Of a stretch of 64,000 bases of DNA, positions 1-64,000 are shown piece by piece; the stretch's first letter is position 1; each line of letters begins with the position of its first letter. The DNA comes from Candidatus Heimdallarchaeota archaeon. GTDB lineage: Archaea > Asgardarchaeota > Heimdallarchaeia > JABLTI01. The stretch lies in the NCBI GenBank assembly GCA_018238155.1, contig JABCTZ010000003.1:32001-96000 (forward strand). Direction: 5' to 3'. The notes beneath the pieces were generated by a model. It had not been told where the DNA came from, did not search any database, and worked only from the letters and a program-made list of their open reading frames with translations. The position numbers were made by a program, and so were the translations under genes.

Positions 1-2
1 TT

Positions 3-1820
3 TTTTGGGCGATTGGCGATCGAAAAGAGAGATTTTCACTGAATCTTCCTCCAAGATATTTATCAACTGAATTATCTATGACTGAAGATTATGATTTTCA
101 ATTCATAGCAAATTTATTCATGCACAAATCTTTATCGGAGAATATAATTGAAAAACAATTAAATAAAACACTAGAAGCTCTCCGGAATTCCGTTGAAAGC
201 TATTCAAAAGAAAATTCATTGGTTATTATTCAACCCACAAAGTCAGAACGAATCTTTGAAAAGATTTTGAATGAGCTAAATGATCTTGGATTACAAAATA
301 TAGCGATAACTAATCTTTTACCAATGATCAATAATTCTCGCCAGATGATTGATTTTATTGCTAATTTAAAAATAGCGCTTCCTTTTAACAGTTTATTATT
401 TCTATTATCTCCAATACCTCATACTCATATGCCAATATTGGCTTATTCTGGGATAGATGTTTTTTCGAATGGTTTTGCAAATATCGCCGCGAAACAGCGT
501 TTATATTTAACTGATGCCGGTGGAAATAAGTTAGAAGATTTGAATGAATTAACTTGTTTTTGTGAAATGTGTTCAAAGCATACAGAACCAGAAGATTTCA
601 TTTCATCAATTACTAAATCCAAAGTTGGTGAACTTTATCCACTCATAATACACAATGAACTGATATTTGAAAAGAAAATACGCGAAATTCGTTCTGCAGT
701 AAAAAAACAAAATCTAAGAGGATATGTTGAACAAGCAATACAAATTAATCCCTTTAGTGCAGGTGCTTTAAGACTATTAGATAAAGAATGGTCTGATTGG
801 TTAATTGCAAGAACACCAACTTGGTCAAATGTGCCAATAAAAAGCATTACTTCATATGGTTTTACTCGTCCCTCAATTAGTGAATTTCAAAGAAGAATTC
901 ATGAACGATTTATCATACCAAGTTCAAAAAAAGTTATAGTTATTTTACCTTGCTCAGCTAGAAAACCATATTCTCAATCAAAAAGCCATCAGAAATTTAA
1001 TACTGCAATCAGTAGTATAGCCAACAACAAGAAGGGCTACATTCAGGAGTTAATCTTAACTTCCCCATTAGGAGTAATACCTCGAGAACTAGAATCAGTG
1101 TATCCTGCCGCACATTATGATATTCCTGTTACAGGTGATTGGTCATATGAGGAGAAGCAAATTGCAATAGATCAACTTGTGGGTGTTTTATCCGATATTG
1201 AATCTGATGTGACTATCATAGCACACATAGCCGGAGAATATATCGAATTATGTCAAGAAACAGAAAAAATCCTGGAACGATCATTTATTTACACCTCTAA
1301 AAATTCACGAGCTACTACAGCTACTTCCTTAGATAGTTTAACAAAAGAAATCAATAAAGTAGTTGAATCACTTCCCACGATGAAGTTCTCAGCTGACACA
1401 AATAAAATACGAAAAATAGCTGATTATCAATTTGGGTTAAGTGTTGGAGAAGCAATGTTTCCTGAGGTTTATTCTCTAAAGGGCAGACCTCCATTACCAT
1501 TTAAAATTCTGAGACAAAATCAACAACATGGCGTGATACATTATACTACCGGAAAGTTAACTCTTTCAATGAAAAACGGTGGAATACTGGCTAAAAAGAA
1601 AAAATACTTTGTTATGTTTGATGGGGAGAAACTTGAAGGATCAACTCTCTTTGCAGTTGGTGTCAAGAAAGCAGACCCTGAAATAAGACCATCAGATGAA
1701 GTAGTTATTGTGGATAAAAATTATACTCTCCTTGCTGTCGGTCATGCTCTCATATCTGGACGAGATATGGAAACAGTAAAATTTGGTGCAGTTGCCAAAA
1801 TTAAAAACAAAGTCAAATAA
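3..1820 (+). CDS. arcS: Archaeosine synthase subunit alpha (ArcS/TgtA2) with C-terminal PUA domain; 5'-truncated by the window edge
   Basis: Motifs LPCSARKPYSQSKSH and TSPLGVIPRELESVYPAAHYDIPVTGDW; PUA-like C-terminus (GSTLFAVGVKKADPEIRPSDEVV). The frame is open from position 3 to the listed ATG at 78. Confidence 0.9.
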   Translation, partial: FWAIGDRKERFSLNLPPRYLSTELSMTEDYDFQFIANLFMHKSLSENIIEKQLNKTLEALRNSVESYSKENSLVIIQPTKSERIFEKILNELNDLGLQNIAITNLLPMINNSRQMIDFIANLKIALPFNSLLFLLSPIPHTHMPILAYSGIDVFSNGFANIAAKQRLYLTDAGGNKLEDLNELTCFCEMCSKHTEPEDFISSITKSKVGELYPLIIHNELIFEKKIREIRSAVKKQNLRGYVEQAIQINPFSAGALRLLDKEWSDWLIARTPTWSNVPIKSITSYGFTRPSISEFQRRIHERFIIPSSKKVIVILPCSARKPYSQSKSHQKFNTAISSIANNKKGYIQELILTSPLGVIPRELESVYPAAHYDIPVTGDWSYEEKQIAIDQLVGVLSDIESDVTIIAHIAGEYIELCQETEKILERSFIYTSKNSRATTATSLDSLTKEINKVVESLPTMKFSADTNKIRKIADYQFGLSVGEAMFPEVYSLKGRPPLPFKILRQNQQHGVIHYTTGKLTLSMKNGGILAKKKKYFVMFDGEKLEGSTLFAVGVKKADPEIRPSDEVVIVDKNYTLLAVGHALISGRDMETVKFGAVAKIKNKVK

Positions 1821-1849
1821 AATGATAAAGTAATTTGGAGTGAAAGAAA

Positions 1850-2968
1850 ATGACTATACTCAAAGGAATTCTCACTGATCAATTATGTACTATGCGAGAA
1901 AAAGCATTGAGATTAAGGAAAAGTAGAGCTCCAAACAAAGCAATTGCTGCTTGGATAGAAGATGATAGATTGATCAATGGAGTAGGGAAAGCTCTAGTAA
2001 TAATAATGAATTCTCGTGGATGTGATTGGGCTCTTGGGGATGGTGGAGGTTGCAGTATGTGTGGGTATTCAAATGATACTTCTGAAGTTATCACAGAAGA
2101 GAATCTAATTGAACAAGTTCAGAAGGTTCTGTCCGAATTTTCGGATAAAACTTTCCAATCCGTGAAACTTTTTAACTCTGGAAGTTTTCTAGATGAAAAC
2201 GAGATTTCAATTAAAGCTCAAGATGAAATTATAAAAATGATCAGTAACCTAAGCCAAGTTACTGAAGTAATTGTTGAAACTAGACCTGAATTTGTTACTA
2301 AAAAGGCTCTAAAAAGATTGAAATCCATTCTTGGTAACGATAAAGAATTAGAATTGGGTATTGGTTTAGAATCGAGTGATGATTTTATCAGAATTAATTA
2401 TATCAATAAGGGATTTCTTTTTGAAAATTTTAACAAAGCCGTAAAATTGGCTATTAAGAATAATGTACGAGTAAAAAGCTATTTGTTATTCAAACCACCT
2501 TTCTTAACTGAAAAAGAAGCAATAGCTGATACTATACAGTCAATCATTGATTCAATAAAAACCGGTGCAAGAACAATATCAATTAATCCGGTAAACATTC
2601 AAAATGGAACCCTAGTCTTCAAATTATGGAGAGATGACCTCTATCGTCCTCCGCGGTTTTGGAGTTTAAAGGAAATTATTAAAGTCGTTTGGCAAAGAAT
2701 TGATGAAGAAGGATTAAGAAATCAAGTTGACAGAATTGTAAGTGATCCATCTGGAGCTGGTTCTCAAAGAGGAATTCATAATGGCCGGCATTGTGATAAA
2801 TTTTTCATAAAAGCATTGAAGAAGTTTACTCTCACACAAAATCCAGAAGAATTGGATCAAATAAACTGCTGGTGTGAATTAGTTTGGAGAGAGCTGTTGG
2901 AATATGAAGAAGTATCTCGAGATTCCTCTCTTAGACTAGTAGAAAATGCAATTAACTTATTAAAGTAG
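1850..2968 (+). CDS. Archaeosine biosynthesis radical SAM protein RaSEA (TIGR01210-like)
   Basis: SRGCDWALGDGGGCSMCGY (CX9CX2C-type), FNSGSFLD, VETRPEF, GIGLES, YLLFKPPFLTE; directly downstream of arcS. Confidence 0.88.
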   Translation: MTILKGILTDQLCTMREKALRLRKSRAPNKAIAAWIEDDRLINGVGKALVIIMNSRGCDWALGDGGGCSMCGYSNDTSEVITEENLIEQVQKVLSEFSDKTFQSVKLFNSGSFLDENEISIKAQDEIIKMISNLSQVTEVIVETRPEFVTKKALKRLKSILGNDKELELGIGLESSDDFIRINYINKGFLFENFNKAVKLAIKNNVRVKSYLLFKPPFLTEKEAIADTIQSIIDSIKTGARTISINPVNIQNGTLVFKLWRDDLYRPPRFWSLKEIIKVVWQRIDEEGLRNQVDRIVSDPSGAGSQRGIHNGRHCDKFFIKALKKFTLTQNPEELDQINCWCELVWRELLEYEEVSRDSSLRLVENAINLLK

Positions 2969-3068
2969 ACTTTAGAAGTAACCTTTTAATTTAATTACAG
3001 ATACAAATTATCTAGATGTATAGATAGATAGACTCTTTGAAACAATTATTTACTTGGTGGGATGAAAA

Positions 3069-3662
3069 ATAGAAATAATATTTAAAGAATTTTCAGAAAA
3101 AGAATGCTATGATGGAAAGCAAATCTATCCATTATGGGCATTAGAACGATACGGAATCTCAGGAGATACTTTTGTCATTTTTAGAGGGAGTATGCGTTTA
3201 GAACAACAAGAAATGATTGATGTCAAAGATATTGTTCGTGAAAAAGATCTCGCAGACATACTTATTTCAGGTGACGATTGCATCCATTTTATCATTGAGA
3301 TGTTTGATGACCAACCGGCAAATTTGAAAGTAGCATATCATAGGCTACATCTGTTAGCATTCATTACTCAAAGAATTCTCGAAAAAGAATTAGCAATTGA
3401 AATAATTAAAAAAGGGACCGATCTGTATTATGATGAAAAGAAGATCAACGTAGGCATTGCAACAAGCTCAAACAATTCTACAAAAATCCATTTTGGATTA
3501 AACATCGTTTCATCGGGCGTACCTGATTACGTTAAAGCAATTGGTTTGCAAGAGATAAAGGACAATATTTCACTAGAAACCATAGCAAAAATGATTGCTG
3601 AAAATTTTATTGGTGAATTAAAAGCAATAAGTGAAGATACTGTAAAATCAAGAACATTTTGA
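3069..3662 (+). CDS. DUF366 family protein (lipoate/biotin ligase-like fold); start upstream of the listed ATG
   Basis: In-frame upstream segment encodes YDGKQIYPLWA...GDTFVIFRG; body has MIDVKD, HFIIEMFD, GTDLY, KINVGIAT, KIHFGLNI. Confidence 0.8.
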   Translation: MEIIFKEFSEKECYDGKQIYPLWALERYGISGDTFVIFRGSMRLEQQEMIDVKDIVREKDLADILISGDDCIHFIIEMFDDQPANLKVAYHRLHLLAFITQRILEKELAIEIIKKGTDLYYDEKKINVGIATSSNNSTKIHFGLNIVSSGVPDYVKAIGLQEIKDNISLETIAKMIAENFIGELKAISEDTVKSRTF

Positions 3663-3673
3663 GGAAATATCAC

Positions 3674-4132
3674 ATGCCATTTGAAATTGAATTTGAGGAT
3701 CCTAGAATCGGTTTTGCCTCTGCTCACTTTATAGTAGGTCATGACAAGTGCGGAAGATTGCATGGACATAATTATTTCATAAAAGTGCAATTAAAAGGTG
3801 AATTAGATGAGCAACATATGGTTTTAGATTATGGTGATTTGAAAACCGAATTAAAAAAAATAACCAAAAAATTGGACCATAGAGTACTAATACCCTCTAA
3901 AGCAGAAGGTTTAGATGTGGAAGAAAAAAATGAATCTATTCAAGTTATTTCTTGTAATAAACGTTATTTATTTCCCAAAGAAGATGTGGTATTTTTACCA
4001 TTAGAAGCAACAACTTCAGAAGAGCTATCAAGATATTTTCATTCCATCCTCAAAGAATTGTGGCCTCAATTTGTAATAACGGTGAATATTGAAGAAGCTC
4101 CTGGTGCTAGTGCAACATATTCAGATGAATAA
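3674..4132 (+). CDS. queD: 6-carboxy-5,6,7,8-tetrahydropterin synthase (QueD/PTPS family)
   Basis: FASAHF, KCGRLHGHNY, LDHRVLIP, TTSEEL; GAGGA SD at 3661-3665 before ATG 3674. Confidence 0.88.
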   Translation: MPFEIEFEDPRIGFASAHFIVGHDKCGRLHGHNYFIKVQLKGELDEQHMVLDYGDLKTELKKITKKLDHRVLIPSKAEGLDVEEKNESIQVISCNKRYLFPKEDVVFLPLEATTSEELSRYFHSILKELWPQFVITVNIEEAPGASATYSDE

Positions 4133-4224
4133 AAAAAAGCACTAAAATACACTAGCATTATTATATCTCAAAAGTGGTTTCTGTACTATGTAAGAGAAAA
4201 GCTTTGAAAGAGTTGATCTTCCAA

Positions 4225-7185
4225 ATGACACACGAAAATACAGACGAAAGTTTCTATTTAGAATACAAACCAAAATACAAAGTATATCATGAATTAATGG
4301 CAAAGCGATTGACTAATGTGCTGTTGGTTTCAAGTATTTATGATAGTTTTATGTTAGAAGAGGATGGAAGACTCTCTGATCAAATATATGAAGAATTTCA
4401 GAATTTGAATCTACGAACATTGCCTAGAATTACTAGGGTTTCATCTGCAAGAGAAGCACTTGATTTACTACAAAAAAAGAAGTATGATCTCGTCATAACT
4501 ATGAGACGAGTAGGTGATATGGATGCTTTCTCATTTGGCAGTGCAGTTAAAAAAATCCGTGAAATTCCTGTAATATTATTACTAAATAGTGTTGTAGAAA
4601 TAAAGTACCTACCAGGTCCTGAAAATAGAGGTGGAGTTGATAGGACATTCGTTTGGAACGGTGACTCTAAAATATTTGTTGCAATCATTAAACATCTAGA
4701 AGATAAACTGAATGCTGATTATGACACTAAAACAGGTCAAGTAAGAGTATTCATTTTTGTAGATGACTCAGTCAGATTTTATTCATTATTGTTGCCCGAA
4801 TTGTATGCAGAGATAATGATGCAAACACATAGATTGATTTCTGAAGGGACAAATGACTTTCAAGATTTACTGAAAATGAAAGTAAGACCAAAAATCTTGT
4901 TGGCCGAAACTTACGAAGAAGCTATTGAATATTATAATAAATACAATAAATATGTTATGGGTATTATCTCAGATATTGAATTTACTAGAAAAGGCGAGTT
5001 AGATAAATCCGCCGGATTTTCTTTTACAGCTAAAATTCAAAAAGATTGGCCAAATATGCCTATAATTTTGCTCTCGAGTAAAGATTCTTACCGAAAGAAA
5101 GCTATGAAAAATAATTGTTATTTTATACACAAAAGATCACACGGGATGTTATGGGATATACGTAAATGGTTGTTAGATTACGTTGGATTTGGTGATTTTA
5201 TTTTCAAATTACCAAATGGAAAACAAATTGGAAAAGCTAGAGATGTAATAGATTTTCATAAAAAAATCGCTAAAGTTCCAATTGATTCATTAATTTATCA
5301 TGGCACAAATGATCACTTTTCAAATTGGTTAATAGCAAGAGGAGAATTCGAAATAGCTCAGATATTGAAACCTAGAAAAGTTTCTGAATTTTTCAGAGGT
5401 GAATTGAGAGATTTCCTTCGGAATACCATTAACGAAATTGTGCTTGAAAAAACTAGAGGAATAATTAATGATTTCTCTAGAAATAACTATCATCCAGAAA
5501 CATTGTTTCTAAGATTAAGACCAGGCTCATTGGGTGGAAAAGGAAGAGGAATTGCTTTCTTAATGTTTCTTTTGAATACCTTTCTCTCTCCAAAAGAGTT
5601 CGAAAAGGTTTCAATTGAAATACCAAAAACAATTGTAATTGGTACTGATGAATTTGATAAATTTATGGCGAATAACAATCTGTATGATTTTGCTCTATCG
5701 GAAGCATCGGATCAAATAATTAAAGATAAATTTGTTGCTGCAAAACTCTCTTCCAAATTAAAAGATGATTTAAAATTTCTATTGAAAAAATTAAAGGGAC
5801 CATTAGCAGTAAGATCTTCAAGTTTATTTGAAGATTCTGCATATCAACCTTTTGCCGGAATTTTCAAAACATACATGATACCAAATATAGGTCCAAATAA
5901 TGCTCGACGCTTAGAGCAGTTATTTACTGCAATAAAATTGGTTTATGCTTCTCCATTCCTAAAAATCGCTAAATCCTATGCTGATTCAATCGGACAAACA
6001 GTCGAAGAATCCAAAATGGCTGTTGTAATTCAAAACGTGGTAGGGCATGAGCACAATAATCGCTTCTATCCTGACTTTTCTGGAACTGCTACTTCGTACA
6101 ACTACTATCCTTTGGGAGATAATATGAAACCAGAAGACCGAATTGCTCATATCGCTTTAGGGTTAGGTAAAATTATTGTAGATGGCGGAGCAGTACTTCA
6201 TTTCTGTCCAAAATACCCAAAAACAAATTTCTATTCAACACCTGATATTTTACTAAATCAAAGCCAAAGAGAATTCTACGCTATTGATATGACTAAAGAA
6301 GAATTTGATTTTTCCACTGACGACCCATTTCTTATTCAGCTTGATTTTGATGCCGCAATTCAAGATAAAACCCTGACAAAGATTGCAGATACATATGATT
6401 TCAACAATAAAATGTTAAGATCAGGTTATTTTGGTGAAGGTTCTCCTGTAATTACTTTTAATAAGCAATTGAAATTAGAGACTTTACCTTTATCAGATAT
6501 CATTACTAGAATCCTTTCTCTTGGTGAACAAGCTATGGGTTGTTCAATAGAAGTTGAATTTGCGGGTAATTTCAGTCAAAAATCTGATGAAAAGGATAAG
6601 ATCTATTTATTACAGATTCGACCTTTCTTGCGCCAAGAAGCCCAACTATTAGAGGATTCAGAACCAGTTGAAATTGAACAAATTTTTGTTTATTCAAATC
6701 AAGTATCTGGTAATATGGTTCGAAAGGACATTCAAAATATCGTCTATGTTAAACAAGAATCTTTCAATAAAATGAATACACTAGACATTGTTCAAGAGTT
6801 AGATAAAATAAATGCAAATCTAGTAAAAAATAATATTCCATATATTCTCATAGGCTTCGGTAGGTGGGGGACCGCTGATAGATTTCTTGGTATTCCTGCT
6901 AAATGGAATAATCTAAGTGGTGCAAAAATAATCATAGAAGCAGAATTAGCGAATTTTCAAGTTGACTTTTCGCAAGGAAGTCATTTCTTCCAAAACATCA
7001 TAACTTCAAATATTGGTTATTTTCATCTGAAGCATAATTTGCAAGATCACAAAATCGATTGGTCTTGGTTAGAAAAACAAAAGGTTATTACTGAAACGAA
7101 ATATTTGAAACATGTTCAAGTAAAATCTCCTCTTATAATAAGGATAGATGCTCAAAAAAGAGAAGGTTATATTATAAAACCTTAA
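4225..7185 (+). CDS. PEP synthase/pyruvate phosphate dikinase N-terminal (ATP-grasp) domain protein with N-terminal receiver-like domains
   Basis: SLGGKGRGIAF, PLAVRSSSLFEDS, PFAGIFKTY, MAVVIQ, ALGLGK, IYLLQIRP; receiver-like N-terminus. The ORF can be extended to GTG 4174. Confidence 0.8.
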   Translation: MTHENTDESFYLEYKPKYKVYHELMAKRLTNVLLVSSIYDSFMLEEDGRLSDQIYEEFQNLNLRTLPRITRVSSAREALDLLQKKKYDLVITMRRVGDMDAFSFGSAVKKIREIPVILLLNSVVEIKYLPGPENRGGVDRTFVWNGDSKIFVAIIKHLEDKLNADYDTKTGQVRVFIFVDDSVRFYSLLLPELYAEIMMQTHRLISEGTNDFQDLLKMKVRPKILLAETYEEAIEYYNKYNKYVMGIISDIEFTRKGELDKSAGFSFTAKIQKDWPNMPIILLSSKDSYRKKAMKNNCYFIHKRSHGMLWDIRKWLLDYVGFGDFIFKLPNGKQIGKARDVIDFHKKIAKVPIDSLIYHGTNDHFSNWLIARGEFEIAQILKPRKVSEFFRGELRDFLRNTINEIVLEKTRGIINDFSRNNYHPETLFLRLRPGSLGGKGRGIAFLMFLLNTFLSPKEFEKVSIEIPKTIVIGTDEFDKFMANNNLYDFALSEASDQIIKDKFVAAKLSSKLKDDLKFLLKKLKGPLAVRSSSLFEDSAYQPFAGIFKTYMIPNIGPNNARRLEQLFTAIKLVYASPFLKIAKSYADSIGQTVEESKMAVVIQNVVGHEHNNRFYPDFSGTATSYNYYPLGDNMKPEDRIAHIALGLGKIIVDGGAVLHFCPKYPKTNFYSTPDILLNQSQREFYAIDMTKEEFDFSTDDPFLIQLDFDAAIQDKTLTKIADTYDFNNKMLRSGYFGEGSPVITFNKQLKLETLPLSDIITRILSLGEQAMGCSIEVEFAGNFSQKSDEKDKIYLLQIRPFLRQEAQLLEDSEPVEIEQIFVYSNQVSGNMVRKDIQNIVYVKQESFNKMNTLDIVQELDKINANLVKNNIPYILIGFGRWGTADRFLGIPAKWNNLSGAKIIIEAELANFQVDFSQGSHFFQNIITSNIGYFHLKHNLQDHKIDWSWLEKQKVITETKYLKHVQVKSPLIIRIDAQKREGYIIKP

Positions 7186-7244
7186 ATTAAGTTAGTAAGT
7201 TAGAATAGTAATTTGTGGAAAAACTTCGCGGAGCCATAATCAAA

Positions 7245-8015
7245 ATGCAATTATTTCCCTTAAGCACACCTTTGATAACAACTGATGATACTCTCTATGC
7301 TGTAATATTAAACGCTTTAAAATCCGCAAAGGTTACTTTGCAAGATGGTGATGTTTTAACAATTGCGAGTAAAATAGTTAGTGTCACAAGAGGATTGATT
7401 GTTCATAGTGCTGATATCGAGATTTCTGAAGAAGCTAAAAAGTATTCTGAAATAACTAAACTTTCACCTGAATTTATGGAAGTATCAATTAGGGAATCAG
7501 ATGAGATTTTAGGTGCTTGTTGGGGTGCTCTTTTAACGAAACGTCAAAACAATTTGATGCCAAATGCCGGTGCAGACCAAAGCAATGCTCCGGATGACAT
7601 TATCATTATTCTTCCCAAAGACCCATCAAAAATTGCTCGAGATATTCAAAAATTCCTTGAAGGAGAATTCAATTGTAAATTAGGCATTATTATAGGCGAT
7701 AGTCGTGTTCAACCATTACGACGAGGAACAAGTGGTATAGCTTTAGGTGTTGCCGGTTTTGTGCCAGTTATTGATGACCGTGGTAGACGAGACTTGTATG
7801 GTCGAGAAATGAAAATGACTAGAAGAGCGATTGCAGATAATCTAATGTCTGCTGCAGAAATTCTTTCAGGGGAAGTAGATGAAAAAGTACCTTTGGTTTT
7901 GATACGTGGTGCTCCTATAATTCTTACAGATGAAGATTTAACGGAAACAATGTCAATTCCGCCGAATGAATGTATGTATTTCAGTACATTTCTGAAACGC
8001 AATAAAGAAGAGTAG
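7245..8015 (+). CDS. cofE: Coenzyme F420-0:L-glutamate ligase
   Basis: DGDVLTIASKIVS, NAGADQSNA, GDSRVQPLRRG, DLYGREM, AIADNL. The ORF can be extended to GTG 7215. Confidence 0.88.
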   Translation: MQLFPLSTPLITTDDTLYAVILNALKSAKVTLQDGDVLTIASKIVSVTRGLIVHSADIEISEEAKKYSEITKLSPEFMEVSIRESDEILGACWGALLTKRQNNLMPNAGADQSNAPDDIIIILPKDPSKIARDIQKFLEGEFNCKLGIIIGDSRVQPLRRGTSGIALGVAGFVPVIDDRGRRDLYGREMKMTRRAIADNLMSAAEILSGEVDEKVPLVLIRGAPIILTDEDLTETMSIPPNECMYFSTFLKRNKEE

Positions 8016-8031
8016 TGCTCGTATCAGTTAG

Positions 8032-8700
8032 GTGATTTGCTTGACAACAAAAATATCTGTTTTCATTAGTAGAATCAACACTCATTACGGTGAACAGAAA
8101 TGGACTCGTTGGCGCGAACCGGTAGGAGAGCTAGTTCGAACCATTCTCTCTCAAAACACTACTGATAAAAATAGCTTAAAAGCATACGCAAATCTAATAA
8201 AAAAATACCCTACATGGGAAGATCTAATTCTTGCTGAAGAAAAAGAAATTGCTGAAATAATTAGAAGTGGTGGATTAGCAAATATTAAAGCTAAAAAAAT
8301 AAAAAAAGCACTCATTGAAATAAAACAGCAGAGAGGTACAATCGACTTAGAATTCCTTGCTAATTTTGATGTTCAAAAAGCAGAAGAATACCTTGTTTCA
8401 TTTGATGGTGTTGGACCAAAAACAGCTGCTTGTGTGCTAATCTTTTCATTCAATTTTCCAATCATGCCTGTAGATACTCATGTTCATAGAGTCTGCAATC
8501 GTTTGGGTATGGTTTCAACTAAAAGCAGGGAGAAAACTCAAGAGTTGATGAAATCTCTTATTCCTTCTGAAGAAATGTACAATTTCCATTTGAATATCAT
8601 AGAACACGGCAGAAAGGTCTGCAAAGCTGGAAAACCAAGATGCTCTGAGTGTTTTTTAAATGATCTCTGTGCCTTTTATACCGTTACCACGGGAAAATAA
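8032..8700 (+). CDS. nth: Endonuclease III (HhH-GPD, 4Fe-4S)
   Basis: ILSQNTTD, GVGPKTA, PVDTHVHRV, C-terminal CX6CX2CX5C. Confidence 0.9.
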   Translation: MICLTTKISVFISRINTHYGEQKWTRWREPVGELVRTILSQNTTDKNSLKAYANLIKKYPTWEDLILAEEKEIAEIIRSGGLANIKAKKIKKALIEIKQQRGTIDLEFLANFDVQKAEEYLVSFDGVGPKTAACVLIFSFNFPIMPVDTHVHRVCNRLGMVSTKSREKTQELMKSLIPSEEMYNFHLNIIEHGRKVCKAGKPRCSECFLNDLCAFYTVTTGK

Positions 8701-8788
8701 TTCTTAATCTTTAATAAAAGAATAAACCTAATCATTTTAAGAGTGTAATACGATATATTCTCTAAGAAATATCGAAAGCATAACTTGC

Positions 8789-9283
8789 TTGGATGGATGG
8801 CAATTGATTCAGGAAACAAACAACTTACTGGTTCAGGAAATTACTGCTCAGAATGTTTTAAATTGGTTGTTACCTGCTATCGGCACTGTTGCTGCCATTG
8901 CTTTATTGGTTTATTTATGGCGTTATATGCGGAAAGAAAATCATGCGGGAAGAATTTCGGATTTCAATGAAAAAGCATTTAAAAAACTAATCAAGGAAGG
9001 AGAACAACCTGGATTTTGTGAAGATTGTAAAATTCCTATGAGAGTGGAAATCCATTATAAAGACTTTATGAAAGACACAGGTGATTTTTTGGTGAACCGA
9101 GAAACAGCTATTCATACTTTGAAATCTTTTGTTGACTGTTCACGCATGTCTCAAGAGGATATGGATTCAATATTACTTTTCTTTGATTCTCATCCTAAGC
9201 TTGAGCAACAGCTATTCAAGCGATATAAATGTCCAAATTGCAACAAATTGACCGTTTTACCATATCTTCAATCATCAGATTAA
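8789..9283 (+). CDS. Hypothetical single-TM protein with a split Zn-ribbon
   Basis: Hydrophobic WLLPAIGTVAAIALLVYLW segment; CEDC ... CPNC. Confidence 0.6.
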   Translation: MDGWQLIQETNNLLVQEITAQNVLNWLLPAIGTVAAIALLVYLWRYMRKENHAGRISDFNEKAFKKLIKEGEQPGFCEDCKIPMRVEIHYKDFMKDTGDFLVNRETAIHTLKSFVDCSRMSQEDMDSILLFFDSHPKLEQQLFKRYKCPNCNKLTVLPYLQSSD

Positions 9284-9371
9284 ATCGTTTTTAAATGTTT
9301 AAATTGCAATGAACCGTAACAATTTTATTTGATTACACTTTGATTTCAATATCAAATCAGGAGTAGTCTTA

Positions 9372-10358
9372 ATGGAATTACTAGCAATTTTCTTTATTCT
9401 TATTCCTATTGCCCTCGCAATAGGTATTTTAGCAGCACTCATTGGTATTGGCGGTGGAGTGTTAATGGTTCCAATCCTCGCTTATGTTGTTTTTGAAGTA
9501 ATGGTTATTGGTACCGCAGAAATTATCTCAGACCCAAATTTAATTATGAAATATGCGACAACGATTTCAAGTTCGGTGATTATATTTACCGGATTATCAA
9601 GTACTGTTGCGTTCAGTATACAGAAACGAGTTGATTTTGTTGTGGGTGGATTATCTGCAGTATTTGCTGTTGGTGGAGCAATACTGGGAAAATGGACACA
9701 AACACAATTTGATAATACTGTTTTATCTATTATTTTTGCCGTGTTGTTGATAGCAACTTCTATTAGAATGTTTTACAAAGTGCTGACACATTATTTACAG
9801 AATAAAAAACAATCTGCTGATACTCTTGAAGAAGAAGAAGAAGAAGATTGCGAACCAGTTTCTTTCCAAGAAATTGCAACACCCTCTGATCTTCGTCAAG
9901 AAACTTCAATATGGATGAAACTAACTCGTAACAGAGTTCTTGAAGATAATTGTAATGAAACTTGGAATTATGATGCTAAATTATATCTGACTCCATTAGC
10001 ATTCGCCGGTGGATTTGTTGCTGGAATTGCCGGGTTGGGTGGGGGCATTGTCATGGTGCCTATACTCCATATAGCTATTGGTTTACCGATGCATTTTGCA
10101 GCAGCAACATCTGCATTTGTAATGATTTTTTCATCGATTTCAGCTGTCTCTACAGCAGCAATTAAACAAGTGGTAAATATGAATATTATTTGGTGGCCAT
10201 ATGTTGCTGGGCTAGTTGTTGGCATAATCATTGGCACTCAAATTGGAGCATTATTTGCAAAACGGATGAAGTCTCAACCATTAAAAATTATTTTTGCTAC
10301 TGCAATGTTAACTGTTGGAATTTGGTCTATTATTAAAGCAGCATTATTAATTGCTTGA
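9372..10358 (+). CDS. Sulfite exporter TauE/SafE (TSUP) family membrane protein
   Basis: Two repeats of G(I/L)GGG(V/I)(L/V)MVP, AAATS motif, about 8 TM segments. Confidence 0.88.
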   Translation: MELLAIFFILIPIALAIGILAALIGIGGGVLMVPILAYVVFEVMVIGTAEIISDPNLIMKYATTISSSVIIFTGLSSTVAFSIQKRVDFVVGGLSAVFAVGGAILGKWTQTQFDNTVLSIIFAVLLIATSIRMFYKVLTHYLQNKKQSADTLEEEEEEDCEPVSFQEIATPSDLRQETSIWMKLTRNRVLEDNCNETWNYDAKLYLTPLAFAGGFVAGIAGLGGGIVMVPILHIAIGLPMHFAAATSAFVMIFSSISAVSTAAIKQVVNMNIIWWPYVAGLVVGIIIGTQIGALFAKRMKSQPLKIIFATAMLTVGIWSIIKAALLIA

Positions 10359-10491
10359 TAGGGGAATTAAATTTTTATTCTTCTATTTTTCTTTTTCTTT
10401 CAAAAACATCTCAAATGGAAAACATTATTAGTACCTATTCTATTCCGTAGATGTAAGTTCGTCCCCTCATAGAACTTACAATTAGGATGGT

Positions 10492-10923
10492 ATGGAAATG
10501 ACTGAAGTAACTGATTTACACGTACTAGCAAAGATGTCAAATGGAACCCCAAATGAGGATGATGCATTTATACTTAGAGATTCAGGTAATGGTGAAACAA
10601 AAATCAAAATTCACAGCTTACATGAACTCGTTGATGTATTATCTGCCATTCCAACTGCTGAAATTTTTCCTGCCCTATGTAGAATAGATAACGGGGATTT
10701 TGAATGTGATATTGCTTTATGGATCCATTATGTTCTCGGTGATGCTGTTTTATCAGCAAAAATTCTAAACCTAGTTAGTGAATATCACAGTAATCCTGAA
10801 AGGTTGAGACTTGAGACATTCAATTTGTGTTTTAATAGGTATCTCAATTTTCAAGAAATAACACTATATTCTGATGACCTAATTCACCTCAATGATGAGA
10901 AAGTTCCTCCTACAGACATCTAA
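10492..10923 (+). CDS. Hypothetical protein, DUF5752-like
   Basis: IHSLHELVDVL...DIALWIHYVLGDAVLSAKI resembles the DUF5752 pattern. Confidence 0.5.
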   Translation: MEMTEVTDLHVLAKMSNGTPNEDDAFILRDSGNGETKIKIHSLHELVDVLSAIPTAEIFPALCRIDNGDFECDIALWIHYVLGDAVLSAKILNLVSEYHSNPERLRLETFNLCFNRYLNFQEITLYSDDLIHLNDEKVPPTDI

Positions 10924-11097
10924 TTTAGTAATAAACCTCTCGTTTTCCAGTTAAGCCTTCAAATAATCTTTTTTGATAGTAAAGTTTCAAAAAGAAAGTG
11001 TAGAAGCAGTTCTTCCTTGTTTTATTAACCGCTTTCTTTAATATTACCTGAAATCAAAGGTATAATTAGACTAATTTTAATTGGAGGAAAAAAACAA

Positions 11098-12096
11098 ATG
11101 AAATATCGTAGTGTAGGAAAAAGTGGTTTAAAAATAAGTGAAATTTCATTAGGTTCATGGTTGACTTATGGTGGAACCGTTGAAAATGAAATAGCAAAAA
11201 AATGTATGGCTGTAGCGATTGAACAAGGAGTTAATTTTATTGATTCAGCAGAAATCTATGCAAAAGGAGATGCTGAAAAAGTTATTGCTGAATTCTTAGC
11301 TGAAGGGACAGTGGATCGTAAAGATCTAGTTATTTCTAGCAAAGTTTTCTGGCCAATGAGTGAAGATATGAATCGGTGGGGTTTAGGTAGAAAGAATATT
11401 AAGAATGCTATTGAAGGAACACTCGAGCGATTGAATCTCGATTATATTGATATCTATTATATGCATCGATATGATTACATGACCCCTGTCAAAGAAACAA
11501 TCGAAGTTCTCGATGATCTTGTTCGAGATGGGAAAATTCACTATTGGGGAACTTCTGTTTGGACTGCAGCACAATTAGAACGAGCTAATGCTGTTGCTAA
11601 AGAATTGAAAGCTCACAAACCCATTGTTGAGCAACCAATGTATAATATGTTTAGCAGGCACATAGAATTAGAGATTATGTCCGTAGCAAAAACTCATGGT
11701 ATGGGTTTTACTGTCTGGTCTCCATTGGGTCAGGGTTTATTGACTGGAAAATACAATGATGGTATTCCCGAAGGAAGCAGAGGTAGTAGATCAGAATCAA
11801 TTAAAAAATATCTCACTGATGAAAATTTGTTGAAAATCAAAAAACTTGGCGAGATAGCTAAAACACTTGACATTACAATGGGTCAGTTAGCTTTAGCTTG
11901 GATTCTAAGACGACCTGAAATTTCTGCTGCAATAATTGGTGCATCAAAACCAGAGCATGTTATTGAAAATGTTAAAGCTTCTGATGTTACTTTAACTAAA
12001 GATATTTTAGAACAAATTGAAGAGATATTGGTTAATGAACCTGAATGGCCTCTTACTTATAAACCAAATAAATACTTTTTAGACAAGATGAGATAA
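11098..12096 (+). CDS. Aldo/keto reductase (Kv-beta/AKR6-like)
   Basis: GLKISEISLGSWLTYG, FIDSAEIY, SSKVFW, YMHRYD, WSPLGQGLLTGKY, IIGASK. Confidence 0.92.
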   Translation: MKYRSVGKSGLKISEISLGSWLTYGGTVENEIAKKCMAVAIEQGVNFIDSAEIYAKGDAEKVIAEFLAEGTVDRKDLVISSKVFWPMSEDMNRWGLGRKNIKNAIEGTLERLNLDYIDIYYMHRYDYMTPVKETIEVLDDLVRDGKIHYWGTSVWTAAQLERANAVAKELKAHKPIVEQPMYNMFSRHIELEIMSVAKTHGMGFTVWSPLGQGLLTGKYNDGIPEGSRGSRSESIKKYLTDENLLKIKKLGEIAKTLDITMGQLALAWILRRPEISAAIIGASKPEHVIENVKASDVTLTKDILEQIEEILVNEPEWPLTYKPNKYFLDKMR

Positions 12097-12123
12097 GAAA
12101 CCCTCTTATCTTCCTCTTTCTTC
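12090..12123 (+). terminator. Putative terminator hairpin after the AKR gene
   Basis: GAGATAAGA-aaccc-TCTTATCTT followed by a pyrimidine tract. Confidence 0.35.
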
Positions 12124-12203
12124 ACACACTAAAACATTGTAGAATAATTGAATTTATTTAGCATATAACAATTCTTTTATATGACATATATTTCACATCA
12201 TTT

Positions 12204-12749
12204 ATGATTCCAATTTTTTCACTAACCAAAATACTCGATTCTCTAGTTCTTATGCAAATAGTACTAGAGGGATCTATGCATGGGTATGCTTTGACTTCTT
12301 CTATAGAGGAAAAATTTGGTTGGAAACCAAGTCAAACAGCGGTCTATAATACACTTCGCTCTCTGGAGAACGAAAACATGGTTTCTGTTGAAGAAAGAAT
12401 CGAAAAAGGACGTGCTCAGAAAGTTTATTCAATAACAGAACGGGGACGACAATCCTTCGAAGAGACTCGAAAGGAAATGAAAAAACATGTAATGAAGAAT
12501 TTTTCACAATTCCTTTCATTTGCTCAGCTGGTGAGTGAAATAGAGAATTTGGAGGAATCAGAAATTTTTCAAAAGAGAATTTACGATATATCAGAAAATT
12601 TGAGGAGCATTTATCTTCTGATATTTCTGCTAACAAAAGAAGCTCCTGTGGAAGCTCAGATATTTATTGAGGATACTCTTACTTCCCTCAAAAATCTAGC
12701 TGAAAAATTAGATATTAAATTCCAAGAAGAGGAAAATACTGTTGAATGA
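12204..12749 (+). CDS. PadR family transcriptional regulator
   Basis: MHGYAL...VYNTLRSLENENMV...KVYSITERG. Confidence 0.88.
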   Translation: MIPIFSLTKILDSLVLMQIVLEGSMHGYALTSSIEEKFGWKPSQTAVYNTLRSLENENMVSVEERIEKGRAQKVYSITERGRQSFEETRKEMKKHVMKNFSQFLSFAQLVSEIENLEESEIFQKRIYDISENLRSIYLLIFLLTKEAPVEAQIFIEDTLTSLKNLAEKLDIKFQEEENTVE

Positions 12750-12776
12750 ATATAATAAAATTGGAGTAAAAAATCT

Positions 12777-15017
12777 ATGATTAAATTATTAAAATATACA
12801 AAACCATATCTGCTCTTGGTTCTTTTTTCCATTGGCTTATTAGCTGCACAAGCAAACCTAGACTTAGCTTTACCTGATTATCTTTCCGACATAATTGATA
12901 CCGGAATTCAACAAGGTGGTGTTGAAAGCGCAGTCCCAATTGCATTTCGTCAAAGTGAGTTGGACCGAATTTTTATTTTCACACCCTCGGATAATCATAC
13001 CACCGTGCTTGCAGAATATACTTTAGTAGATGAAAACTCGTCAGATTATGATACTTATATTGATGATTACCCCGTACTTGAGAATGAGTCAATATTAGTT
13101 TTAAATAAAATTAAACAAGACAAGAAAGATGAGCTTCATCAGATACTAGTAGAACCTACTGTAGTTGTTTTTACTCTGAAACAAGCACTGGCTAATCCGG
13201 AAAATGCGACTATGGTATGGATTGCCCTGAATATTTCAGATCCTACAGGTCTTACTGAGGAAATTTTCTTTAGTATTTTAGAAGGCTTGCCGCTTGCTAA
13301 TCGAATGCTTCTTTCCCAAGCAATCACCAAGAATTTCAAAGCAATAGGAGAGACCATGCTTGACCAAATCGCTGCTCTTGCCGTGGGGTTAGAATATGAA
13401 ATAATAGGGTTAGATATCGATAAATTACAGAGTAATTATATCTTCAAAGCTGGGGGATTGATGCTACTAATGACTCTGCTTTCTGTGCTTTGTACGGTCA
13501 CGGTAAGCTTTCTTGCATCAAGAACGGCTGCAGGGATGGCTCGAGATATTCGTAGTGATTTATTCAAAAAAGTTGAAAACTTTTCAAGTAACGAATTTGA
13601 TACTTTTTCAACCGCTTCATTAATCACTCGTTCTACCAACGATGTTACTCAAATTCAATCAGTTACTGTTATGATAATTCGAATGGTTTTCTATGCACCT
13701 ATCTTAGGTGTAGGAGGAATACTTCGAGCATTGGATAAAAGTTCCTCAATGTGGTGGCTTATTGCTATTGCAGTTGGTGTATTGATATTGTTAGTACTGA
13801 TTGTCTTTTTCATTGCTGTGCCAAAATTCAACAAAATGCAAGCTCTAACAGATCGTATCAATTTAGTTGCTCGTGAAAATCTAATCGGTATGCTGGTTAT
13901 TCGCGCATTTAATAGAGAAAAAATTGAAGAAAAGCGATTTGACAACGCAAACAAAGATTTGACATCTGTTATATTGTTTATCAATAGAGTGATGGTTATT
14001 CTGATGCCAATTATGATGCTAATTATGAATGGTCTAATGATCAGCATTATTTGGATAGGCTCACATGAAGTCGATGCAGCCGCTATGCAAGTAGGTGATA
14101 TGATGGCATTCATGCAGTACGCAATGTTGATTGTATTTGCATTTCTGATGTTAACAATGATGTTTATCATTTTGCCTAGAGCCGTGGTATCCGGAAGACG
14201 TATCAACGAAGTGTTAGTCACAAAGCCAACAATCACGGACCCAGAGGACCCAAAAATCTTTTCTGAATCTTTCAAAGGAACAATCGAATTCCGAAATGTT
14301 TCGTTCAAATATCCGGGTGCAAAGAAAAATGTTTTACAGAACATTACTTTTACTGCCCAACCTGGTCAAACGACTGCACTTATTGGGGCAACCGGTTCAG
14401 GAAAATCAACTGTTATAAATCTAATTCCAAGATTCTATGATGTAACTTCAGGTTCAATTCGGATTGATGGAATAGACATTAGGAAAGTGTCTCAACATGA
14501 TTTAAGGGACAAGATAGGGTATGTTCCTCAAAAGAGTTCTTTATTCTCAGGTACTATTGGAAGCAATTTGCTTTTTGCAAATGAAGATGCGACAGATGAA
14601 GAACTTAAATCTGCATTAGAAATTGCACAAGCAACAGAGTTTGTTTTTGACAAATCTAATGGATTGGATCGTGAAATTGCCCAAGGTGGAATGAATGTTT
14701 CAGGCGGGCAAAAACAACGTCTTTCTATTGCCCGTGCATTGGTTAAGAAACCACCAATATACATTTTTGATGATAGCGTTTCTGCTCTAGACTTTAAAAC
14801 TGATGCTGCTTTACGCAGAGCTCTCAAGGAAAAGACTGGAAATAGTACAGTACTAATGGTCACACAACGTGTTTCCACAATAAAAAATGCAGAGCAAATT
14901 CTAGTGATAGATGAAGGAAAAATTGTTAATAAAGGCACTCATGATGAATTGATGAAAACATGTGATATCTACAAAGAAATTGCTGTTTCACAACTTGAAT
15001 TGGAGGAATTTGCTTGA
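12777..15017 (+). CDS. ABC exporter, fused TMD-NBD, subunit 1 of a heterodimer (large extracellular insertion)
   Basis: Walker A GATGSGKST, VSGGQKQR, degenerate Walker B YIFDDS, VTQR switch. Confidence 0.92.
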   Translation: MIKLLKYTKPYLLLVLFSIGLLAAQANLDLALPDYLSDIIDTGIQQGGVESAVPIAFRQSELDRIFIFTPSDNHTTVLAEYTLVDENSSDYDTYIDDYPVLENESILVLNKIKQDKKDELHQILVEPTVVVFTLKQALANPENATMVWIALNISDPTGLTEEIFFSILEGLPLANRMLLSQAITKNFKAIGETMLDQIAALAVGLEYEIIGLDIDKLQSNYIFKAGGLMLLMTLLSVLCTVTVSFLASRTAAGMARDIRSDLFKKVENFSSNEFDTFSTASLITRSTNDVTQIQSVTVMIIRMVFYAPILGVGGILRALDKSSSMWWLIAIAVGVLILLVLIVFFIAVPKFNKMQALTDRINLVARENLIGMLVIRAFNREKIEEKRFDNANKDLTSVILFINRVMVILMPIMMLIMNGLMISIIWIGSHEVDAAAMQVGDMMAFMQYAMLIVFAFLMLTMMFIILPRAVVSGRRINEVLVTKPTITDPEDPKIFSESFKGTIEFRNVSFKYPGAKKNVLQNITFTAQPGQTTALIGATGSGKSTVINLIPRFYDVTSGSIRIDGIDIRKVSQHDLRDKIGYVPQKSSLFSGTIGSNLLFANEDATDEELKSALEIAQATEFVFDKSNGLDREIAQGGMNVSGGQKQRLSIARALVKKPPIYIFDDSVSALDFKTDAALRRALKEKTGNSTVLMVTQRVSTIKNAEQILVIDEGKIVNKGTHDELMKTCDIYKEIAVSQLELEEFA

Positions 15018-16906
15018 GTCAAAATGGCACCCAAAAACAACCCAAAAGTAGACCTAGACGTACAGGTCCAATGGGTAGTATGATGCAAGGCGGCGAAAAA
15101 GCAAAAGATTTCAAAGGAACAATGGCTAAGCTGATCAGATATTTAGGTAAATATAGAATAATAATTATTATTGCTATTCTAATTGCTATAGCTTCTACAA
15201 CTGCAAATATTATTGGTCCTAAAATCCTCGGAAGAGCTACTACTGAGCTTTTTGAAGGATTGATGGCTTCTATTCGAGGGACAGGTTCAGTTGATTTTGC
15301 TTATATTGGTAGAATAATGTTGATAACTTTATCACTCTATGTTGTATCTGCACTATTGTCATACATCCAGGGTTGGATTATGGCTAAAGTATCGACAGAT
15401 ATATCCTATCGTTTACGTAAAGACGTTTCAGAAAAAATGAATCGAATGAAACTCAAATACTATGATAGTACTACCCATGGTGAAATACTTTCAAGAATAA
15501 CTAATGATGTAGACACGATCAACCAAACTTTGAGTCAAAGTATCACAATGATTATGTCATCTATAGTCACTATAATTGGTGTACTTGTGATGATGTTTAC
15601 TATCAGCTGGAAGCTAACTTTGGTCGTTATGGCAGTAATTCCACTATCTGGTTTGATGATAGCTTTTATCGTAAAAAGATCACAAAAACATTTCAATCAA
15701 CAACAAGAGTACTTGGGTCATGTGAATAGTCACGTAGAAGAGATGTTCGGTGGTCATTTAATTGTGAAAGCATTTAATGGTGAAGAACAGAGCCTCAAAA
15801 CATTCTCAAAGTACAACTATACTCTACACAAATCTGCATGGAAATCACAGTTCTTTTCAGGACTAATGATGCCAATGATGACTTTTATTGGTAATTTGGG
15901 TTATGTTGCTGTCGCAATCTTTGGCGGTTATTTAACTAGCCAAGGCACCATCACGATAGGTGATGTTCAAGCTTTCATTCAATATGTGCGTTCATTCACT
16001 CGACCTCTTGGTCAGATTGCCAGTGCATCCAATGTTCTACAACAAACCGCAGCAGCTTCAGAAAGAGTGTTTGCATTTCTAGAAGAATCTGAAGAAATTG
16101 CTGATACCACTGAACCGAAAAAATTTGAAAATGTTACCGGTCTTGTAGAATTTAGAAATGTTAATTTCGGTTATCACAAAGATAAGACAATTATCAGTAA
16201 TTTTTCAGCTATCGCAAAACCAGGACAGAAAATAGCTTTAGTTGGTCCTACTGGCGCCGGAAAAACTACCATGGTTAAACTTCTAATGCGTTTTTATGAT
16301 GTGAACGATGGAGCGATATTAGTAGATGGGATCGATATTCGAGAGATAACACGTTATGACTTGCGTGATAATTTCGGTATGGTTCTACAAGATACATGGT
16401 TGTTTAATGGAACAATATTGGAGAATATTCGCTACGGACGTCTAAATGCTACAGATAAAGAAGTCAAAGCAGCTGCAAAAGCAGCTCATGTTGACAAGTT
16501 CGTTCATGCACTGCCTGGTGGATTTGACATGGAAATTAATGAAGAAGTGACAAATATCTCACAAGGACAGAAACAACTGCTAACTATTGCAAGAGCTGTA
16601 TTAGCGGATCCACCTATCCTAATATTAGATGAAGCAACTAGTTCAGTTGACACTCGAACTGAAATTCTCATCCAGAGAGCAATGGATGACTTAATGAAGA
16701 ATAGAACAAGTTTTGTTATCGCTCATCGTTTGTCCACAATCCGAAATGCTGATCTAATTCTCGTAATGAATGAAGGAGATATTGTAGAACAAGGTACTCA
16801 TAAAGAATTACTAGCGAAAGATGGATTTTATGCAGAACTACACAACAGCCAATTTGATGTCATTAACAATAATTCACAACAACCAGTGCAACAGTCAAAC
16901 GATTAG
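15014..16906 (+). CDS. ABC exporter, fused TMD-NBD, subunit 2 (TM287/TM288-like pair)
   Basis: GPTGAGKTT, ISQGQKQ, ILDEATS, IAHRLST; overlaps the previous stop codon. Confidence 0.92.
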   Translation: MSQNGTQKQPKSRPRRTGPMGSMMQGGEKAKDFKGTMAKLIRYLGKYRIIIIIAILIAIASTTANIIGPKILGRATTELFEGLMASIRGTGSVDFAYIGRIMLITLSLYVVSALLSYIQGWIMAKVSTDISYRLRKDVSEKMNRMKLKYYDSTTHGEILSRITNDVDTINQTLSQSITMIMSSIVTIIGVLVMMFTISWKLTLVVMAVIPLSGLMIAFIVKRSQKHFNQQQEYLGHVNSHVEEMFGGHLIVKAFNGEEQSLKTFSKYNYTLHKSAWKSQFFSGLMMPMMTFIGNLGYVAVAIFGGYLTSQGTITIGDVQAFIQYVRSFTRPLGQIASASNVLQQTAAASERVFAFLEESEEIADTTEPKKFENVTGLVEFRNVNFGYHKDKTIISNFSAIAKPGQKIALVGPTGAGKTTMVKLLMRFYDVNDGAILVDGIDIREITRYDLRDNFGMVLQDTWLFNGTILENIRYGRLNATDKEVKAAAKAAHVDKFVHALPGGFDMEINEEVTNISQGQKQLLTIARAVLADPPILILDEATSSVDTRTEILIQRAMDDLMKNRTSFVIAHRLSTIRNADLILVMNEGDIVEQGTHKELLAKDGFYAELHNSQFDVINNNSQQPVQQSND

Positions 16907-16989
16907 GATATCTAGAAAAATAATTCGTTTACAATAAGAAAAATTGCTGAGAAAGTGCTAAAATTACTTTCTTAAGCAATAGTTTTTTT

Positions 16990-18081
16990 TTATCTCCAAT
17001 CAAAATAAACCGTTTCTACTTTCTCAGGTATTGGCACATTATTCATATTGAAAAAATCAAGGTTGATTTTTTTATCAAAGAAAAAGAATTTAGCATCTTT
17101 CAAAGGTTTCATATCAAAATATGGTATGTATGGTGTTTGTAATCCATACCAACCATGTTCTTCAGAAGTTTGGCAAAGATAGTTTGCTAAATCTCCCGCT
17201 TCTTTTGTTGTCAATCGATGAATATGAACCATATCAAGCCATCCGAATGGCAATCTATTTCCCATACCTGCTAGGATAAACTCCCAAGCTAACATGAATC
17301 CTTTTACTTTTCCATTATCATCTTCATGAACAACACAATTGACACAAGGGTTACTTAGTGTCCATTTCAAGTCAGCAAGTTCAGGAACTATGGATAACTC
17401 ATTGCGACTCACTTGTTCCTGGATGATTTCAAACATATCTTGGATATCTTTTTCTTGATATTTTCTTATATATTTAGAATCGATTTTTTTGTATTTTTGA
17501 AACATTTTAAAAACTAATTTTTCATACCATCGCAATTTTACTACTTTGGAAACTTCATTCACATTAAAGGCTTTTATTACAAATTGAGTTAGTTCGATAA
17601 TTCTTTGGAATGGTATTTTCAAATCTCTGGCAACAGCAGAGGAAACATCTATTCCATGATGTTGAGGTTCATGAAAAGAAAACCCTCCGTCATACCCTAA
17701 TTTGTTGCCAGTTTCAAATAGCTTCTTTCCCATACCTTTGGCTAATCCTTTCCTTTGGTGTTGGGAATGAACACTTAACCAAGATGGTATAGCAAATTTG
17801 TAGGTTTTACCTAGAATTGAAAGTTTTCGAGGTATCCCTCCTAAGAATCCCACAATTTTCCCTGTTGGTTTATGAGTTGCTTTTATGAATAGATCTTTGT
17901 CAATAGATGGGGCACCATACATCATGTTGAACGTTTCTTCAGAAAAAGCGACTGATGCTCCTTCTTGAATTGCTGTTTCATCACTAAAGAAAGCTTGAGT
18001 GATTAGTTTTGCAAGCTCATCGAAATTATCTTTTTCAATCGTAAATTGTTCAATAATATAATCACTAATATCATTGGTCAT
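16990..18081 (-). CDS. Tandem-GNAT acyltransferase, N-myristoyltransferase-like
   Basis: GKIVGFLGGIP...WLSVHSQHQRKGLA acyl-CoA motif; second GNAT lobe IRKYQEKDI...VVHEDDNGKVKGF; GGAG SD upstream. Confidence 0.75.
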   Translation of the reverse strand: MTNDISDYIIEQFTIEKDNFDELAKLITQAFFSDETAIQEGASVAFSEETFNMMYGAPSIDKDLFIKATHKPTGKIVGFLGGIPRKLSILGKTYKFAIPSWLSVHSQHQRKGLAKGMGKKLFETGNKLGYDGGFSFHEPQHHGIDVSSAVARDLKIPFQRIIELTQFVIKAFNVNEVSKVVKLRWYEKLVFKMFQKYKKIDSKYIRKYQEKDIQDMFEIIQEQVSRNELSIVPELADLKWTLSNPCVNCVVHEDDNGKVKGFMLAWEFILAGMGNRLPFGWLDMVHIHRLTTKEAGDLANYLCQTSEEHGWYGLQTPYIPYFDMKPLKDAKFFFFDKKINLDFFNMNNVPIPEKVETVYFDWR

Positions 18082-18216
18082 TTCTTTAATCTCCTACTAA
18101 TGAGTAATAATGTTAATTGACAGTTAGAATATTGTCGGAACTTTTTCAACAATCACTTGAAAATATATAAACTTTTTACTAAAAAACCACTAACATCAAT
18201 GAAATTTACTAAAAAA

Positions 18217-19485
18217 TTAGCTGTAATATTTATTCATTACATATTCATAGGCTTTTTTCTCAAGGTTCCGGAAATAGCTACTCTTTCCCTGTTCTACAAA
18301 TTCTTGAATAATTGATCTAACTAATTTATTTGTAGAGATTTCATTAAACTCATCCTCTACCAATAGGCCAAAATCTCGAGCTGAATTTTCTACTAAATGA
18401 GCTGCCCTGTTAAAATCTTGACTCTCAAATTTCGAATCATGAATGACATTTCTTTTAATATAAGAAATCATCAACAAGAGTTCAGCAATTTTTAAGTTGG
18501 ATTCTATTCTCCCTTCTGGTACATATCTATCAGCAACGAAGGAAATTCCTGACTCATAACCATATTTGTAACCTTTGATTGCCGGCCAAATAAGGCTCAA
18601 CTTCTTAAATTGGTCAATATCAAAACTACCATTTTTGTTCTCATTCCCATAAAGCTGCTTATATTTTGGATAAATGTCAGGATAATTTGTTCTTATAGTT
18701 TCCATAAACTCGTTTTTATTTCTACCTGGTTTCAAAGTTAATCCTGCACAATTGACAAACTGTGCATCTACTTCCTTTGCCTTTTGATAAATTGAATTAA
18801 CATTTTCTTCTGTATCACCAATAAATGGAAGACAAGGATAAAAATAGATCCCGGAAGGGATGCCTTCTTTCCGAAGAATTCTGATTGCTTCAAATCGTTC
18901 TTTTGAAGAACTTGCTTTAGGTTCGAATATTTTACGTGCTCGTTCATCTGCTAATGTAATGGTAAAATTCACACAAGCATACGATTCTTTATTGATCTTT
19001 TTTATCAGATCAATATCTCTGAGAACGAGTTTGTTTTTCGTGAGAATCCAAAGTGGTAATTGATAATCATAAACTATTTCAAGCAATTTACGAGTCATCT
19101 TTACTTCTTTTTCAGCCGGTTGATAAACATCACACACTCCCCCGCCTATAGCAATTATCGATTTAGGTTTACAATCTGATTTAACATCTCTCCTCAATAC
19201 GGGAAAAAAATCTGTGATTGAAAATTGCTTTTTGCTATGAACTGATTTAAAACCTTGTTTTTTCAAGAATTTTATCAATAGTTCTGGAGCATTCGTTTTC
19301 ACTCGTATTCGTTCTCCAAAATCTTCATGCATATAGTACTGTTCTGATTTTCCATCACAGTAGACACAATCATGATAACATCCTTGATATGGGTTGAGAT
19401 ATGTTTCTGCCCAAGAAAAAATCGATACTCCTCCCTGTCGTACTAGGGATTTTGCTTCATAATTTTCTATTTTCATAACAAGCAA
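18217..19485 (-). CDS. Radical SAM protein (SPL/Rv2578c-like family)
   Basis: LNPYQGCYHDCVYC, DVYQPAE, ILTKNKLVLRDID, FEPKASSSKERF. Confidence 0.85.
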   Translation of the reverse strand: MLVMKIENYEAKSLVRQGGVSIFSWAETYLNPYQGCYHDCVYCDGKSEQYYMHEDFGERIRVKTNAPELLIKFLKKQGFKSVHSKKQFSITDFFPVLRRDVKSDCKPKSIIAIGGGVCDVYQPAEKEVKMTRKLLEIVYDYQLPLWILTKNKLVLRDIDLIKKINKESYACVNFTITLADERARKIFEPKASSSKERFEAIRILRKEGIPSGIYFYPCLPFIGDTEENVNSIYQKAKEVDAQFVNCAGLTLKPGRNKNEFMETIRTNYPDIYPKYKQLYGNENKNGSFDIDQFKKLSLIWPAIKGYKYGYESGISFVADRYVPEGRIESNLKIAELLLMISYIKRNVIHDSKFESQDFNRAAHLVENSARDFGLLVEDEFNEISTNKLVRSIIQEFVEQGKSSYFRNLEKKAYEYVMNKYYS

Positions 19486-19594
19486 TTCTATAATGTTCTC
19501 TGAATACTAAATGTTTGTTGTTTTATACAGTAAATGATTTTTTGTCTTGTTTATTGACAATCAGTTAAATCACTTGAAAGAAGCACTTACTTTA

Positions 19595-20608
19595 TTACTT
19601 CTTCTCTGCTTGTTTAACAACTTCTTCTGGGAGATGTATAGCAAATAAACATCTAGAATCACCATCTAGAATTGTTTCTAATACTTCAACTTCAATGGGT
19701 TGATTCAATATTACATCCCATTGATTCTTATAGTAACCTGCACTGCATTTGCAAAACTTTGAAGGCACATCTATTTCTCCCGTCTTCAGCGCTTCTCTAA
19801 CCCACGCACAATGACAATAGAAATATTTTTTCATATTTTCATCTGTTTCATTTAGGGATTTCTTTGTCAAATAGGGGATTTTCTCAGTGTAAAGAATATT
19901 ACCTTTTCTTACTCCACCTTCAATTTGTGGATTATTCTTCACATGCTTTACTACTTCATCATCAACTTCTTGAGTATAAAATAACGTTTGATCATCTCGA
20001 TGCTTTTCTAAAATCTTGATAAAATTGGTATGTCTTTCAGCTAGATATTCATCAATATTCTTTGCCTCAAGGAACTTTTCTCTTTGCCTGTTATAGCTTT
20101 CCTTTGGAATACCATGAAGATTACTAACTAATATTTTATGACAAGTTTTTTCATCTAGATTTTCTTCAAGACGTTGAATAACTTTCTTTGTTATCACTGG
20201 TTTTTTCACTGAAAGTGTGCCTAGAACTGGGAAATCAATCCCTTGCAAAATTTTTTTGCTTTTTTCTTCTCCAACAACTTCAGATAATTCTCTTGTTAAA
20301 TTTACAAGAACATCACTACCGTCTAATAATTCATATAATGCGATAAGCATATTTTCGTTCCCTAAGAAACCACAATATCTGATCAAAGCATAAAAAGTCT
20401 CTTTACTATTATTGCCGGTATCAATTAGATGTTGAGCATATTTATGAACGTCTTTCTCATTAACAGTATCAATATTCCTTCGAATATCGTGCAGAAAGTT
20501 ATTGAAGTGTTCTATCTTCTCTATAGTCTCTTCAATTATTTCTTTCTTATACTCCTTCTCTTCACAGAATTTTCTAAAATCGTCAATATTCATTTCTAAT
20601 ATTTCCAT
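19595..20608 (-). CDS. DUF6144-like protein (Cys-rich, V4R-like C-terminus)
   Basis: YCHCAWVR, FCKCSAGY, VEVLETILDGDSRCLFAIHLP. Confidence 0.65.
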   Translation of the reverse strand: MEILEMNIDDFRKFCEEKEYKKEIIEETIEKIEHFNNFLHDIRRNIDTVNEKDVHKYAQHLIDTGNNSKETFYALIRYCGFLGNENMLIALYELLDGSDVLVNLTRELSEVVGEEKSKKILQGIDFPVLGTLSVKKPVITKKVIQRLEENLDEKTCHKILVSNLHGIPKESYNRQREKFLEAKNIDEYLAERHTNFIKILEKHRDDQTLFYTQEVDDEVVKHVKNNPQIEGGVRKGNILYTEKIPYLTKKSLNETDENMKKYFYCHCAWVREALKTGEIDVPSKFCKCSAGYYKNQWDVILNQPIEVEVLETILDGDSRCLFAIHLPEEVVKQAEKK

Positions 20609-20833
20609 TTGTTTATTGTTATTATACTAGGAGAGGTATATTAGATTTCTCATATTTTTGAGAATTATCTTTCACCTCGGTGGGAAATTTGCCCCCCTAG
20701 GAAGTATATTCTTTTTCAGCTTAAGATAGTGGTTTCTATCTATTTTTAAACAAAAAAAAAATTCGAATCAATTATTAATTTGGACTTCAATCAGCAAAAA
20801 AATGTAATCTTTATTTATTAGAAAGTAATAATA

Positions 20834-21388
20834 TTGCATATGGAACTTGATAATGCAATTACAAATAGAAGATCAATACGGAAATTCAAACCTGACCCTT
20901 TGAATAAAGAGTCTATTGAAGCAATACTTGACGCTGGTAATAAAGCACCTTCTGCAAAAAATAGTCAGCAATGGCGATTTCATGTGTTTCATGGAGAGGC
21001 AAAGGATAATTTCGCTAAATTCTGTTTACAGGAATTTAAAAAAATAGAAAATCATCCTCAAGTACATCAGTACGCAAAAAACAGCTTTAAAATAATGGAT
21101 CAGGCTCCAGTAAATATCCTTGTCTATAATGCTCATCCATTGCCATTTCAAGCAAAACCTGATATTCAATCAGTTTCAGCAGCAATTCAAAATATGTTAT
21201 TGAAAGCATATAGTTTAGGTTTGGGCTCTCTTTGGATATGTGATATTCTCTACATTGATGCTGCAGTGAATGAATATCTCAAAACTGATATGCAACTTAT
21301 TGCTGCAATAGCATTTGGTTATACAGATAGCAACCCAAGAGATATTAGAAAATTAACTGTAGAAGATGTAACAGTTTGGCATGAATAA
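20834..21388 (+). CDS. Nitroreductase family protein
   Basis: RRSIRKF, APSAKNSQQWRF, AAIQNMLLKAYSLGLGSLW. Confidence 0.92.
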   Translation: MHMELDNAITNRRSIRKFKPDPLNKESIEAILDAGNKAPSAKNSQQWRFHVFHGEAKDNFAKFCLQEFKKIENHPQVHQYAKNSFKIMDQAPVNILVYNAHPLPFQAKPDIQSVSAAIQNMLLKAYSLGLGSLWICDILYIDAAVNEYLKTDMQLIAAIAFGYTDSNPRDIRKLTVEDVTVWHE

Positions 21389-22451
21389 CTTAATTGCTAG
21401 TTCATTCTATTATAATTCCACTCCCAGAGCATTCGACCAAGCAAAAAAAGCATTTTATATTTATGAGGTAATCAACTTGACGGATTCGAAAATCAATGAA
21501 GAAGCTCATTTGCGAGATTTAGTTAGTAGAGAATCAGATAACGTTCAAGCATGGGCGAATCTCGGGAAAGTCTTGAATATCAAAAACGATTTCATTGGTG
21601 CTGCAGAAGCATTAAGCACCGCTTTAGAATTAAAACCAGATGATGAATGGATTCTATTTGAATATGGATATGCTCTAAGTATGCAAGATGATTTTGATAA
21701 AGCAGAGATGGTCTATCGTAAGCTTCTTACAACGAAACCAAACCAAATTAGTATCTGGTATAATCTAGCTTTGATTTTGAATAAAAAACAAGATTGGGAA
21801 GCTACACGAGAGACTTATTTGAAAATTATTGAACTTGAGCCAAACGATAAGCATTCTTGGTTAAATTATGGTGTTCTATTAAATAGATTGGGGGAGTTTG
21901 AAGAAGCAGAAAAAGCTTTCAGAAAAGCATTAGCAATTGATTCAAAATACACAAAAGCAGCTCTAAATCTTGGTCTCTTATTAGAAGAGGATCTTAAAAA
22001 AGTAAGTGCTGCCGCAGAAGTGTACAAACAATCTTTCGCAGAAAACCCTTACTGTATTCTCTTACTGGTTCATTATTATAGAGCAATAGGAAACAATAGG
22101 TATCTACCAACAATTATCGATGCCCAACCAAAGAAAGATTTTTCTTTTGAAGGATTCAAAGCAGTTGTTGTAGATGAGATTGATAGTATCGGTAAAATTG
22201 AATACGACTACCTTTTGCTCCTATATGATGATAAATCGAGTGAACCTCTCTTTTATGTTTCTTTGGAACGAAACTCTCTATTCATAGAATTAGGTCCACC
22301 TTCCCATTTTCTATGTGGATTTGACGAAACTGGTCATCAGAATTATGGTGGTTTTGAGGAAGAAACCAATTTAGATAATTTTACAAAGAAGGCATTAGAA
22401 ATTGTCGGAAACAAATACAAAATTGCTAAAGAAAAACTACATCTCAAATAA
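21381..22451 (+). CDS. TPR-repeat protein with an unknown C-terminal domain
   Basis: Repeats AWANLG, IWYNLA, SWLNYG, AALNLG; likely start is TTG 21477 after GAGGT. Confidence 0.85.
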   Translation: MNNLIASSFYYNSTPRAFDQAKKAFYIYEVINLTDSKINEEAHLRDLVSRESDNVQAWANLGKVLNIKNDFIGAAEALSTALELKPDDEWILFEYGYALSMQDDFDKAEMVYRKLLTTKPNQISIWYNLALILNKKQDWEATRETYLKIIELEPNDKHSWLNYGVLLNRLGEFEEAEKAFRKALAIDSKYTKAALNLGLLLEEDLKKVSAAAEVYKQSFAENPYCILLLVHYYRAIGNNRYLPTIIDAQPKKDFSFEGFKAVVVDEIDSIGKIEYDYLLLLYDDKSSEPLFYVSLERNSLFIELGPPSHFLCGFDETGHQNYGGFEEETNLDNFTKKALEIVGNKYKIAKEKLHLK

Positions 22452-22537
22452 TTAATTTTCAGTTTTATCATTAAAATAATGATTTTAGAGGAGAACCTGT
22501 ACAATCTTCAATATCTGTTAACAAAAATTAGTTGTTT

Positions 22538-23869
22538 CTATGAAATTATAACGAGAATTTCATTGATATATTCTTTTAAATATGCTAATGTTTCAGTTTT
22601 CATTTGTTCTTTTTTCTGTTGATTCTGCCCATGAGCAATAGCTACGTCATAAGCATTGTAAGCTGTATGGAATTGTTGAATCACAGTTAAATTATCTTGA
22701 GATTGCTTTAAATGGTTTACAAATTCATTAACAGTAGCGATTTCAATTGCGTTTTGTAAAATTGTCCGAGCTTCTTCGTAAGAATTTGCTGCTGCCTTGA
22801 GCATAGCTTTTAGGTTGAGGAAGATGAGCTTGTAGGTAGTGGAATTTATTTCCTTAGTAATCTTCAATGCTTCTTCGACATCAACTGTAGCATCCTCCAC
22901 CATGTTTTGGTCTAGTTCTATCATAATTTTTACTGCAAGATTTTTAATTAAAAATTCGAAATCCATTGAATCTTCTGTTGATTTGAGGATCTCATTTGCT
23001 TCATCTACGAGAGCAAGTGCTCCCCGCCAGTCATTCTTTGATTTAAATAATAAGAATGCGTATACAGTCTTTGTTTGAGCTGTAGATGATTTAATATCGA
23101 GTTCTTTTGCTAGTTGTAGTGCTTTTACAATCTCCACTTCCGCTTCCTCGAAATTTTCTAGTAGCGTTAATACTTCTGTAAGACTAGTTGAGAGTTGTAC
23201 AGACCATGTCCGTAGATTTGCTTTCTTTGCAATTATAGCTGCTTCCTCGAAATTTGCAAGCGCTTTTTCATGCATAAGAAAGTCCTTGTGGAGATTCCCC
23301 ATATTACCATAAGCACAGATAATTCCTCCAAGGCTCTGTGTTTTCTGACTTAATTCTAGACTTTGCTTGACATATTGCATTGATAAATCAAAATCTCCTT
23401 TAATGCGGAAAATTATTGCTAAAATATTTGTAACCCTACCGTAAACATTTAGTTCATATTTATTCATCGAAGGTATCTTTTCAATGACATCCAATGCTTC
23501 AAGTAGATATTTTTGACCTGTATTTAAGTCACCTTTTGTCATGTATATTATCCCAAGTGCTGCTAAAGCATCAAGTTTCATTGTTCCATCATTTGAATGA
23601 TGTTCAATCAATTCCAAATACCTTTGTCTTCCTTCCTCGAATCTTCTCATTGCCATAAGAATGGTTCCCTCTAGTGATATTCCTTTTCCCTTGAGAAGAG
23701 AGTCATTGATTTGTAAGGCATTTCGTTGGATTCTTTTAGCATACATTAAGGCAATTTGAAATTCCCCTTGTCCCAGTTTTAATGTTCCAGCATCTAATAA
23801 TCGTTCCATTTCCTTTCGAAATTCTTTTTTATACTTCTTGGAATATGGTTTCTTTTTTGGAATCATCAA
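22538..23869 (-). CDS. TPR-repeat (MalT-like TPR) protein
   Basis: ALAALGIIYMTKGD, ILAIIFRIKGD, AYGNMGNLH repeats. Confidence 0.8.
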   Translation of the reverse strand: MMIPKKKPYSKKYKKEFRKEMERLLDAGTLKLGQGEFQIALMYAKRIQRNALQINDSLLKGKGISLEGTILMAMRRFEEGRQRYLELIEHHSNDGTMKLDALAALGIIYMTKGDLNTGQKYLLEALDVIEKIPSMNKYELNVYGRVTNILAIIFRIKGDFDLSMQYVKQSLELSQKTQSLGGIICAYGNMGNLHKDFLMHEKALANFEEAAIIAKKANLRTWSVQLSTSLTEVLTLLENFEEAEVEIVKALQLAKELDIKSSTAQTKTVYAFLLFKSKNDWRGALALVDEANEILKSTEDSMDFEFLIKNLAVKIMIELDQNMVEDATVDVEEALKITKEINSTTYKLIFLNLKAMLKAAANSYEEARTILQNAIEIATVNEFVNHLKQSQDNLTVIQQFHTAYNAYDVAIAHGQNQQKKEQMKTETLAYLKEYINEILVIIS

Positions 23870-23988
23870 CTTACCTCCTATCTTAGCTATAATCTATTCT
23901 TATGTCATTTTTTTTCTAACTGATATATTATCTTCAATCTAATTAAATCAATTGGAAAAATCATCAGCAGGTAAAGGCTAAAATTTAC

Positions 23989-24951
23989 TTAATAGTTTGA
24001 TTCTAATCTATTTAATATCCTATAAACAAGAAAAGTTATCCAAGGAGAAGGCTCTTTTTTCTGCCCAAAATCCCATCCTTTGGATGCTCTCCAAACGGAT
24101 TCAGCAGAAAAGAATCCATTGGTATCTGCTTTTGCCTTCATAATAGAAATCATTTCTAAAAATCGTTCATCTTTGTGCAAACTTTGTAGCTGGCTAAGGA
24201 CGTCCATCAAATGAATTATGTCGTACCAATTCATCGGCGCTTTCAATTTTTTAAAATCGGTACCCATCCCAAATAAATATGGTTTACGTTCTTTCCGTTG
24301 ATTCCATAAACCGAGTAGTACTTCTGCTCCTTCTCTTGAGATTTTATCATTCTTCCATTTTGGATGTTGAATTAAAGCTTTCAAAGAGATTAGATTAGCA
24401 TACGGACAAGGATCACCTTTTCTTCCCGGTCCTCGAAATTTGCCTATTTTCTCAGAAGCTGTGCAGTGCCAACCATTCTCTTTCTTCAGACCGACTAAAT
24501 GCTCATATGATTTTTCCATTTTATCTGTTCTTTCCAAACCCAATTTCATCAATGAATACAAAACTGTTGGAGTATCACAAAGCATCCATACGGATTCATC
24601 CTCTCCTGAACCACCAAAATGAGTTGGTATATTCATAATAATCTCAAAAGCTCCTTCTGGTGATTGAGTTTTGAGTATTCGTTTGATAATTTCTCCTATT
24701 TTTGAGTCTTCTTTTCTCAATCCAATGTCAGCTAGAAATGATAATTTGTGAATTGAATGTTTAGCATCATTATGCCGTTTTAAAACTGCACCAGGCCAAT
24801 GTAATAATTCTTCAATGATAGTTGCTACTCTCTGATCGTCAATAATTTTTGATCTGATTTCACAATTTTTTTCACTCGTGCTCTTTTCTTTAAAAAATTC
24901 AATTCTTGTATTGTATTCTATATAATGTTCAGATTGTAAAAGCCAGTCCAA
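23989..24951 (-). CDS. Hypothetical protein, prenyltransferase/terpene-cyclase-like alpha-barrel
   Basis: QSPEGAF, KENGWHC, PCPYAN, WYDIIHLMDVLS, PSPWIT. Confidence 0.55.
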   Translation of the reverse strand: MDWLLQSEHYIEYNTRIEFFKEKSTSEKNCEIRSKIIDDQRVATIIEELLHWPGAVLKRHNDAKHSIHKLSFLADIGLRKEDSKIGEIIKRILKTQSPEGAFEIIMNIPTHFGGSGEDESVWMLCDTPTVLYSLMKLGLERTDKMEKSYEHLVGLKKENGWHCTASEKIGKFRGPGRKGDPCPYANLISLKALIQHPKWKNDKISREGAEVLLGLWNQRKERKPYLFGMGTDFKKLKAPMNWYDIIHLMDVLSQLQSLHKDERFLEMISIMKAKADTNGFFSAESVWRASKGWDFGQKKEPSPWITFLVYRILNRLESNY

Positions 24952-25085
24952 TGTTACTTATTCCATAATTCACACAAACCAATTACTATAATTTCAATAC
25001 AATTTATAAGAATTGCAAATTAAAAAGTTATATGAGTAAAAATAACCATTCATCTAATATTAAAAAATAGAGACAAAGAATTATT

Positions 25086-25925
25086 CTATTTCTTTTTTTT
25101 TGCTTCTTTTTTCATCATTCGATTCATTTTCATTGCACCATGGATGAGCTTGAAAAGTGAGAATCCTCTGAAATTTGCTCCGTTTTTATTGTTCTCTGGT
25201 AAAACAAAGGGAATGACTGCTAAGCAGCTTTTACGAATATCACCAGACATATACTCAAATGCTAGTTCTATGTTAGTATCCATTTCTTCATTTGATTTCC
25301 AACCTGAAACTATTTTCACATCTTTAGACAGATTCGTTTTCAACATGCCTGGCTGGTAGATGTTGATTGTAATGTCCTCCTCTCTTTGAGAGAGTTCAAG
25401 AGCTAAACATTTCGAGAAAGCAACTAATCCTCCTTTTGAAGCAGAATAGAGAGTCATATTTTCAAGTGGTCTATCAGCACCACCACCTGAAAGAGTAATA
25501 ATTCGCCCATACTTTTGCTTGATCATCCCAGGTAAAACCGCAGAAATGGTATTCAATGTTCCAATTAAATTAGTACCAATAATTATTTTTGCATCTTCAG
25601 CTACTTCTTCCGGAGTTAAGTAATTAAATGGACCATATCTACGATTTAAACCTGCATTAGCCACTAGAATTCTAACGGAGCCAAATTTCTTAACTGTTTT
25701 CTGGACTGCATTTTTTAGTGTTTTTGTATCAGAAACATCACAAGTAAAACCAATCACAGAATCTCCGAATTTTTCTTTCAATTCTTCAACTGTTTTCTTT
25801 ACTTTATCTGCATTTCTCGAACAGATTGATACTTTGCATCCTTCTTCAAGAAAAGTTCTTGCTAATTCTTTTCCAATCCCACTTGTTGAACCTGTAATAA
25901 TTGCTGTTTCATTTTTCATCTTCAT
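25086..25925 (-). CDS. Short-chain dehydrogenase/reductase
   Basis: ITGSTSGIG, ANAG, YSASK. Confidence 0.92.
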   Translation of the reverse strand: MKMKNETAIITGSTSGIGKELARTFLEEGCKVSICSRNADKVKKTVEELKEKFGDSVIGFTCDVSDTKTLKNAVQKTVKKFGSVRILVANAGLNRRYGPFNYLTPEEVAEDAKIIIGTNLIGTLNTISAVLPGMIKQKYGRIITLSGGGADRPLENMTLYSASKGGLVAFSKCLALELSQREEDITINIYQPGMLKTNLSKDVKIVSGWKSNEEMDTNIELAFEYMSGDIRKSCLAVIPFVLPENNKNGANFRGFSLFKLIHGAMKMNRMMKKEAKKKK

Positions 25926-26027
25926 TTTTATCAGTCTAACGTTATTCCATGAAAATATAAGATATCCGTATTAGATTATAACAAGTTTAGACCTAAGATT
26001 AAAAAAACAAAATGGTTCAGTTTTAAT

Positions 26028-27239
26028 TTGATAAAAATGACTGCTCTAATTCTTAAAACAAATGATTTTGAATCAATCCTTATCACTAAAGCCCAAGGTT
26101 CCTGGGTTTGGGATACAGACGGGAAGAAGTATTTGGATTGTGTGTCTGGAACATGGACTTGTAATTTGGGGCACAAGCATTCAAAAGTTCTTCAAGATAT
26201 GAAGAAACAAATGGATAATATAATACATCGCTGTATGAGATTCCACACACCAACAACACTCAAAGCTGCAGAACAAGTGCTAGATTTTCTACCAAATAAA
26301 TATGATAAAATCACCTTCTTAAATAGCGGAAGTGAAGCAATGGAATTTGCAATTTCATTTGCACGAAATATAAGGAATAAAACAAAGATATTATCACTGA
26401 AGGATTCATATTTAGGAGCTTTTGGTGTTGCTAAGGAGTCCTCTTACACATCCACAAAAGCATCAAAACTGAAAATACCTTATCCTGAATGCAATTCAGC
26501 AAACTGCAATTGTTTAGCTGATTTTGAAACATTAATTAATCATATCATGGAAAATTACTCCTCAGAACTAGCGTGTTTTGTTCTTGAACCAATAATGGTA
26601 TCTGGTGGAATTCATAAAGCATGCAATAAATTCATTTCTAAATTATGCTTGCAATTACAGAAAGTAGGTGTTCTAGTTATTGCAAACGAAGTGACTACGG
26701 GATTTGGTCGTTCCGGTTTTAGATTTGGTCACCAATATTTCGATATTAATCCAGACATTGTTGTTATGGGTAAAGCTCTGGGAAATGGTTATCCTGTAAG
26801 TGCAATTGCAACTCGTTCAATTTTAGAATCAAAACTTAATCAGTCGGATTATTATTATGCTCAATCCCATCAATTGGATCCATTGGGAACAGCAGTAGCA
26901 AATTCTGTTGTAGGTGTGTTCAAAGATGAACAAATTATTGAAAAAAGTCAAGATAAAATTAAGCAATTTAATACGTTCTTCAAATCATTATTATATCCCT
27001 TTATCAAAGCAGTCAGATCTTATGGTATGATATTTGGCGTTCAAATTCAACCTCTAGAAGGTAAGACTTGCAAGGAATTAATACTCGAGATAAAAGATGC
27101 TCTTTTAGAGGAAGGTATACTAATCGGTATTAGTTTGGGGAAAGAATTGCTACGTCTTTTACCATCACTCACGATAACAGATGATGATATTAAATTCTTT
27201 ATGAAGAAATTTGTGAACGTATTGGATAAAGTAGAATGA
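26028..27239 (+). CDS. Class-III PLP-dependent aminotransferase (divergent)
   Basis: GSWVWDTDGKKYLD, NLGH, NSGSEA, LEPI, TGFGRSG, PDIVVMGKALGNG. Confidence 0.88.
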   Translation: MIKMTALILKTNDFESILITKAQGSWVWDTDGKKYLDCVSGTWTCNLGHKHSKVLQDMKKQMDNIIHRCMRFHTPTTLKAAEQVLDFLPNKYDKITFLNSGSEAMEFAISFARNIRNKTKILSLKDSYLGAFGVAKESSYTSTKASKLKIPYPECNSANCNCLADFETLINHIMENYSSELACFVLEPIMVSGGIHKACNKFISKLCLQLQKVGVLVIANEVTTGFGRSGFRFGHQYFDINPDIVVMGKALGNGYPVSAIATRSILESKLNQSDYYYAQSHQLDPLGTAVANSVVGVFKDEQIIEKSQDKIKQFNTFFKSLLYPFIKAVRSYGMIFGVQIQPLEGKTCKELILEIKDALLEEGILIGISLGKELLRLLPSLTITDDDIKFFMKKFVNVLDKVE

Positions 27240-27531
27240 TTTAATAATTACTAATAACATCGGATAATTATATTGAGGTAATTCTCTGATTTCTTTCTTA
27301 AATAACAGATAATCTTTGTTATTAACTCATTCTTTCTGACAAAAATAAACAATACTCGGTCTTTTCTCGACAAAAAAGCTGAGAAGATACTTTTTTTCAA
27401 ACACAATAATAATCTTATTATATAATGAAAATCTTTAAAGAATTGTTGTTTAAGCAATTTGGGGCAAGAGAAAGATTATGTTTAATTATATCCAAATTTT
27501 TTAAGCAATTTGAAATAAATGGAGAAATAGA

Positions 27532-28044
27532 TTGATGAAGAGAAATAAAATAACTACATACTTAGTAATTTTTATGATAGGAATTAGTTTCCTTATTCCA
27601 TGTTTAGTGAATATTATCAACGTAAATGCAATAGGACATACTAAAATTAAAATAACTTGGTATCAATATTATTGCACCGAAGATTATGATGCCGACAACA
27701 ACGGTAATTTTTACATACAAGCAAAATTTTATAAAAATGACAATATACGTTACCGAAAGACTGTTGGAAAAACCATTACTCCAACAGTTCTCGCAACACC
27801 TGATAGATATATCATAATTTATAATTTACAGGAAGGTACTAATTTAGGAATTCGATTAATGGAAAATGATTTCATGAATGCGGATGATTGTGTGGTAACC
27901 GATTATATAAAAGATCAAGGTTATTATAATGATGGTTATTACAAGAATTTCTATATATCAGCTTCTTTTGAGTCATTTGATGGATATATATATAGTGCTT
28001 ACAATAGTGACTGGATCAAAATATCAATAATAAATCTAGGATAA
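27532..28044 (+). CDS. Secreted protein, C2-domain-like (paralog 1)
   Basis: Basic plus hydrophobic signal peptide; DYDADNNGNFYI, RKT, IRLMENDFMNADD. Confidence 0.65.
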   Translation: MMKRNKITTYLVIFMIGISFLIPCLVNIINVNAIGHTKIKITWYQYYCTEDYDADNNGNFYIQAKFYKNDNIRYRKTVGKTITPTVLATPDRYIIIYNLQEGTNLGIRLMENDFMNADDCVVTDYIKDQGYYNDGYYKNFYISASFESFDGYIYSAYNSDWIKISIINLG

Positions 28045-28081
28045 AAATGAACAATTCAAATTTATCCTTTTTTTTGAAAAA

Positions 28082-30805
28082 ATGAGGTTGTCCATTATGC
28101 GAAGTTCTGTTTTCCCTTTGTTTTTTAAAAAAATTTCTAAGCAAACATCTCCAACATTTATTATTAGTTTAATTATTTTCAATTTTTTTGGAATAGTTTT
28201 CATTTCAAATGCTCTGATTTCAAAAACTCAATTTGAGGAAGGATTATCTCACGAAACACTAATTGACATTGATGGAGATATAATGCCTCCTGGTTTCGAC
28301 CAATTAGAAATTGAAAATATTCTGTATAATTTTGAAAATATTAACATTAGTAAAGACTTAGATTTGGATTTTGGTTTAGTAATTGGTATTCAAATAGACG
28401 ATGACAATGATAGTTTGATTATTCCATTTATTGGATTGAGTGAAGAACTTCTACATAAATTAAACATTACAAATAGTCATTCTGTTATTAGTGATATTGG
28501 AACAACACAAATTAATATCACTAACGTTGAAAATACTTCTAATCATTTAATGATAGAACTAAGTTCAAATGAAAATTTAATCAAGAATGAATTATATATG
28601 AATATTTTAAGAAAAAGTCAATTTCATAGTCTTGGATTAAGTTCTCAAATAATTGATTATTGGAAATTCTCAATCATTGGAAATTTGAGTTATTGTTTAA
28701 ATATTATTTCTGAGTTAGAAATTAGCAATGCTAAAGTAGGGGGATTCTTCTATGGGTATGTTAATAATGAATTATATAGTCAAACTACAATCAAGCAATT
28801 AGATAATCTAGTAGAAGAATTCGAGATTAAGTTATTTCAAAAGCTTATAATAATTGGCATAAATCCATATTCAATAGTTATTGAATCAAAATTAAGAACA
28901 GCAATAAATAATATTGAAGCCAATATTGGTGAAGAAATAATGTCTACTCAGTTTCTTAGTATTCCAAGTATCATACTAATATTATTACTAATCTTTTCTT
29001 TGGAATTGGGCATAACCTCTTATTTTAGAAAACTTCGATCAATACTTAATTCAAGAGGTTTATCTAAAAAAAGAACAAAAATCCTTTTTTTCACTATTGA
29101 ATTAGTTTCTGATCTTTTTGCATGTCTTCTAACTATACTCTTTTATTCAATTATGGTTTTTGTACTAAAAATCCATCATCCACTTATATTTATATTATTG
29201 AAATCTCTAGGAACCACTCTACTTATATTGGTTCTTTGCAAATCTCTAAATTTCTTTCTGTTAAAAGATAAGGAATTATTCAAGAACAAACAAGTAAATA
29301 AACACACTCGAAAGAAGAAAGAAACTAATAAACTAAAAATCATTAGCTTAGTATTACTTCTATTAATAATTTCATTACAAATAGTAAGGCATATTGAACC
29401 ATTATTTTGGTTTCCTATAATTTCAGGAATAAAAGGCATTCTATTTGATATAATCTCTTTAATTATAATTTTTGTTAATCTGGTTATTTTGTATTTACCA
29501 AACTCTTACACTACCAGAAAAACAAACCAAGAAAATATCGATTCTTTAATTAAAGGATTCTTTAATAAAACCGTAAAGAAAGTCAAAGTACATCGCATGG
29601 CAATTTTTGGTTTTTTCACGATTATGACCTTTCTGCTAGTAAATCTAACTACTACTAAACTGTATAGTACTTCTGAAAATAATGAATATCTTTTTGATTT
29701 CAGCATCTTAATAAAATCTTCTGAAGAGCTTGGAATTGAATCCAATGAAATATTCAATTTAACAAGAAATTTTCCAGAATTAAAAAACCTTACTCTTCTT
29801 AATACTTTTCCTAGTTCTATACTCTCAAAAAGAAGTTTGGATAGTGTACAGATTTTTGCGTTTAACAGTACTATCTATTCTTCGAAAAATCTAGGAAGAG
29901 ATAGATTTCTTTGTAATACAAAATTAACTAATAACGATATTTTTAGTAGGATGAACAAAACTACTATTATTCTCAACAAAAAACTAGCTGAAAAAATTGG
30001 CGCGAGAATTGGAAGTAATATCTCTTTAGAAGCAAATCATTTTGCTTCTGTTAATGGTTCATTTGTTTCAATTTCAAGAAATAATCTTAAGGTAATTGGA
30101 ATTCTGGATTCGTTCCATATTCCAAATATTTGGAGTTTTATTACTCCATTTGCATATATTGATTATACTCTATTTGAGGATTTAAGAGGAAGTAAAGGTC
30201 TACCAGTTCTTCCTATGGAGTTTTCTTTTGATCTTCAATATGAAGAAACGAATTCAACAATAATAGAAAATTTACAAATCCAAACAATTGAGAAAATCAA
30301 AGAAACATTGAACTTACATACTGGATCCATTACGATAACTGATTATGGATTACAATCAACTCATTATAGTGAATTGCATTATACGAGTCAATTATGTTTT
30401 ATTTGGATTGAGCTCATAATAATTATTATTCTACTACCCTTCACAACTCTTGCGCTTAATAGTAAAATGATGAAGTCATTGAAACCATTTCTTCGGATAA
30501 TTGAATCAAGAGGTTATAGTAATAAAATGATGCGAAGAATCTATACAAAAGAGATGTTTTCTACTCTAACCTCTAGTTTAATGCTTGGTATAACTGTTGG
30601 TTTGATAACTAGTAATATTTATTTATATTATCAAATACCAACCCTGTTTTTTACCTATCACTTGAACATATTTTATTCAATAATAGCAATTATCTTTGTT
30701 TTATTATTAGGGGGAATAAGTTCGATAGCAATAATACAGATTATTTCAAATAGAAATATTAAGACTCTTAGGACTAATGGAGACCAACAGATATGGCTTA
30801 CATAA
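28082..30805 (+). CDS. FtsX/MacB-like ABC permease (two-lobed)
   Basis: Two TM bundles, each with (I/L)xSRG(L/Y)S; extracellular domains rich in NxS/T sequons. Confidence 0.7.
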   Translation: MRLSIMRSSVFPLFFKKISKQTSPTFIISLIIFNFFGIVFISNALISKTQFEEGLSHETLIDIDGDIMPPGFDQLEIENILYNFENINISKDLDLDFGLVIGIQIDDDNDSLIIPFIGLSEELLHKLNITNSHSVISDIGTTQINITNVENTSNHLMIELSSNENLIKNELYMNILRKSQFHSLGLSSQIIDYWKFSIIGNLSYCLNIISELEISNAKVGGFFYGYVNNELYSQTTIKQLDNLVEEFEIKLFQKLIIIGINPYSIVIESKLRTAINNIEANIGEEIMSTQFLSIPSIILILLLIFSLELGITSYFRKLRSILNSRGLSKKRTKILFFTIELVSDLFACLLTILFYSIMVFVLKIHHPLIFILLKSLGTTLLILVLCKSLNFFLLKDKELFKNKQVNKHTRKKKETNKLKIISLVLLLLIISLQIVRHIEPLFWFPIISGIKGILFDIISLIIIFVNLVILYLPNSYTTRKTNQENIDSLIKGFFNKTVKKVKVHRMAIFGFFTIMTFLLVNLTTTKLYSTSENNEYLFDFSILIKSSEELGIESNEIFNLTRNFPELKNLTLLNTFPSSILSKRSLDSVQIFAFNSTIYSSKNLGRDRFLCNTKLTNNDIFSRMNKTTIILNKKLAEKIGARIGSNISLEANHFASVNGSFVSISRNNLKVIGILDSFHIPNIWSFITPFAYIDYTLFEDLRGSKGLPVLPMEFSFDLQYEETNSTIIENLQIQTIEKIKETLNLHTGSITITDYGLQSTHYSELHYTSQLCFIWIELIIIIILLPFTTLALNSKMMKSLKPFLRIIESRGYSNKMMRRIYTKEMFSTLTSSLMLGITVGLITSNIYLYYQIPTLFFTYHLNIFYSIIAIIFVLLLGGISSIAIIQIISNRNIKTLRTNGDQQIWLT

Positions 30806-31455
30806 CTATTGAATCGTTATATAAAATCTATCAAGGAACGGTAGAAACAGTTGCTTTAGAGAATTTCAATGGAAAAATCGATAAGGGTGAAGCTGTTGCC
30901 ATTGCAGGACCAAGTGGGAGTGGAAAGACCACTCTTCTATCCTGTATAGGTGGCGTTTTGAAACCAACTAGTGGACGGATACTAATAGATGGTCATGATA
31001 TTACCAAGCTTTCTGATGAAGAATTGGTTATTCACCGGAGAGATCAAGTGGGTTTAATATATCAAGACTTTAATCTGATAGATGAATTCTCTATCTTCGA
31101 AAACGTTAGTCTACCATTGCTCATCGCAAAAAAACCTTTTTCAGAGATTAAAGAGCGTGTTAGCTATCTCCTTGAAATTTTAAACATTCAACGCTATGAA
31201 AAAACTTTCCCAAACTTCCTTTCAGGTGGTGAGAAACAACGAGTAGCTATTGCAGTTGCTCTAGCAAATGACCCTGGTATTATCTTGGCTGATGAACCTA
31301 CCGGTAATCTTGATCTAGCTTCTCGTGGTACAGTTATTGATCTCCTTATTGAGAAAAGTAAGGAACTCAATAAAGTATTGCTTATTGCTACTCATGATCC
31401 TTTCATTATGGAAAAAGTTGACCGGGTCATCGAACTTCCCAAATTGCAAAGGTGA
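30793..31455 (+). CDS. ABC ATP-binding protein (LolD/MacB type)
   Basis: [35 protein letters not shown]. Confidence 0.93.
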
Positions 31456-31462
31456 TTCTCTC

Positions 31463-33790
31463 TTGAAATTTTCATTACTATTTTTTAGAAGACATTGGAA
31501 ATTATATTCAAACCATTTCTTCTTTACTTTTCTAACTATTCTCATTGTTTGCTTATCCTCGCTAGGAGGTGCTACAGTTGATAGAATAACAATTGCTAGT
31601 TTTCTGGATGAACAAAGTAATGATTTAGAGGTTTCAGTTAATCTTAAGTGGGGCTATTCTTCAGCTAATTTTTCTGATCTGTCAACTAATCAATTAGCAT
31701 GGCTTGATATTAGATCTCAATGGGCAAGGTTAATTTCGAATGACTATTCACTTGTTTTCATAGATTACTTGATTAATGATTCACTGTATACTATTGGTAT
31801 TGATTTTGCTGATAAATCATATAATCAGAAGCTACAAGCATTTCCTTTCAGCTTTGTTAATTTTTTCAAAAACAATATTTCATTAGATTATTTCCAACCA
31901 AATACTGTAATGCCTTTTGATATCAGTATAATCTTTACATACGAATATCTAACTTCTTTAGACCTTTCTAGTTTTAATATTACGTCTGAAAATTCACAAA
32001 TTGGTTATGCAATTGACTTTAAGAGTAATAGAATTAGCTCACCATCTAATTATAAGAAACGATCTTTAGAGATAATTGAATCTTTTGAGACCAATTTAAT
32101 AATAGCTGATTTAGTTATTGGTGGTTCTATTGAAGATAACTCTCAAAGAATTGAAAGTGTATTGTCATTTAAGGAAACATTTGATTCATTAATTCTTTTA
32201 GTTTCATTTATTGCTATTCTTCTGGCTCTTTGGTTAAATGAGTTTTTCACTGACAATTTTATTAATAGAATAACTCCAATTATTGACAAACTGATTAATA
32301 GAGGGTTAGATTTACGAAGGAAAAATTCAGTGACTATTCTATTACCAAGCCTAACTGATTTATTTACTTTCTTGGTTATTGGAATAGCTCTATTAATACT
32401 AAATTTCATTATAAGTTTAAACCTTATTCCAACAGCAATAATTCTTGGGCTATTTTGCTTGATATTAACATATAAAAACTATAGGAAATACAAAGACTCT
32501 AATCAAGTTGCTTACAATTCAAAATCTATTGTGACCTTCATAGTAATTTTGCTGATTGTATCCTTACTACCAATACTTGTCAAACAATTTACCTATGAAC
32601 TAATACCTGATATAATCTTTTCATATCTTGTACTTTTTTCTCAAACCGTACAATATTTCATACTGACATTGTTGATAACAGAGCTTTTCATTCAAAAAGT
32701 ATTCAATAATATTTTCAAAAAGAATAAAATCAATAATTTGGTGTACAAATTAATAAGTTTGAAGGAAAATTGGGTTAGACATTTGTTTCACTCCACCTTA
32801 CTTTTAATATGGGGGACAACAATTATTACTGGAAGTTTTCAAACCTTTACCGTTAATTATGATTTAAACTATAATTTGGAACATCCAACAGATATGGTTG
32901 TTGAAACTGATGTTTTTCTATTCAATGTTTCACAAATACAGACTAGCTCTTATTTTGCTCAAGTGCTTCCAATATCACATACACAAGAAAATTTCTTTGT
33001 GGATTATGACCTTTATCTAATGGATTTCACGATTTTACCAGAAATTGTTCCCAATTACAAAAGATATTATGATTTAACTGAACTAGAAGATGGAATAACT
33101 TACATGTCAAAAGATTTTGCTAAGAAATTTCATTTTGAAGATGGTGATTTTTTCCTTACAAAATTTGGCGATAATGGTTCTAGTTTATATGTTAATCAAG
33201 AGATACAAACAATAAATTATTTCCCTCTAATTAAGCAAATAGAAAATCGCCCATTTATTGTTTCTTCATATAATAAACTATTTTGCAATATCTCATCTGT
33301 TACTACATTATATCTTAATTTAAACACAAACATAACCAAGAAGGATGCAATCAATACTCTTGATATATTACTCAATACTGAATTTCAACTTAAAGAATAT
33401 AACTCTCGAATAAATTATACTCCATTTATTCTTGTATATCAGTTATATTTTATACTGATTGTTACGATTAATATTTTGCTATGCTTAAAACAATTACTAA
33501 ATCAAACAATGAAATCTTTTGCCACATTATATCAAAGAGGAATGAGACATAGAGATATCATGAAACGTCAATTTGATAGCTTATTTCCATCCTTACTAAT
33601 AGCAATTTTGTTAGGAGTATCACTGGGATTTCTGTATTTGAAGCTTCAACTTCTTGCTGCAATCTATACTTCTCCTTTATATGCTCCAATTCGCATTGCT
33701 TTTGGCTATAGTTTTTTGTTGATTCTAATAATACCCATTCTCTATGTTTTGACAATATTTTCACAAAATCAATTTAATATTGATAAATGA
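31463..33790 (+). CDS. FtsX/MacB-like ABC permease 2
   Basis: LINRGL and LYQRGM motifs between TM bundles; TTG 31463 follows a GGTGA SD. The ORF track start of 31325 overlaps the ATPase gene. Confidence 0.68.
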   Translation: MKFSLLFFRRHWKLYSNHFFFTFLTILIVCLSSLGGATVDRITIASFLDEQSNDLEVSVNLKWGYSSANFSDLSTNQLAWLDIRSQWARLISNDYSLVFIDYLINDSLYTIGIDFADKSYNQKLQAFPFSFVNFFKNNISLDYFQPNTVMPFDISIIFTYEYLTSLDLSSFNITSENSQIGYAIDFKSNRISSPSNYKKRSLEIIESFETNLIIADLVIGGSIEDNSQRIESVLSFKETFDSLILLVSFIAILLALWLNEFFTDNFINRITPIIDKLINRGLDLRRKNSVTILLPSLTDLFTFLVIGIALLILNFIISLNLIPTAIILGLFCLILTYKNYRKYKDSNQVAYNSKSIVTFIVILLIVSLLPILVKQFTYELIPDIIFSYLVLFSQTVQYFILTLLITELFIQKVFNNIFKKNKINNLVYKLISLKENWVRHLFHSTLLLIWGTTIITGSFQTFTVNYDLNYNLEHPTDMVVETDVFLFNVSQIQTSSYFAQVLPISHTQENFFVDYDLYLMDFTILPEIVPNYKRYYDLTELEDGITYMSKDFAKKFHFEDGDFFLTKFGDNGSSLYVNQEIQTINYFPLIKQIENRPFIVSSYNKLFCNISSVTTLYLNLNTNITKKDAINTLDILLNTEFQLKEYNSRINYTPFILVYQLYFILIVTINILLCLKQLLNQTMKSFATLYQRGMRHRDIMKRQFDSLFPSLLIAILLGVSLGFLYLKLQLLAAIYTSPLYAPIRIAFGYSFLLILIIPILYVLTIFSQNQFNIDK

Positions 33791-34093
33791 AGATATACAA
33801 TATCGATATGAAATTATGTGAAGTGGCTTCAAAAAGATTAGTGTTCTGCCACAAGCAATCGATATTTTTCTCTAAAAATTAAGAATGAGTAATGCTTCTT
33901 TAAAGTCTAATGAAAGAGTTTCAATACTCTCTCATTATTTAAATGATTTATTGATATTTGCCAAAAAAGTTGCATTAATTATTTTGTTAAATAGTACACT
34001 ATGAACACTTGAGAGAGTTATCTTGAAAATGATTTTCTGATTTCATTTCTTTTAGTAATAAAATTTTAGTACTTTAGTGTATAATATTTCATT

Positions 34094-34918
34094 ATGTCAT
34101 TAATTGTGGGTTTAGTTTATTTTTCAGCTACAGGAAATACTAGAACAATTGCTACTGTCATGAAAAATGAATTAGAAGCAAAAGAAGTAATTGTGAAAGA
34201 ATTTGATATTACTTCATTAACAGACAGAGAAACAGAGATTCCATTTTCAGAGTTCAATTATATTATTTTTGGATTTCCAATTTATGGTCGAAAAATACCT
34301 GTAGTTACCAAAAAATGGCTTGCAACTATTTCAGGAAATAATCAAAGGTGTGGTATGTTTTTCACTTATGGTGGACCTATGCGAGGGGGCATCCATAATG
34401 AAACAAGGGCTTTACTAGAAGCACGAAACTTTGTTGTTATTGCTTCTGCTGAATTGTTAGGAAAACACTCATTCAATGTAGCAAAAGGTTGGGAGCTTTT
34501 GAAAGGTCATCCTAATGTTGATGATTTCGATATCACAAAAGAATATACACATAAGCTGCTCGAGAAATTTACCAGAGCAATTATTGAACCAATTGAATTT
34601 CTAGTTGCTGAAGATAATTTACTACCACTTGATCCAAATAGAAAGCGTATAAGAATGATAACTCAACATCCAACTAGACGTGATAAAGAATGTTGTATGT
34701 GTCGTGATTGTGAAGAATTGTGTTCTACTGGCGCATTTAGTGCTGATTTTGGAAAAGCCGATACTGAAAAGTGTATTCTTTGCATGAGATGTGTAAGCAT
34801 TTGCCCTGATCAGGTAATTGAGATTAACGATATGACTGAATGTTTTCAAGATTTTGTTGAGAGTTTGGGATTAACTCCTGAATTACTTGCTAGTAGAAAG
34901 AGTCAATATTTCATCTGA
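34094..34918 (+). CDS. EFR1-type flavodoxin-ferredoxin fusion
   Basis: YFSATGNT, FGFPIY; CCMCRDCEELC and CILCMRCVSICP. Confidence 0.88.
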   Translation: MSLIVGLVYFSATGNTRTIATVMKNELEAKEVIVKEFDITSLTDRETEIPFSEFNYIIFGFPIYGRKIPVVTKKWLATISGNNQRCGMFFTYGGPMRGGIHNETRALLEARNFVVIASAELLGKHSFNVAKGWELLKGHPNVDDFDITKEYTHKLLEKFTRAIIEPIEFLVAEDNLLPLDPNRKRIRMITQHPTRRDKECCMCRDCEELCSTGAFSADFGKADTEKCILCMRCVSICPDQVIEINDMTECFQDFVESLGLTPELLASRKSQYFI

Positions 34919-35184
34919 ATCATGTTGAAGTTACATAAAAGTAACTTATAATAGCCTTTTTTTTCATTTTTTTTTGTGTTGAACATCTTCCCAATAAGAA
35001 AAATGATGGACTGTAACTCTATCGACAAAACGTTGAAAATGGAATTATCTTTCTGAAACAACAATAATTCTAATATATGAGATAAATCATCAAACATAAT
35101 GTTGTTTAGAGAACTTTAGGGGAAGTTCATGTATTGCTTTCTTCAATTATTTTTTAAATAGCTTGAAAAACTGGAGAATAGATT

Positions 35185-35712
35185 ATGAGGAGAAAAATAA
35201 TAAATGCTTATTTGCTAATTTTTATGATAGGAATTAGTTTCGTGTTTCCAAGTTCTATGAATGCTATGGCAACTGATACTGATAGAATAATAAAAGTGAG
35301 GCTCACCTGGCTAGAGTTTAACTGTACTAATTCACGTGATGGCAACCAAGATAATGGTGAATTTTATCTACAAATAAAATATTATAAAGACCGTAGGTGT
35401 TGGGTAAAAAGAAAAACCACTATTGAGCGTATATGTGTTGGTTTAGCAACTGATATTAATAAAAAAATCACTCTACGAAAATTAACCCTTGGTAGTGAAA
35501 TGTTTGTTCGTCTATTTGATAGAGATTTCTTTAATTGTGATGATTTGGTTATTAATGGTAGTGTCGAGAATCATGGTCGTAGAGGTGATGATAATGATTG
35601 GGCATCTGTGAAGATCCCTTCAAGTTTAATCATTAATATGCTTTATTCTTTCACTATAAAAAGTGAAGATACTGATGAATATATTATTTTTACAATTGAA
35701 CGATTAAAATAA
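35185..35712 (+). CDS. Secreted protein, C2-domain-like (paralog 2)
   Basis: Signal peptide nearly identical to that of 27532; DGNQDNGEFYL, RKT, VRLFDRDFFNCDDLV. Confidence 0.65.
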   Translation: MRRKIINAYLLIFMIGISFVFPSSMNAMATDTDRIIKVRLTWLEFNCTNSRDGNQDNGEFYLQIKYYKDRRCWVKRKTTIERICVGLATDINKKITLRKLTLGSEMFVRLFDRDFFNCDDLVINGSVENHGRRGDDNDWASVKIPSSLIINMLYSFTIKSEDTDEYIIFTIERLK

Positions 35713-35843
35713 TGTAATTGCTTATTTTTTCTCTTTTTTGACTTCTGTGTGAAACTAAAGAGTAAAAAGAGAAATCTCATTATTTAGGTATATTGCTTGA
35801 GAAGGCATTTGCATTTGGCCATCCTTCTCGCTCGAGGGCTTTG

Positions 35844-36125
35844 TCAAGACATCTTAAGAATTTTTAAAACTTTGTGACGACAAATAAACGTATGAGGTAC
35901 GGGACCTAAGTATTCACCCATTGCGTGACCATATACCGGTTTCTTAGAATTAGAGCTTATGATGTCTTTTTTCCCTTGAAGTATCTCAACTTTTTTACGA
36001 TGAACATGCGACCCATTTCCAAGTTTCGAAGAGGTAATTAATGAATCTATTAAGGATGTGTCTCCTACAATCATAATATCCAATAATCCATCATCAATAT
36101 GGAAATGTCGTGGGCGATACCTGAA
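35844..36125 (-). pseudogene. C-terminal remnant of a diacylglycerol kinase (YegS/DagK) family gene
   Basis: Reads IDDGLLDIMIVGD...GSHV...KKV...GEYLGPVPHTF...VLKIL; no N-terminal GGDG domain, and the GrpB gene ends about 60 nt upstream. Confidence 0.6.
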
Positions 36126-36184
36126 TATTGAGTTTACTAAAGCAAAATAATAAACAATGATTTTGTAAAAAGAAACGTTAGTAT

Positions 36185-36715
36185 CTAGCTTGTGTATTTC
36201 TTCTTCTCTTTACTAGCTTTACTTTCAACTTTTTTAATGAATTTAGCTTTTCCTTCTGAGTAAGCAATTTGATCGTCTTTGTATTTTTTTGCTAATTCCA
36301 CTTTAAGCTTATTGTACTCTTTTGCTGTTTCAGGGTGACCACGTAAATACTCTCTAAGAAGAATGTTCCTTTTCCAACTTTCAGTATTCATTTCAACTAA
36401 GTAAAGCTGGACTTTTGTTCCATCTATTGATTTAACAAGTGCTTTTCTTTCTGAATCATCCTCTGCCTTTTTTACCTCAAGAGAGTAACCAATTCCCTTA
36501 AGCAAAGTAATACATTTATCGATATCACTTAGACTTTCTATGCCAACCATAATATCTATTATTGGTTTTGCACCCAGTCCTGGTACCGCTGTACTACCAA
36601 TATGTTCAACATGAATTCCAAGTTCACTTATTTTTGTTGAAATTCTTTCTCGTTCTTCCCTAAATAACTCTGGCCATTTGGGATTGTATTTAACGATGAT
36701 TACTGGAGCACTCAT
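36185..36715 (-). CDS. GrpB/UPF0157 family nucleotidyltransferase-fold protein
   Basis: YNPKWP, EHIGSTAVPGLGAKPIIDI, REYLR, YSEGK. Confidence 0.92.
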   Translation of the reverse strand: MSAPVIIVKYNPKWPELFREERERISTKISELGIHVEHIGSTAVPGLGAKPIIDIMVGIESLSDIDKCITLLKGIGYSLEVKKAEDDSERKALVKSIDGTKVQLYLVEMNTESWKRNILLREYLRGHPETAKEYNKLKVELAKKYKDDQIAYSEGKAKFIKKVESKASKEKKKYTS

Positions 36716-36935
36716 ACAGAATTTTCCGCTCTACTCTTATTTCAAGTTTACTAAAGTGGAAAAAGATTTCAATATTGGATTAAATCTATCAAATTTCTAA
36801 CTATCATTATTTTAAATCCATTTCTAAAATCTTTTTACTTTCAAATGCTCTCAAGATAGAAATATCTGAAACCTTTTTAATACACCTTTTAATGAATGAT
36901 TGTAACGGAAAAAGCTTGTTGAGGGATACATATCG

Positions 36936-39638
36936 ATGTCATCAAAGTCCACGCCAATGATGAAACAATTTTCCAAATTTAAACGTAAATATCCTGATTG
37001 CTTTATTTTATTCAGAGTAGGTGATTTTTTTGAGCTCTTTGGTGATGATGCTAAATTAGGTGCCAAGATCTTAGGTATTACTCTCACCGCACGTTCTGGT
37101 CTTCCTTTAGCTGGTGTTCCTGCAAAAGCTGTTGATGGATACATGTCTACACTTGTTAAGCATGGTTACAAAGTAGTTATCGTTGATCAATTAGAAGATG
37201 CAAGTGAAGCTAAAGGTCTAGTTAAGCGTGGTGTAACTCGCATTCTTACCCCTGGTACTCTCACTGAAAGTGCCATGTTAGAGTCGAGCGAAAATAACTA
37301 TATTATTTCAATCTTTGAAAAAGGGAGAAATTTCGGTCTTGCTTTAGCTGACGTTTCAACTGGTGAGTTTCGAGTTACTCATTTCATTGAAGGCGTTCCT
37401 TTAGATGAGCTTATTCTTGAATTAAATCGTATCTCTCCCACTGAGTGTTTAGTTCCTGAGAAAGGAAATTTCCCAGAAACCATTTTTACTTGCTTAGAGG
37501 GAACAATGATCTCTCATCTGGAACCTTATCGTTTTTCTCATGATAGTGCTTATCAACTTTTAACAGAGCATTTCAACACAAAAACTCTCGAAGGTTATGG
37601 TTGTGAAAATAAACCTCTTGCGATCTCTGCTGCAGGTGCTCTCTTAGATTACCTTATGGAAACCCAGAAAACAAAATTAGACAACATTCGGCAATTATCA
37701 TTGTACTCCACAAAAGGGTTTATGGTTATTGATCCCGCATCATTCCGTAGTCTTGAATTGACTAAAAATGTTAGAGATAACACTTCCAAAGGAACTCTTG
37801 TAGAAATCCTCGATAAAAGTTGCACTTCAATGGGTGGTCGGTACATTAGAAGGACTGTTCGAAGACCATTACTTGATCCTAAATTAATCAATGAACGTTT
37901 AGATGCTGTTGAAGAATTTGTTGACAATTCTTTTGCTCGAGAGGATTTACGAACCGCAATGAAATCCATCCAAGATTTAGAGCGCTTAGCTAGTCTCGTT
38001 TCTTTGAGGCGTGCTAATGCTAGGGATATTGTTTCAATTAAAAATTCGCTCAAAATTATTCCTTCAATTACAAAAATCTTGAAAACATTGACTACTACCG
38101 CACCAAAAAGAATAATCAAAGAATTTGATAAATTGAGTTCATTAGTTAAGCTTATTGAATCTGCAATCAAGGAATCTCCTTCTCCAACTTTGAAGGACGG
38201 TGGGATAATAAAAAGTGGTTACAACATTGAGCTTGACGCTCTTCGAGATATATCTGAGGGTGGGCGTAAATGGATCATTCAATATGAACGGGAAGAAAAA
38301 ACAAAAACAGGTATTAAATCACTTAGAATCGAATATAACAGAGTGCTTGGATATTATATTCAAGTCGGAAAGAATTATCTCAATTTGGCTCCAGAAAACT
38401 ACGTTCAAAAACAAGAAGTTACAAATGGCAAACGATATTTCACCTCCGAACTGAAAGAATATGAAGCTAAAATACTCAATGCTAAAGAACAAATTAATGA
38501 TTTAGAATACAAACTCTTTGGTGAAATTCGCGATAAAGTTCATGATGATATTGGCAAGATTCTCATTAATGCTGAAAAGATTTCTGAAATAGATTGCTTG
38601 ACTACTTTTGCAGCTGTATCACGAAATAATGCTTATGTTAGACCGACTGTAAATAATTCATTCAAACTAGAAATCAAAAATGGACGGCACGCAGTAGTAG
38701 AAAAAATGCTTCTTGATCAACCATTTATTCCCAATGATTCCAAAATGGATAATAAATCAGATCAGTTATTGATCATTACCGGACCGAATATGAGTGGCAA
38801 ATCCACATACATCCGGCAAGTAGCCTTAATTACTTTGATGGCTCAAATGGGTTGTTTTGTTCCAGCTGATAAAGCAACAATCGGTGTTGTTGATAGAATT
38901 TTCACTCGAATAGGAGCTTCTGATGATATTTCAAAAGGGTTATCTACTTTCTTAGTTGAAATGAATGAAACCGCTAACATACTCAATAATGCAACCAAAC
39001 GCAGTCTAATAATTTTGGATGAAATCGGTCGAGGAACTTCAACTTATGATGGTGTAAGCATTGCTTGGGCTATTGCAGAATATATTCATAACTCCAAGAA
39101 TTTGGGCTCAAAGACATTGTTTGCGACTCATTATCATCAATTAATTAACCTTGAACAATATCTTGAACGCGTAAAGAATTATAGTGTTCAAGTAAAGAAA
39201 AAGGATGATCAGATACTTTTCTTACACAAAATCGTTCCAGGTGGAACTGATAAGAGCTATGGTATTCAAGTAGCAAAACTCTCTGGTATGCCTGATGCTG
39301 TCATAAATCGTGCAAAAGAAATTCTGCACTATCTCGAATTACAGTCCAATAATTCAGATGAAACTACTACTAAAAAAGATCTGCCAAAACTTGCTTCAAT
39401 TCAAACCAATCTATTCGGATTGGTAGCAGCAGGTAACACTCAAAACGCTACTACAAATGTCGCTCTGACAAAAAGTATCTTTAACCAATCTCAGCGAGAC
39501 GAAAAAGATAGAATTAATGACGAAATCGTTGAAGAATTAAAAGAGTTAGAAATAGATTCTCTTACTCCATTAGAAGCTATGAATAAACTCAATCAAATTA
39601 TTGAACGTGTGAAGAAAAGCTTTGAAAATTTAAAATAA
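36936..39638 (+). CDS. mutS: DNA mismatch repair protein MutS (MutS1)
   Basis: TPMMKQF, GDFFELF, ITGPNMSGKST, STFLVEM, DEIGRGTST, FATHY, SYGIQVA. Confidence 0.97.
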   Translation: MSSKSTPMMKQFSKFKRKYPDCFILFRVGDFFELFGDDAKLGAKILGITLTARSGLPLAGVPAKAVDGYMSTLVKHGYKVVIVDQLEDASEAKGLVKRGVTRILTPGTLTESAMLESSENNYIISIFEKGRNFGLALADVSTGEFRVTHFIEGVPLDELILELNRISPTECLVPEKGNFPETIFTCLEGTMISHLEPYRFSHDSAYQLLTEHFNTKTLEGYGCENKPLAISAAGALLDYLMETQKTKLDNIRQLSLYSTKGFMVIDPASFRSLELTKNVRDNTSKGTLVEILDKSCTSMGGRYIRRTVRRPLLDPKLINERLDAVEEFVDNSFAREDLRTAMKSIQDLERLASLVSLRRANARDIVSIKNSLKIIPSITKILKTLTTTAPKRIIKEFDKLSSLVKLIESAIKESPSPTLKDGGIIKSGYNIELDALRDISEGGRKWIIQYEREEKTKTGIKSLRIEYNRVLGYYIQVGKNYLNLAPENYVQKQEVTNGKRYFTSELKEYEAKILNAKEQINDLEYKLFGEIRDKVHDDIGKILINAEKISEIDCLTTFAAVSRNNAYVRPTVNNSFKLEIKNGRHAVVEKMLLDQPFIPNDSKMDNKSDQLLIITGPNMSGKSTYIRQVALITLMAQMGCFVPADKATIGVVDRIFTRIGASDDISKGLSTFLVEMNETANILNNATKRSLIILDEIGRGTSTYDGVSIAWAIAEYIHNSKNLGSKTLFATHYHQLINLEQYLERVKNYSVQVKKKDDQILFLHKIVPGGTDKSYGIQVAKLSGMPDAVINRAKEILHYLELQSNNSDETTTKKDLPKLASIQTNLFGLVAAGNTQNATTNVALTKSIFNQSQRDEKDRINDEIVEELKELEIDSLTPLEAMNKLNQIIERVKKSFENLK

Positions 39639-39834
39639 TCATTATTAAATTCAGAATTCCGTTTACATTAACCATTTTTCTTAAACAATCCAAATCTATT
39701 TTTTCTCCTCAGTGGTTCTTGTCCACAAAGATAAATAGTATTTCAAAAAATTCAGTTGTATTGTAATTAGATAGAAACGGTTTTTAAATACTGATTTCCA
39801 TTGAATTTAAACAGAAAGCTTTGGTGCTATTACC

Positions 39835-41658
39835 ATGAGTAAAAAAAAGAGACCCATCGTTCAATTAGATCAAAAAACCATCAATAAAATTGCTGCTGGG
39901 GAAGTAGTCGAGCGTCCAGCATCTGTAGTAAAAGAGCTAATAGAAAATTCAATTGATGCTCAAGCTACCGAGATTTCAATCTTTCTTGAAGGGTATGGAT
40001 TGGATTTGATACGTGTGGTTGATACTGGCATCGGGATGAATTCTAAGGATGCTGCTTTAGCTTGGAAATCACATACAACAAGTAAGCTAAAAGCTATTGA
40101 GGATTTAGATACTATTGTCTCATTAGGCTTTCGTGGAGAAGCATTAGCAAGTATTGCTTCTGTGTCTATGATGGAAATAATCACTCGAGAAGAAACTGCT
40201 CCCACAGGAACAATCGTTCGTGTTAAAGGAGGGAACTTAGAACTAATTGAAGAACGGGAATGCCCTATTGGCACCTCTATTACGATTAAGAACTTGTTCT
40301 ACAATGTTCCTGCTAGAAAGAAATTCTTGAAAACACCTACAACAGAATTGGGTCATATAATGGAAATTGCTAATCGACAAGCATTAATTCATCCGGAAAT
40401 TCACTTTAAATTACAACATAATAAAGCTATTTTACTTAATAGCCCCAGAAGCTCAAACCCATTAGAACCTTTCATATCAATATTTGGTGTAGATTTAGCA
40501 AAACAAATGCTTCCGGTAAATTTTGAGAAAGACGGTATTCAGATTACCGGCTTTACTTCAACACCTAGTCTCTCTCGAGCATCTCGAGACCATGAAATCC
40601 TCTATGTAAACAAACGATACATTCGTAGTAAAATTATTTTTGAAGCGATAGAAGAAGCATATAAAACACTCTTGATGAAACATCGCTATCCTGTTGTACT
40701 ATTAAATATCAACATCGAAAGCTCAAAAGTAGATGTAAATATTCATCCTACTAAACGTGAAGTTCGATTTGGTGAAAGTAGAGTAATATATGATATTATC
40801 AAAGAGGCAATAACTCATACTTTAGAAAATAGTGAATTATGGCGCGAAAACAAAGGGCTACTAAAAAATTCTTCAAATATTGTTGCCCATGCTCAAACTA
40901 GATTGGATGGCACGACTAGCGATACATCAGCTAGTTCTCCAAATAAGAAATCTTCTGCACTATTGAAACCACTAAGTAGTGTTGATTCAAAATTAAGGTT
41001 TGATGATAGTTCTACAGATTTATCTAAAGCAAGTATACTTACTATTTCACCAACTGCAGTTGCTTTATCAGATAATTTTTGGATACGTCCTTTAGGGCAA
41101 GCACATCTCCTCTATATTTTATGTGAATCCAGCGAAGGAATAGCCATTGTGGATATTCATGCAACTCACGAAAGAATCATGTATGAACATTTGCTTGAAT
41201 TGTATCTTAGCGCAAGTTTCGTTACTCAAGAACTCTTACAACCAATAACATTTAATCTCACAGCAGAAGAACGTCTATTTTTAGAAGAAAATATCCCTCA
41301 ATTAGAAAAGGTAGGATTTAATTTGGAGCACTTTGGAGGAAATACATTCATTATTCGTCAATTGCCTGTAATAATGGACTTGATAAAAACTACAGAGGAT
41401 ATCAAAAATCTTATTGATGAAATGAGAAAAGATGTTGCAACTATTCCTGATGTTAATGAACGCTTAGACCTTATACTTAAAACAATGGCTTGTCATTCGG
41501 TTGTAAGGAGTGGAGATCCTGTATCTATTGAAAAAATAAGCGCCATTTTGGAACAATTAAGCAATTGTAAACAACCTTTCACTTGTCCACATGGACGCCC
41601 GACAATTATACGTATAACTGAGAAAGATTTAGAGAAGGAATTTGGTCGTATTGTTTGA
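39835..41658 (+). CDS. mutL: DNA mismatch repair endonuclease MutL
   Basis: IAAGEVVERP, KELIENSIDA, GFRGEAL, DVNIHPTK, DIHATHER, ACH, CPHGRP. Confidence 0.97.
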   Translation: MSKKKRPIVQLDQKTINKIAAGEVVERPASVVKELIENSIDAQATEISIFLEGYGLDLIRVVDTGIGMNSKDAALAWKSHTTSKLKAIEDLDTIVSLGFRGEALASIASVSMMEIITREETAPTGTIVRVKGGNLELIEERECPIGTSITIKNLFYNVPARKKFLKTPTTELGHIMEIANRQALIHPEIHFKLQHNKAILLNSPRSSNPLEPFISIFGVDLAKQMLPVNFEKDGIQITGFTSTPSLSRASRDHEILYVNKRYIRSKIIFEAIEEAYKTLLMKHRYPVVLLNINIESSKVDVNIHPTKREVRFGESRVIYDIIKEAITHTLENSELWRENKGLLKNSSNIVAHAQTRLDGTTSDTSASSPNKKSSALLKPLSSVDSKLRFDDSSTDLSKASILTISPTAVALSDNFWIRPLGQAHLLYILCESSEGIAIVDIHATHERIMYEHLLELYLSASFVTQELLQPITFNLTAEERLFLEENIPQLEKVGFNLEHFGGNTFIIRQLPVIMDLIKTTEDIKNLIDEMRKDVATIPDVNERLDLILKTMACHSVVRSGDPVSIEKISAILEQLSNCKQPFTCPHGRPTIIRITEKDLEKEFGRIV

Positions 41659-41702
41659 TTTTCGGACTAAATTTCCACCACTAAAGTCAAAATTCTTCAT
41701 TA

Positions 41703-41738
41703 TTTGTTCATTCTATTCTGAACAGTTCATGAACAGTT
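41703..41738. promoter_or_regulatory. Putative operator: tandem palindromic TGAACAGTTCA / TGAACAGTT
   Basis: Palindrome at 41719-41729, immediately repeated at 41730-41738; additional half-site TGTTCA at 41705-41710. Confidence 0.35.
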
Positions 41739-41923
41739 TCTTTCCTCGACAAAACAATACATTTAATAAACCATTAACTAATTTAATAAAACAATAGTTT
41801 AAAATATAGGTACTTCTTTAAGTCACCCAAAAAGTATATATTTCGTTATAATAAATAAAATACAACTCTATATTCCTATGCAAATTAGGAGTACTAGATT
41901 TGGCCTAATAATATTATAGGAAG

Positions 41924-43573
41924 ATGATTCGAATTATGAAAAAAAGCAAAATTTTAGCTGCAGTATTGTTACTTGCAATGTTTTCAAGCGTGTTTACAGT
42001 TGGAACAGTAACATTACCAGCACAAACTGGTTCTGCATCAGCTCCAGTTACCGAGTCTGAAATATTCACTCCTGACGCAATGGGAGACCCAATGGGTAAC
42101 AAAGGTATACTAGCTGATAACGCAACTGGACATAGTTTCACCGCAGATGGTGATTTAGCCGATTGGGTTGGTATGTCCTTTGAAATGTTCGGTGGAGTAA
42201 ACGTCTCTTTAGCTTTTGACGCCACTAATGTTTACATTGCATTACAATGGAAAGACACAACTTATGACGTTTCCGTTGGTCAATGGAATAAGACAGGTAT
42301 GCTCAATGATACACTCGTTGATTGGCAATTTGTTAATGGTGCTGATGATGTTGTTCAAGTTGGTTTCTCACAAGGAGCCTATACAGATCTTATGGTCTGG
42401 ACTACCTCAACTAGAACCAATGATGTCTATGCATTTGAATGCAACGCTTCTGGACAAGCAGATTTGGGTGTTCTCCCATACCTTATGAACACAAACGTAA
42501 CAGGCACTTTTGATGGTGCTAAACCAACACTTCAAAACGATTTCGCAACTCCAATTACAAATGAAGTTACAGATGCTAATGGTACTATGTATCATGCTTG
42601 GTACAATACTACAACCCCATCTACACTTGGTCAAACAGATACTGACGTTTCCGCAGATTGGAATTCTACCTTAATGGATCATTACACTGTTGAAATGACT
42701 CGTGCATTAGACACTGGTGATGCCACTGACTTTGCTCTTAACTTTTCAGAAGCTATGACCTTCCATGTCGGAGCTGCCAGCCAAGATAACACATATGATA
42801 TGCTCATTTCAACAAGCTCATATTCTGTTGCTTTAACAAATGACGCAGCCGCTCTAACATTCACAACAATTACTGGCGCAGTTCAAAACGATGCACTCGT
42901 AATAACTGGTGGTGTGTTTGATGACTTTTCAGATTACACATTAACTATTCAATTAACTGGATGGGCTGACACTTATGGACCTGGTGCATGGTTTGCTCCT
43001 GATGTCAATGCAGTAACTGGCAACTATAGTTTCTTATTCTTCTTTGATGAATGGGATATGCCTTTAGGTACACATACAATCTTTGTTACACTCTATACAA
43101 TGTACGAAGCTCCAATTCAATTAAATCAAACAATTGTAATTGATGATACCAAAGCTCCAACTATTCAAGGTATTGTAGATATGCAAGAAAGATATCCAAC
43201 TGGTGTTCCTCTAGACGAGGATTACGTTATTGTAACTGTTGGTCTCGATGATGATTACTGTCACAATAATGATATTTCTGCTTTCCTTTACTCATGGGTA
43301 GATGATAATGTCGCAAATCCAACTGATATGGTACAATTCGCTCCTGGAAGTACAACTTTCACAGCAAACATAACAATTCTCCATACAGTTGGAGTAGTAA
43401 GCAATTACACATTCTTCATACAAGTCTGGGATACAAACTACAACAAATTTACTACTCAGCACTACTGGTTCTTAGATGGAAACCCAACAGAGACTGTACC
43501 AGCATTTGGTATAATCGCCGGTTTATTCGGTTTAGCTGCTTCAGCCTTTATTATTAAGAAGATCAAGAAATAA
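41924..43573 (+). CDS. Cell-surface glycoprotein with a DOMON/CBM9-like N-domain, Ig-like domains and a PGF-CTERM-like anchor
   Basis: Signal peptide; DGDLADW, VYIALQWKD, YTVEMTRALDTG; many NxT sequons; C-terminal VPAFG-TM-KKIKK. Confidence 0.75.
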   Translation: MIRIMKKSKILAAVLLLAMFSSVFTVGTVTLPAQTGSASAPVTESEIFTPDAMGDPMGNKGILADNATGHSFTADGDLADWVGMSFEMFGGVNVSLAFDATNVYIALQWKDTTYDVSVGQWNKTGMLNDTLVDWQFVNGADDVVQVGFSQGAYTDLMVWTTSTRTNDVYAFECNASGQADLGVLPYLMNTNVTGTFDGAKPTLQNDFATPITNEVTDANGTMYHAWYNTTTPSTLGQTDTDVSADWNSTLMDHYTVEMTRALDTGDATDFALNFSEAMTFHVGAASQDNTYDMLISTSSYSVALTNDAAALTFTTITGAVQNDALVITGGVFDDFSDYTLTIQLTGWADTYGPGAWFAPDVNAVTGNYSFLFFFDEWDMPLGTHTIFVTLYTMYEAPIQLNQTIVIDDTKAPTIQGIVDMQERYPTGVPLDEDYVIVTVGLDDDYCHNNDISAFLYSWVDDNVANPTDMVQFAPGSTTFTANITILHTVGVVSNYTFFIQVWDTNYNKFTTQHYWFLDGNPTETVPAFGIIAGLFGLAASAFIIKKIKK

Positions 43574-43575
43574 GA

Positions 43576-43610
43576 ATAGGAACCAAGTTCCTATCTTTTT
43601 TTATTTTTTT
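43576..43610 (+). terminator. Hairpin plus T-tract terminator
   Basis: ATAGGAAC-caa-GTTCCTAT followed by CTTTTTTTATTTTTTT. Confidence 0.55.
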
Positions 43611-43791
43611 AGTCTGTAATAATGAATTTGAGATTATCTCCTATTTTTTTAGAGATAAAAAACGCTTTTAATGTTAATTGAGTGAATTTATATAATGCAT
43701 TCGTATCAAAACTTTTATCTAATTTTTATTTTATCAGTAAGAATTAATAAGAGAACAAGCTCTGTTTGATAGATAGATAGGAGAACACAAG

Positions 43792-44973
43792 ATGTCTAAA
43801 GATAGTAAAAAGAAAGCCCCCTCAAAGAAGAAAACAGCTTCAAACAAAAAAACAACCACTAAAAAAGTGGCTACAAGCTCGAAGTCAGCTAAGAAAAGTA
43901 CAACTGGAAAAAAACCTTCCGCAAAGAAACCTACTAAGAAATCTGCTGCAAAAACAACAGACTCTAAAAAAGGACTAACAAAAGCTAAAGCTACCACAAA
44001 AAGAGTTGTTAAAAAGAAATCAGTGGCAAAAAAAGTTGTTAAAAAGAAAGCAGTAGAAAAATCCGAAAAAGAAGGTCCTTTAGAGAAATATCTTCAAGCA
44101 GGAGAAATTTCAATTAAAGTAAAAGAATTGCTAAGGAAGAAAGTGAAAATTGGTGCTTCTGTTTTAGAATTATGTGAAGCAGGTGAAGCTTTGATTACAG
44201 AATTAGGTGGGAAATGGGCTTTTCCATTGAACGTTTCTATAAATAACATTGCGGCACACTATTCTGCTCCTCCTGATGATAATCTAGTCATTAAAAAAGG
44301 AGATATTGTTAAGATTGATTGTGGAGTCCATATGGATGGTTATGTTGCAGATACTGCTTTCACTGTTTCATTTGGAAGTGATCATGGTGACTTGATTAAA
44401 GCTTCTGAAGAAGCAACAAAAGCAGCAATTGATATGATTCGTCCTGGTATTTTTACTGATAGGATTGGAGAAGAAATAGAATCAATAATTAAATCATATG
44501 ATTATCGACCTATTCGTGACCTAACAGGTCATCAACTAGATCAACACCTTTTACATGGATCAATTACTATTCCAAATATTAGTGGCACGAAAGGAATCAA
44601 ACTAGAAGAGGGGCAAGCTTTTGCCATAGAGACTTTCGCAACTTCAGGAACAGGAAGCATTCACCCTGATGAAGGCAGATGTTTCATTTTTCATTTAGTA
44701 CCATTTCAAATCGGTTTACGTTTAGATGCTTCCCGCAAAGCTCGAAAAGTAATTTTAGCTAAATATCGAGACTTTCCATTTACAACTAGATGGATAGCAA
44801 ATGAAATCACTACTCCAACAGCAAAAGTTGCTATTAGAGATTTATCAACTAAGGGACAAATAAAGCGATACCCGGCTTTGTGTGATGTTAAGGGCTCTTT
44901 TGTTTCTCAATCTGAACACACGGTTTACTTAACAGGTAATAGTAGAGTAATCACTACAATGCCAAATCAATAA
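43792..44973 (+). CDS. map: Methionine aminopeptidase type II with a Lys-rich N-terminal extension
   Basis: AFPLNVS, AAHYS, KIDCGVHMDGYVADTAFT, LTGH, AIETFAT, SQSEHT, type-II helical insertion. Confidence 0.93.
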   Translation: MSKDSKKKAPSKKKTASNKKTTTKKVATSSKSAKKSTTGKKPSAKKPTKKSAAKTTDSKKGLTKAKATTKRVVKKKSVAKKVVKKKAVEKSEKEGPLEKYLQAGEISIKVKELLRKKVKIGASVLELCEAGEALITELGGKWAFPLNVSINNIAAHYSAPPDDNLVIKKGDIVKIDCGVHMDGYVADTAFTVSFGSDHGDLIKASEEATKAAIDMIRPGIFTDRIGEEIESIIKSYDYRPIRDLTGHQLDQHLLHGSITIPNISGTKGIKLEEGQAFAIETFATSGTGSIHPDEGRCFIFHLVPFQIGLRLDASRKARKVILAKYRDFPFTTRWIANEITTPTAKVAIRDLSTKGQIKRYPALCDVKGSFVSQSEHTVYLTGNSRVITTMPNQ

Positions 44974-45116
44974 TAACGAACAATAATGAAAATGAGTTGC
45001 TATCCGAAATTACGGCTAAACTGATTTTCAGTTATTATTTATTTTCCAAGTATATTTCGAATAAGTCACAAACAAAGGTTTCTTAAAGTATTTTTTGTAA
45101 ATAATCTATACTAAAG

Positions 45117-46376
45117 GTGAATAGAAGTTTGAATACAGCTGCCTTGCTATCTGAGACAAAAATATTCTATTTTGATGAATTTAGAACAAATTTACAACAA
45201 GCTTCCATTTCTATTGATGAGAAGATTAAATCACTAAAACAAAAAGATGACGATGGAGATCAAGTCGCCAAAGTTCTTCTATATCTCTATAGAGGTGCCT
45301 TTTCAATAATTGAAGGCGAAAAGAAATACCGTAATGAAGATTATATTGGTGCTTCTGTTGAATATATAGAAGGAGAAAAGATGCTTACTCGATTCCAAAG
45401 GATGAGTACTGGTTTCTCTTTGGAATTTCAACAAGATGCTGAACGAATGGACCTTTTCTCTAAAGGTAGAAATTCTGAATGTCTCGCTTTGAAAAAAGGA
45501 ACATCACATGCTGATCAAACTGCAGCATTGTTGGAAGCTGTAAATTCATACACTTTAGAAGTAAAAATTGTTGAGAATTATAGTAACCCACTATTGAAAT
45601 ATAATGCTAAAGCAAGAAAAAATTTCACTAAAGGTTTATCCTTAAAATATAAAGGAGAACAAGCTTTTGATAATAAGAATTTACAATTAGCAAAAAAAAT
45701 GAATTTAGAGGCATACAGATCATTTGTAATTGCAGCTTATTACAATCCTTCATATTCTATTTGGGTTAAAGAACAAGATAACGTTTTGAAAACTATTGTA
45801 CAAATGATTATTGAGAAAAAAGCATCTATTTTGTGGAAAGAAGCTTTTAAACATTCAAATGATGGACAGTTTACTGAAAGTAGCGTGAAATGTAATCTTG
45901 CTTCTAAATTATATCGACGAGCAAGTAAATTATCACTAGATGAAAAAAATGTTAAGCTGTTCACATCCTATTCTTATATGCTAAAATCAAGTATGTATGA
46001 GGCAAATGCAAATGAATTTCTTAAAAATCTCAATGATTCAAAGAAAGCTACACGACAATTTGAAATGGCTGCAGATTTATTGAAACAAGCTATTCAAATA
46101 TTCCCAAATAAGGAAAATGATTTAGAAACTGTGAACAGATGGGAAGCACAGCAAGAATATTATTTAGGGCATTTTTATCAATCTCAAGGGATTTTTAATT
46201 TAGACTTAGAGGAGTATCAAGAAGCATTAAATTTGTTTTTTCAATGTGAAAAAATTTTTGAGAAAGCTTCACTAAAAGCAGAAAAAATTACTGATAAAGA
46301 TTTATATGATTTAATTCAGAAATCAATAACTGAGGCACAAGGATACATTGGTATGTGTAATACAGTTTTGGATTAA
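45117..46376 (+). CDS. Hypothetical alpha-helical repeat (TPR-like) protein
   Basis: Long ORF with a helical-repeat pattern (e.g. YYLGHFYQSQG, YQEALNLF). Confidence 0.6.
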   Translation: MNRSLNTAALLSETKIFYFDEFRTNLQQASISIDEKIKSLKQKDDDGDQVAKVLLYLYRGAFSIIEGEKKYRNEDYIGASVEYIEGEKMLTRFQRMSTGFSLEFQQDAERMDLFSKGRNSECLALKKGTSHADQTAALLEAVNSYTLEVKIVENYSNPLLKYNAKARKNFTKGLSLKYKGEQAFDNKNLQLAKKMNLEAYRSFVIAAYYNPSYSIWVKEQDNVLKTIVQMIIEKKASILWKEAFKHSNDGQFTESSVKCNLASKLYRRASKLSLDEKNVKLFTSYSYMLKSSMYEANANEFLKNLNDSKKATRQFEMAADLLKQAIQIFPNKENDLETVNRWEAQQEYYLGHFYQSQGIFNLDLEEYQEALNLFFQCEKIFEKASLKAEKITDKDLYDLIQKSITEAQGYIGMCNTVLD

Positions 46377-46407
46377 AGAAAAAACTAACTAGAATGATTA
46401 ATAGGAA

Positions 46408-46707
46408 ATGAAAAACATGGCTGAACAACCTCTCTGCCCCGAATGTGATCGTCCAATGAATTTTGTTGTTGCAAAATTAACGGAAGATGAAACACCAAAT
46501 GCCGCTGATGTTAAATCAGGTTGGTACTGCCCTGATTGTGGTATTTTCAAACCAACAGAAATGTCAGGAGAAATAGATCTGAGCACTTTGGATATCGATG
46601 TAAAGGATGCAATCAGAATAACTTCTTCCGCTGCATTTTTCATACCTGATGATTGGGTTCTCGAAGATAAAACGGAAGAAGTGAAGAAAATATTAGAGGA
46701 ACTCTAA
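46408..46707 (+). CDS. Small Zn-ribbon protein
   Basis: CPEC ... WYCPDCG. Confidence 0.65.
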   Translation: MKNMAEQPLCPECDRPMNFVVAKLTEDETPNAADVKSGWYCPDCGIFKPTEMSGEIDLSTLDIDVKDAIRITSSAAFFIPDDWVLEDKTEEVKKILEEL

Positions 46708-46768
46708 AAAAACATTTTTGGTTAATGCTCAAGCAGTAACCATTATTCTAATTTAAAATTTATTTCTT

Positions 46769-47026
46769 TTATTTTTCTAGCTCTTTTTGATGACAATCGC
46801 TTAAGAGAATTTGTGCAGTCATGAAAGAGACATCAAGTTTTTCAGATAACAGATTTGCATCTATATCGGGGCAATCAGATAAAATAATTTCCTTCAAATA
46901 TGCTAGTTGTCCTTTGTACAGAGGATTATTTCGTATAATGTTACCATCACTATTTATTATTGAAGTGTTTTTTTGTTTAGTAGTCGTGTTTTGAAATTGT
47001 TCATATGCCATAGTTTCTTCAACCAA
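46769..47026 (-). CDS. Hypothetical protein (possible C-terminal HTH)
   Basis: ORF filling the gap; PDIDANLLSEKLDVSFMTAQILL is HTH-like. Confidence 0.5.
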   Translation of the reverse strand: MVEETMAYEQFQNTTTKQKNTSIINSDGNIIRNNPLYKGQLAYLKEIILSDCPDIDANLLSEKLDVSFMTAQILLSDCHQKELEK

Positions 47027-47266
47027 AGGGTGTTAATTTGTGCTCTCTCTTCGCCTAGATGTCAATCAGATGCTTTTGCTTTTAAAGTAGGATAATAACC
47101 AGAGCATACTCTCGTTTAAAAGCAGTCTTTTTTGTGCTACTCGATAGCTTATAAAACTAATCATTGTGATAGCTTTCTTCTTTACCCGATAGTAAAGGTT
47201 TTTTTAGCTCTGTGTACAATTTAGTATTAGATATTAATTATTACAACTATTTGAAGTGATTAAAAA

Positions 47267-47821
47267 ATGGGTTATATTGAACGTTCATTCGGTCGCGGAA
47301 ACCTCTGGACCTTATCATTTGGTATAGGCTTCCTAATTTGGGGTATAATTGCAGTAAGATTTCCAAATACTCCTGGAAGTTATTGGATGTTTATTCCAGG
47401 TGGAATACTTCTAATTGTGAGCATTTCTAATATTCTCAGTTATCGCTATAATCGCGAGAAAGTATTGGGTGCATTAAAATCTTACCAGAGAGTGCAGTTG
47501 AATCAGCTTAGTGAAGAATTACGGATGAAAAAACGTGATTTAAAAGAGATGATTGTTGATTTACGAGCAGAAGGAAAACTTAAAGCTTCGTTTGATCCTG
47601 AAAGCGGTGAGGTAGTGGTGTTTGAAGTAAAAGGACAACCACCAATTGGAGTAGCAACTCCACCACCTGTAAATACCAGTAAGAAAATGAGTGAACTTGA
47701 AGGTATAGAGATTACTCCAGTTATGCAGAATATACAAGATCAAGGTTATTGTCCATATTGTGGTTCAAGGGCCACTTCCAAGGATAAATTCTGTGTTACT
47801 TGTGGCTCAGCATTACAATAA
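47267..47821 (+). CDS. Membrane protein with a PCI-like winged helix and C-terminal Zn-ribbon
   Basis: Two TM segments; YQRVQLNQLSEEL...MIVDLRAEGKLKASFDPESGEVVV; CPYCG...FCVTCG. Confidence 0.72.
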   Translation: MGYIERSFGRGNLWTLSFGIGFLIWGIIAVRFPNTPGSYWMFIPGGILLIVSISNILSYRYNREKVLGALKSYQRVQLNQLSEELRMKKRDLKEMIVDLRAEGKLKASFDPESGEVVVFEVKGQPPIGVATPPPVNTSKKMSELEGIEITPVMQNIQDQGYCPYCGSRATSKDKFCVTCGSALQ

Positions 47822-47940
47822 ATGAAAGAAATCTAACAATGGACAAGTCACTTTGCCTTGTCATTTTCTATTTTTAAGCAAGCTTTTTTATTCTGAACAT
47901 CTGCATACAGTACATGATGATAGAATATGCCTTCTAGAGA

Positions 47941-48195
47941 GTTGGTGATAGTTAGAACATTCTTGCGATGATCACCAAAGCAAGGGGAGGCGCACACTGG
48001 ATTCGCACGAGAGCATAGAATTGACTATCGACGATTTTAAACGGCTCTTTTCCTAGCTTATGCATGTTGCTTTGCGATGAGGAAAAAGTCAACCCAAGTC
48101 GCCCACACAATCGAGCTGCTTTCATCCCGAAGAAATGACTACTACTCCCACCTCGAGAGACCACGGTTGAGGAAGAATAATTCTAGTCGGTGATA
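47941..48195 (-). ncRNA. Candidate structured non-coding element of unknown class
   Basis: 112/240 G+C (hand count, 47941-48180) in an AT-rich genome; terminal stem and two long arms that pair better on the minus strand (G-U pairs); no credible ORF. Confidence 0.45.
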
Positions 48196-48552
48196 CAAGT
48201 GTGTTAGTGTGTTGGGGGACATTGTTTCTTCATTAATTATTAAATCAAAAGAATTTATTGATGGAAATAAAATCTCAGGAGAACTTTATACTTTTATTAA
48301 AAAAGAGCCAGAGCCCACAACACCACCTCTAACAGAAATTTCTCTAAACCTGTCTGCGACTTCCACAATAATCTCAATTTGCTATTTGATTTTCTTCTCT
48401 CTAAAAATAAATACTATATATAAAAGAAGAACGTAAGCACACTATATAACAAGTCACCTCTAAAAATTCCTTTAAACACTATATTGTTGAAAGATTAGAA
48501 ACGGTTTTAAAGTAGGTTATTTTATGATTATATAATATCAGAAGATAGTTAG

Positions 48553-49290
48553 TTGATGTTAATGTCTTGGTGGCGCAATTTTAAATTAAGAACAAGAGGC
48601 GGATACAAAAAGATAATGCTTCCATTTGGTCGATTTATTGGGAAAATGGGCATATCTCCAAATGCTATATCAATGATTTCTGCAGTGTTTGCAATTGCAT
48701 CTGCTACTATGTATGCATTCAATGGCAGAGTGGGTACATTCGAGTATTGGTGGGCAATTGGTTTTCCATTAATGTTCATCGCCGGAATGCTCGATGTAGT
48801 AGATGGTTCTGTTGCAAGAGCAATGGGTAAGACAACTAAATTTGGTCAAGTATTAGATCCAGTAATGGATAGATTCGTTGAATTTTGTTACCTGATTGGA
48901 ATTGCTATTGGAATTTATACCTTCGAACCTCTCGAGACTCTTTGGCCAGGAATCGCAACAATTTCAGTAGCAGCATGGTGCTTTTTCTCCTTTGCAGGAA
49001 TGATCTTTGCGAGTTACTCTCGAGCACGAGGCGAAAGTGTTGCCCAGATGAGCGTTGAAAGTGTAGGAATTATGGAGCGCAGAGAAAAGATACTTATTCT
49101 GATGCTTGGTAACATACTTTTCATCTGGTGGCCCGTAGCATTACCCATTGGAATAATATTGGTAGGTTTCTTATCATTTATAACAACCATTCAAAGAATG
49201 TTCTTTATACGCAAACTAATGATTGAAATTGGGAATGAAGTTAAAATACAAGAACCAGAAGAAGATATTGAAAAGGAACCAGAAGAGTAA
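48553..49290 (+). CDS. CDP-alcohol phosphatidyltransferase (archaetidylinositol-phosphate synthase-like)
   Basis: SPNAIS; DVVDGSVARAMGKTTKFGQVLDPVMDR signature; SYSRARGE; GIMERRE. Confidence 0.92.
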   Translation: MMLMSWWRNFKLRTRGGYKKIMLPFGRFIGKMGISPNAISMISAVFAIASATMYAFNGRVGTFEYWWAIGFPLMFIAGMLDVVDGSVARAMGKTTKFGQVLDPVMDRFVEFCYLIGIAIGIYTFEPLETLWPGIATISVAAWCFFSFAGMIFASYSRARGESVAQMSVESVGIMERREKILILMLGNILFIWWPVALPIGIILVGFLSFITTIQRMFFIRKLMIEIGNEVKIQEPEEDIEKEPEE

Positions 49291-49344
49291 AAAATAATCA
49301 CATAGAGAAATGAATAACAGATAGATTTGGAGCGAAGAAGATAA

Positions 49345-49989
49345 ATGTCCTTTATTGTTGAACGATCACATGTAATTTTCAAACATCTCATTCATGTCGG
49401 GCCCGAAGTTGATGTTGAAGCAGTTGCAGATATAGCTACTAGAAGAGATTATACAAAAACCACTAGAACAATAAACACTCCAAGAGGTCCTTTGAAAGAA
49501 TATCTTTTCCGTCCCAAAACAAATCCTCAATCCCTAATTGTCTTTTCTAGAAAAGGATTTGTAATAGATGCTCAACCTGCAGATAACGTTTTAGCTTTGT
49601 TTAGAGATGCATATGATTTTTATGAAAAAGTATTGGGTGATCAAGCATTAACTGCAACAGTTGTTATGGAACTAAATTCAAAGTTTGAAGTCTTTTCTCC
49701 CACGCCTGTCAAAGAACTATTTACCAAATTGTACAGTGAGCAAGCATTCAAATTTAGCTGGAGTGGTAAGGAACTCCGTCCAAGTGGTTTTACCCTTGCA
49801 GCCGGAACAGGAAAATTCCCAGAAGAGTCAGTGCAATTTACCATTCAACCATTTCCTAAAGATCCGGAAAGACGCCTTATTGCAGTTGTAATGTATCGTT
49901 CTACTGAATTGGATGACGCTCTCAAATTCATTGAGACTATTGATGCTGATATAATAAAAATACTAAGTAAAATTTCTAAAGTAAAATAG
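49345..49989 (+). CDS. Hypothetical protein
   Basis: 214-aa ORF in operon context; no recognised motif. Confidence 0.65.
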   Translation: MSFIVERSHVIFKHLIHVGPEVDVEAVADIATRRDYTKTTRTINTPRGPLKEYLFRPKTNPQSLIVFSRKGFVIDAQPADNVLALFRDAYDFYEKVLGDQALTATVVMELNSKFEVFSPTPVKELFTKLYSEQAFKFSWSGKELRPSGFTLAAGTGKFPEESVQFTIQPFPKDPERRLIAVVMYRSTELDDALKFIETIDADIIKILSKISKVK

Positions 49990-50018
49990 TTCATTAATAT
50001 TGCAGGTTATTAATTGCT

Positions 50019-50582
50019 GTGAACAAAGTGAGTGAAGAAAAACCAGATTGGAAGGTCGCTCAAACAAAAGTTGCTGATTTTTTACAACAACATCACTTTG
50101 CAGTAAAACAAGAGGTTTCTTTGAAAAGTGGCAAACGAGTTGATGTTGTAGCCTTGAGAAAGATTTCCGGGCGTATTTTACATGTTCTTGTTGAAGTAAA
50201 GGATTGGAATAAAGTATCTAGAAAACAAGAGGCTGAATTTTGCAAACAAATTATTCGATATATTATTGAATACTCAATAGACGATGCTCGAAAACACTCC
50301 ACAAAAGATAGATGGAATTCTACCGCCAAAAATACGGTTGACCTTTTTTTGGGCATCCTTTGTTTGACTAAAGATGCGCATTTCTCCTATCGGAAAATTT
50401 CTCAACATTTTGTAGCAAAAAATGAAAATATTCTAGGCATTCCTTTCCGAGAACAACTTAGTAATAATATCAAGTTATTCGTAACTCATTTTGATTACTT
50501 GCCAAAAGTGTTCGATGAAATTGGTTTTCCTTTGTATAGAGAATCTCCACTTACAGAATGGATGACTAAAGAGCTAATGTAA
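50019..50582 (+). CDS. PD-(D/E)xK restriction-endonuclease-fold protein
   Basis: QEV...RVDVVAL...LVEVKDW. Confidence 0.6.
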   Translation: MNKVSEEKPDWKVAQTKVADFLQQHHFAVKQEVSLKSGKRVDVVALRKISGRILHVLVEVKDWNKVSRKQEAEFCKQIIRYIIEYSIDDARKHSTKDRWNSTAKNTVDLFLGILCLTKDAHFSYRKISQHFVAKNENILGIPFREQLSNNIKLFVTHFDYLPKVFDEIGFPLYRESPLTEWMTKELM

Positions 50583-50665
50583 GATGCCTGTCTTTGTCAA
50601 ATCACTCCACAATATTGTAATACAAAGATTAAAAACCTTAATCATAGTATTCTCCAAAATAGAAG

Positions 50666-52615
50666 TTGGTTTCAGATAAAATGACTCCCTTAAAAATCCC
50701 CGCTGAAATTATAGACATTTTTCCATATGGTGACATTAGACCCATTCAAGATGAGCTAATCTCCACTATTTATTCTGCTCTGAAAGAAAAGAAAAACGTA
50801 GTAATAGAAGGAGCAAATGGATTAGGCAAAACAGTTGCAGCACTAACAGCGTGCATACCGATTGCACGAGAACGGGATTTGCAAATAATACATGTTTGTA
50901 GAACAAATAAACAAGCAGATCGTGTTATTTCCGAATTGAAGGAGATTGCCAAGAAAACGGATGTGAGTGGTGTTTCAATTCGTGGTAGACGGGAAATGTG
51001 CCCTCATCCCATAATAGAAAAACATGCTGATGATGCTGCTACGGCTTCAGTTTTATGTAACCAATTAAAGAAACTACGAAAATGTGAATACCACAATCGA
51101 ATGGATGAAAAATCACCTAATTTCCGTAATGTTATGAAAATTCTCGAAGAAGTGCCTTCAACAAGTACCGAAATAAATAATCTTTGTAGGGAAAATAGAT
51201 TATGCTCTTATGAACTGATTCTAAAATTAGTTGAAAAAGTTGATGTAGTCGCTGCAAGCTATCAATATCTATTCAACCCACCAATTCGCGATATTTTTCT
51301 AAGCAAAGTAGATCGTGGTATGAGTGAGTTATTACTAATTGTAGACGAATGTCATAATATTATCGATGCCTCTCTAAATATCTCTAGTGATCAACTAAGT
51401 ATTTTCTCACTACGACAAGCATTGAAAGAGATAAAAGCATTTAATCATCCACAGTTTCTAAGACTTGTCAGGGGATTAACATCAGTTCTTGAAGAAGAAC
51501 AAGTACGTTCAGATATTGAGAAAAAAGTTGATGCAAGAGCAATTTTACTTAGTCTTTCTAGAGAAATTGGAACATCCATTGATTTAGACTATGTTGATAA
51601 GTTAATCAGTGCCGGTATGAAAATACAACGTGAGTATTTATCTAGAAATAAACCTCCAAGATCATACATTCATCGTATCGGACAATTTTTGCGTAGATTT
51701 GTATTAACAAAAAGTAGAACGGAATTTCTACATTTAATTACTAGCTATCGAACACGTACGGAAGGTTGGAGCGTTAAATTTGAGGTTGTTTCTCTTGATG
51801 CACGTTTTACTACAAAGCATGTTCTTGAATATGTAGGTAATAGTGTACATATTTCAGGAACAATAGAACCAATTGATTCATATTCAAAAATAGTTGGGCT
51901 AGATAAACTTCCACTAGTCTCCAAAGTTCTTGATTCACCTTATTCAGAAAAAAATGTCCAAGGATATGTTATTGATAGAATTAGTACAAAATTAGCTGAT
52001 CGTACTCCTGAAAATTATAAAAAGATGTGTGAAATTATCGGTGAAGCAGCTAATAATACACCATCTAATTCAGGTATTTTTGCTGCTTCATATGTTGTTA
52101 TGAAAGGATTGTTGGATGCAGGTGTTGAAAGTTATCTTGACAAACCATTCTTTTACGAACAAAGAAAAATGACTTCCTCTGCTAATGATAGATTAATTGA
52201 CGAATACAAAAATCTCTCTACAAGAGGGGGAGCAGTGCTAATGGGTGTTTTAGGTGGAAGAAGCTCAGAAGGAGCTGATTTTCCCGGAAAACAAATGAAT
52301 ACTTGTATGATTGTTGGTATTCCATATGCACGACCGACAACGAGGATAGAATCGCAAATTGGTTATCTGGAAGAGCATTTTCATAGGAAAGGAAGAGAAT
52401 ATGGCTACGTCATCCCAGCGATACGTCGCGCATCTCAAGCTGCTGGTAGACCAATTCGCTCGATAAATGATCGCGGTTTAATACTTTTCTTAGATTATCG
52501 TTTCGGTCAAAGCTATACCGCGCGATTCTTACCTGCATGGTTAAGACAAAATACTCGACCACTACAATATGAACCTGGTCGAATAGCAAAAATTGCTCAA
52601 GAATTCTTCGACTAA
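50666..52615 (+). CDS. xpd: XPD/Rad3-family Fe-S DNA helicase
   Basis: Q motif RPIQ, GANGLGKT, Fe-S cysteines, DECH, SGT, SEGADFPG, QAAGRPIRS, LDYRF. Confidence 0.92.
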   Translation: MVSDKMTPLKIPAEIIDIFPYGDIRPIQDELISTIYSALKEKKNVVIEGANGLGKTVAALTACIPIARERDLQIIHVCRTNKQADRVISELKEIAKKTDVSGVSIRGRREMCPHPIIEKHADDAATASVLCNQLKKLRKCEYHNRMDEKSPNFRNVMKILEEVPSTSTEINNLCRENRLCSYELILKLVEKVDVVAASYQYLFNPPIRDIFLSKVDRGMSELLLIVDECHNIIDASLNISSDQLSIFSLRQALKEIKAFNHPQFLRLVRGLTSVLEEEQVRSDIEKKVDARAILLSLSREIGTSIDLDYVDKLISAGMKIQREYLSRNKPPRSYIHRIGQFLRRFVLTKSRTEFLHLITSYRTRTEGWSVKFEVVSLDARFTTKHVLEYVGNSVHISGTIEPIDSYSKIVGLDKLPLVSKVLDSPYSEKNVQGYVIDRISTKLADRTPENYKKMCEIIGEAANNTPSNSGIFAASYVVMKGLLDAGVESYLDKPFFYEQRKMTSSANDRLIDEYKNLSTRGGAVLMGVLGGRSSEGADFPGKQMNTCMIVGIPYARPTTRIESQIGYLEEHFHRKGREYGYVIPAIRRASQAAGRPIRSINDRGLILFLDYRFGQSYTARFLPAWLRQNTRPLQYEPGRIAKIAQEFFD

Positions 52616-53628
52616 GAAAAGTACTCAAAAATAGTGGGCGCATTCTCAGGGAAGAACTTGAATATTTTCTTTATATCAACTTTACAGCAAATCTTTCCAT
52701 TTGTTCCTTGTACTCCTCCGGGAACTTTGAGTACTCGTCTAATATCTATTGATACCTTTCTATCAATGCGTGGAAAACGATATTTAATAATATGTGTGAA
52801 AATATTATCACGATTTTTTTTACTATCTAAAATGGTGTCATATGTAAAATGAAATGGTCGAGAACTATTCTTGAGATTATAACGCAATCTTTCAATTTGT
52901 TTTCCAGTAAATCTGAATGGCTCTACTCGAAGCTCTTTATCTGTTGCTCGTGTAAAGAAGGACTTAGCAATCATCTCAATAATTCGATCTCGTAAAGGTA
53001 TGACGTTCTTCAAATCTTTCTCAACAGCTTGAGTACGAGTCTCATCTTTAATTAGCGTTAAATATCTAACAATACTGTTTCGCTGTAATTGTGATAATTT
53101 ACCCCCAACTGCATCGCGAACCCAAGCATGAAAACCTCTTCTACCTGAAAAAATCCATACGATGTCCTTGAAACCGAAATCCTCTCGAAGGGATTTGTCA
53201 AGGAAAGCTGCTGCATCTTGAACTAAGGACCAACACTCAGAACAATACTGTTCTTTTCCTTGGCAACCACAAACTCGAACAAGGTCATAATCATTTATAT
53301 CTAAATCAAAACAAAACTCTCGAGATTCCCACAGGATTCTTTGTATGCTAAGCTGTTTTGATGGAGGGGTTTCGTAAACAGCACCAACATAAGAAAGTCT
53401 AATTGGATTTGTAGTCATATATCGAATCAATTCTCTTGTATCTTTGAAAGAGATGTTTCTAACAAAGATATTGCGCTCAAGTAGAAATGCAAACTCTCTT
53501 CGATAAAAAGTAGATAATCCTATTATTGATATTAAATCGCCGGGATCAAAAATCTCTTTGTAATATCTTTGGATAAGCTCTGTAGGAATTTTAGGTTGTT
53601 TTTTATCACTGTTTTTTGTTTTGGTCAT
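52612..53628 (-). CDS. priS: DNA primase small (catalytic) subunit
   Basis: RREFAF, REFCFDLDINDY, CGC...CSECW, FSGRRGFHAW, PRIDRKVS. Confidence 0.95.
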   Translation of the reverse strand: MTKTKNSDKKQPKIPTELIQRYYKEIFDPGDLISIIGLSTFYRREFAFLLERNIFVRNISFKDTRELIRYMTTNPIRLSYVGAVYETPPSKQLSIQRILWESREFCFDLDINDYDLVRVCGCQGKEQYCSECWSLVQDAAAFLDKSLREDFGFKDIVWIFSGRRGFHAWVRDAVGGKLSQLQRNSIVRYLTLIKDETRTQAVEKDLKNVIPLRDRIIEMIAKSFFTRATDKELRVEPFRFTGKQIERLRYNLKNSSRPFHFTYDTILDSKKNRDNIFTHIIKYRFPRIDRKVSIDIRRVLKVPGGVQGTNGKICCKVDIKKIFKFFPENAPTIFEYFS

Positions 53629-53650
53629 TTTTCTACCTCAGAGCTACTAC

Positions 53651-54955
53651 TTATTTCTTGTTACCTTCCTTCTTAGCTTGTTCTGAAAGGTCAATTATTT
53701 TCTTTACTTTTGCTGCCCATGTGGAATAGCTAATTGGATGTACTACAGGACGACAACCTCGGTTATATCTTAAACTAAAAAGTGCAGCACATGCTTCACT
53801 AGGTTTATTGTCAACAACCTTGCTTTCCAAGAGCCGAATTGCGTTCTCTGTTTTATTTGATGGATTCTTAAATTCATTCCGAAGGCGTTTATCGATTACC
53901 TCTACTGCTTGATGCATAAAGGTGCAATAATACTCAAATTGCAATTTATTACATGCAGGAGCATTATAATCTATTTCTCCCCCTTCCATTCCGTACATAT
54001 GTCGTATGATATATCCCGGATTGCCACGTGCAAATTGTTCATACGCCATTCCAGTATTATCAACTGCATTATTATACCAAAAGTGTAACTGTTCGTCCAC
54101 AGACATTCCCAATCGTTTGAGATATAATCCAAGCTGGAATCTTTCAGTGTGGTTCAAATGTCCTTTGCTCATGATAATATTGTATAAATCTAACATACAT
54201 TGAGGAAAGATGTCTTGTCGATTGTATAGATTATAGTCTTCTAGATCGACTTTACCTTTAGCAGAAGCTACTGATTTAATTAATCGCCCTAAATCATCCT
54301 GAACTTTTTTGACTGCTTCCCGTGTCGCCGGATCCAAACGTGTGATAGTTTCTTTTATTCTTCTCCTTAACGTTTCCTCAAAGGCTATTTTCACTCCATT
54401 AGAGAAATCATTTACAGTACTGAGAACCCAACCATCACGTAAAAGAGCAGAACGAATGCTCACAATTTTAGGAACACAAGTGAAATGTAATCCCATAGCA
54501 CCTGTCCGTTTATTTCCCATTTTAAAATCTTTGAAATATTTATTGTCAATCTTGAATCGTGCCCAAAGTTCTCTTGGACCTATAACTTTGTCTTCTCCGA
54601 AGAAATACTTGGCAATGGCAACTTTTTCTTGGATTGTTTTAGCATGGAGATAGCGCCACTCGAAAAGGTCACCCTCTTGCTCAATAAGCCAACCAAAAAT
54701 GCGCGTGTTGTCTGCTGCAGCAAGTCTAAGTAATCCATGACCGGCAAATTCTTCGTAAATTTCTTGCTCGTAGCTTCCTCTGGAAGCACTATGAGAAGGA
54801 TACCAACGGACATCTTGAATAAACTTGTTAACTCGCTCTCGAGCAATTCTGGGCCAGCTTTCCATATCTATCTGAAATTTCTCTCTAGAGATAGAAACTT
54901 CATTTAAACGTTTAATCACAACCCAATCTGGAATCAAGCTGGTCTTCCTCATCAA
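53651..54955 (-). CDS. priL: DNA primase large subunit (4Fe-4S)
   Basis: FPQCM, HLNHTERFQLGLYLK, YIIRHMYG, YNAPAC, HPISY. Confidence 0.92.
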   Translation of the reverse strand: MMRKTSLIPDWVVIKRLNEVSISREKFQIDMESWPRIARERVNKFIQDVRWYPSHSASRGSYEQEIYEEFAGHGLLRLAAADNTRIFGWLIEQEGDLFEWRYLHAKTIQEKVAIAKYFFGEDKVIGPRELWARFKIDNKYFKDFKMGNKRTGAMGLHFTCVPKIVSIRSALLRDGWVLSTVNDFSNGVKIAFEETLRRRIKETITRLDPATREAVKKVQDDLGRLIKSVASAKGKVDLEDYNLYNRQDIFPQCMLDLYNIIMSKGHLNHTERFQLGLYLKRLGMSVDEQLHFWYNNAVDNTGMAYEQFARGNPGYIIRHMYGMEGGEIDYNAPACNKLQFEYYCTFMHQAVEVIDKRLRNEFKNPSNKTENAIRLLESKVVDNKPSEACAALFSLRYNRGCRPVVHPISYSTWAAKVKKIIDLSEQAKKEGNKK

Positions 54956-55017
54956 GAGAATAGAAAAGAATGTTTAATAAGTTAGCTGTCTTTTCTTTTT
55001 TTTATTGAATTAGTATT

Positions 55018-55809
55018 TTGAGTGATAGTATGAATTTTCCAAATCAAATTAAATCCAGATGTACAGAGCTAGAGGAAGAATATGATTTTACTATTCTCTT
55101 TGCTGTAGAAAGCGGCTCAAGATTATGGAGGATGGAAAGTAAAGATAGCGATTATGACGTACATCTTGTTTATTATTATCCAATTGAGAAATATCTCGAA
55201 ATTCAGAAACCTGATGATACTTTTACTTGGATGAGTAATGACAGAGTGCTAGATTTCAATGGATTTGATATTTACAAGTATGCCAAATTGCTGCTAAAAT
55301 CAAATCCTAATATGATAGATTGGACAATGAGTGATATTATCTATTTTGGAGACAAAAGCAAAATCACCGAATTTGTTGATTTCGCAAAAAAACATTACAA
55401 TCCTTTCACATTATATCATTCCTATATTGGCATTTCTAAAAACGCTCTTAAATTAATTAAGAAAGGGAAAAATCATTACAAGAAATATTTCTATGTTCTT
55501 CGCGGCATTTTGAATGCTCAATGGTTATCTGAAATGGAAACCCTACCTCCTTTTCAATTTGAAACTGTTGCAACGGAATTGGATTTGTCTCCTCAAATAA
55601 GAAATAGTATCTTACATTTACTTGAAAAGAAACGAAATGCTTCTGAAAATTCCGAAGTAAAAGAAACCCTTGATATTATTCGTCCATTTGTAGAGGAACG
55701 ACTGGAAAAGATTGAAAGTGAAACGGTGAAACTACTTAGAAGAAAACCTGATGAATGCCATTACAAAGCTTTCAATTCTACTATTCAAAAAATCATCAGT
55801 TACAAATAA
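55018..55809 (+). CDS. DNA polymerase beta superfamily nucleotidyltransferase (YcgL/RlaP-like)
   Basis: FAVESGSRLW...DSDYDV, KSNPNMIDW, KKYFYVLR. Confidence 0.85.
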   Translation: MSDSMNFPNQIKSRCTELEEEYDFTILFAVESGSRLWRMESKDSDYDVHLVYYYPIEKYLEIQKPDDTFTWMSNDRVLDFNGFDIYKYAKLLLKSNPNMIDWTMSDIIYFGDKSKITEFVDFAKKHYNPFTLYHSYIGISKNALKLIKKGKNHYKKYFYVLRGILNAQWLSEMETLPPFQFETVATELDLSPQIRNSILHLLEKKRNASENSEVKETLDIIRPFVEERLEKIESETVKLLRRKPDECHYKAFNSTIQKIISYK

Positions 55810-56000
55810 GACTAATTTAGTCACAGGTTTACGTTACAATACTACATTCCTTACTAATTTCTTTTTTTTTCACTTTCTTCACTTCTGTTGATTCTCACTT
55901 AGCAACCATTTCTTACTATCTTATCTCAATAATCGCCACTTATTCCTATATATAGGAATCAAGTGAGCCTTTATAATAAAAACCACTAAACTAGATTTGG

Positions 56001-56858
56001 TTGATAAGAATGGGATACAAAAAAGTAAAAGAAAATATCTATCTTTATACCGATGAAACATTTCACGATGTAGTTGCCGGAGCAATTGAATTACCAACAA
56101 AACTAGTTATGATTGATACAGGACTAAATCTAATTGAAATCAAAGAATTTAGAGAGTGGGTGGAAAAAACTACTGGAAAGAAATTTGAGATTTTATTTCC
56201 AACACACTTTCACGGTGATCACACATATGGCAATCAAGTCTTTTCTGATTGTCGAATTATCTCTCCAAAAATCCATCTCGAGTATATGAAGATGGTAAAA
56301 GAGCTTCTTACTCCTGAAAATCTTGAAAAAGAACAAAGTCGTTTGAAAGATCCTCGTGCTTTGGAGGGGTTAGAAATTACTCTTCCAACTGAAACTTTTG
56401 AGGGGCAATTTGAAATACAAGATGGCGGTGTAAAAATTGTCATTAAGAATACAGGAGGACACACAATTGATTCCTCATATATCTATTGTCCAAATTACAA
56501 GGTTCTCTTTGCTGGAGATAATCTCTTTGTGAATTCATCTCCCTATGGTGGTCACTCAACTTGTAATCCGGAAACTTGGTTGGAAGTTTATAGAGAATTC
56601 TTAACACTTGATGCTGAAACCATTATCCCTGGTCATGGTCCTGTAGCTGATAAATCATATATTGAAAAAGAAATTTCCTTTATGGAATCTTTCAAAGAAA
56701 CTGCAAAAGAGCTTGCATCAAAAGGAGTTGCAGAAGAAGAAATATTGGAAAGTTGTTATCAGACATTTTTCCCACCAAAAGATTCAGAGGAAGATGATTC
56801 ATTTCAAAGAAACACTGTAAAAAGATGGTATGATGTTTGGATTAAAGGAGCAGAATAA
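56001..56858 (+). CDS. Metallo-beta-lactamase fold hydrolase
   Basis: IDTG, THFHGDH, GGHT, FAGD, IIPGHG. Confidence 0.9.
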   Translation: MIRMGYKKVKENIYLYTDETFHDVVAGAIELPTKLVMIDTGLNLIEIKEFREWVEKTTGKKFEILFPTHFHGDHTYGNQVFSDCRIISPKIHLEYMKMVKELLTPENLEKEQSRLKDPRALEGLEITLPTETFEGQFEIQDGGVKIVIKNTGGHTIDSSYIYCPNYKVLFAGDNLFVNSSPYGGHSTCNPETWLEVYREFLTLDAETIIPGHGPVADKSYIEKEISFMESFKETAKELASKGVAEEEILESCYQTFFPPKDSEEDDSFQRNTVKRWYDVWIKGAE

Positions 56859-56943
56859 TACCTCCTTTTTTCATTTCGCACCCCATATGCAATTTAAACA
56901 TTCAATACGAATAATTTATTATCTTAAATGATTTTTCTATTTA

Positions 56944-57129
56944 ATGGTGTTTTTGAAAGTGCCTGTTGAAATCGATTACAAAGTTTGTGGATTCTGTTTA
57001 GGTTGTGCAACAATTTGTCCTGAGAATCTCTACTATATTGAGAATAATAAATTGGAGATTAGTGAAGGATGCACTGATTGTGGTCAATGTATTGAATGTT
57101 GCCCTGTAACAGCGATTTCTGAGGTCTAA
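56944..57129 (+). CDS. 2x[4Fe-4S] ferredoxin
   Basis: CGFCLGCATICP and CTDCGQCIECCP. Confidence 0.88.
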   Translation: MVFLKVPVEIDYKVCGFCLGCATICPENLYYIENNKLEISEGCTDCGQCIECCPVTAISEV

Positions 57130-57188
57130 TTTATTTAAATCACTTTTTGAATTATTATAATTTAAATGAAGAGCATAGGTGATATGAC

Positions 57189-57497
57189 ATGACTGTTTCC
57201 GAAGGCGATCGAGTATTAGCAAATTGGCGTCAAGATGATTATTGGTATGCTTGTACTATTCAAGAAATAGATGAATTGAATATTCAAGTAATTTATGATG
57301 AAGGCACTGTTGAAATATTAACTATTGAATATATTAGACCAATAGGAATTGAAAATGAGGATTCTATTGAAGGTCGATGGGTGGGTGGGGAAAACTATTA
57401 CCCAGGTTCTGTTCTCAAAGTCAAAGGCGAAAATGTTAAAATTGAATATCGTGATGGAAAAAAAGAATGGTTACCAATGAGTCTCGTGCGATTTTAA
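57189..57497 (+). CDS. Tandem Tudor/Agenet-like domain protein
   Basis: GDRVLANW..DDYWYACTI...VIYDEG and IEGRW...YYPGSV...IEYRDG; GGTGA SD. Confidence 0.75.
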   Translation: MTVSEGDRVLANWRQDDYWYACTIQEIDELNIQVIYDEGTVEILTIEYIRPIGIENEDSIEGRWVGGENYYPGSVLKVKGENVKIEYRDGKKEWLPMSLVRF

Positions 57498-57611
57498 TAG
57501 CTTTTGCTCCATTTATTCTCTAGCTATTTTCTCAGTACTATGCGCATATTCTTTGTATTTTAATGTAAGAAGCTGAATAATATGTATTGGTAATTCATGG
57601 AGGATTAACAA

Positions 57612-58037
57612 TTGGCTATATTAACAGCTTTAGGAATTATTGGTGTAGGTACAATTTTAGGCTCATCCGCCTTCTTCCTTTTTAGAAGGAAAACAAGAGA
57701 CCATCTTCAAAATCTCGAGCAAAAAGAGGTGTTAACTTTAACACTCCGGGGTTTACACGATGTAGATATGATTTGTGATACAGTTTCAAGGGGTAATGTA
57801 GTTATTCTCGGAGTACGAGACCTTGCACGATTGGATATGATTCGTCTCAAGCGTTCTATTCAACAATTGAAATCGTTTACAAGAACCTATGGCGGAGATA
57901 TCGTTGCTTTAGGTAAGGATTTTGTGGTTGTCGTTCCTCCAAACATGAAATTATCATTGATCAAACGACTGCTTGAAAATGAAGACTCAGATGAAATCAC
58001 TCCACCTGAACCTCCAACAGAGGTAGGAACTATATGA
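57612..58037 (+). CDS. sepF: Cell division protein SepF with an N-terminal transmembrane helix
   Basis: GNVVILGVRDL...LKRSIQQLK...GGDIVALGKDFVVVVPP; GGAGG SD. Confidence 0.8.
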   Translation: MAILTALGIIGVGTILGSSAFFLFRRKTRDHLQNLEQKEVLTLTLRGLHDVDMICDTVSRGNVVILGVRDLARLDMIRLKRSIQQLKSFTRTYGGDIVALGKDFVVVVPPNMKLSLIKRLLENEDSDEITPPEPPTEVGTI

Positions 58038-58444
58038 ATTCAATCATTGCTAATCGTATCTATAATTTAGTTGCTGCCGATCAAGCAAAAATAGCTCTAT
58101 TGAATTTACTTTCAGATGGAAAATGGCACACGAGTTTTGAGTTGGAATCTACTGCAAAAGATCAACGACCAACCATTGGTCTTGTGGGCATTTGTATAAT
58201 ACTAAAAGCATTACAAGATGCAGATGCAGAACTCTTTGAAGTATATGATAATGACTCAGGACGATTCTATCGTTTGAATCCTCAAAGAGCATCCATGGTT
58301 AAAAAAATCGTCGAGCATAAAATGAGGAACAAAAAAGAAGTACACTCTTCTTCAGCGAAAGAATTCAAGAAATTCAAAGAACGATCGCGAACCACAAGAA
58401 AAGAAGAAAAAGATTTCGATGAGGAACTAAAACAATTTTTGTAA
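58034..58444 (+). CDS. Hypothetical winged-helix-like protein
   Basis: LLNLLSDGKWHTSFEL...FYRLNP; overlaps the sepF stop (ATGA). Confidence 0.55.
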   Translation: MNSIIANRIYNLVAADQAKIALLNLLSDGKWHTSFELESTAKDQRPTIGLVGICIILKALQDADAELFEVYDNDSGRFYRLNPQRASMVKKIVEHKMRNKKEVHSSSAKEFKKFKERSRTTRKEEKDFDEELKQFL

Positions 58445-58531
58445 CTTCTTCCTCATACTTTTATTTTTGCTACTTTTTTTTAACGAAAAAGATATGTGAG
58501 ATTAGAGTCACAAAATCATTTCGTGAAATCA

Positions 58532-59761
58532 CTATTTGAATAAAGCATCGGTAATAAGCTTAACCAAGGAAGGATCCTTTTTCATAAGTTTCGTACCAAG
58601 TTTGATTTGTTTCCAGCGACCTCTTATTGCTTTTATCAAATCTTCACCATCTAAGGCTTCAATAATGTTGTTCATTTGTTCATTGGTGATTTTATCTAAT
58701 ATTTTTCGCGCCTTTAATCCCATGCCAAATGAAGCACCATAAACTTTCTGCCAATAACCTTCATACTTCTTTCTCAAAAAGCTCTCACTAAAATTCTCTT
58801 TCTCGAATGCTTCAACCAAAGTATCACTTATCATCTTCCCGGCTTCCATGCCATAAGCAATTCCGCCACCTGTAAGCGGATTAACTTGTCTAGCAGCATC
58901 ACCAACCAGAAGTACTCTATCAGTAGCGAATTTGTCTAATACTCCTCCAACTGGGATTGCTCCTATGCGTTCTTCGATAATAGTAGCATTTTTGAAGCGT
59001 CTCTTCCCTTCTGGATGATTGAAAATAAAGTCGTCAAGATATTCTTTAACAGGTTTCTTAGCAAAACCAACACCTATTCCAAGACCAACATTAGCACAAT
59101 GCTCTCCTTTGGGGAAAACCCAAATATATCCACGCGGAACAAGCTCTTCTCCAACGTAAAGATCAAACATACTCTGTTCTGGAAAATCTACACCAACCAT
59201 TTCATAACCTACTGAAGTATCCAAATCGATAGGCTCAATTGGTTCAGCAAGCCCAACATCTCGAGCAACAGTACTATAAATACCATCAGCGCCAATAACA
59301 ACTGGTGCCGTATAAGTAATTTTTTTTCCTTTACATTCAGTTTTTAGAGTAACACACTTTTCTTTGTCAATTTTTGTATGTAATACTCGAGTGTTTAAAT
59401 CGATTTCAGCTCCTTCGCGAACAGCAGCAATGAGCATTTCTTTATCAAAAACTCTCCGATCAACAACCCACCCCTCACCTGTTGGAAGCCTATAATCAAT
59501 GCTTTTCATATTGGGGCTGAAAACTCGGAACCCTTCAATAACAGCTCGAACAGCATTTTCTGGCATAGGTATTTTTAAGATATCCTCAAATGTATCTCGA
59601 GCAACAGCCTCACCACAACGAACAGGAATACCTACATGACTTTTTGCTTCAAGAATCTTCACACGAAATCCTTCTTGGGCCAAAAATCTCGCAGTCGTTG
59701 ACCCTGCAGGACCGCTTCCTACAACTATAATATCTGTTTTACTTGAATTAGAATCGCTCAT
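58532..59761 (-). CDS. Geranylgeranyl reductase family (digeranylgeranylglycerophospholipid reductase)
   Basis: VGSGPAG, PVRCGE, GADG, GYIWVFPKG, VGDAARQVNPLTGGGI; likely start is ATG 59761. Confidence 0.92.
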   Translation of the reverse strand: MSDSNSSKTDIIVVGSGPAGSTTARFLAQEGFRVKILEAKSHVGIPVRCGEAVARDTFEDILKIPMPENAVRAVIEGFRVFSPNMKSIDYRLPTGEGWVVDRRVFDKEMLIAAVREGAEIDLNTRVLHTKIDKEKCVTLKTECKGKKITYTAPVVIGADGIYSTVARDVGLAEPIEPIDLDTSVGYEMVGVDFPEQSMFDLYVGEELVPRGYIWVFPKGEHCANVGLGIGVGFAKKPVKEYLDDFIFNHPEGKRRFKNATIIEERIGAIPVGGVLDKFATDRVLLVGDAARQVNPLTGGGIAYGMEAGKMISDTLVEAFEKENFSESFLRKKYEGYWQKVYGASFGMGLKARKILDKITNEQMNNIIEALDGEDLIKAIRGRWKQIKLGTKLMKKDPSLVKLITDALFK

Positions 59762-59844
59762 TATACAGCTTCCTCGGTGTTTAGGATAATTTTTGTCTTT
59801 TAACTTTTCGATAAGAAAAAGAAAAACTTGCTTCAAATTAGGGA

Positions 59845-61308
59845 TTAGATATCAGTAATCTTCTTGATATCAAAATCAGAAAATTTGAAGTTTTTAGCTA
59901 ATTCTTTGATCACATCATCCTCTAATGATATTCCAGGATATTTTTTGATTAGTTTCCCTACTCTCTCTTTTGCTCGGTCTCCTATAGACTTTCGACCATT
60001 TGTTATCCATTCTTCTTTCGTTCCTCGATCAACAATAGAGCTAGGAATGTACTGCTCTTTTCTGAACCATTTTAGAGTATGGTCATGTGCTAATAGATGA
60101 GTTGTTTTCTCATCAAAGAGATTCAATAGATCTTTAGCTATTGGTTCATCTCTTTGAGTAATCCCTTCAATAAACTTGTAAGTCATACCGCAGATTTCGT
60201 TATCTATGATAACCTTCTGAATGCTTTGTGTGGTCTCAAAATCTATCATACCAGCTCCTGAAATCATATTCACGCCCTTAATCCCTGCTAACAATGCACC
60301 CATACCTGTTTCAAAACCAGCTTGCATGTCGAGTATTTTTGCATCAGACATACCTAAATATGCGTGAGTAGGAATGTTAAGATATTTCCCAACCTCAGTA
60401 TAGCCTATGTCAAGCATCATCGTATCAATAGAACCCATTGGCGTTGTTCCTTTTCTCATATCAAAAACTGCCGGAGAACCACCCCAAATTACTGGAGCAC
60501 CAGGAGAAACAAGCTGAGTAATAACAACTCCAGCCAAGGTTTCAGCTGCATGTTGGACTATTGAGCCTAAAATTGTTACAGGAGCATTAGCTCCGGTCAT
60601 TGGCATTGAAATGAACTCAGAGGGGATGCCATATTTTGCTGCATCAATAATACTTTGACAGGTTAGGTCGCTCCATTTAAGTGGTGGGGAAGGACAAGCA
60701 TCAAATATTGCCAAAGGTTTTTCGCGCAATTTCTGCTCACTACCTCTAATAGTAACAAGCATGTCTTTCATTTTTGTAAATGATTCTTTTTTGAAAGTAC
60801 CAGTTATAACAGGTTTCTTTGAAAATAATAAACAAATCAAAAGACGATACATGTCCGACACATTTTCCGGAACATCAGAACAAATAATGGCTGTACTTTG
60901 AGCATGGATATACTCTAATTGTTCTACCACTTTTGTAAATTCAACAAAATCCTTGGTGTATGCCTCTCGTATTTCATTTGTTTCTGTATCCAGTACACGT
61001 AATGCTGCAGAACCAGGGTCAAAACAAATATTATCTCCTTCTAAAACAGCTGATTGATTTCCATCTCTATCATACAGTGTTATGGAAGATGGGACACTTT
61101 TCAAAGCTTTCTTGGTAACATCAATAGGTATTTTCGCTCTTCTGCTTTTGGAGTCAACCTCCAAACCATTCTTCTGAAGAAGCTCGATTGCTTCTTTGTT
61201 TTCAGCAAAAAAACCTATTTCTGCAAGGATTTCCATTGCTTCATTAATAACTTTCTTTGTGAGTTCTTTTTCTAGTACTTTTATTGTAGGGCGAATAGCT
61301 GCTTTCAT
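59845..61308 (-). CDS. MttB-superfamily (trimethylamine methyltransferase family) non-pyrrolysine methyltransferase
   Basis: PSPPLKW, GANAPVT, AETLAG, PGAPVIWG, FDMRKG, GMSDAKILDMQAGFE; no in-frame TAG. Confidence 0.9.
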   Translation of the reverse strand: MKAAIRPTIKVLEKELTKKVINEAMEILAEIGFFAENKEAIELLQKNGLEVDSKSRRAKIPIDVTKKALKSVPSSITLYDRDGNQSAVLEGDNICFDPGSAALRVLDTETNEIREAYTKDFVEFTKVVEQLEYIHAQSTAIICSDVPENVSDMYRLLICLLFSKKPVITGTFKKESFTKMKDMLVTIRGSEQKLREKPLAIFDACPSPPLKWSDLTCQSIIDAAKYGIPSEFISMPMTGANAPVTILGSIVQHAAETLAGVVITQLVSPGAPVIWGGSPAVFDMRKGTTPMGSIDTMMLDIGYTEVGKYLNIPTHAYLGMSDAKILDMQAGFETGMGALLAGIKGVNMISGAGMIDFETTQSIQKVIIDNEICGMTYKFIEGITQRDEPIAKDLLNLFDEKTTHLLAHDHTLKWFRKEQYIPSSIVDRGTKEEWITNGRKSIGDRAKERVGKLIKKYPGISLEDDVIKELAKNFKFSDFDIKKITDI

Positions 61309-61316
61309 TTTTTTCT

Positions 61317-61976
61317 TTATCTCCTATAATTACAATCGACTAAATCGCATGTATTACACTCTTTTATCCCTAAGTCTTTTTCTACCTTTTTTCCAATGTT
61401 AATTGCAAACGAAACCGATTTTCTTGGATTCATCATAAATGAAGGCGATAATTTCACATTTATCTTATTAACTGGTAGTAAAGAGAAAATAAGTTGTTGG
61501 CCTTCTTTTACAGACCATCGGCAGTAACCAGGGCTAAATCTTGCAGTATGCTTATTCTCTTGAAGGATCTCTGTATTTTCCTCTAGTATTATTTTAGTTA
61601 ACTGTGAAGCGGTTTCTTCTGCTGCATTGGAAGCGATTGCATCTAAAATCACTCCTTTTGCGAGTTCACCCTTACTCATCAATTTTGAAATTCCATTTTC
61701 TAATGTTTTTGATATTGTACAAACGGCAATAATCGTTCTGTCAGATAGGTCAAAGAGATGTCTTGGCAACAAATCTTTACTCAAGAATATGTCATATATT
61801 GCTTTTGTTTCAATCAATTCTAGAGCCTCTTTTTTCATAACTTCAATGTCTTCTAACAGCTGAGGAGAAGCCTCCTTTGGGACTTTGCCTTTTTGTGAAG
61901 AAGAATTATTACTTCGTAATAATTGAAGTATCTCTTGATTATCTAGCGATATTCCAATTTGCTCTAAAATTCTCAA
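61317..61976 (-). CDS. Stand-alone B12-dependent methionine synthase activation-domain protein
   Basis: LDAIAS, RFSPGYCRW, MNPRKSVS, C-terminal CNTCDLVDCNYRR. Confidence 0.85.
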   Translation of the reverse strand: MRILEQIGISLDNQEILQLLRSNNSSSQKGKVPKEASPQLLEDIEVMKKEALELIETKAIYDIFLSKDLLPRHLFDLSDRTIIAVCTISKTLENGISKLMSKGELAKGVILDAIASNAAEETASQLTKIILEENTEILQENKHTARFSPGYCRWSVKEGQQLIFSLLPVNKINVKLSPSFMMNPRKSVSFAINIGKKVEKDLGIKECNTCDLVDCNYRR

Positions 61977-61980
61977 ATCA

Positions 61981-62868
61981 TTATCCCTTCAAAATTTCAG
62001 CAATCTTTCTAATATATCGTGGATCAGTTCCACAACACCCTCCAACAACATTTGCTCTGGCATTCACTATCTGAACAATGTCTCGAGCAAAATCCTCTGC
62101 ATTAGTTGGATAGACGGTTTCTCCATTCCTTAACTCAGGCATCCCTGCATTTGGTTTAGCACAGATAGGTAGTTTCGTAGCATCTCGTAATTGAATAATC
62201 AACTTAATCATATCATCACTGCCAATGGTGCAATTTGCTCCAATAACATCTGCACCTGCTTTTTCGAGAATGGTTACACATTGTTCTATTGAGTTGCCCA
62301 TCACAGTGAAGTAGCCACGCTTGGTTTTTTGATAAGTAATCGAAGCAAAGATAGGTATGTTTCCTACTTTTCGCGCAGCAAGAACAGCTGCTTCAGCTTC
62401 TTTGATATCCATCATTGTTTCAATGAAAAAGAAATCAATACCGTTTTCAGCTAAAATCTTCGCTTGTTCTAAGAAATTCTCTGAAAAATCATCAATAGTA
62501 GCTTTCCCTACAGGTGGAAGGAACTTGCCTGTCGGACCGATATCTCCTCCAACAAAACAATTTTCAGGGCAAACACTTCGGACAATTTCCACTGCTTTAG
62601 CGTTATATTCTTCTACTTTATCTCCATGCTGTTGAGCATCAAGCTTGATTCTAGTTCCACCAAAAGTATTGGTAAAAACCGCATCTGAACCTGCATCAAA
62701 GTAGCTCTTGTGAATTTGCTTTACTTTTTCTGGCGCAGTAACATTCCAGCTTTCGGAAGGAGTGCCAGCAGGTAATCCAGTAGAAATAAGCTCAGAACCC
62801 ATTGCACCATCTAATAAAACAACATGTTCATTGATGAGATCAAGTATTGATTTCCTAGCAGTCAGCAA
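61981..62868 (-). CDS. Homocysteine S-methyltransferase domain protein
   Basis: LDGAMGSEL, TNTFG, GDIGPTG, IETM, GANC, PNAG, GGCCGT (Zn ligands). Confidence 0.92.
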   Translation of the reverse strand: MLTARKSILDLINEHVVLLDGAMGSELISTGLPAGTPSESWNVTAPEKVKQIHKSYFDAGSDAVFTNTFGGTRIKLDAQQHGDKVEEYNAKAVEIVRSVCPENCFVGGDIGPTGKFLPPVGKATIDDFSENFLEQAKILAENGIDFFFIETMMDIKEAEAAVLAARKVGNIPIFASITYQKTKRGYFTVMGNSIEQCVTILEKAGADVIGANCTIGSDDMIKLIIQLRDATKLPICAKPNAGMPELRNGETVYPTNAEDFARDIVQIVNARANVVGGCCGTDPRYIRKIAEILKG

Positions 62869-62877
62869 GATCCCGCC

Positions 62878-63543
62878 TTAATGTGCCATTAATTCTTTAG
62901 CAAGTTTAACAGCACTAATTGCATTCTCTGCAGTACCATCTGCACCTATTTCAGCAACCCAATTCTTTGATACAGGAGCACCACCAAGAAGCACTTTGAA
63001 ACGGTCGCGGATGTTTTGTTTCACTAATTGGTTTATGAGCTTCTTTTGACCAACCATTGTTGTAGTTAGCAAAGCAGAGATGCATATCAAATCAGCATTA
63101 ACCTCTAATGCTTTCTCAATAAAAGCTGTAACAGAAACATCTGCACCCAAATCATAAACTTCAAAACCTTCTGCAGCAAGCATAGAGGCAACTAAGGTTT
63201 TGCCAATATCATGAATATCGCCTTCAATTGTACCAATTACAACAGTTCCTAAAGATCGGGTTTCAACTTCACTAGAAGATAAATGAGGGGTTAAAATTCC
63301 CATAGCTGCTTTCATAGCCTCAGCACTACGCATCAATTCAGGTAAGAAATATTCTCCTTCATCAAACAAGCTACCAACATGGCGAATGGCATCAGAATAA
63401 GCATCAATAACCGTATTTAGATTCAATTTATTAGCTAGAGCTTGATTAGCTAATTCGCTTGCTTTCTCGATATCTCCTTGAACAATCGCTTTTTTACACT
63501 CATCAAAAATTACCAAATGTTTGTTCCACCTTAAATTTCTCAA
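62878..63543 (-). CDS. Corrinoid (cobalamin-binding) methyl-carrier protein
   Basis: YFLPEL, GDIHDIGK (DxHxxG), SALLTTT, GGAP; true start probably near 63516. Confidence 0.92.
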   Translation of the reverse strand: MRNLRWNKHLVIFDECKKAIVQGDIEKASELANQALANKLNLNTVIDAYSDAIRHVGSLFDEGEYFLPELMRSAEAMKAAMGILTPHLSSSEVETRSLGTVVIGTIEGDIHDIGKTLVASMLAAEGFEVYDLGADVSVTAFIEKALEVNADLICISALLTTTMVGQKKLINQLVKQNIRDRFKVLLGGAPVSKNWVAEIGADGTAENAISAVKLAKELMAH

Positions 63544-63608
63544 ACAAAACTATTAAGTTAAAGCATCTGTGATAGTTTACCACAATAGAAATAGGTACCA
63601 ATGCTTAA

Positions 63609-63998
63609 CTATTTAGCTTTCGCTCTCTCAAGATAGTCTTGAACCATATGTTCAACGGAGTGATAGTGAAGAGCAATTGACAATTCTTCAAGAGTTCTAT
63701 ATGCAGCATCTCGAATTTCCTTGTTGGAATCATTTTTGTACACATTATGAAGACGTGGGATAAAGCTTACATCATCAATTTTCCCCATAGCCAATGTAGC
63801 AATAAGTCTAAGTTTATCATCACAGGCAGGTTCAAGACACTTTACTAGCAGATCTTTTGTTTCAGGAGTATCAAACGAGCCGATGATTTCCAATAAACAA
63901 GCTTGAATATCACTTGATTTTTTATTATACAATTCCAAAAGCTTTGGTACAATACTCTCTTCTCTCAAATAAATAACCGTTCCAACAAGAACATTGCG
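63609..63998 (-). CDS. HEAT-repeat protein, 5'-truncated by the window edge
   Basis: LRLIATLAMGKI, EIRDAAYRTL; frame open to the window end. Confidence 0.7.
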   Translation of the reverse strand, partial: RNVLVGTVIYLREESIVPKLLELYNKKSSDIQACLLEIIGSFDTPETKDLLVKCLEPACDDKLRLIATLAMGKIDDVSFIPRLHNVYKNDSNKEIRDAAYRTLEELSIALHYHSVEHMVQDYLERAKAK

Positions 63999-64000
63999 AA

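What the first reader, a model, noticed from the sequence alone, without database searches (positions are those of the whole stretch)
47941..48195. Unannotated GC-rich structured element (~240 nt) with a closing stem, two arms and a possible pseudoknot
Seen: 112 G+C in 240 nt by hand count (about 47%), clearly above the flanks. On the minus strand, 48173-48185 pairs with 47953-47964 (closing stem). Arm A pairs 48165-48170 with 48089-48094 and 48152-48156 with 48111-48115, and is capped by a UCAUUU-CUUCG-GGAUGA hairpin (48122-48138). Arm B pairs 48067-48078 with 47971-47983. An alternative 9-bp pairing of 48087-48095 with 48018-48026 crosses arm B and competes with arm A, suggesting a pseudoknot or switch. 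G-U pairs favour the minus strand. I could not match canonical SRP or RNase P signatures. Inference: a novel or highly diverged ncRNA.
Basis: partly seen in the sequence, partly recalled or inferred. Interest (0 to 1): 0.7.

Follow-up and report, generated by a model that had tools for sequence, protein, structure and literature searches.

The report
Three-hairpin H/ACA guide RNA gene
The GC-rich intergenic element is a real, conserved gene for a roughly 320-nt RNA on the plus strand. It is best read as an Asgard (Heimdall-group) version of the known archaeal three-hairpin H/ACA guide RNA that directs pseudouridine formation in 23S rRNA, so it is an ordinary kind of RNA in a new lineage.

Summary
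The element is real but misread. It lies on the plus strand at about 47913-48232, not on the minus strand, and folds into three hairpins rather than a closed two-arm fold with a pseudoknot.

- **Conservation:** It is single-copy and present in 10 of the 11 other species genomes of its family, 72-93% identical by DNA.
- **Structure:** 95% of cells pair, and 21 pairs show changes on both sides (0 of 500 shuffles reach this).
- **Wider spread:** The middle hairpin occurs once per genome in three families of the class and nowhere else among 400 Asgard genomes.
- **H/ACA anatomy:** Each hairpin has a lower stem, an invariant internal loop, a K-turn-type GA motif and an ACA/ANA box 14-15 nt downstream.
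- **Predicted targets:** These are 23S U2496, U2554 (A loop) and, more weakly, U1917 (helix 69), in E. coli numbering. All correspond to known pseudouridine sites.
- **Precedent:** The first and third are the targets of motifs 1 and 3 of the Afu4/Pf7/Pab40 three-motif H/ACA sRNA.
- **Expression:** Short metatranscriptome contigs cover only this stretch.
- **Not RNase P or SRP:** Both lie elsewhere in the genome.
- **No Rfam match,** including HgcG.

The scan reached the same reading before on a related genome (e1-5383152). Verdict: a new member of a known kind.

The parts
47883..47892 (+). A/T-rich TATA-like box about 25 nt upstream of the conserved start of the RNA (inferred promoter)
   Evidence: The sequence is CTTTTTTATT. 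In the alignment it sits opposite ATTAATAG-type boxes of the other genomes of the family. The family-f2 homologues carry TATA-like boxes at the same distance. No transcription start site was mapped.
47913..48232 (+). The whole ncRNA gene, about 320 nt. The ends are approximate (within about 5 nt at the 5' end, and possibly a few nt further at the 3' end).
   Evidence: Conserved at 72-93% DNA identity in the 10 other family-f1 genomes that hold it. The covariance model R1 scores 290-375 bits in them and finds one copy per genome. Pairing is 95.3%, with 21 pairs changed on both sides. The G-U strand test favours the plus strand. Metatranscriptome contigs of 190-241 nt lie wholly inside 47929-48215.
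47916..48004 (+). Outer stem of hairpin 1. GAUGAUAG (47916-47923) pairs with CUGGAUUC (47997-48004) across a tandem-GA internal loop. The 5' strand carries a C-box-like AUGAUGA.
   Evidence: Helices 1-2 (columns 5-6/96-97 and 11-12/90-91). One of these pairs occurs as AU, GU and GC. The only Rfam signals are weak C/D-box hits to the AUGAUGA.
47929..47996 (+). Hairpin 1 (D1), with these parts:
- Lower stem: GCCUUCU / GGGGAGGC.
- 5' pocket strand: 47934-47941.
- Upper stem: UUGGUGAU / AUCACCAA.
- K-turn-like motif: UA at 47949-47950 opposite GC-GAU-GA at 47965-47971.
- 3' guide: GCAAG at 47980-47984.
- ACA box: 47994-47996, 14 nt after the guide start.
   Evidence: The upper stem covaries: GGUGAU/AUCACC against GACGGU/ACCGUC. 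The predicted target is the 23S U in GGCUUGC[U]ACCUCGAUG, which is E. coli 2496. Pairing is 5+4 bp in most of f1 and 5+3 in this window. It is 4+6 to 4+8 bp in families f2 and f3. The ANA box lies mostly 14 nt downstream (range 13-15).
48009..48123 (+). Outer stems enclosing hairpin 2 and its ACA box: GAGAGC (48009-48014) with GCUUUC (48118-48123), and AAUUG with CAAUC.
   Evidence: Helices 6-7. Helix 6 is 100% paired with changes on one side only. Helix 7 is 86% paired with one pair changed on both sides.
48030..48107 (+). Hairpin 2 (D2), with these parts:
- Lower stem: GACGAUUU / AAGUCGC.
- 5' guide: CGGC at 48042-48045.
- Upper stem: UUUUCC / GGAAAA.
- K-turn-like motif: UA at 48054-48055 opposite GC-GAU-GA at 48074-48080.
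- Invariant 3' guide: CAACCC at 48090-48095.
- ACA box: 48105-48107, 15 nt after the guide start.
   Evidence: The motif GGCTC..TGA..GTCAACCC..CAAYA occurs once per genome in 27 of 400 Asgard genomes. All are in three families of one class, and the reversed control gives 0 hits. The lower stem differs completely between families yet stays complementary. The predicted target is the 23S A-loop U in GGGUUG[U]ACGCCC, which is E. coli U2554. Pairing is 6-8 bp plus 3-4 bp, with 5'-UNN-3' left unpaired.
48129..48231 (+). Outer stem enclosing hairpin 3 and its ACA box: GAAGAAAUG (48129-48137) with CAUUGUUUCUUC (48220-48231). A T-rich tract follows.
   Evidence: Helix 11: 7 pairs, 3 of them changed on both sides.
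48145..48221 (+). Hairpin 3 (D3), with these parts:
- Lower stem: CUCCCA / UGGGGG.
- 5' guide: GAGAGA at 48155-48160.
- Canonical K-turn: GA at 48169-48170 opposite GGU-GA at 48189-48193.
- Apical hairpin: 48171-48188.
- 3' guide: UAGU at 48205-48208.
- ACA box: 48219-48221, 14 nt after the guide start.
   Evidence: One lower-stem pair occurs as GU, GC, AU and UA. The predicted target is the helix-69 U in GUAACUA[U]GACUCUCUU, which is E. coli 1917. Pairing is 4 bp plus 5-7 bp in f1 and 4 plus 4-5 in f3. No such match was found in f2. This is the weakest of the three assignments.

Best explanation
This is a gene for a box H/ACA pseudouridylation guide sRNA with three hairpins. It is transcribed from the plus strand, inferred from an A/T-rich promoter box at about 47883-47892, to give an RNA of about 320 nt.

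**Anatomy shown by comparative analysis.** Each hairpin has:
- a lower stem;
- an internal loop whose two strands are invariant across genomes, while the stems covary;
- an upper stem ending in a K-turn-type GA motif, the expected L7Ae site;
- an ACA/ANA box 14-15 nt 3' of the point where the 3' loop strand starts pairing with rRNA.

**Inferred mechanism.** The Cbf5-Nop10-Gar1-L7Ae proteins assemble on each hairpin. 23S rRNA then pairs with both loop strands, leaving one U unpaired at the base of the upper stem. Cbf5 converts that U to pseudouridine.

**Predicted targets (E. coli numbering).**
- Hairpin 1: U2496.
- Hairpin 2: U2554 in the A loop.
- Hairpin 3: U1917 in helix 69 (less certain).

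The fold, the conservation and the complementarities are shown here. Protein binding and pseudouridine formation are inferred.
For: **Conservation and copy number**
- The RNA is present in 10 of the 11 other species genomes of the family at 72-93% identity and is single-copy.

**Structure**
- 95.3% of 911 cells pair, against about 40% when the partners are slid.
- 21 pairs changed on both sides, against 9.5 +/- 2.2 in shuffles (0 of 500 reach it).

**Strand**
- There are 130 G-U cells on the plus strand against 18 on the minus strand.

**Spread of hairpin 2**
- Its motif occurs once per genome in families f1, f2 and f3 and nowhere else among 400 Asgard genomes. The reversed control gives 0 hits.
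- Its stems differ between families but stay complementary. GGCUC, GUCAACCC and CAAYA stay fixed, as expected of guide and box sequences.

**Family-f2 homologues**
- They are about 230-245 nt long and keep the same three-hairpin order.
- f2 and f3 have canonical GA/GA K-turns (read from the sequences).

**Targets**
- In an unbiased scan with constraints on hairpin geometry, the two best-supported 23S sites are hairpin 1 to U2496 and hairpin 2 to U2554. They are supported by 14 and 13 of 25 RNAs.
- In 20 shuffled rRNAs the top site reached 14 or more in 2 of 20, and the second-best site never reached 13.
- The predicted guide start leaves an ANA box mostly 14 nt downstream for hairpin 1 (range 13-15) and 15 nt for hairpin 2, close to the 14-15 nt measured for Pyrococcus H/ACA sRNAs (PMC2377435).

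**The target sites are known pseudouridine positions**
- P. abyssi Psi2588, guided by Pab40 motif 1, equals E. coli 2496. The offset of 92 follows from the paper's RluE/RluC/RluB statement.
- Yeast has Psi2865 (snR46) and Psi2923 (snR10, next to Um2921, the counterpart of E. coli Um2552) (PMC8307265).
- Pab40/Pf7/Afu4 motif 3 targets a domain-IV position modified in nearly all organisms.

**Expression**
- Contigs from four metatranscriptome runs of three studies are 190-241 nt long and lie wholly inside 47929-48215. None lies on the flanking genes.

**Protein partners in the genome**
- Nop10 scores 61 bits.
- A TruB/Cbf5-type synthase scores 90.7 bits.
- A Gar1-like ORF scores 26.8 bits.
Against: **No profile match.** No Rfam family matches, including HgcG (RF00064), even at E up to 10 on the element alone.

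**Short and statistically modest complementarities.**
- In this window the pairings are 5+3, 6+3 and 4+6 bp.
- Conserved guide sequences are shared by all homologues, so support from many genomes is not independent.
- A reversed-rRNA control without geometry constraints gave sites supported by as many RNAs.

**K-turn distance does not fit the Pyrococcus rule.** The distance from K-turn to pocket is about 7-9 layers in hairpins 2 and 3 of this family, and 7-8 in hairpin 1. The Pyrococcus rule is 5-6 bp, unless the lowest pairs of the upper stem open on substrate binding.

**Non-canonical K-turns.** In this family the K-turns of hairpins 1 and 2 have U, not G, at the 2n position.

**Weak spots in individual hairpins.**
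- Hairpin 2 needs an unpaired 5'-UNN-3'.
- Hairpin 3 has only 4 bp on the 3' guide side, and no helix-69 match was found in family f2.

**Limits of the expression evidence.** Strand, ends and level are not shown, because only assembled contigs were available.
Confidence: 0.85

Rival explanations
1. It is a conserved K-turn-containing structured RNA that binds L7Ae and perhaps Cbf5, but does not guide pseudouridylation at the predicted sites. It could be an rRNA-folding chaperone or scaffold, or a guide for other targets.
For: - The guide complementarities are short, and the shuffle controls are only moderately convincing.
- The first target searches, which used strict junction definitions, found nothing.
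- The upper stems are longer than the functional 5-6 bp reported for Pyrococcus.
- The hairpin 3 target is weak and was not found in family f2.
Against: - Two of three pockets point to known pseudouridine sites of the peptidyl-transferase region with the right ACA spacing.
- The first and third match the known targets of the three-motif family.
- The pocket strands are invariant while all stems covary.
Confidence: 0.09
2. This is the first reader's view: a novel or highly diverged ncRNA on the minus strand, with a closing stem, two arms and a pseudoknot or switch.
For: - The listed helices can be drawn in this one sequence.
- No Rfam match was found.
Against: - Those helices show 0-2 changes on both sides each and stay paired in only 74-94% of cells across homologues.
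- G-U pairs favour the plus strand, 130 cells to 18.
- Folding energy is not better than shuffles.
- The plus-strand three-hairpin fold explains the conservation pattern.
Confidence: 0.02
3. It is a cis-regulatory leader of the downstream CDP-alcohol phosphatidyltransferase-like gene (48553-49290).
For: In most genomes of the genus the element ends about 20 nt before a short conserved stretch that, in this window, lies just upstream of the downstream gene.
Against: - In this window 248 extra bases separate the two.
- In families f2 and f3 the homologue sits in other contexts, for example before a tRNA-like sequence.
- A TATA-like box aligns between the RNA and the next gene in relatives.
- The metatranscriptome contigs stop inside the element.
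Confidence: 0.02
4. It encodes a small protein: the 70-aa ORF on the minus strand, 47952-48164.
For: An ORF of 70 aa exists. Stop-free stretches of 40-106 aa occur on the minus strand of the homologues.
Against: - There is no codon periodicity of variation (35, 33 and 31 variable columns by codon position).
- Every homologue has stops in the homologous frame.
- Indels are not multiples of three, including against the 93%-identical relative.
Confidence: 0.01

Closest known systems
Afu4 / Pf7 / Pab40 / Pho40, the three-motif archaeal box H/ACA sRNA of Archaeoglobus and Pyrococcus (PMC2377435).
   Same: - One RNA carries three consecutive H/ACA hairpins, each with a K-turn or K-loop and an ANA box.
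- Motif 1 guides the 23S position equal to E. coli 2496 (P. abyssi Psi2588), as predicted here for hairpin 1.
- Motif 3 guides a domain-IV position modified in nearly all organisms, consistent with the helix-69 prediction for hairpin 3.
- The ACA-to-target distance is 14-15 nt.
   Different: - No match to RF00064 was detected at E up to 10.
- The RNA here is longer in this family (about 320 nt), with outer stems enclosing each ACA box.
- The upper stems are 7-9 layers rather than 5-6 bp.
- Hairpin 2 is predicted to target the A-loop U2554. For motif 2, the paper reports P. abyssi 1932 for Pab40 and argues for the position equal to P. abyssi 2678 for Afu4 and Pf7. Only an older proposal for Afu4 lies in the A loop.
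- The K-turns of hairpins 1 and 2 have U at position 2n in this family.
Yeast H/ACA snoRNAs snR46 (25S Psi2865) and snR10 (25S Psi2923)
   Same: The predicted target positions are the same: E. coli 2496 and 2554, with 2554 lying in the A loop next to Um2552/G2553 (PMC8307265). The mode of bipartite guide pairing is also the same.
   Different: In eukaryotes these are separate two-hairpin snoRNAs without K-turns, bound by Nhp2 rather than L7Ae. No sequence relationship was tested or claimed.
Haloferax volcanii sR-h45, a two-stem-loop H/ACA guide for three 23S pseudouridines (abstract of PMC7075261, seen)
   Same: It is a multi-hairpin archaeal H/ACA guide acting on 23S rRNA.
   Different: It has two hairpins rather than three. 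Its target positions were not compared here, and the paper's main text was not read.
Archaeal RNase P RNA and SRP RNA
   Same: They have a similar size, are GC-rich in an AT-rich genome, and can carry K-turns. The stretch GAGGAAAAAGUC superficially resembles the RNase P CR-I motif.
   Different: Both are present elsewhere in this genome with strong Rfam scores. The GAGGAAA stretch here pairs locally within hairpin 2.

Membership tests
Box H/ACA guide RNA (archaeal type) | One or more hairpins, each with a lower stem, a large internal loop (pocket) and an upper stem | tested here: met
   There are three hairpins. Pairing is 95.3% and 21 pairs changed on both sides. Between families, the lower stems of hairpin 2 are entirely different sequences that stay complementary.
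Box H/ACA guide RNA (archaeal type) | An ACA/ANA trinucleotide 3' of the lower stem, 14-15 nt from the target-adjacent guide nucleotide | tested here: met
   In the window, ACA lies at 47994-47996 (14 nt), 48105-48107 (15 nt) and 48219-48221 (14 nt). Across the three families the box is ACA, AUA or AAA. It lies mostly 14 nt downstream for hairpin 1 (range 13-15) and 15 nt for hairpin 2. The rule comes from PMC2377435.
Box H/ACA guide RNA (archaeal type) | A K-turn or K-loop (the L7Ae site) in the apical part, 5-6 bp above the pocket | tested here: inconclusive
   A GA on the 3' strand after a 3-nt bulge, and an A before the apical stem on the 5' strand, are invariant in all three hairpins. Families f2 and f3 and hairpin 3 have canonical GA/GA (read from the sequences). 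Hairpins 1 and 2 of this family have U at 2n. The spacing is 6 bp in hairpin 1 of f2, but about 7-9 layers in hairpins 2 and 3 unless the lowest pairs open.
Box H/ACA guide RNA (archaeal type) | Both pocket strands are complementary to rRNA on either side of an unpaired U-N | tested here: met
   Hairpin 1 matches U2496 with 4-5 plus 3-8 bp. Hairpin 2 matches U2554 with 6-8 plus 3-4 bp and an unpaired UNN. Hairpin 3 matches U1917 with 4 plus 4-7 bp, in f1 and f3 only. Statistical support is moderate. Hairpin 3 on its own would be inconclusive.
Box H/ACA guide RNA (archaeal type) | Assembly with Cbf5, Nop10, Gar1 and L7Ae, and guide-dependent pseudouridine formation | not testable with these tools
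   Only the presence of genes could be checked. Nop10 scores 61 bits. A TruB_N-domain ORF of 351 aa scores 90.7 bits. A Gar1-like ORF scores 26.8 bits, below the Pfam cut-off of 29.3. L7Ae was not searched.
   Run over the whole genome at E up to 10, RF00064 gives only a 10.7-bit hit elsewhere. It is not among the matches on the element alone.
   The hairpin 1 prediction equals P. abyssi 2588. The hairpin 3 prediction lies in helix 69, but it is weak, and the helix identity of P. abyssi 2016 is my inference. The motif 2 targets differ or are disputed.
Archaeal RNase P RNA / SRP RNA | A match to RF00373 or RF01857 | tested here: not met
   Single strong matches lie elsewhere in the genome. There is none on this element.

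The most novel reading that the evidence does not exclude
The middle hairpin really does guide pseudouridylation of the A-loop U2554. In yeast that site is made by snR10 (Psi2923), and it is not among the pseudouridines reported for Pyrococcus abyssi 23S rRNA in PMC2377435.

If so, a Heimdall-group archaeon would carry three modifications that eukaryotes also have on one RNA. Two of them are made in yeast by the separate snoRNAs snR46 and snR10.

It would do so with upper stems of 7-9 layers rather than the Pyrococcus 5-6 bp, which hints at a relaxed, more eukaryote-like RNP geometry in the closest archaeal relatives of eukaryotes.
Probability: 0.3. Interest if true: 0.45.

Novelty: new member of a known kind. 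Interest (0 to 1): 0.3.

Why it matters
- **Annotation.** It fills a gap: a conserved, apparently expressed RNA gene that Rfam-based pipelines miss in Heimdall-group Asgard archaea. The D2 sequence motif finds it in three families of the class, and the covariance model R1 finds it within this family.
- **Testable predictions.** It predicts three pseudouridines in the peptidyl-transferase region and helix 69 of Asgard 23S rRNA. All three are at positions modified in eukaryotes.
- **Evolution.** This bears modestly on how much of the eukaryotic rRNA-modification pattern was already RNA-guided before eukaryotes arose.
- **Limits.** It does not reveal a new kind of RNA or mechanism.

Tried and rejected
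- **RNase P or MRP-like paralogue.** GAGGAAAAAGUC and AAACGGCUC resemble the CR-I and CR-V motifs. However, they pair with each other locally in hairpin 2. The genome's own RNase P RNA has GAGGAAGGUCC. No P or MRP model hits the element.
- **Long-range pairing.** I tested pairing of the CA-rich tails of hairpins 1 and 2 with the GU-rich 3' strand of hairpin 3. By my reading of the alignments, the variable positions do not covary (5 of 11 fit), whereas the local lower stem does (10 of 11).
- **First target searches.** With strictly defined junctions they found no rRNA target. Targets appeared only after I used the more canonical f2 and f3 homologues and allowed 1-2 unpaired guide nucleotides at the top of the pocket.
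- **Other candidate targets, rejected.**
  - 23S GUUGACU[U]GGGG, because the ACA distance would be about 18 nt.
  - SSU position 1407 in my numbering, because the pairing is almost all G-U.
  - A site in the 3' flank of the LSU gene, because it lies outside the mature rRNA.
  - U2586 for hairpin 2, because it gives 5 bp against 6-8 bp and has no 5' guide pairing.
- **rRNA mimicry.** GACUUUAA(A)CGGCU resembles a 23S stretch in the same sense. I judged this to be chance.
- **Genome-wide search for a perfect hairpin 2 target.** None was found.
- **MAFFT alignment of hairpin 2 across families.** It misaligns the stems, so RNAalifold on it recovers only 12 pairs. I used anchor-based inspection instead.
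- **Unconstrained multi-genome support counts.** They are not discriminating, because a reversed-rRNA control scores as high.
- **Metatranscriptome contigs.** They give no strand, ends or expression level. The lack of cover on the flanks is only a weak hint.
- **Simple scans.** The sigma-70 promoter and terminator scan was uninformative for an archaeon.
- **Literature.** Searches found no paper on Asgard H/ACA RNAs.
Full report
**Setting**

The finding lies in a 730-nt gap between two plus-strand genes. Upstream is 47267-47821, a small membrane protein with a zinc ribbon. Downstream is 48553-49290, which looks like a CDP-alcohol phosphatidyltransferase.

The window is G000:C21:32001-96000 of a 4.08-Mb archaeal assembly. 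Record titles of the closest public contigs name Heimdall-group Asgard archaea.

**Checking the observation**

- *GC content.* The stretch is GC-richer than its surroundings: 46% in 47941-48195, against 36% and 27% in the flanks and 33.5% in the window.
- *Folding energy.* It is no better than dinucleotide shuffles on either strand (z +0.78 and +0.51).
- *Rfam.* It gives nothing at gathering thresholds on the whole window. On the element itself it gives only noise at E up to 10.
- *RNase P and SRP.* Both RNAs are found elsewhere in the genome with strong scores.

**Conservation**

A DNA search of 40 related genomes found the stretch 47905-48236 at 72-93% identity. It was found in 9 of the 10 other genomes of the genus and in the one genome of the sister genus. 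Other families gave no blastn-level match. The tenth genome of the genus, G001 (64% complete), matched only the stretch next to the downstream gene.

- The alignment has sharp borders at about 47913 and 48232.
- Its indels are not multiples of three.
- It shows obvious compensatory changes, for example GGUGAU/AUCACC against GACGGU/ACCGUC.
- The RNA is single-copy in the genome.

**Structure and strand**

RNAalifold on the plus strand gives three consecutive domains with 85 pairs, 22 of them changed on both sides. Counting on the trimmed alignment gives:

| Measure | Observed | Control |
|---|---|---|
| Cells forming a standard pair | 95.3% of 911 | 39-46% when partners are slid |
| Pairs with a change on both sides | 21 | 9.5 +/- 2.2 in shuffles (0 of 500 reach it) |

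In this structure 130 cells are G-U on the plus strand and only 18 would be G-U on the minus strand. The RNA therefore lies on the plus strand.

The 70-aa minus-strand ORF shows no codon periodicity. It is broken by stops in every homologue, and by frame-shifting length differences in four of them.

**Wider distribution**

A covariance model of the whole RNA (R1) finds one copy in 10 of the 11 other genomes of the family, at 290-375 bits. It also finds weak partial hits in a second family.

A motif of the middle hairpin (GGCTC..TGA..GTCAACCC..CAAYA) occurs once per genome in 27 of 400 Asgard genomes:

- All 27 are in three families of one class (f1 6/11, f2 14/31, f3 7/22).
- There are no matches to the reversed control.

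The f2 homologues are about 230-245 nt long and keep the same order of three hairpins. They have a TATA-like box about 25 nt upstream and a T-rich tract downstream. Their genomic neighbours differ.

Between families the stems are entirely different sequences that stay complementary. GGCUC, GUCAACCC and the box CAAYA stay fixed.

**What it is**

Each hairpin has the same five parts:

1. a lower stem;
2. an internal loop with invariant strands;
3. an upper stem;
4. a K-turn-type motif, with a 3-nt bulge followed by an invariant GA on the 3' strand and an invariant A before the apical stem on the 5' strand;
5. an ACA/ANA box.

The K-turn is canonical GA/GA in f2, in f3 and in hairpin 3 (read from the sequences). 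This is the anatomy of archaeal box H/ACA guide RNAs.

Muller et al. (PMC2377435) give the working rules for Pyrococcus:

- The ANA box lies 14-15 nt from the target U.
- The upper helix is 5-6 bp long.
- The 3' guide matters more than the 5' guide.
- An unpaired 5'-UNN-3' is tolerated.

**Targets**

My first searches used strict junctions and found nothing. The more canonical f2 and f3 homologues then pointed to 23S GGCUUGC[U]ACCUCGAUG for hairpin 1.

A general scan followed, over the SSU rRNA and a complete LSU rRNA of the closest relative. It used 25 RNAs from the three families. It put two sites at or near the top:

| Hairpin | 23S site | E. coli number | Pairing | ANA distance |
|---|---|---|---|---|
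| 1 | GGCUUGC[U]ACCUCGAUG | 2496 | 5+4 bp in f1, 4+6 to 4+8 in f2/f3 | mostly 14 nt (13-15) |
| 2 | GGGUUG[U]ACGCCC | U2554 (A loop) | 6-8 + 3-4 bp, UNN unpaired | 15 nt |

In both cases the guide positions are homologous in all families.

With constraints on hairpin geometry, these were the two best sites in the real LSU, supported by 14 and 13 RNAs. In 20 shuffled rRNAs the top site reached 14 or more twice, and the second-best site never reached 13.

Without geometry constraints a reversed-rRNA control did as well. The statistics alone are therefore only moderate.

Hairpin 3 of f1 and f3 fits helix-69 GUAACUA[U]GACUCUCUU (E. coli 1917). Pairing is 4 plus 4-7 bp, with ACA at 14 nt. No such match was found in f2.

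The E. coli numbers rest on my knowledge of the E. coli 23S sequence around Cm2498/m2A2503/Psi2504 and Um2552/G2553.

**Agreement with known biology**

- *Offset.* PMC2377435 states that Pab35 makes the three pseudouridines that RluE, RluC and RluB make in E. coli. This fixes an offset of 92 between P. abyssi and E. coli numbering in domain V.
- *Hairpin 1.* P. abyssi Psi2588, guided by motif 1 of the three-motif sRNA Pab40 (Pf7, Afu4), is therefore E. coli 2496, the hairpin 1 site.
- *Hairpin 3.* Motif 3 of that RNA targets a domain-IV position modified in nearly all organisms. This is consistent with helix 69.
- *Hairpin 2.* Motif 2 targets differ between species and are disputed.
- *Yeast.* The same positions are Psi2865 (snR46) and Psi2923 (snR10, beside Um2921, the counterpart of E. 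coli Um2552) (PMC8307265).
- *Proteins.* The genome encodes Nop10, a TruB/Cbf5-type synthase and a Gar1-like ORF just under the Pfam cut-off.

**Expression**

Four metatranscriptome runs from three studies hold one contig each, 190-241 nt long. The runs are recorded as cold-seep metagenome or simply metagenome. Every contig lies entirely inside 47929-48215. None lies on the flanking genes. This fits a short, stable RNA, but it gives no strand, ends or level.

**What does not fit**

- No covariance-model match to Rfam HgcG (RF00064).
- Upper stems of about 7-9 layers in hairpins 2 and 3, unless their lowest pairs open on substrate binding.
- U instead of G at K-turn position 2n in hairpins 1 and 2 of this family.
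- Short guides in this particular genome (5+3, 6+3 and 4+6 bp).

These points lower the claim that it belongs to the Pyrococcus family in the strict sense. They do not lower the claim that it works as an H/ACA guide.

**Verdict**

This is a real, conserved and probably expressed three-hairpin H/ACA guide sRNA gene on the plus strand. It is a new member of a known kind.

The same conclusion was reached earlier in this scan for a look-alike stretch in another genome (e1-5383152).

Noticed in passing
window 48233-48480: About 248 bases lie between the RNA gene and a short conserved stretch just upstream of the downstream gene. Relatives lack them: there the gap is about 20 nt. The segment is unique in the genome and holds only a low-complexity 75-aa ORF (48209-48436). 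Its origin is unexplained.
   Followed up: partly
L055 (G007:C99:38470-42544) and L056 (G005:C98:98488-102769) against L053 (G009:C95:25794-29052): The 23S rRNA genes of two congeneric genomes span 4.08 and 4.28 kb, against 3.26 kb in a third. This suggests large insertions, either introns or expansion segments.
   Followed up: no
G000:C1:70404-71894 (SSU) and C1:134052-136836 (LSU, cut by the contig end): The 16S and 23S rRNA genes of this genome are about 62 kb apart on one contig, so they are unlinked.
   Followed up: no
L050 about 1330-1360 (minus strand) and L049 about 1735-1780: In genus g7 of family f2 a tRNA-like sequence (GGGTGAGTGGTTTAGTGGTATAACG...) lies about 100 nt downstream of the homologous H/ACA RNA. 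It was not confirmed with a tRNA finder.
   Followed up: no
window 47914-47923 with 47997-48004: The 5' end carries a C-box-like AUGAUGA. It pairs across a tandem-GA internal loop with the sequence after the first ACA box. Family f3 also starts with GAUGAAGG. The only Rfam signals on the element are weak C/D-box hits to this motif. A fused K-turn or C/D-like module, as described for Pab21, was not tested.
   Followed up: partly
G000:C10:114859-115071 (L084) and G000:C21:129960-130301 (L085): The Gar1-like ORF scores 26.8 bits, under the Pfam cut-off of 29.3. The TruB/Cbf5-type gene lies on the same contig as the RNA, about 50 kb downstream.
   Followed up: no
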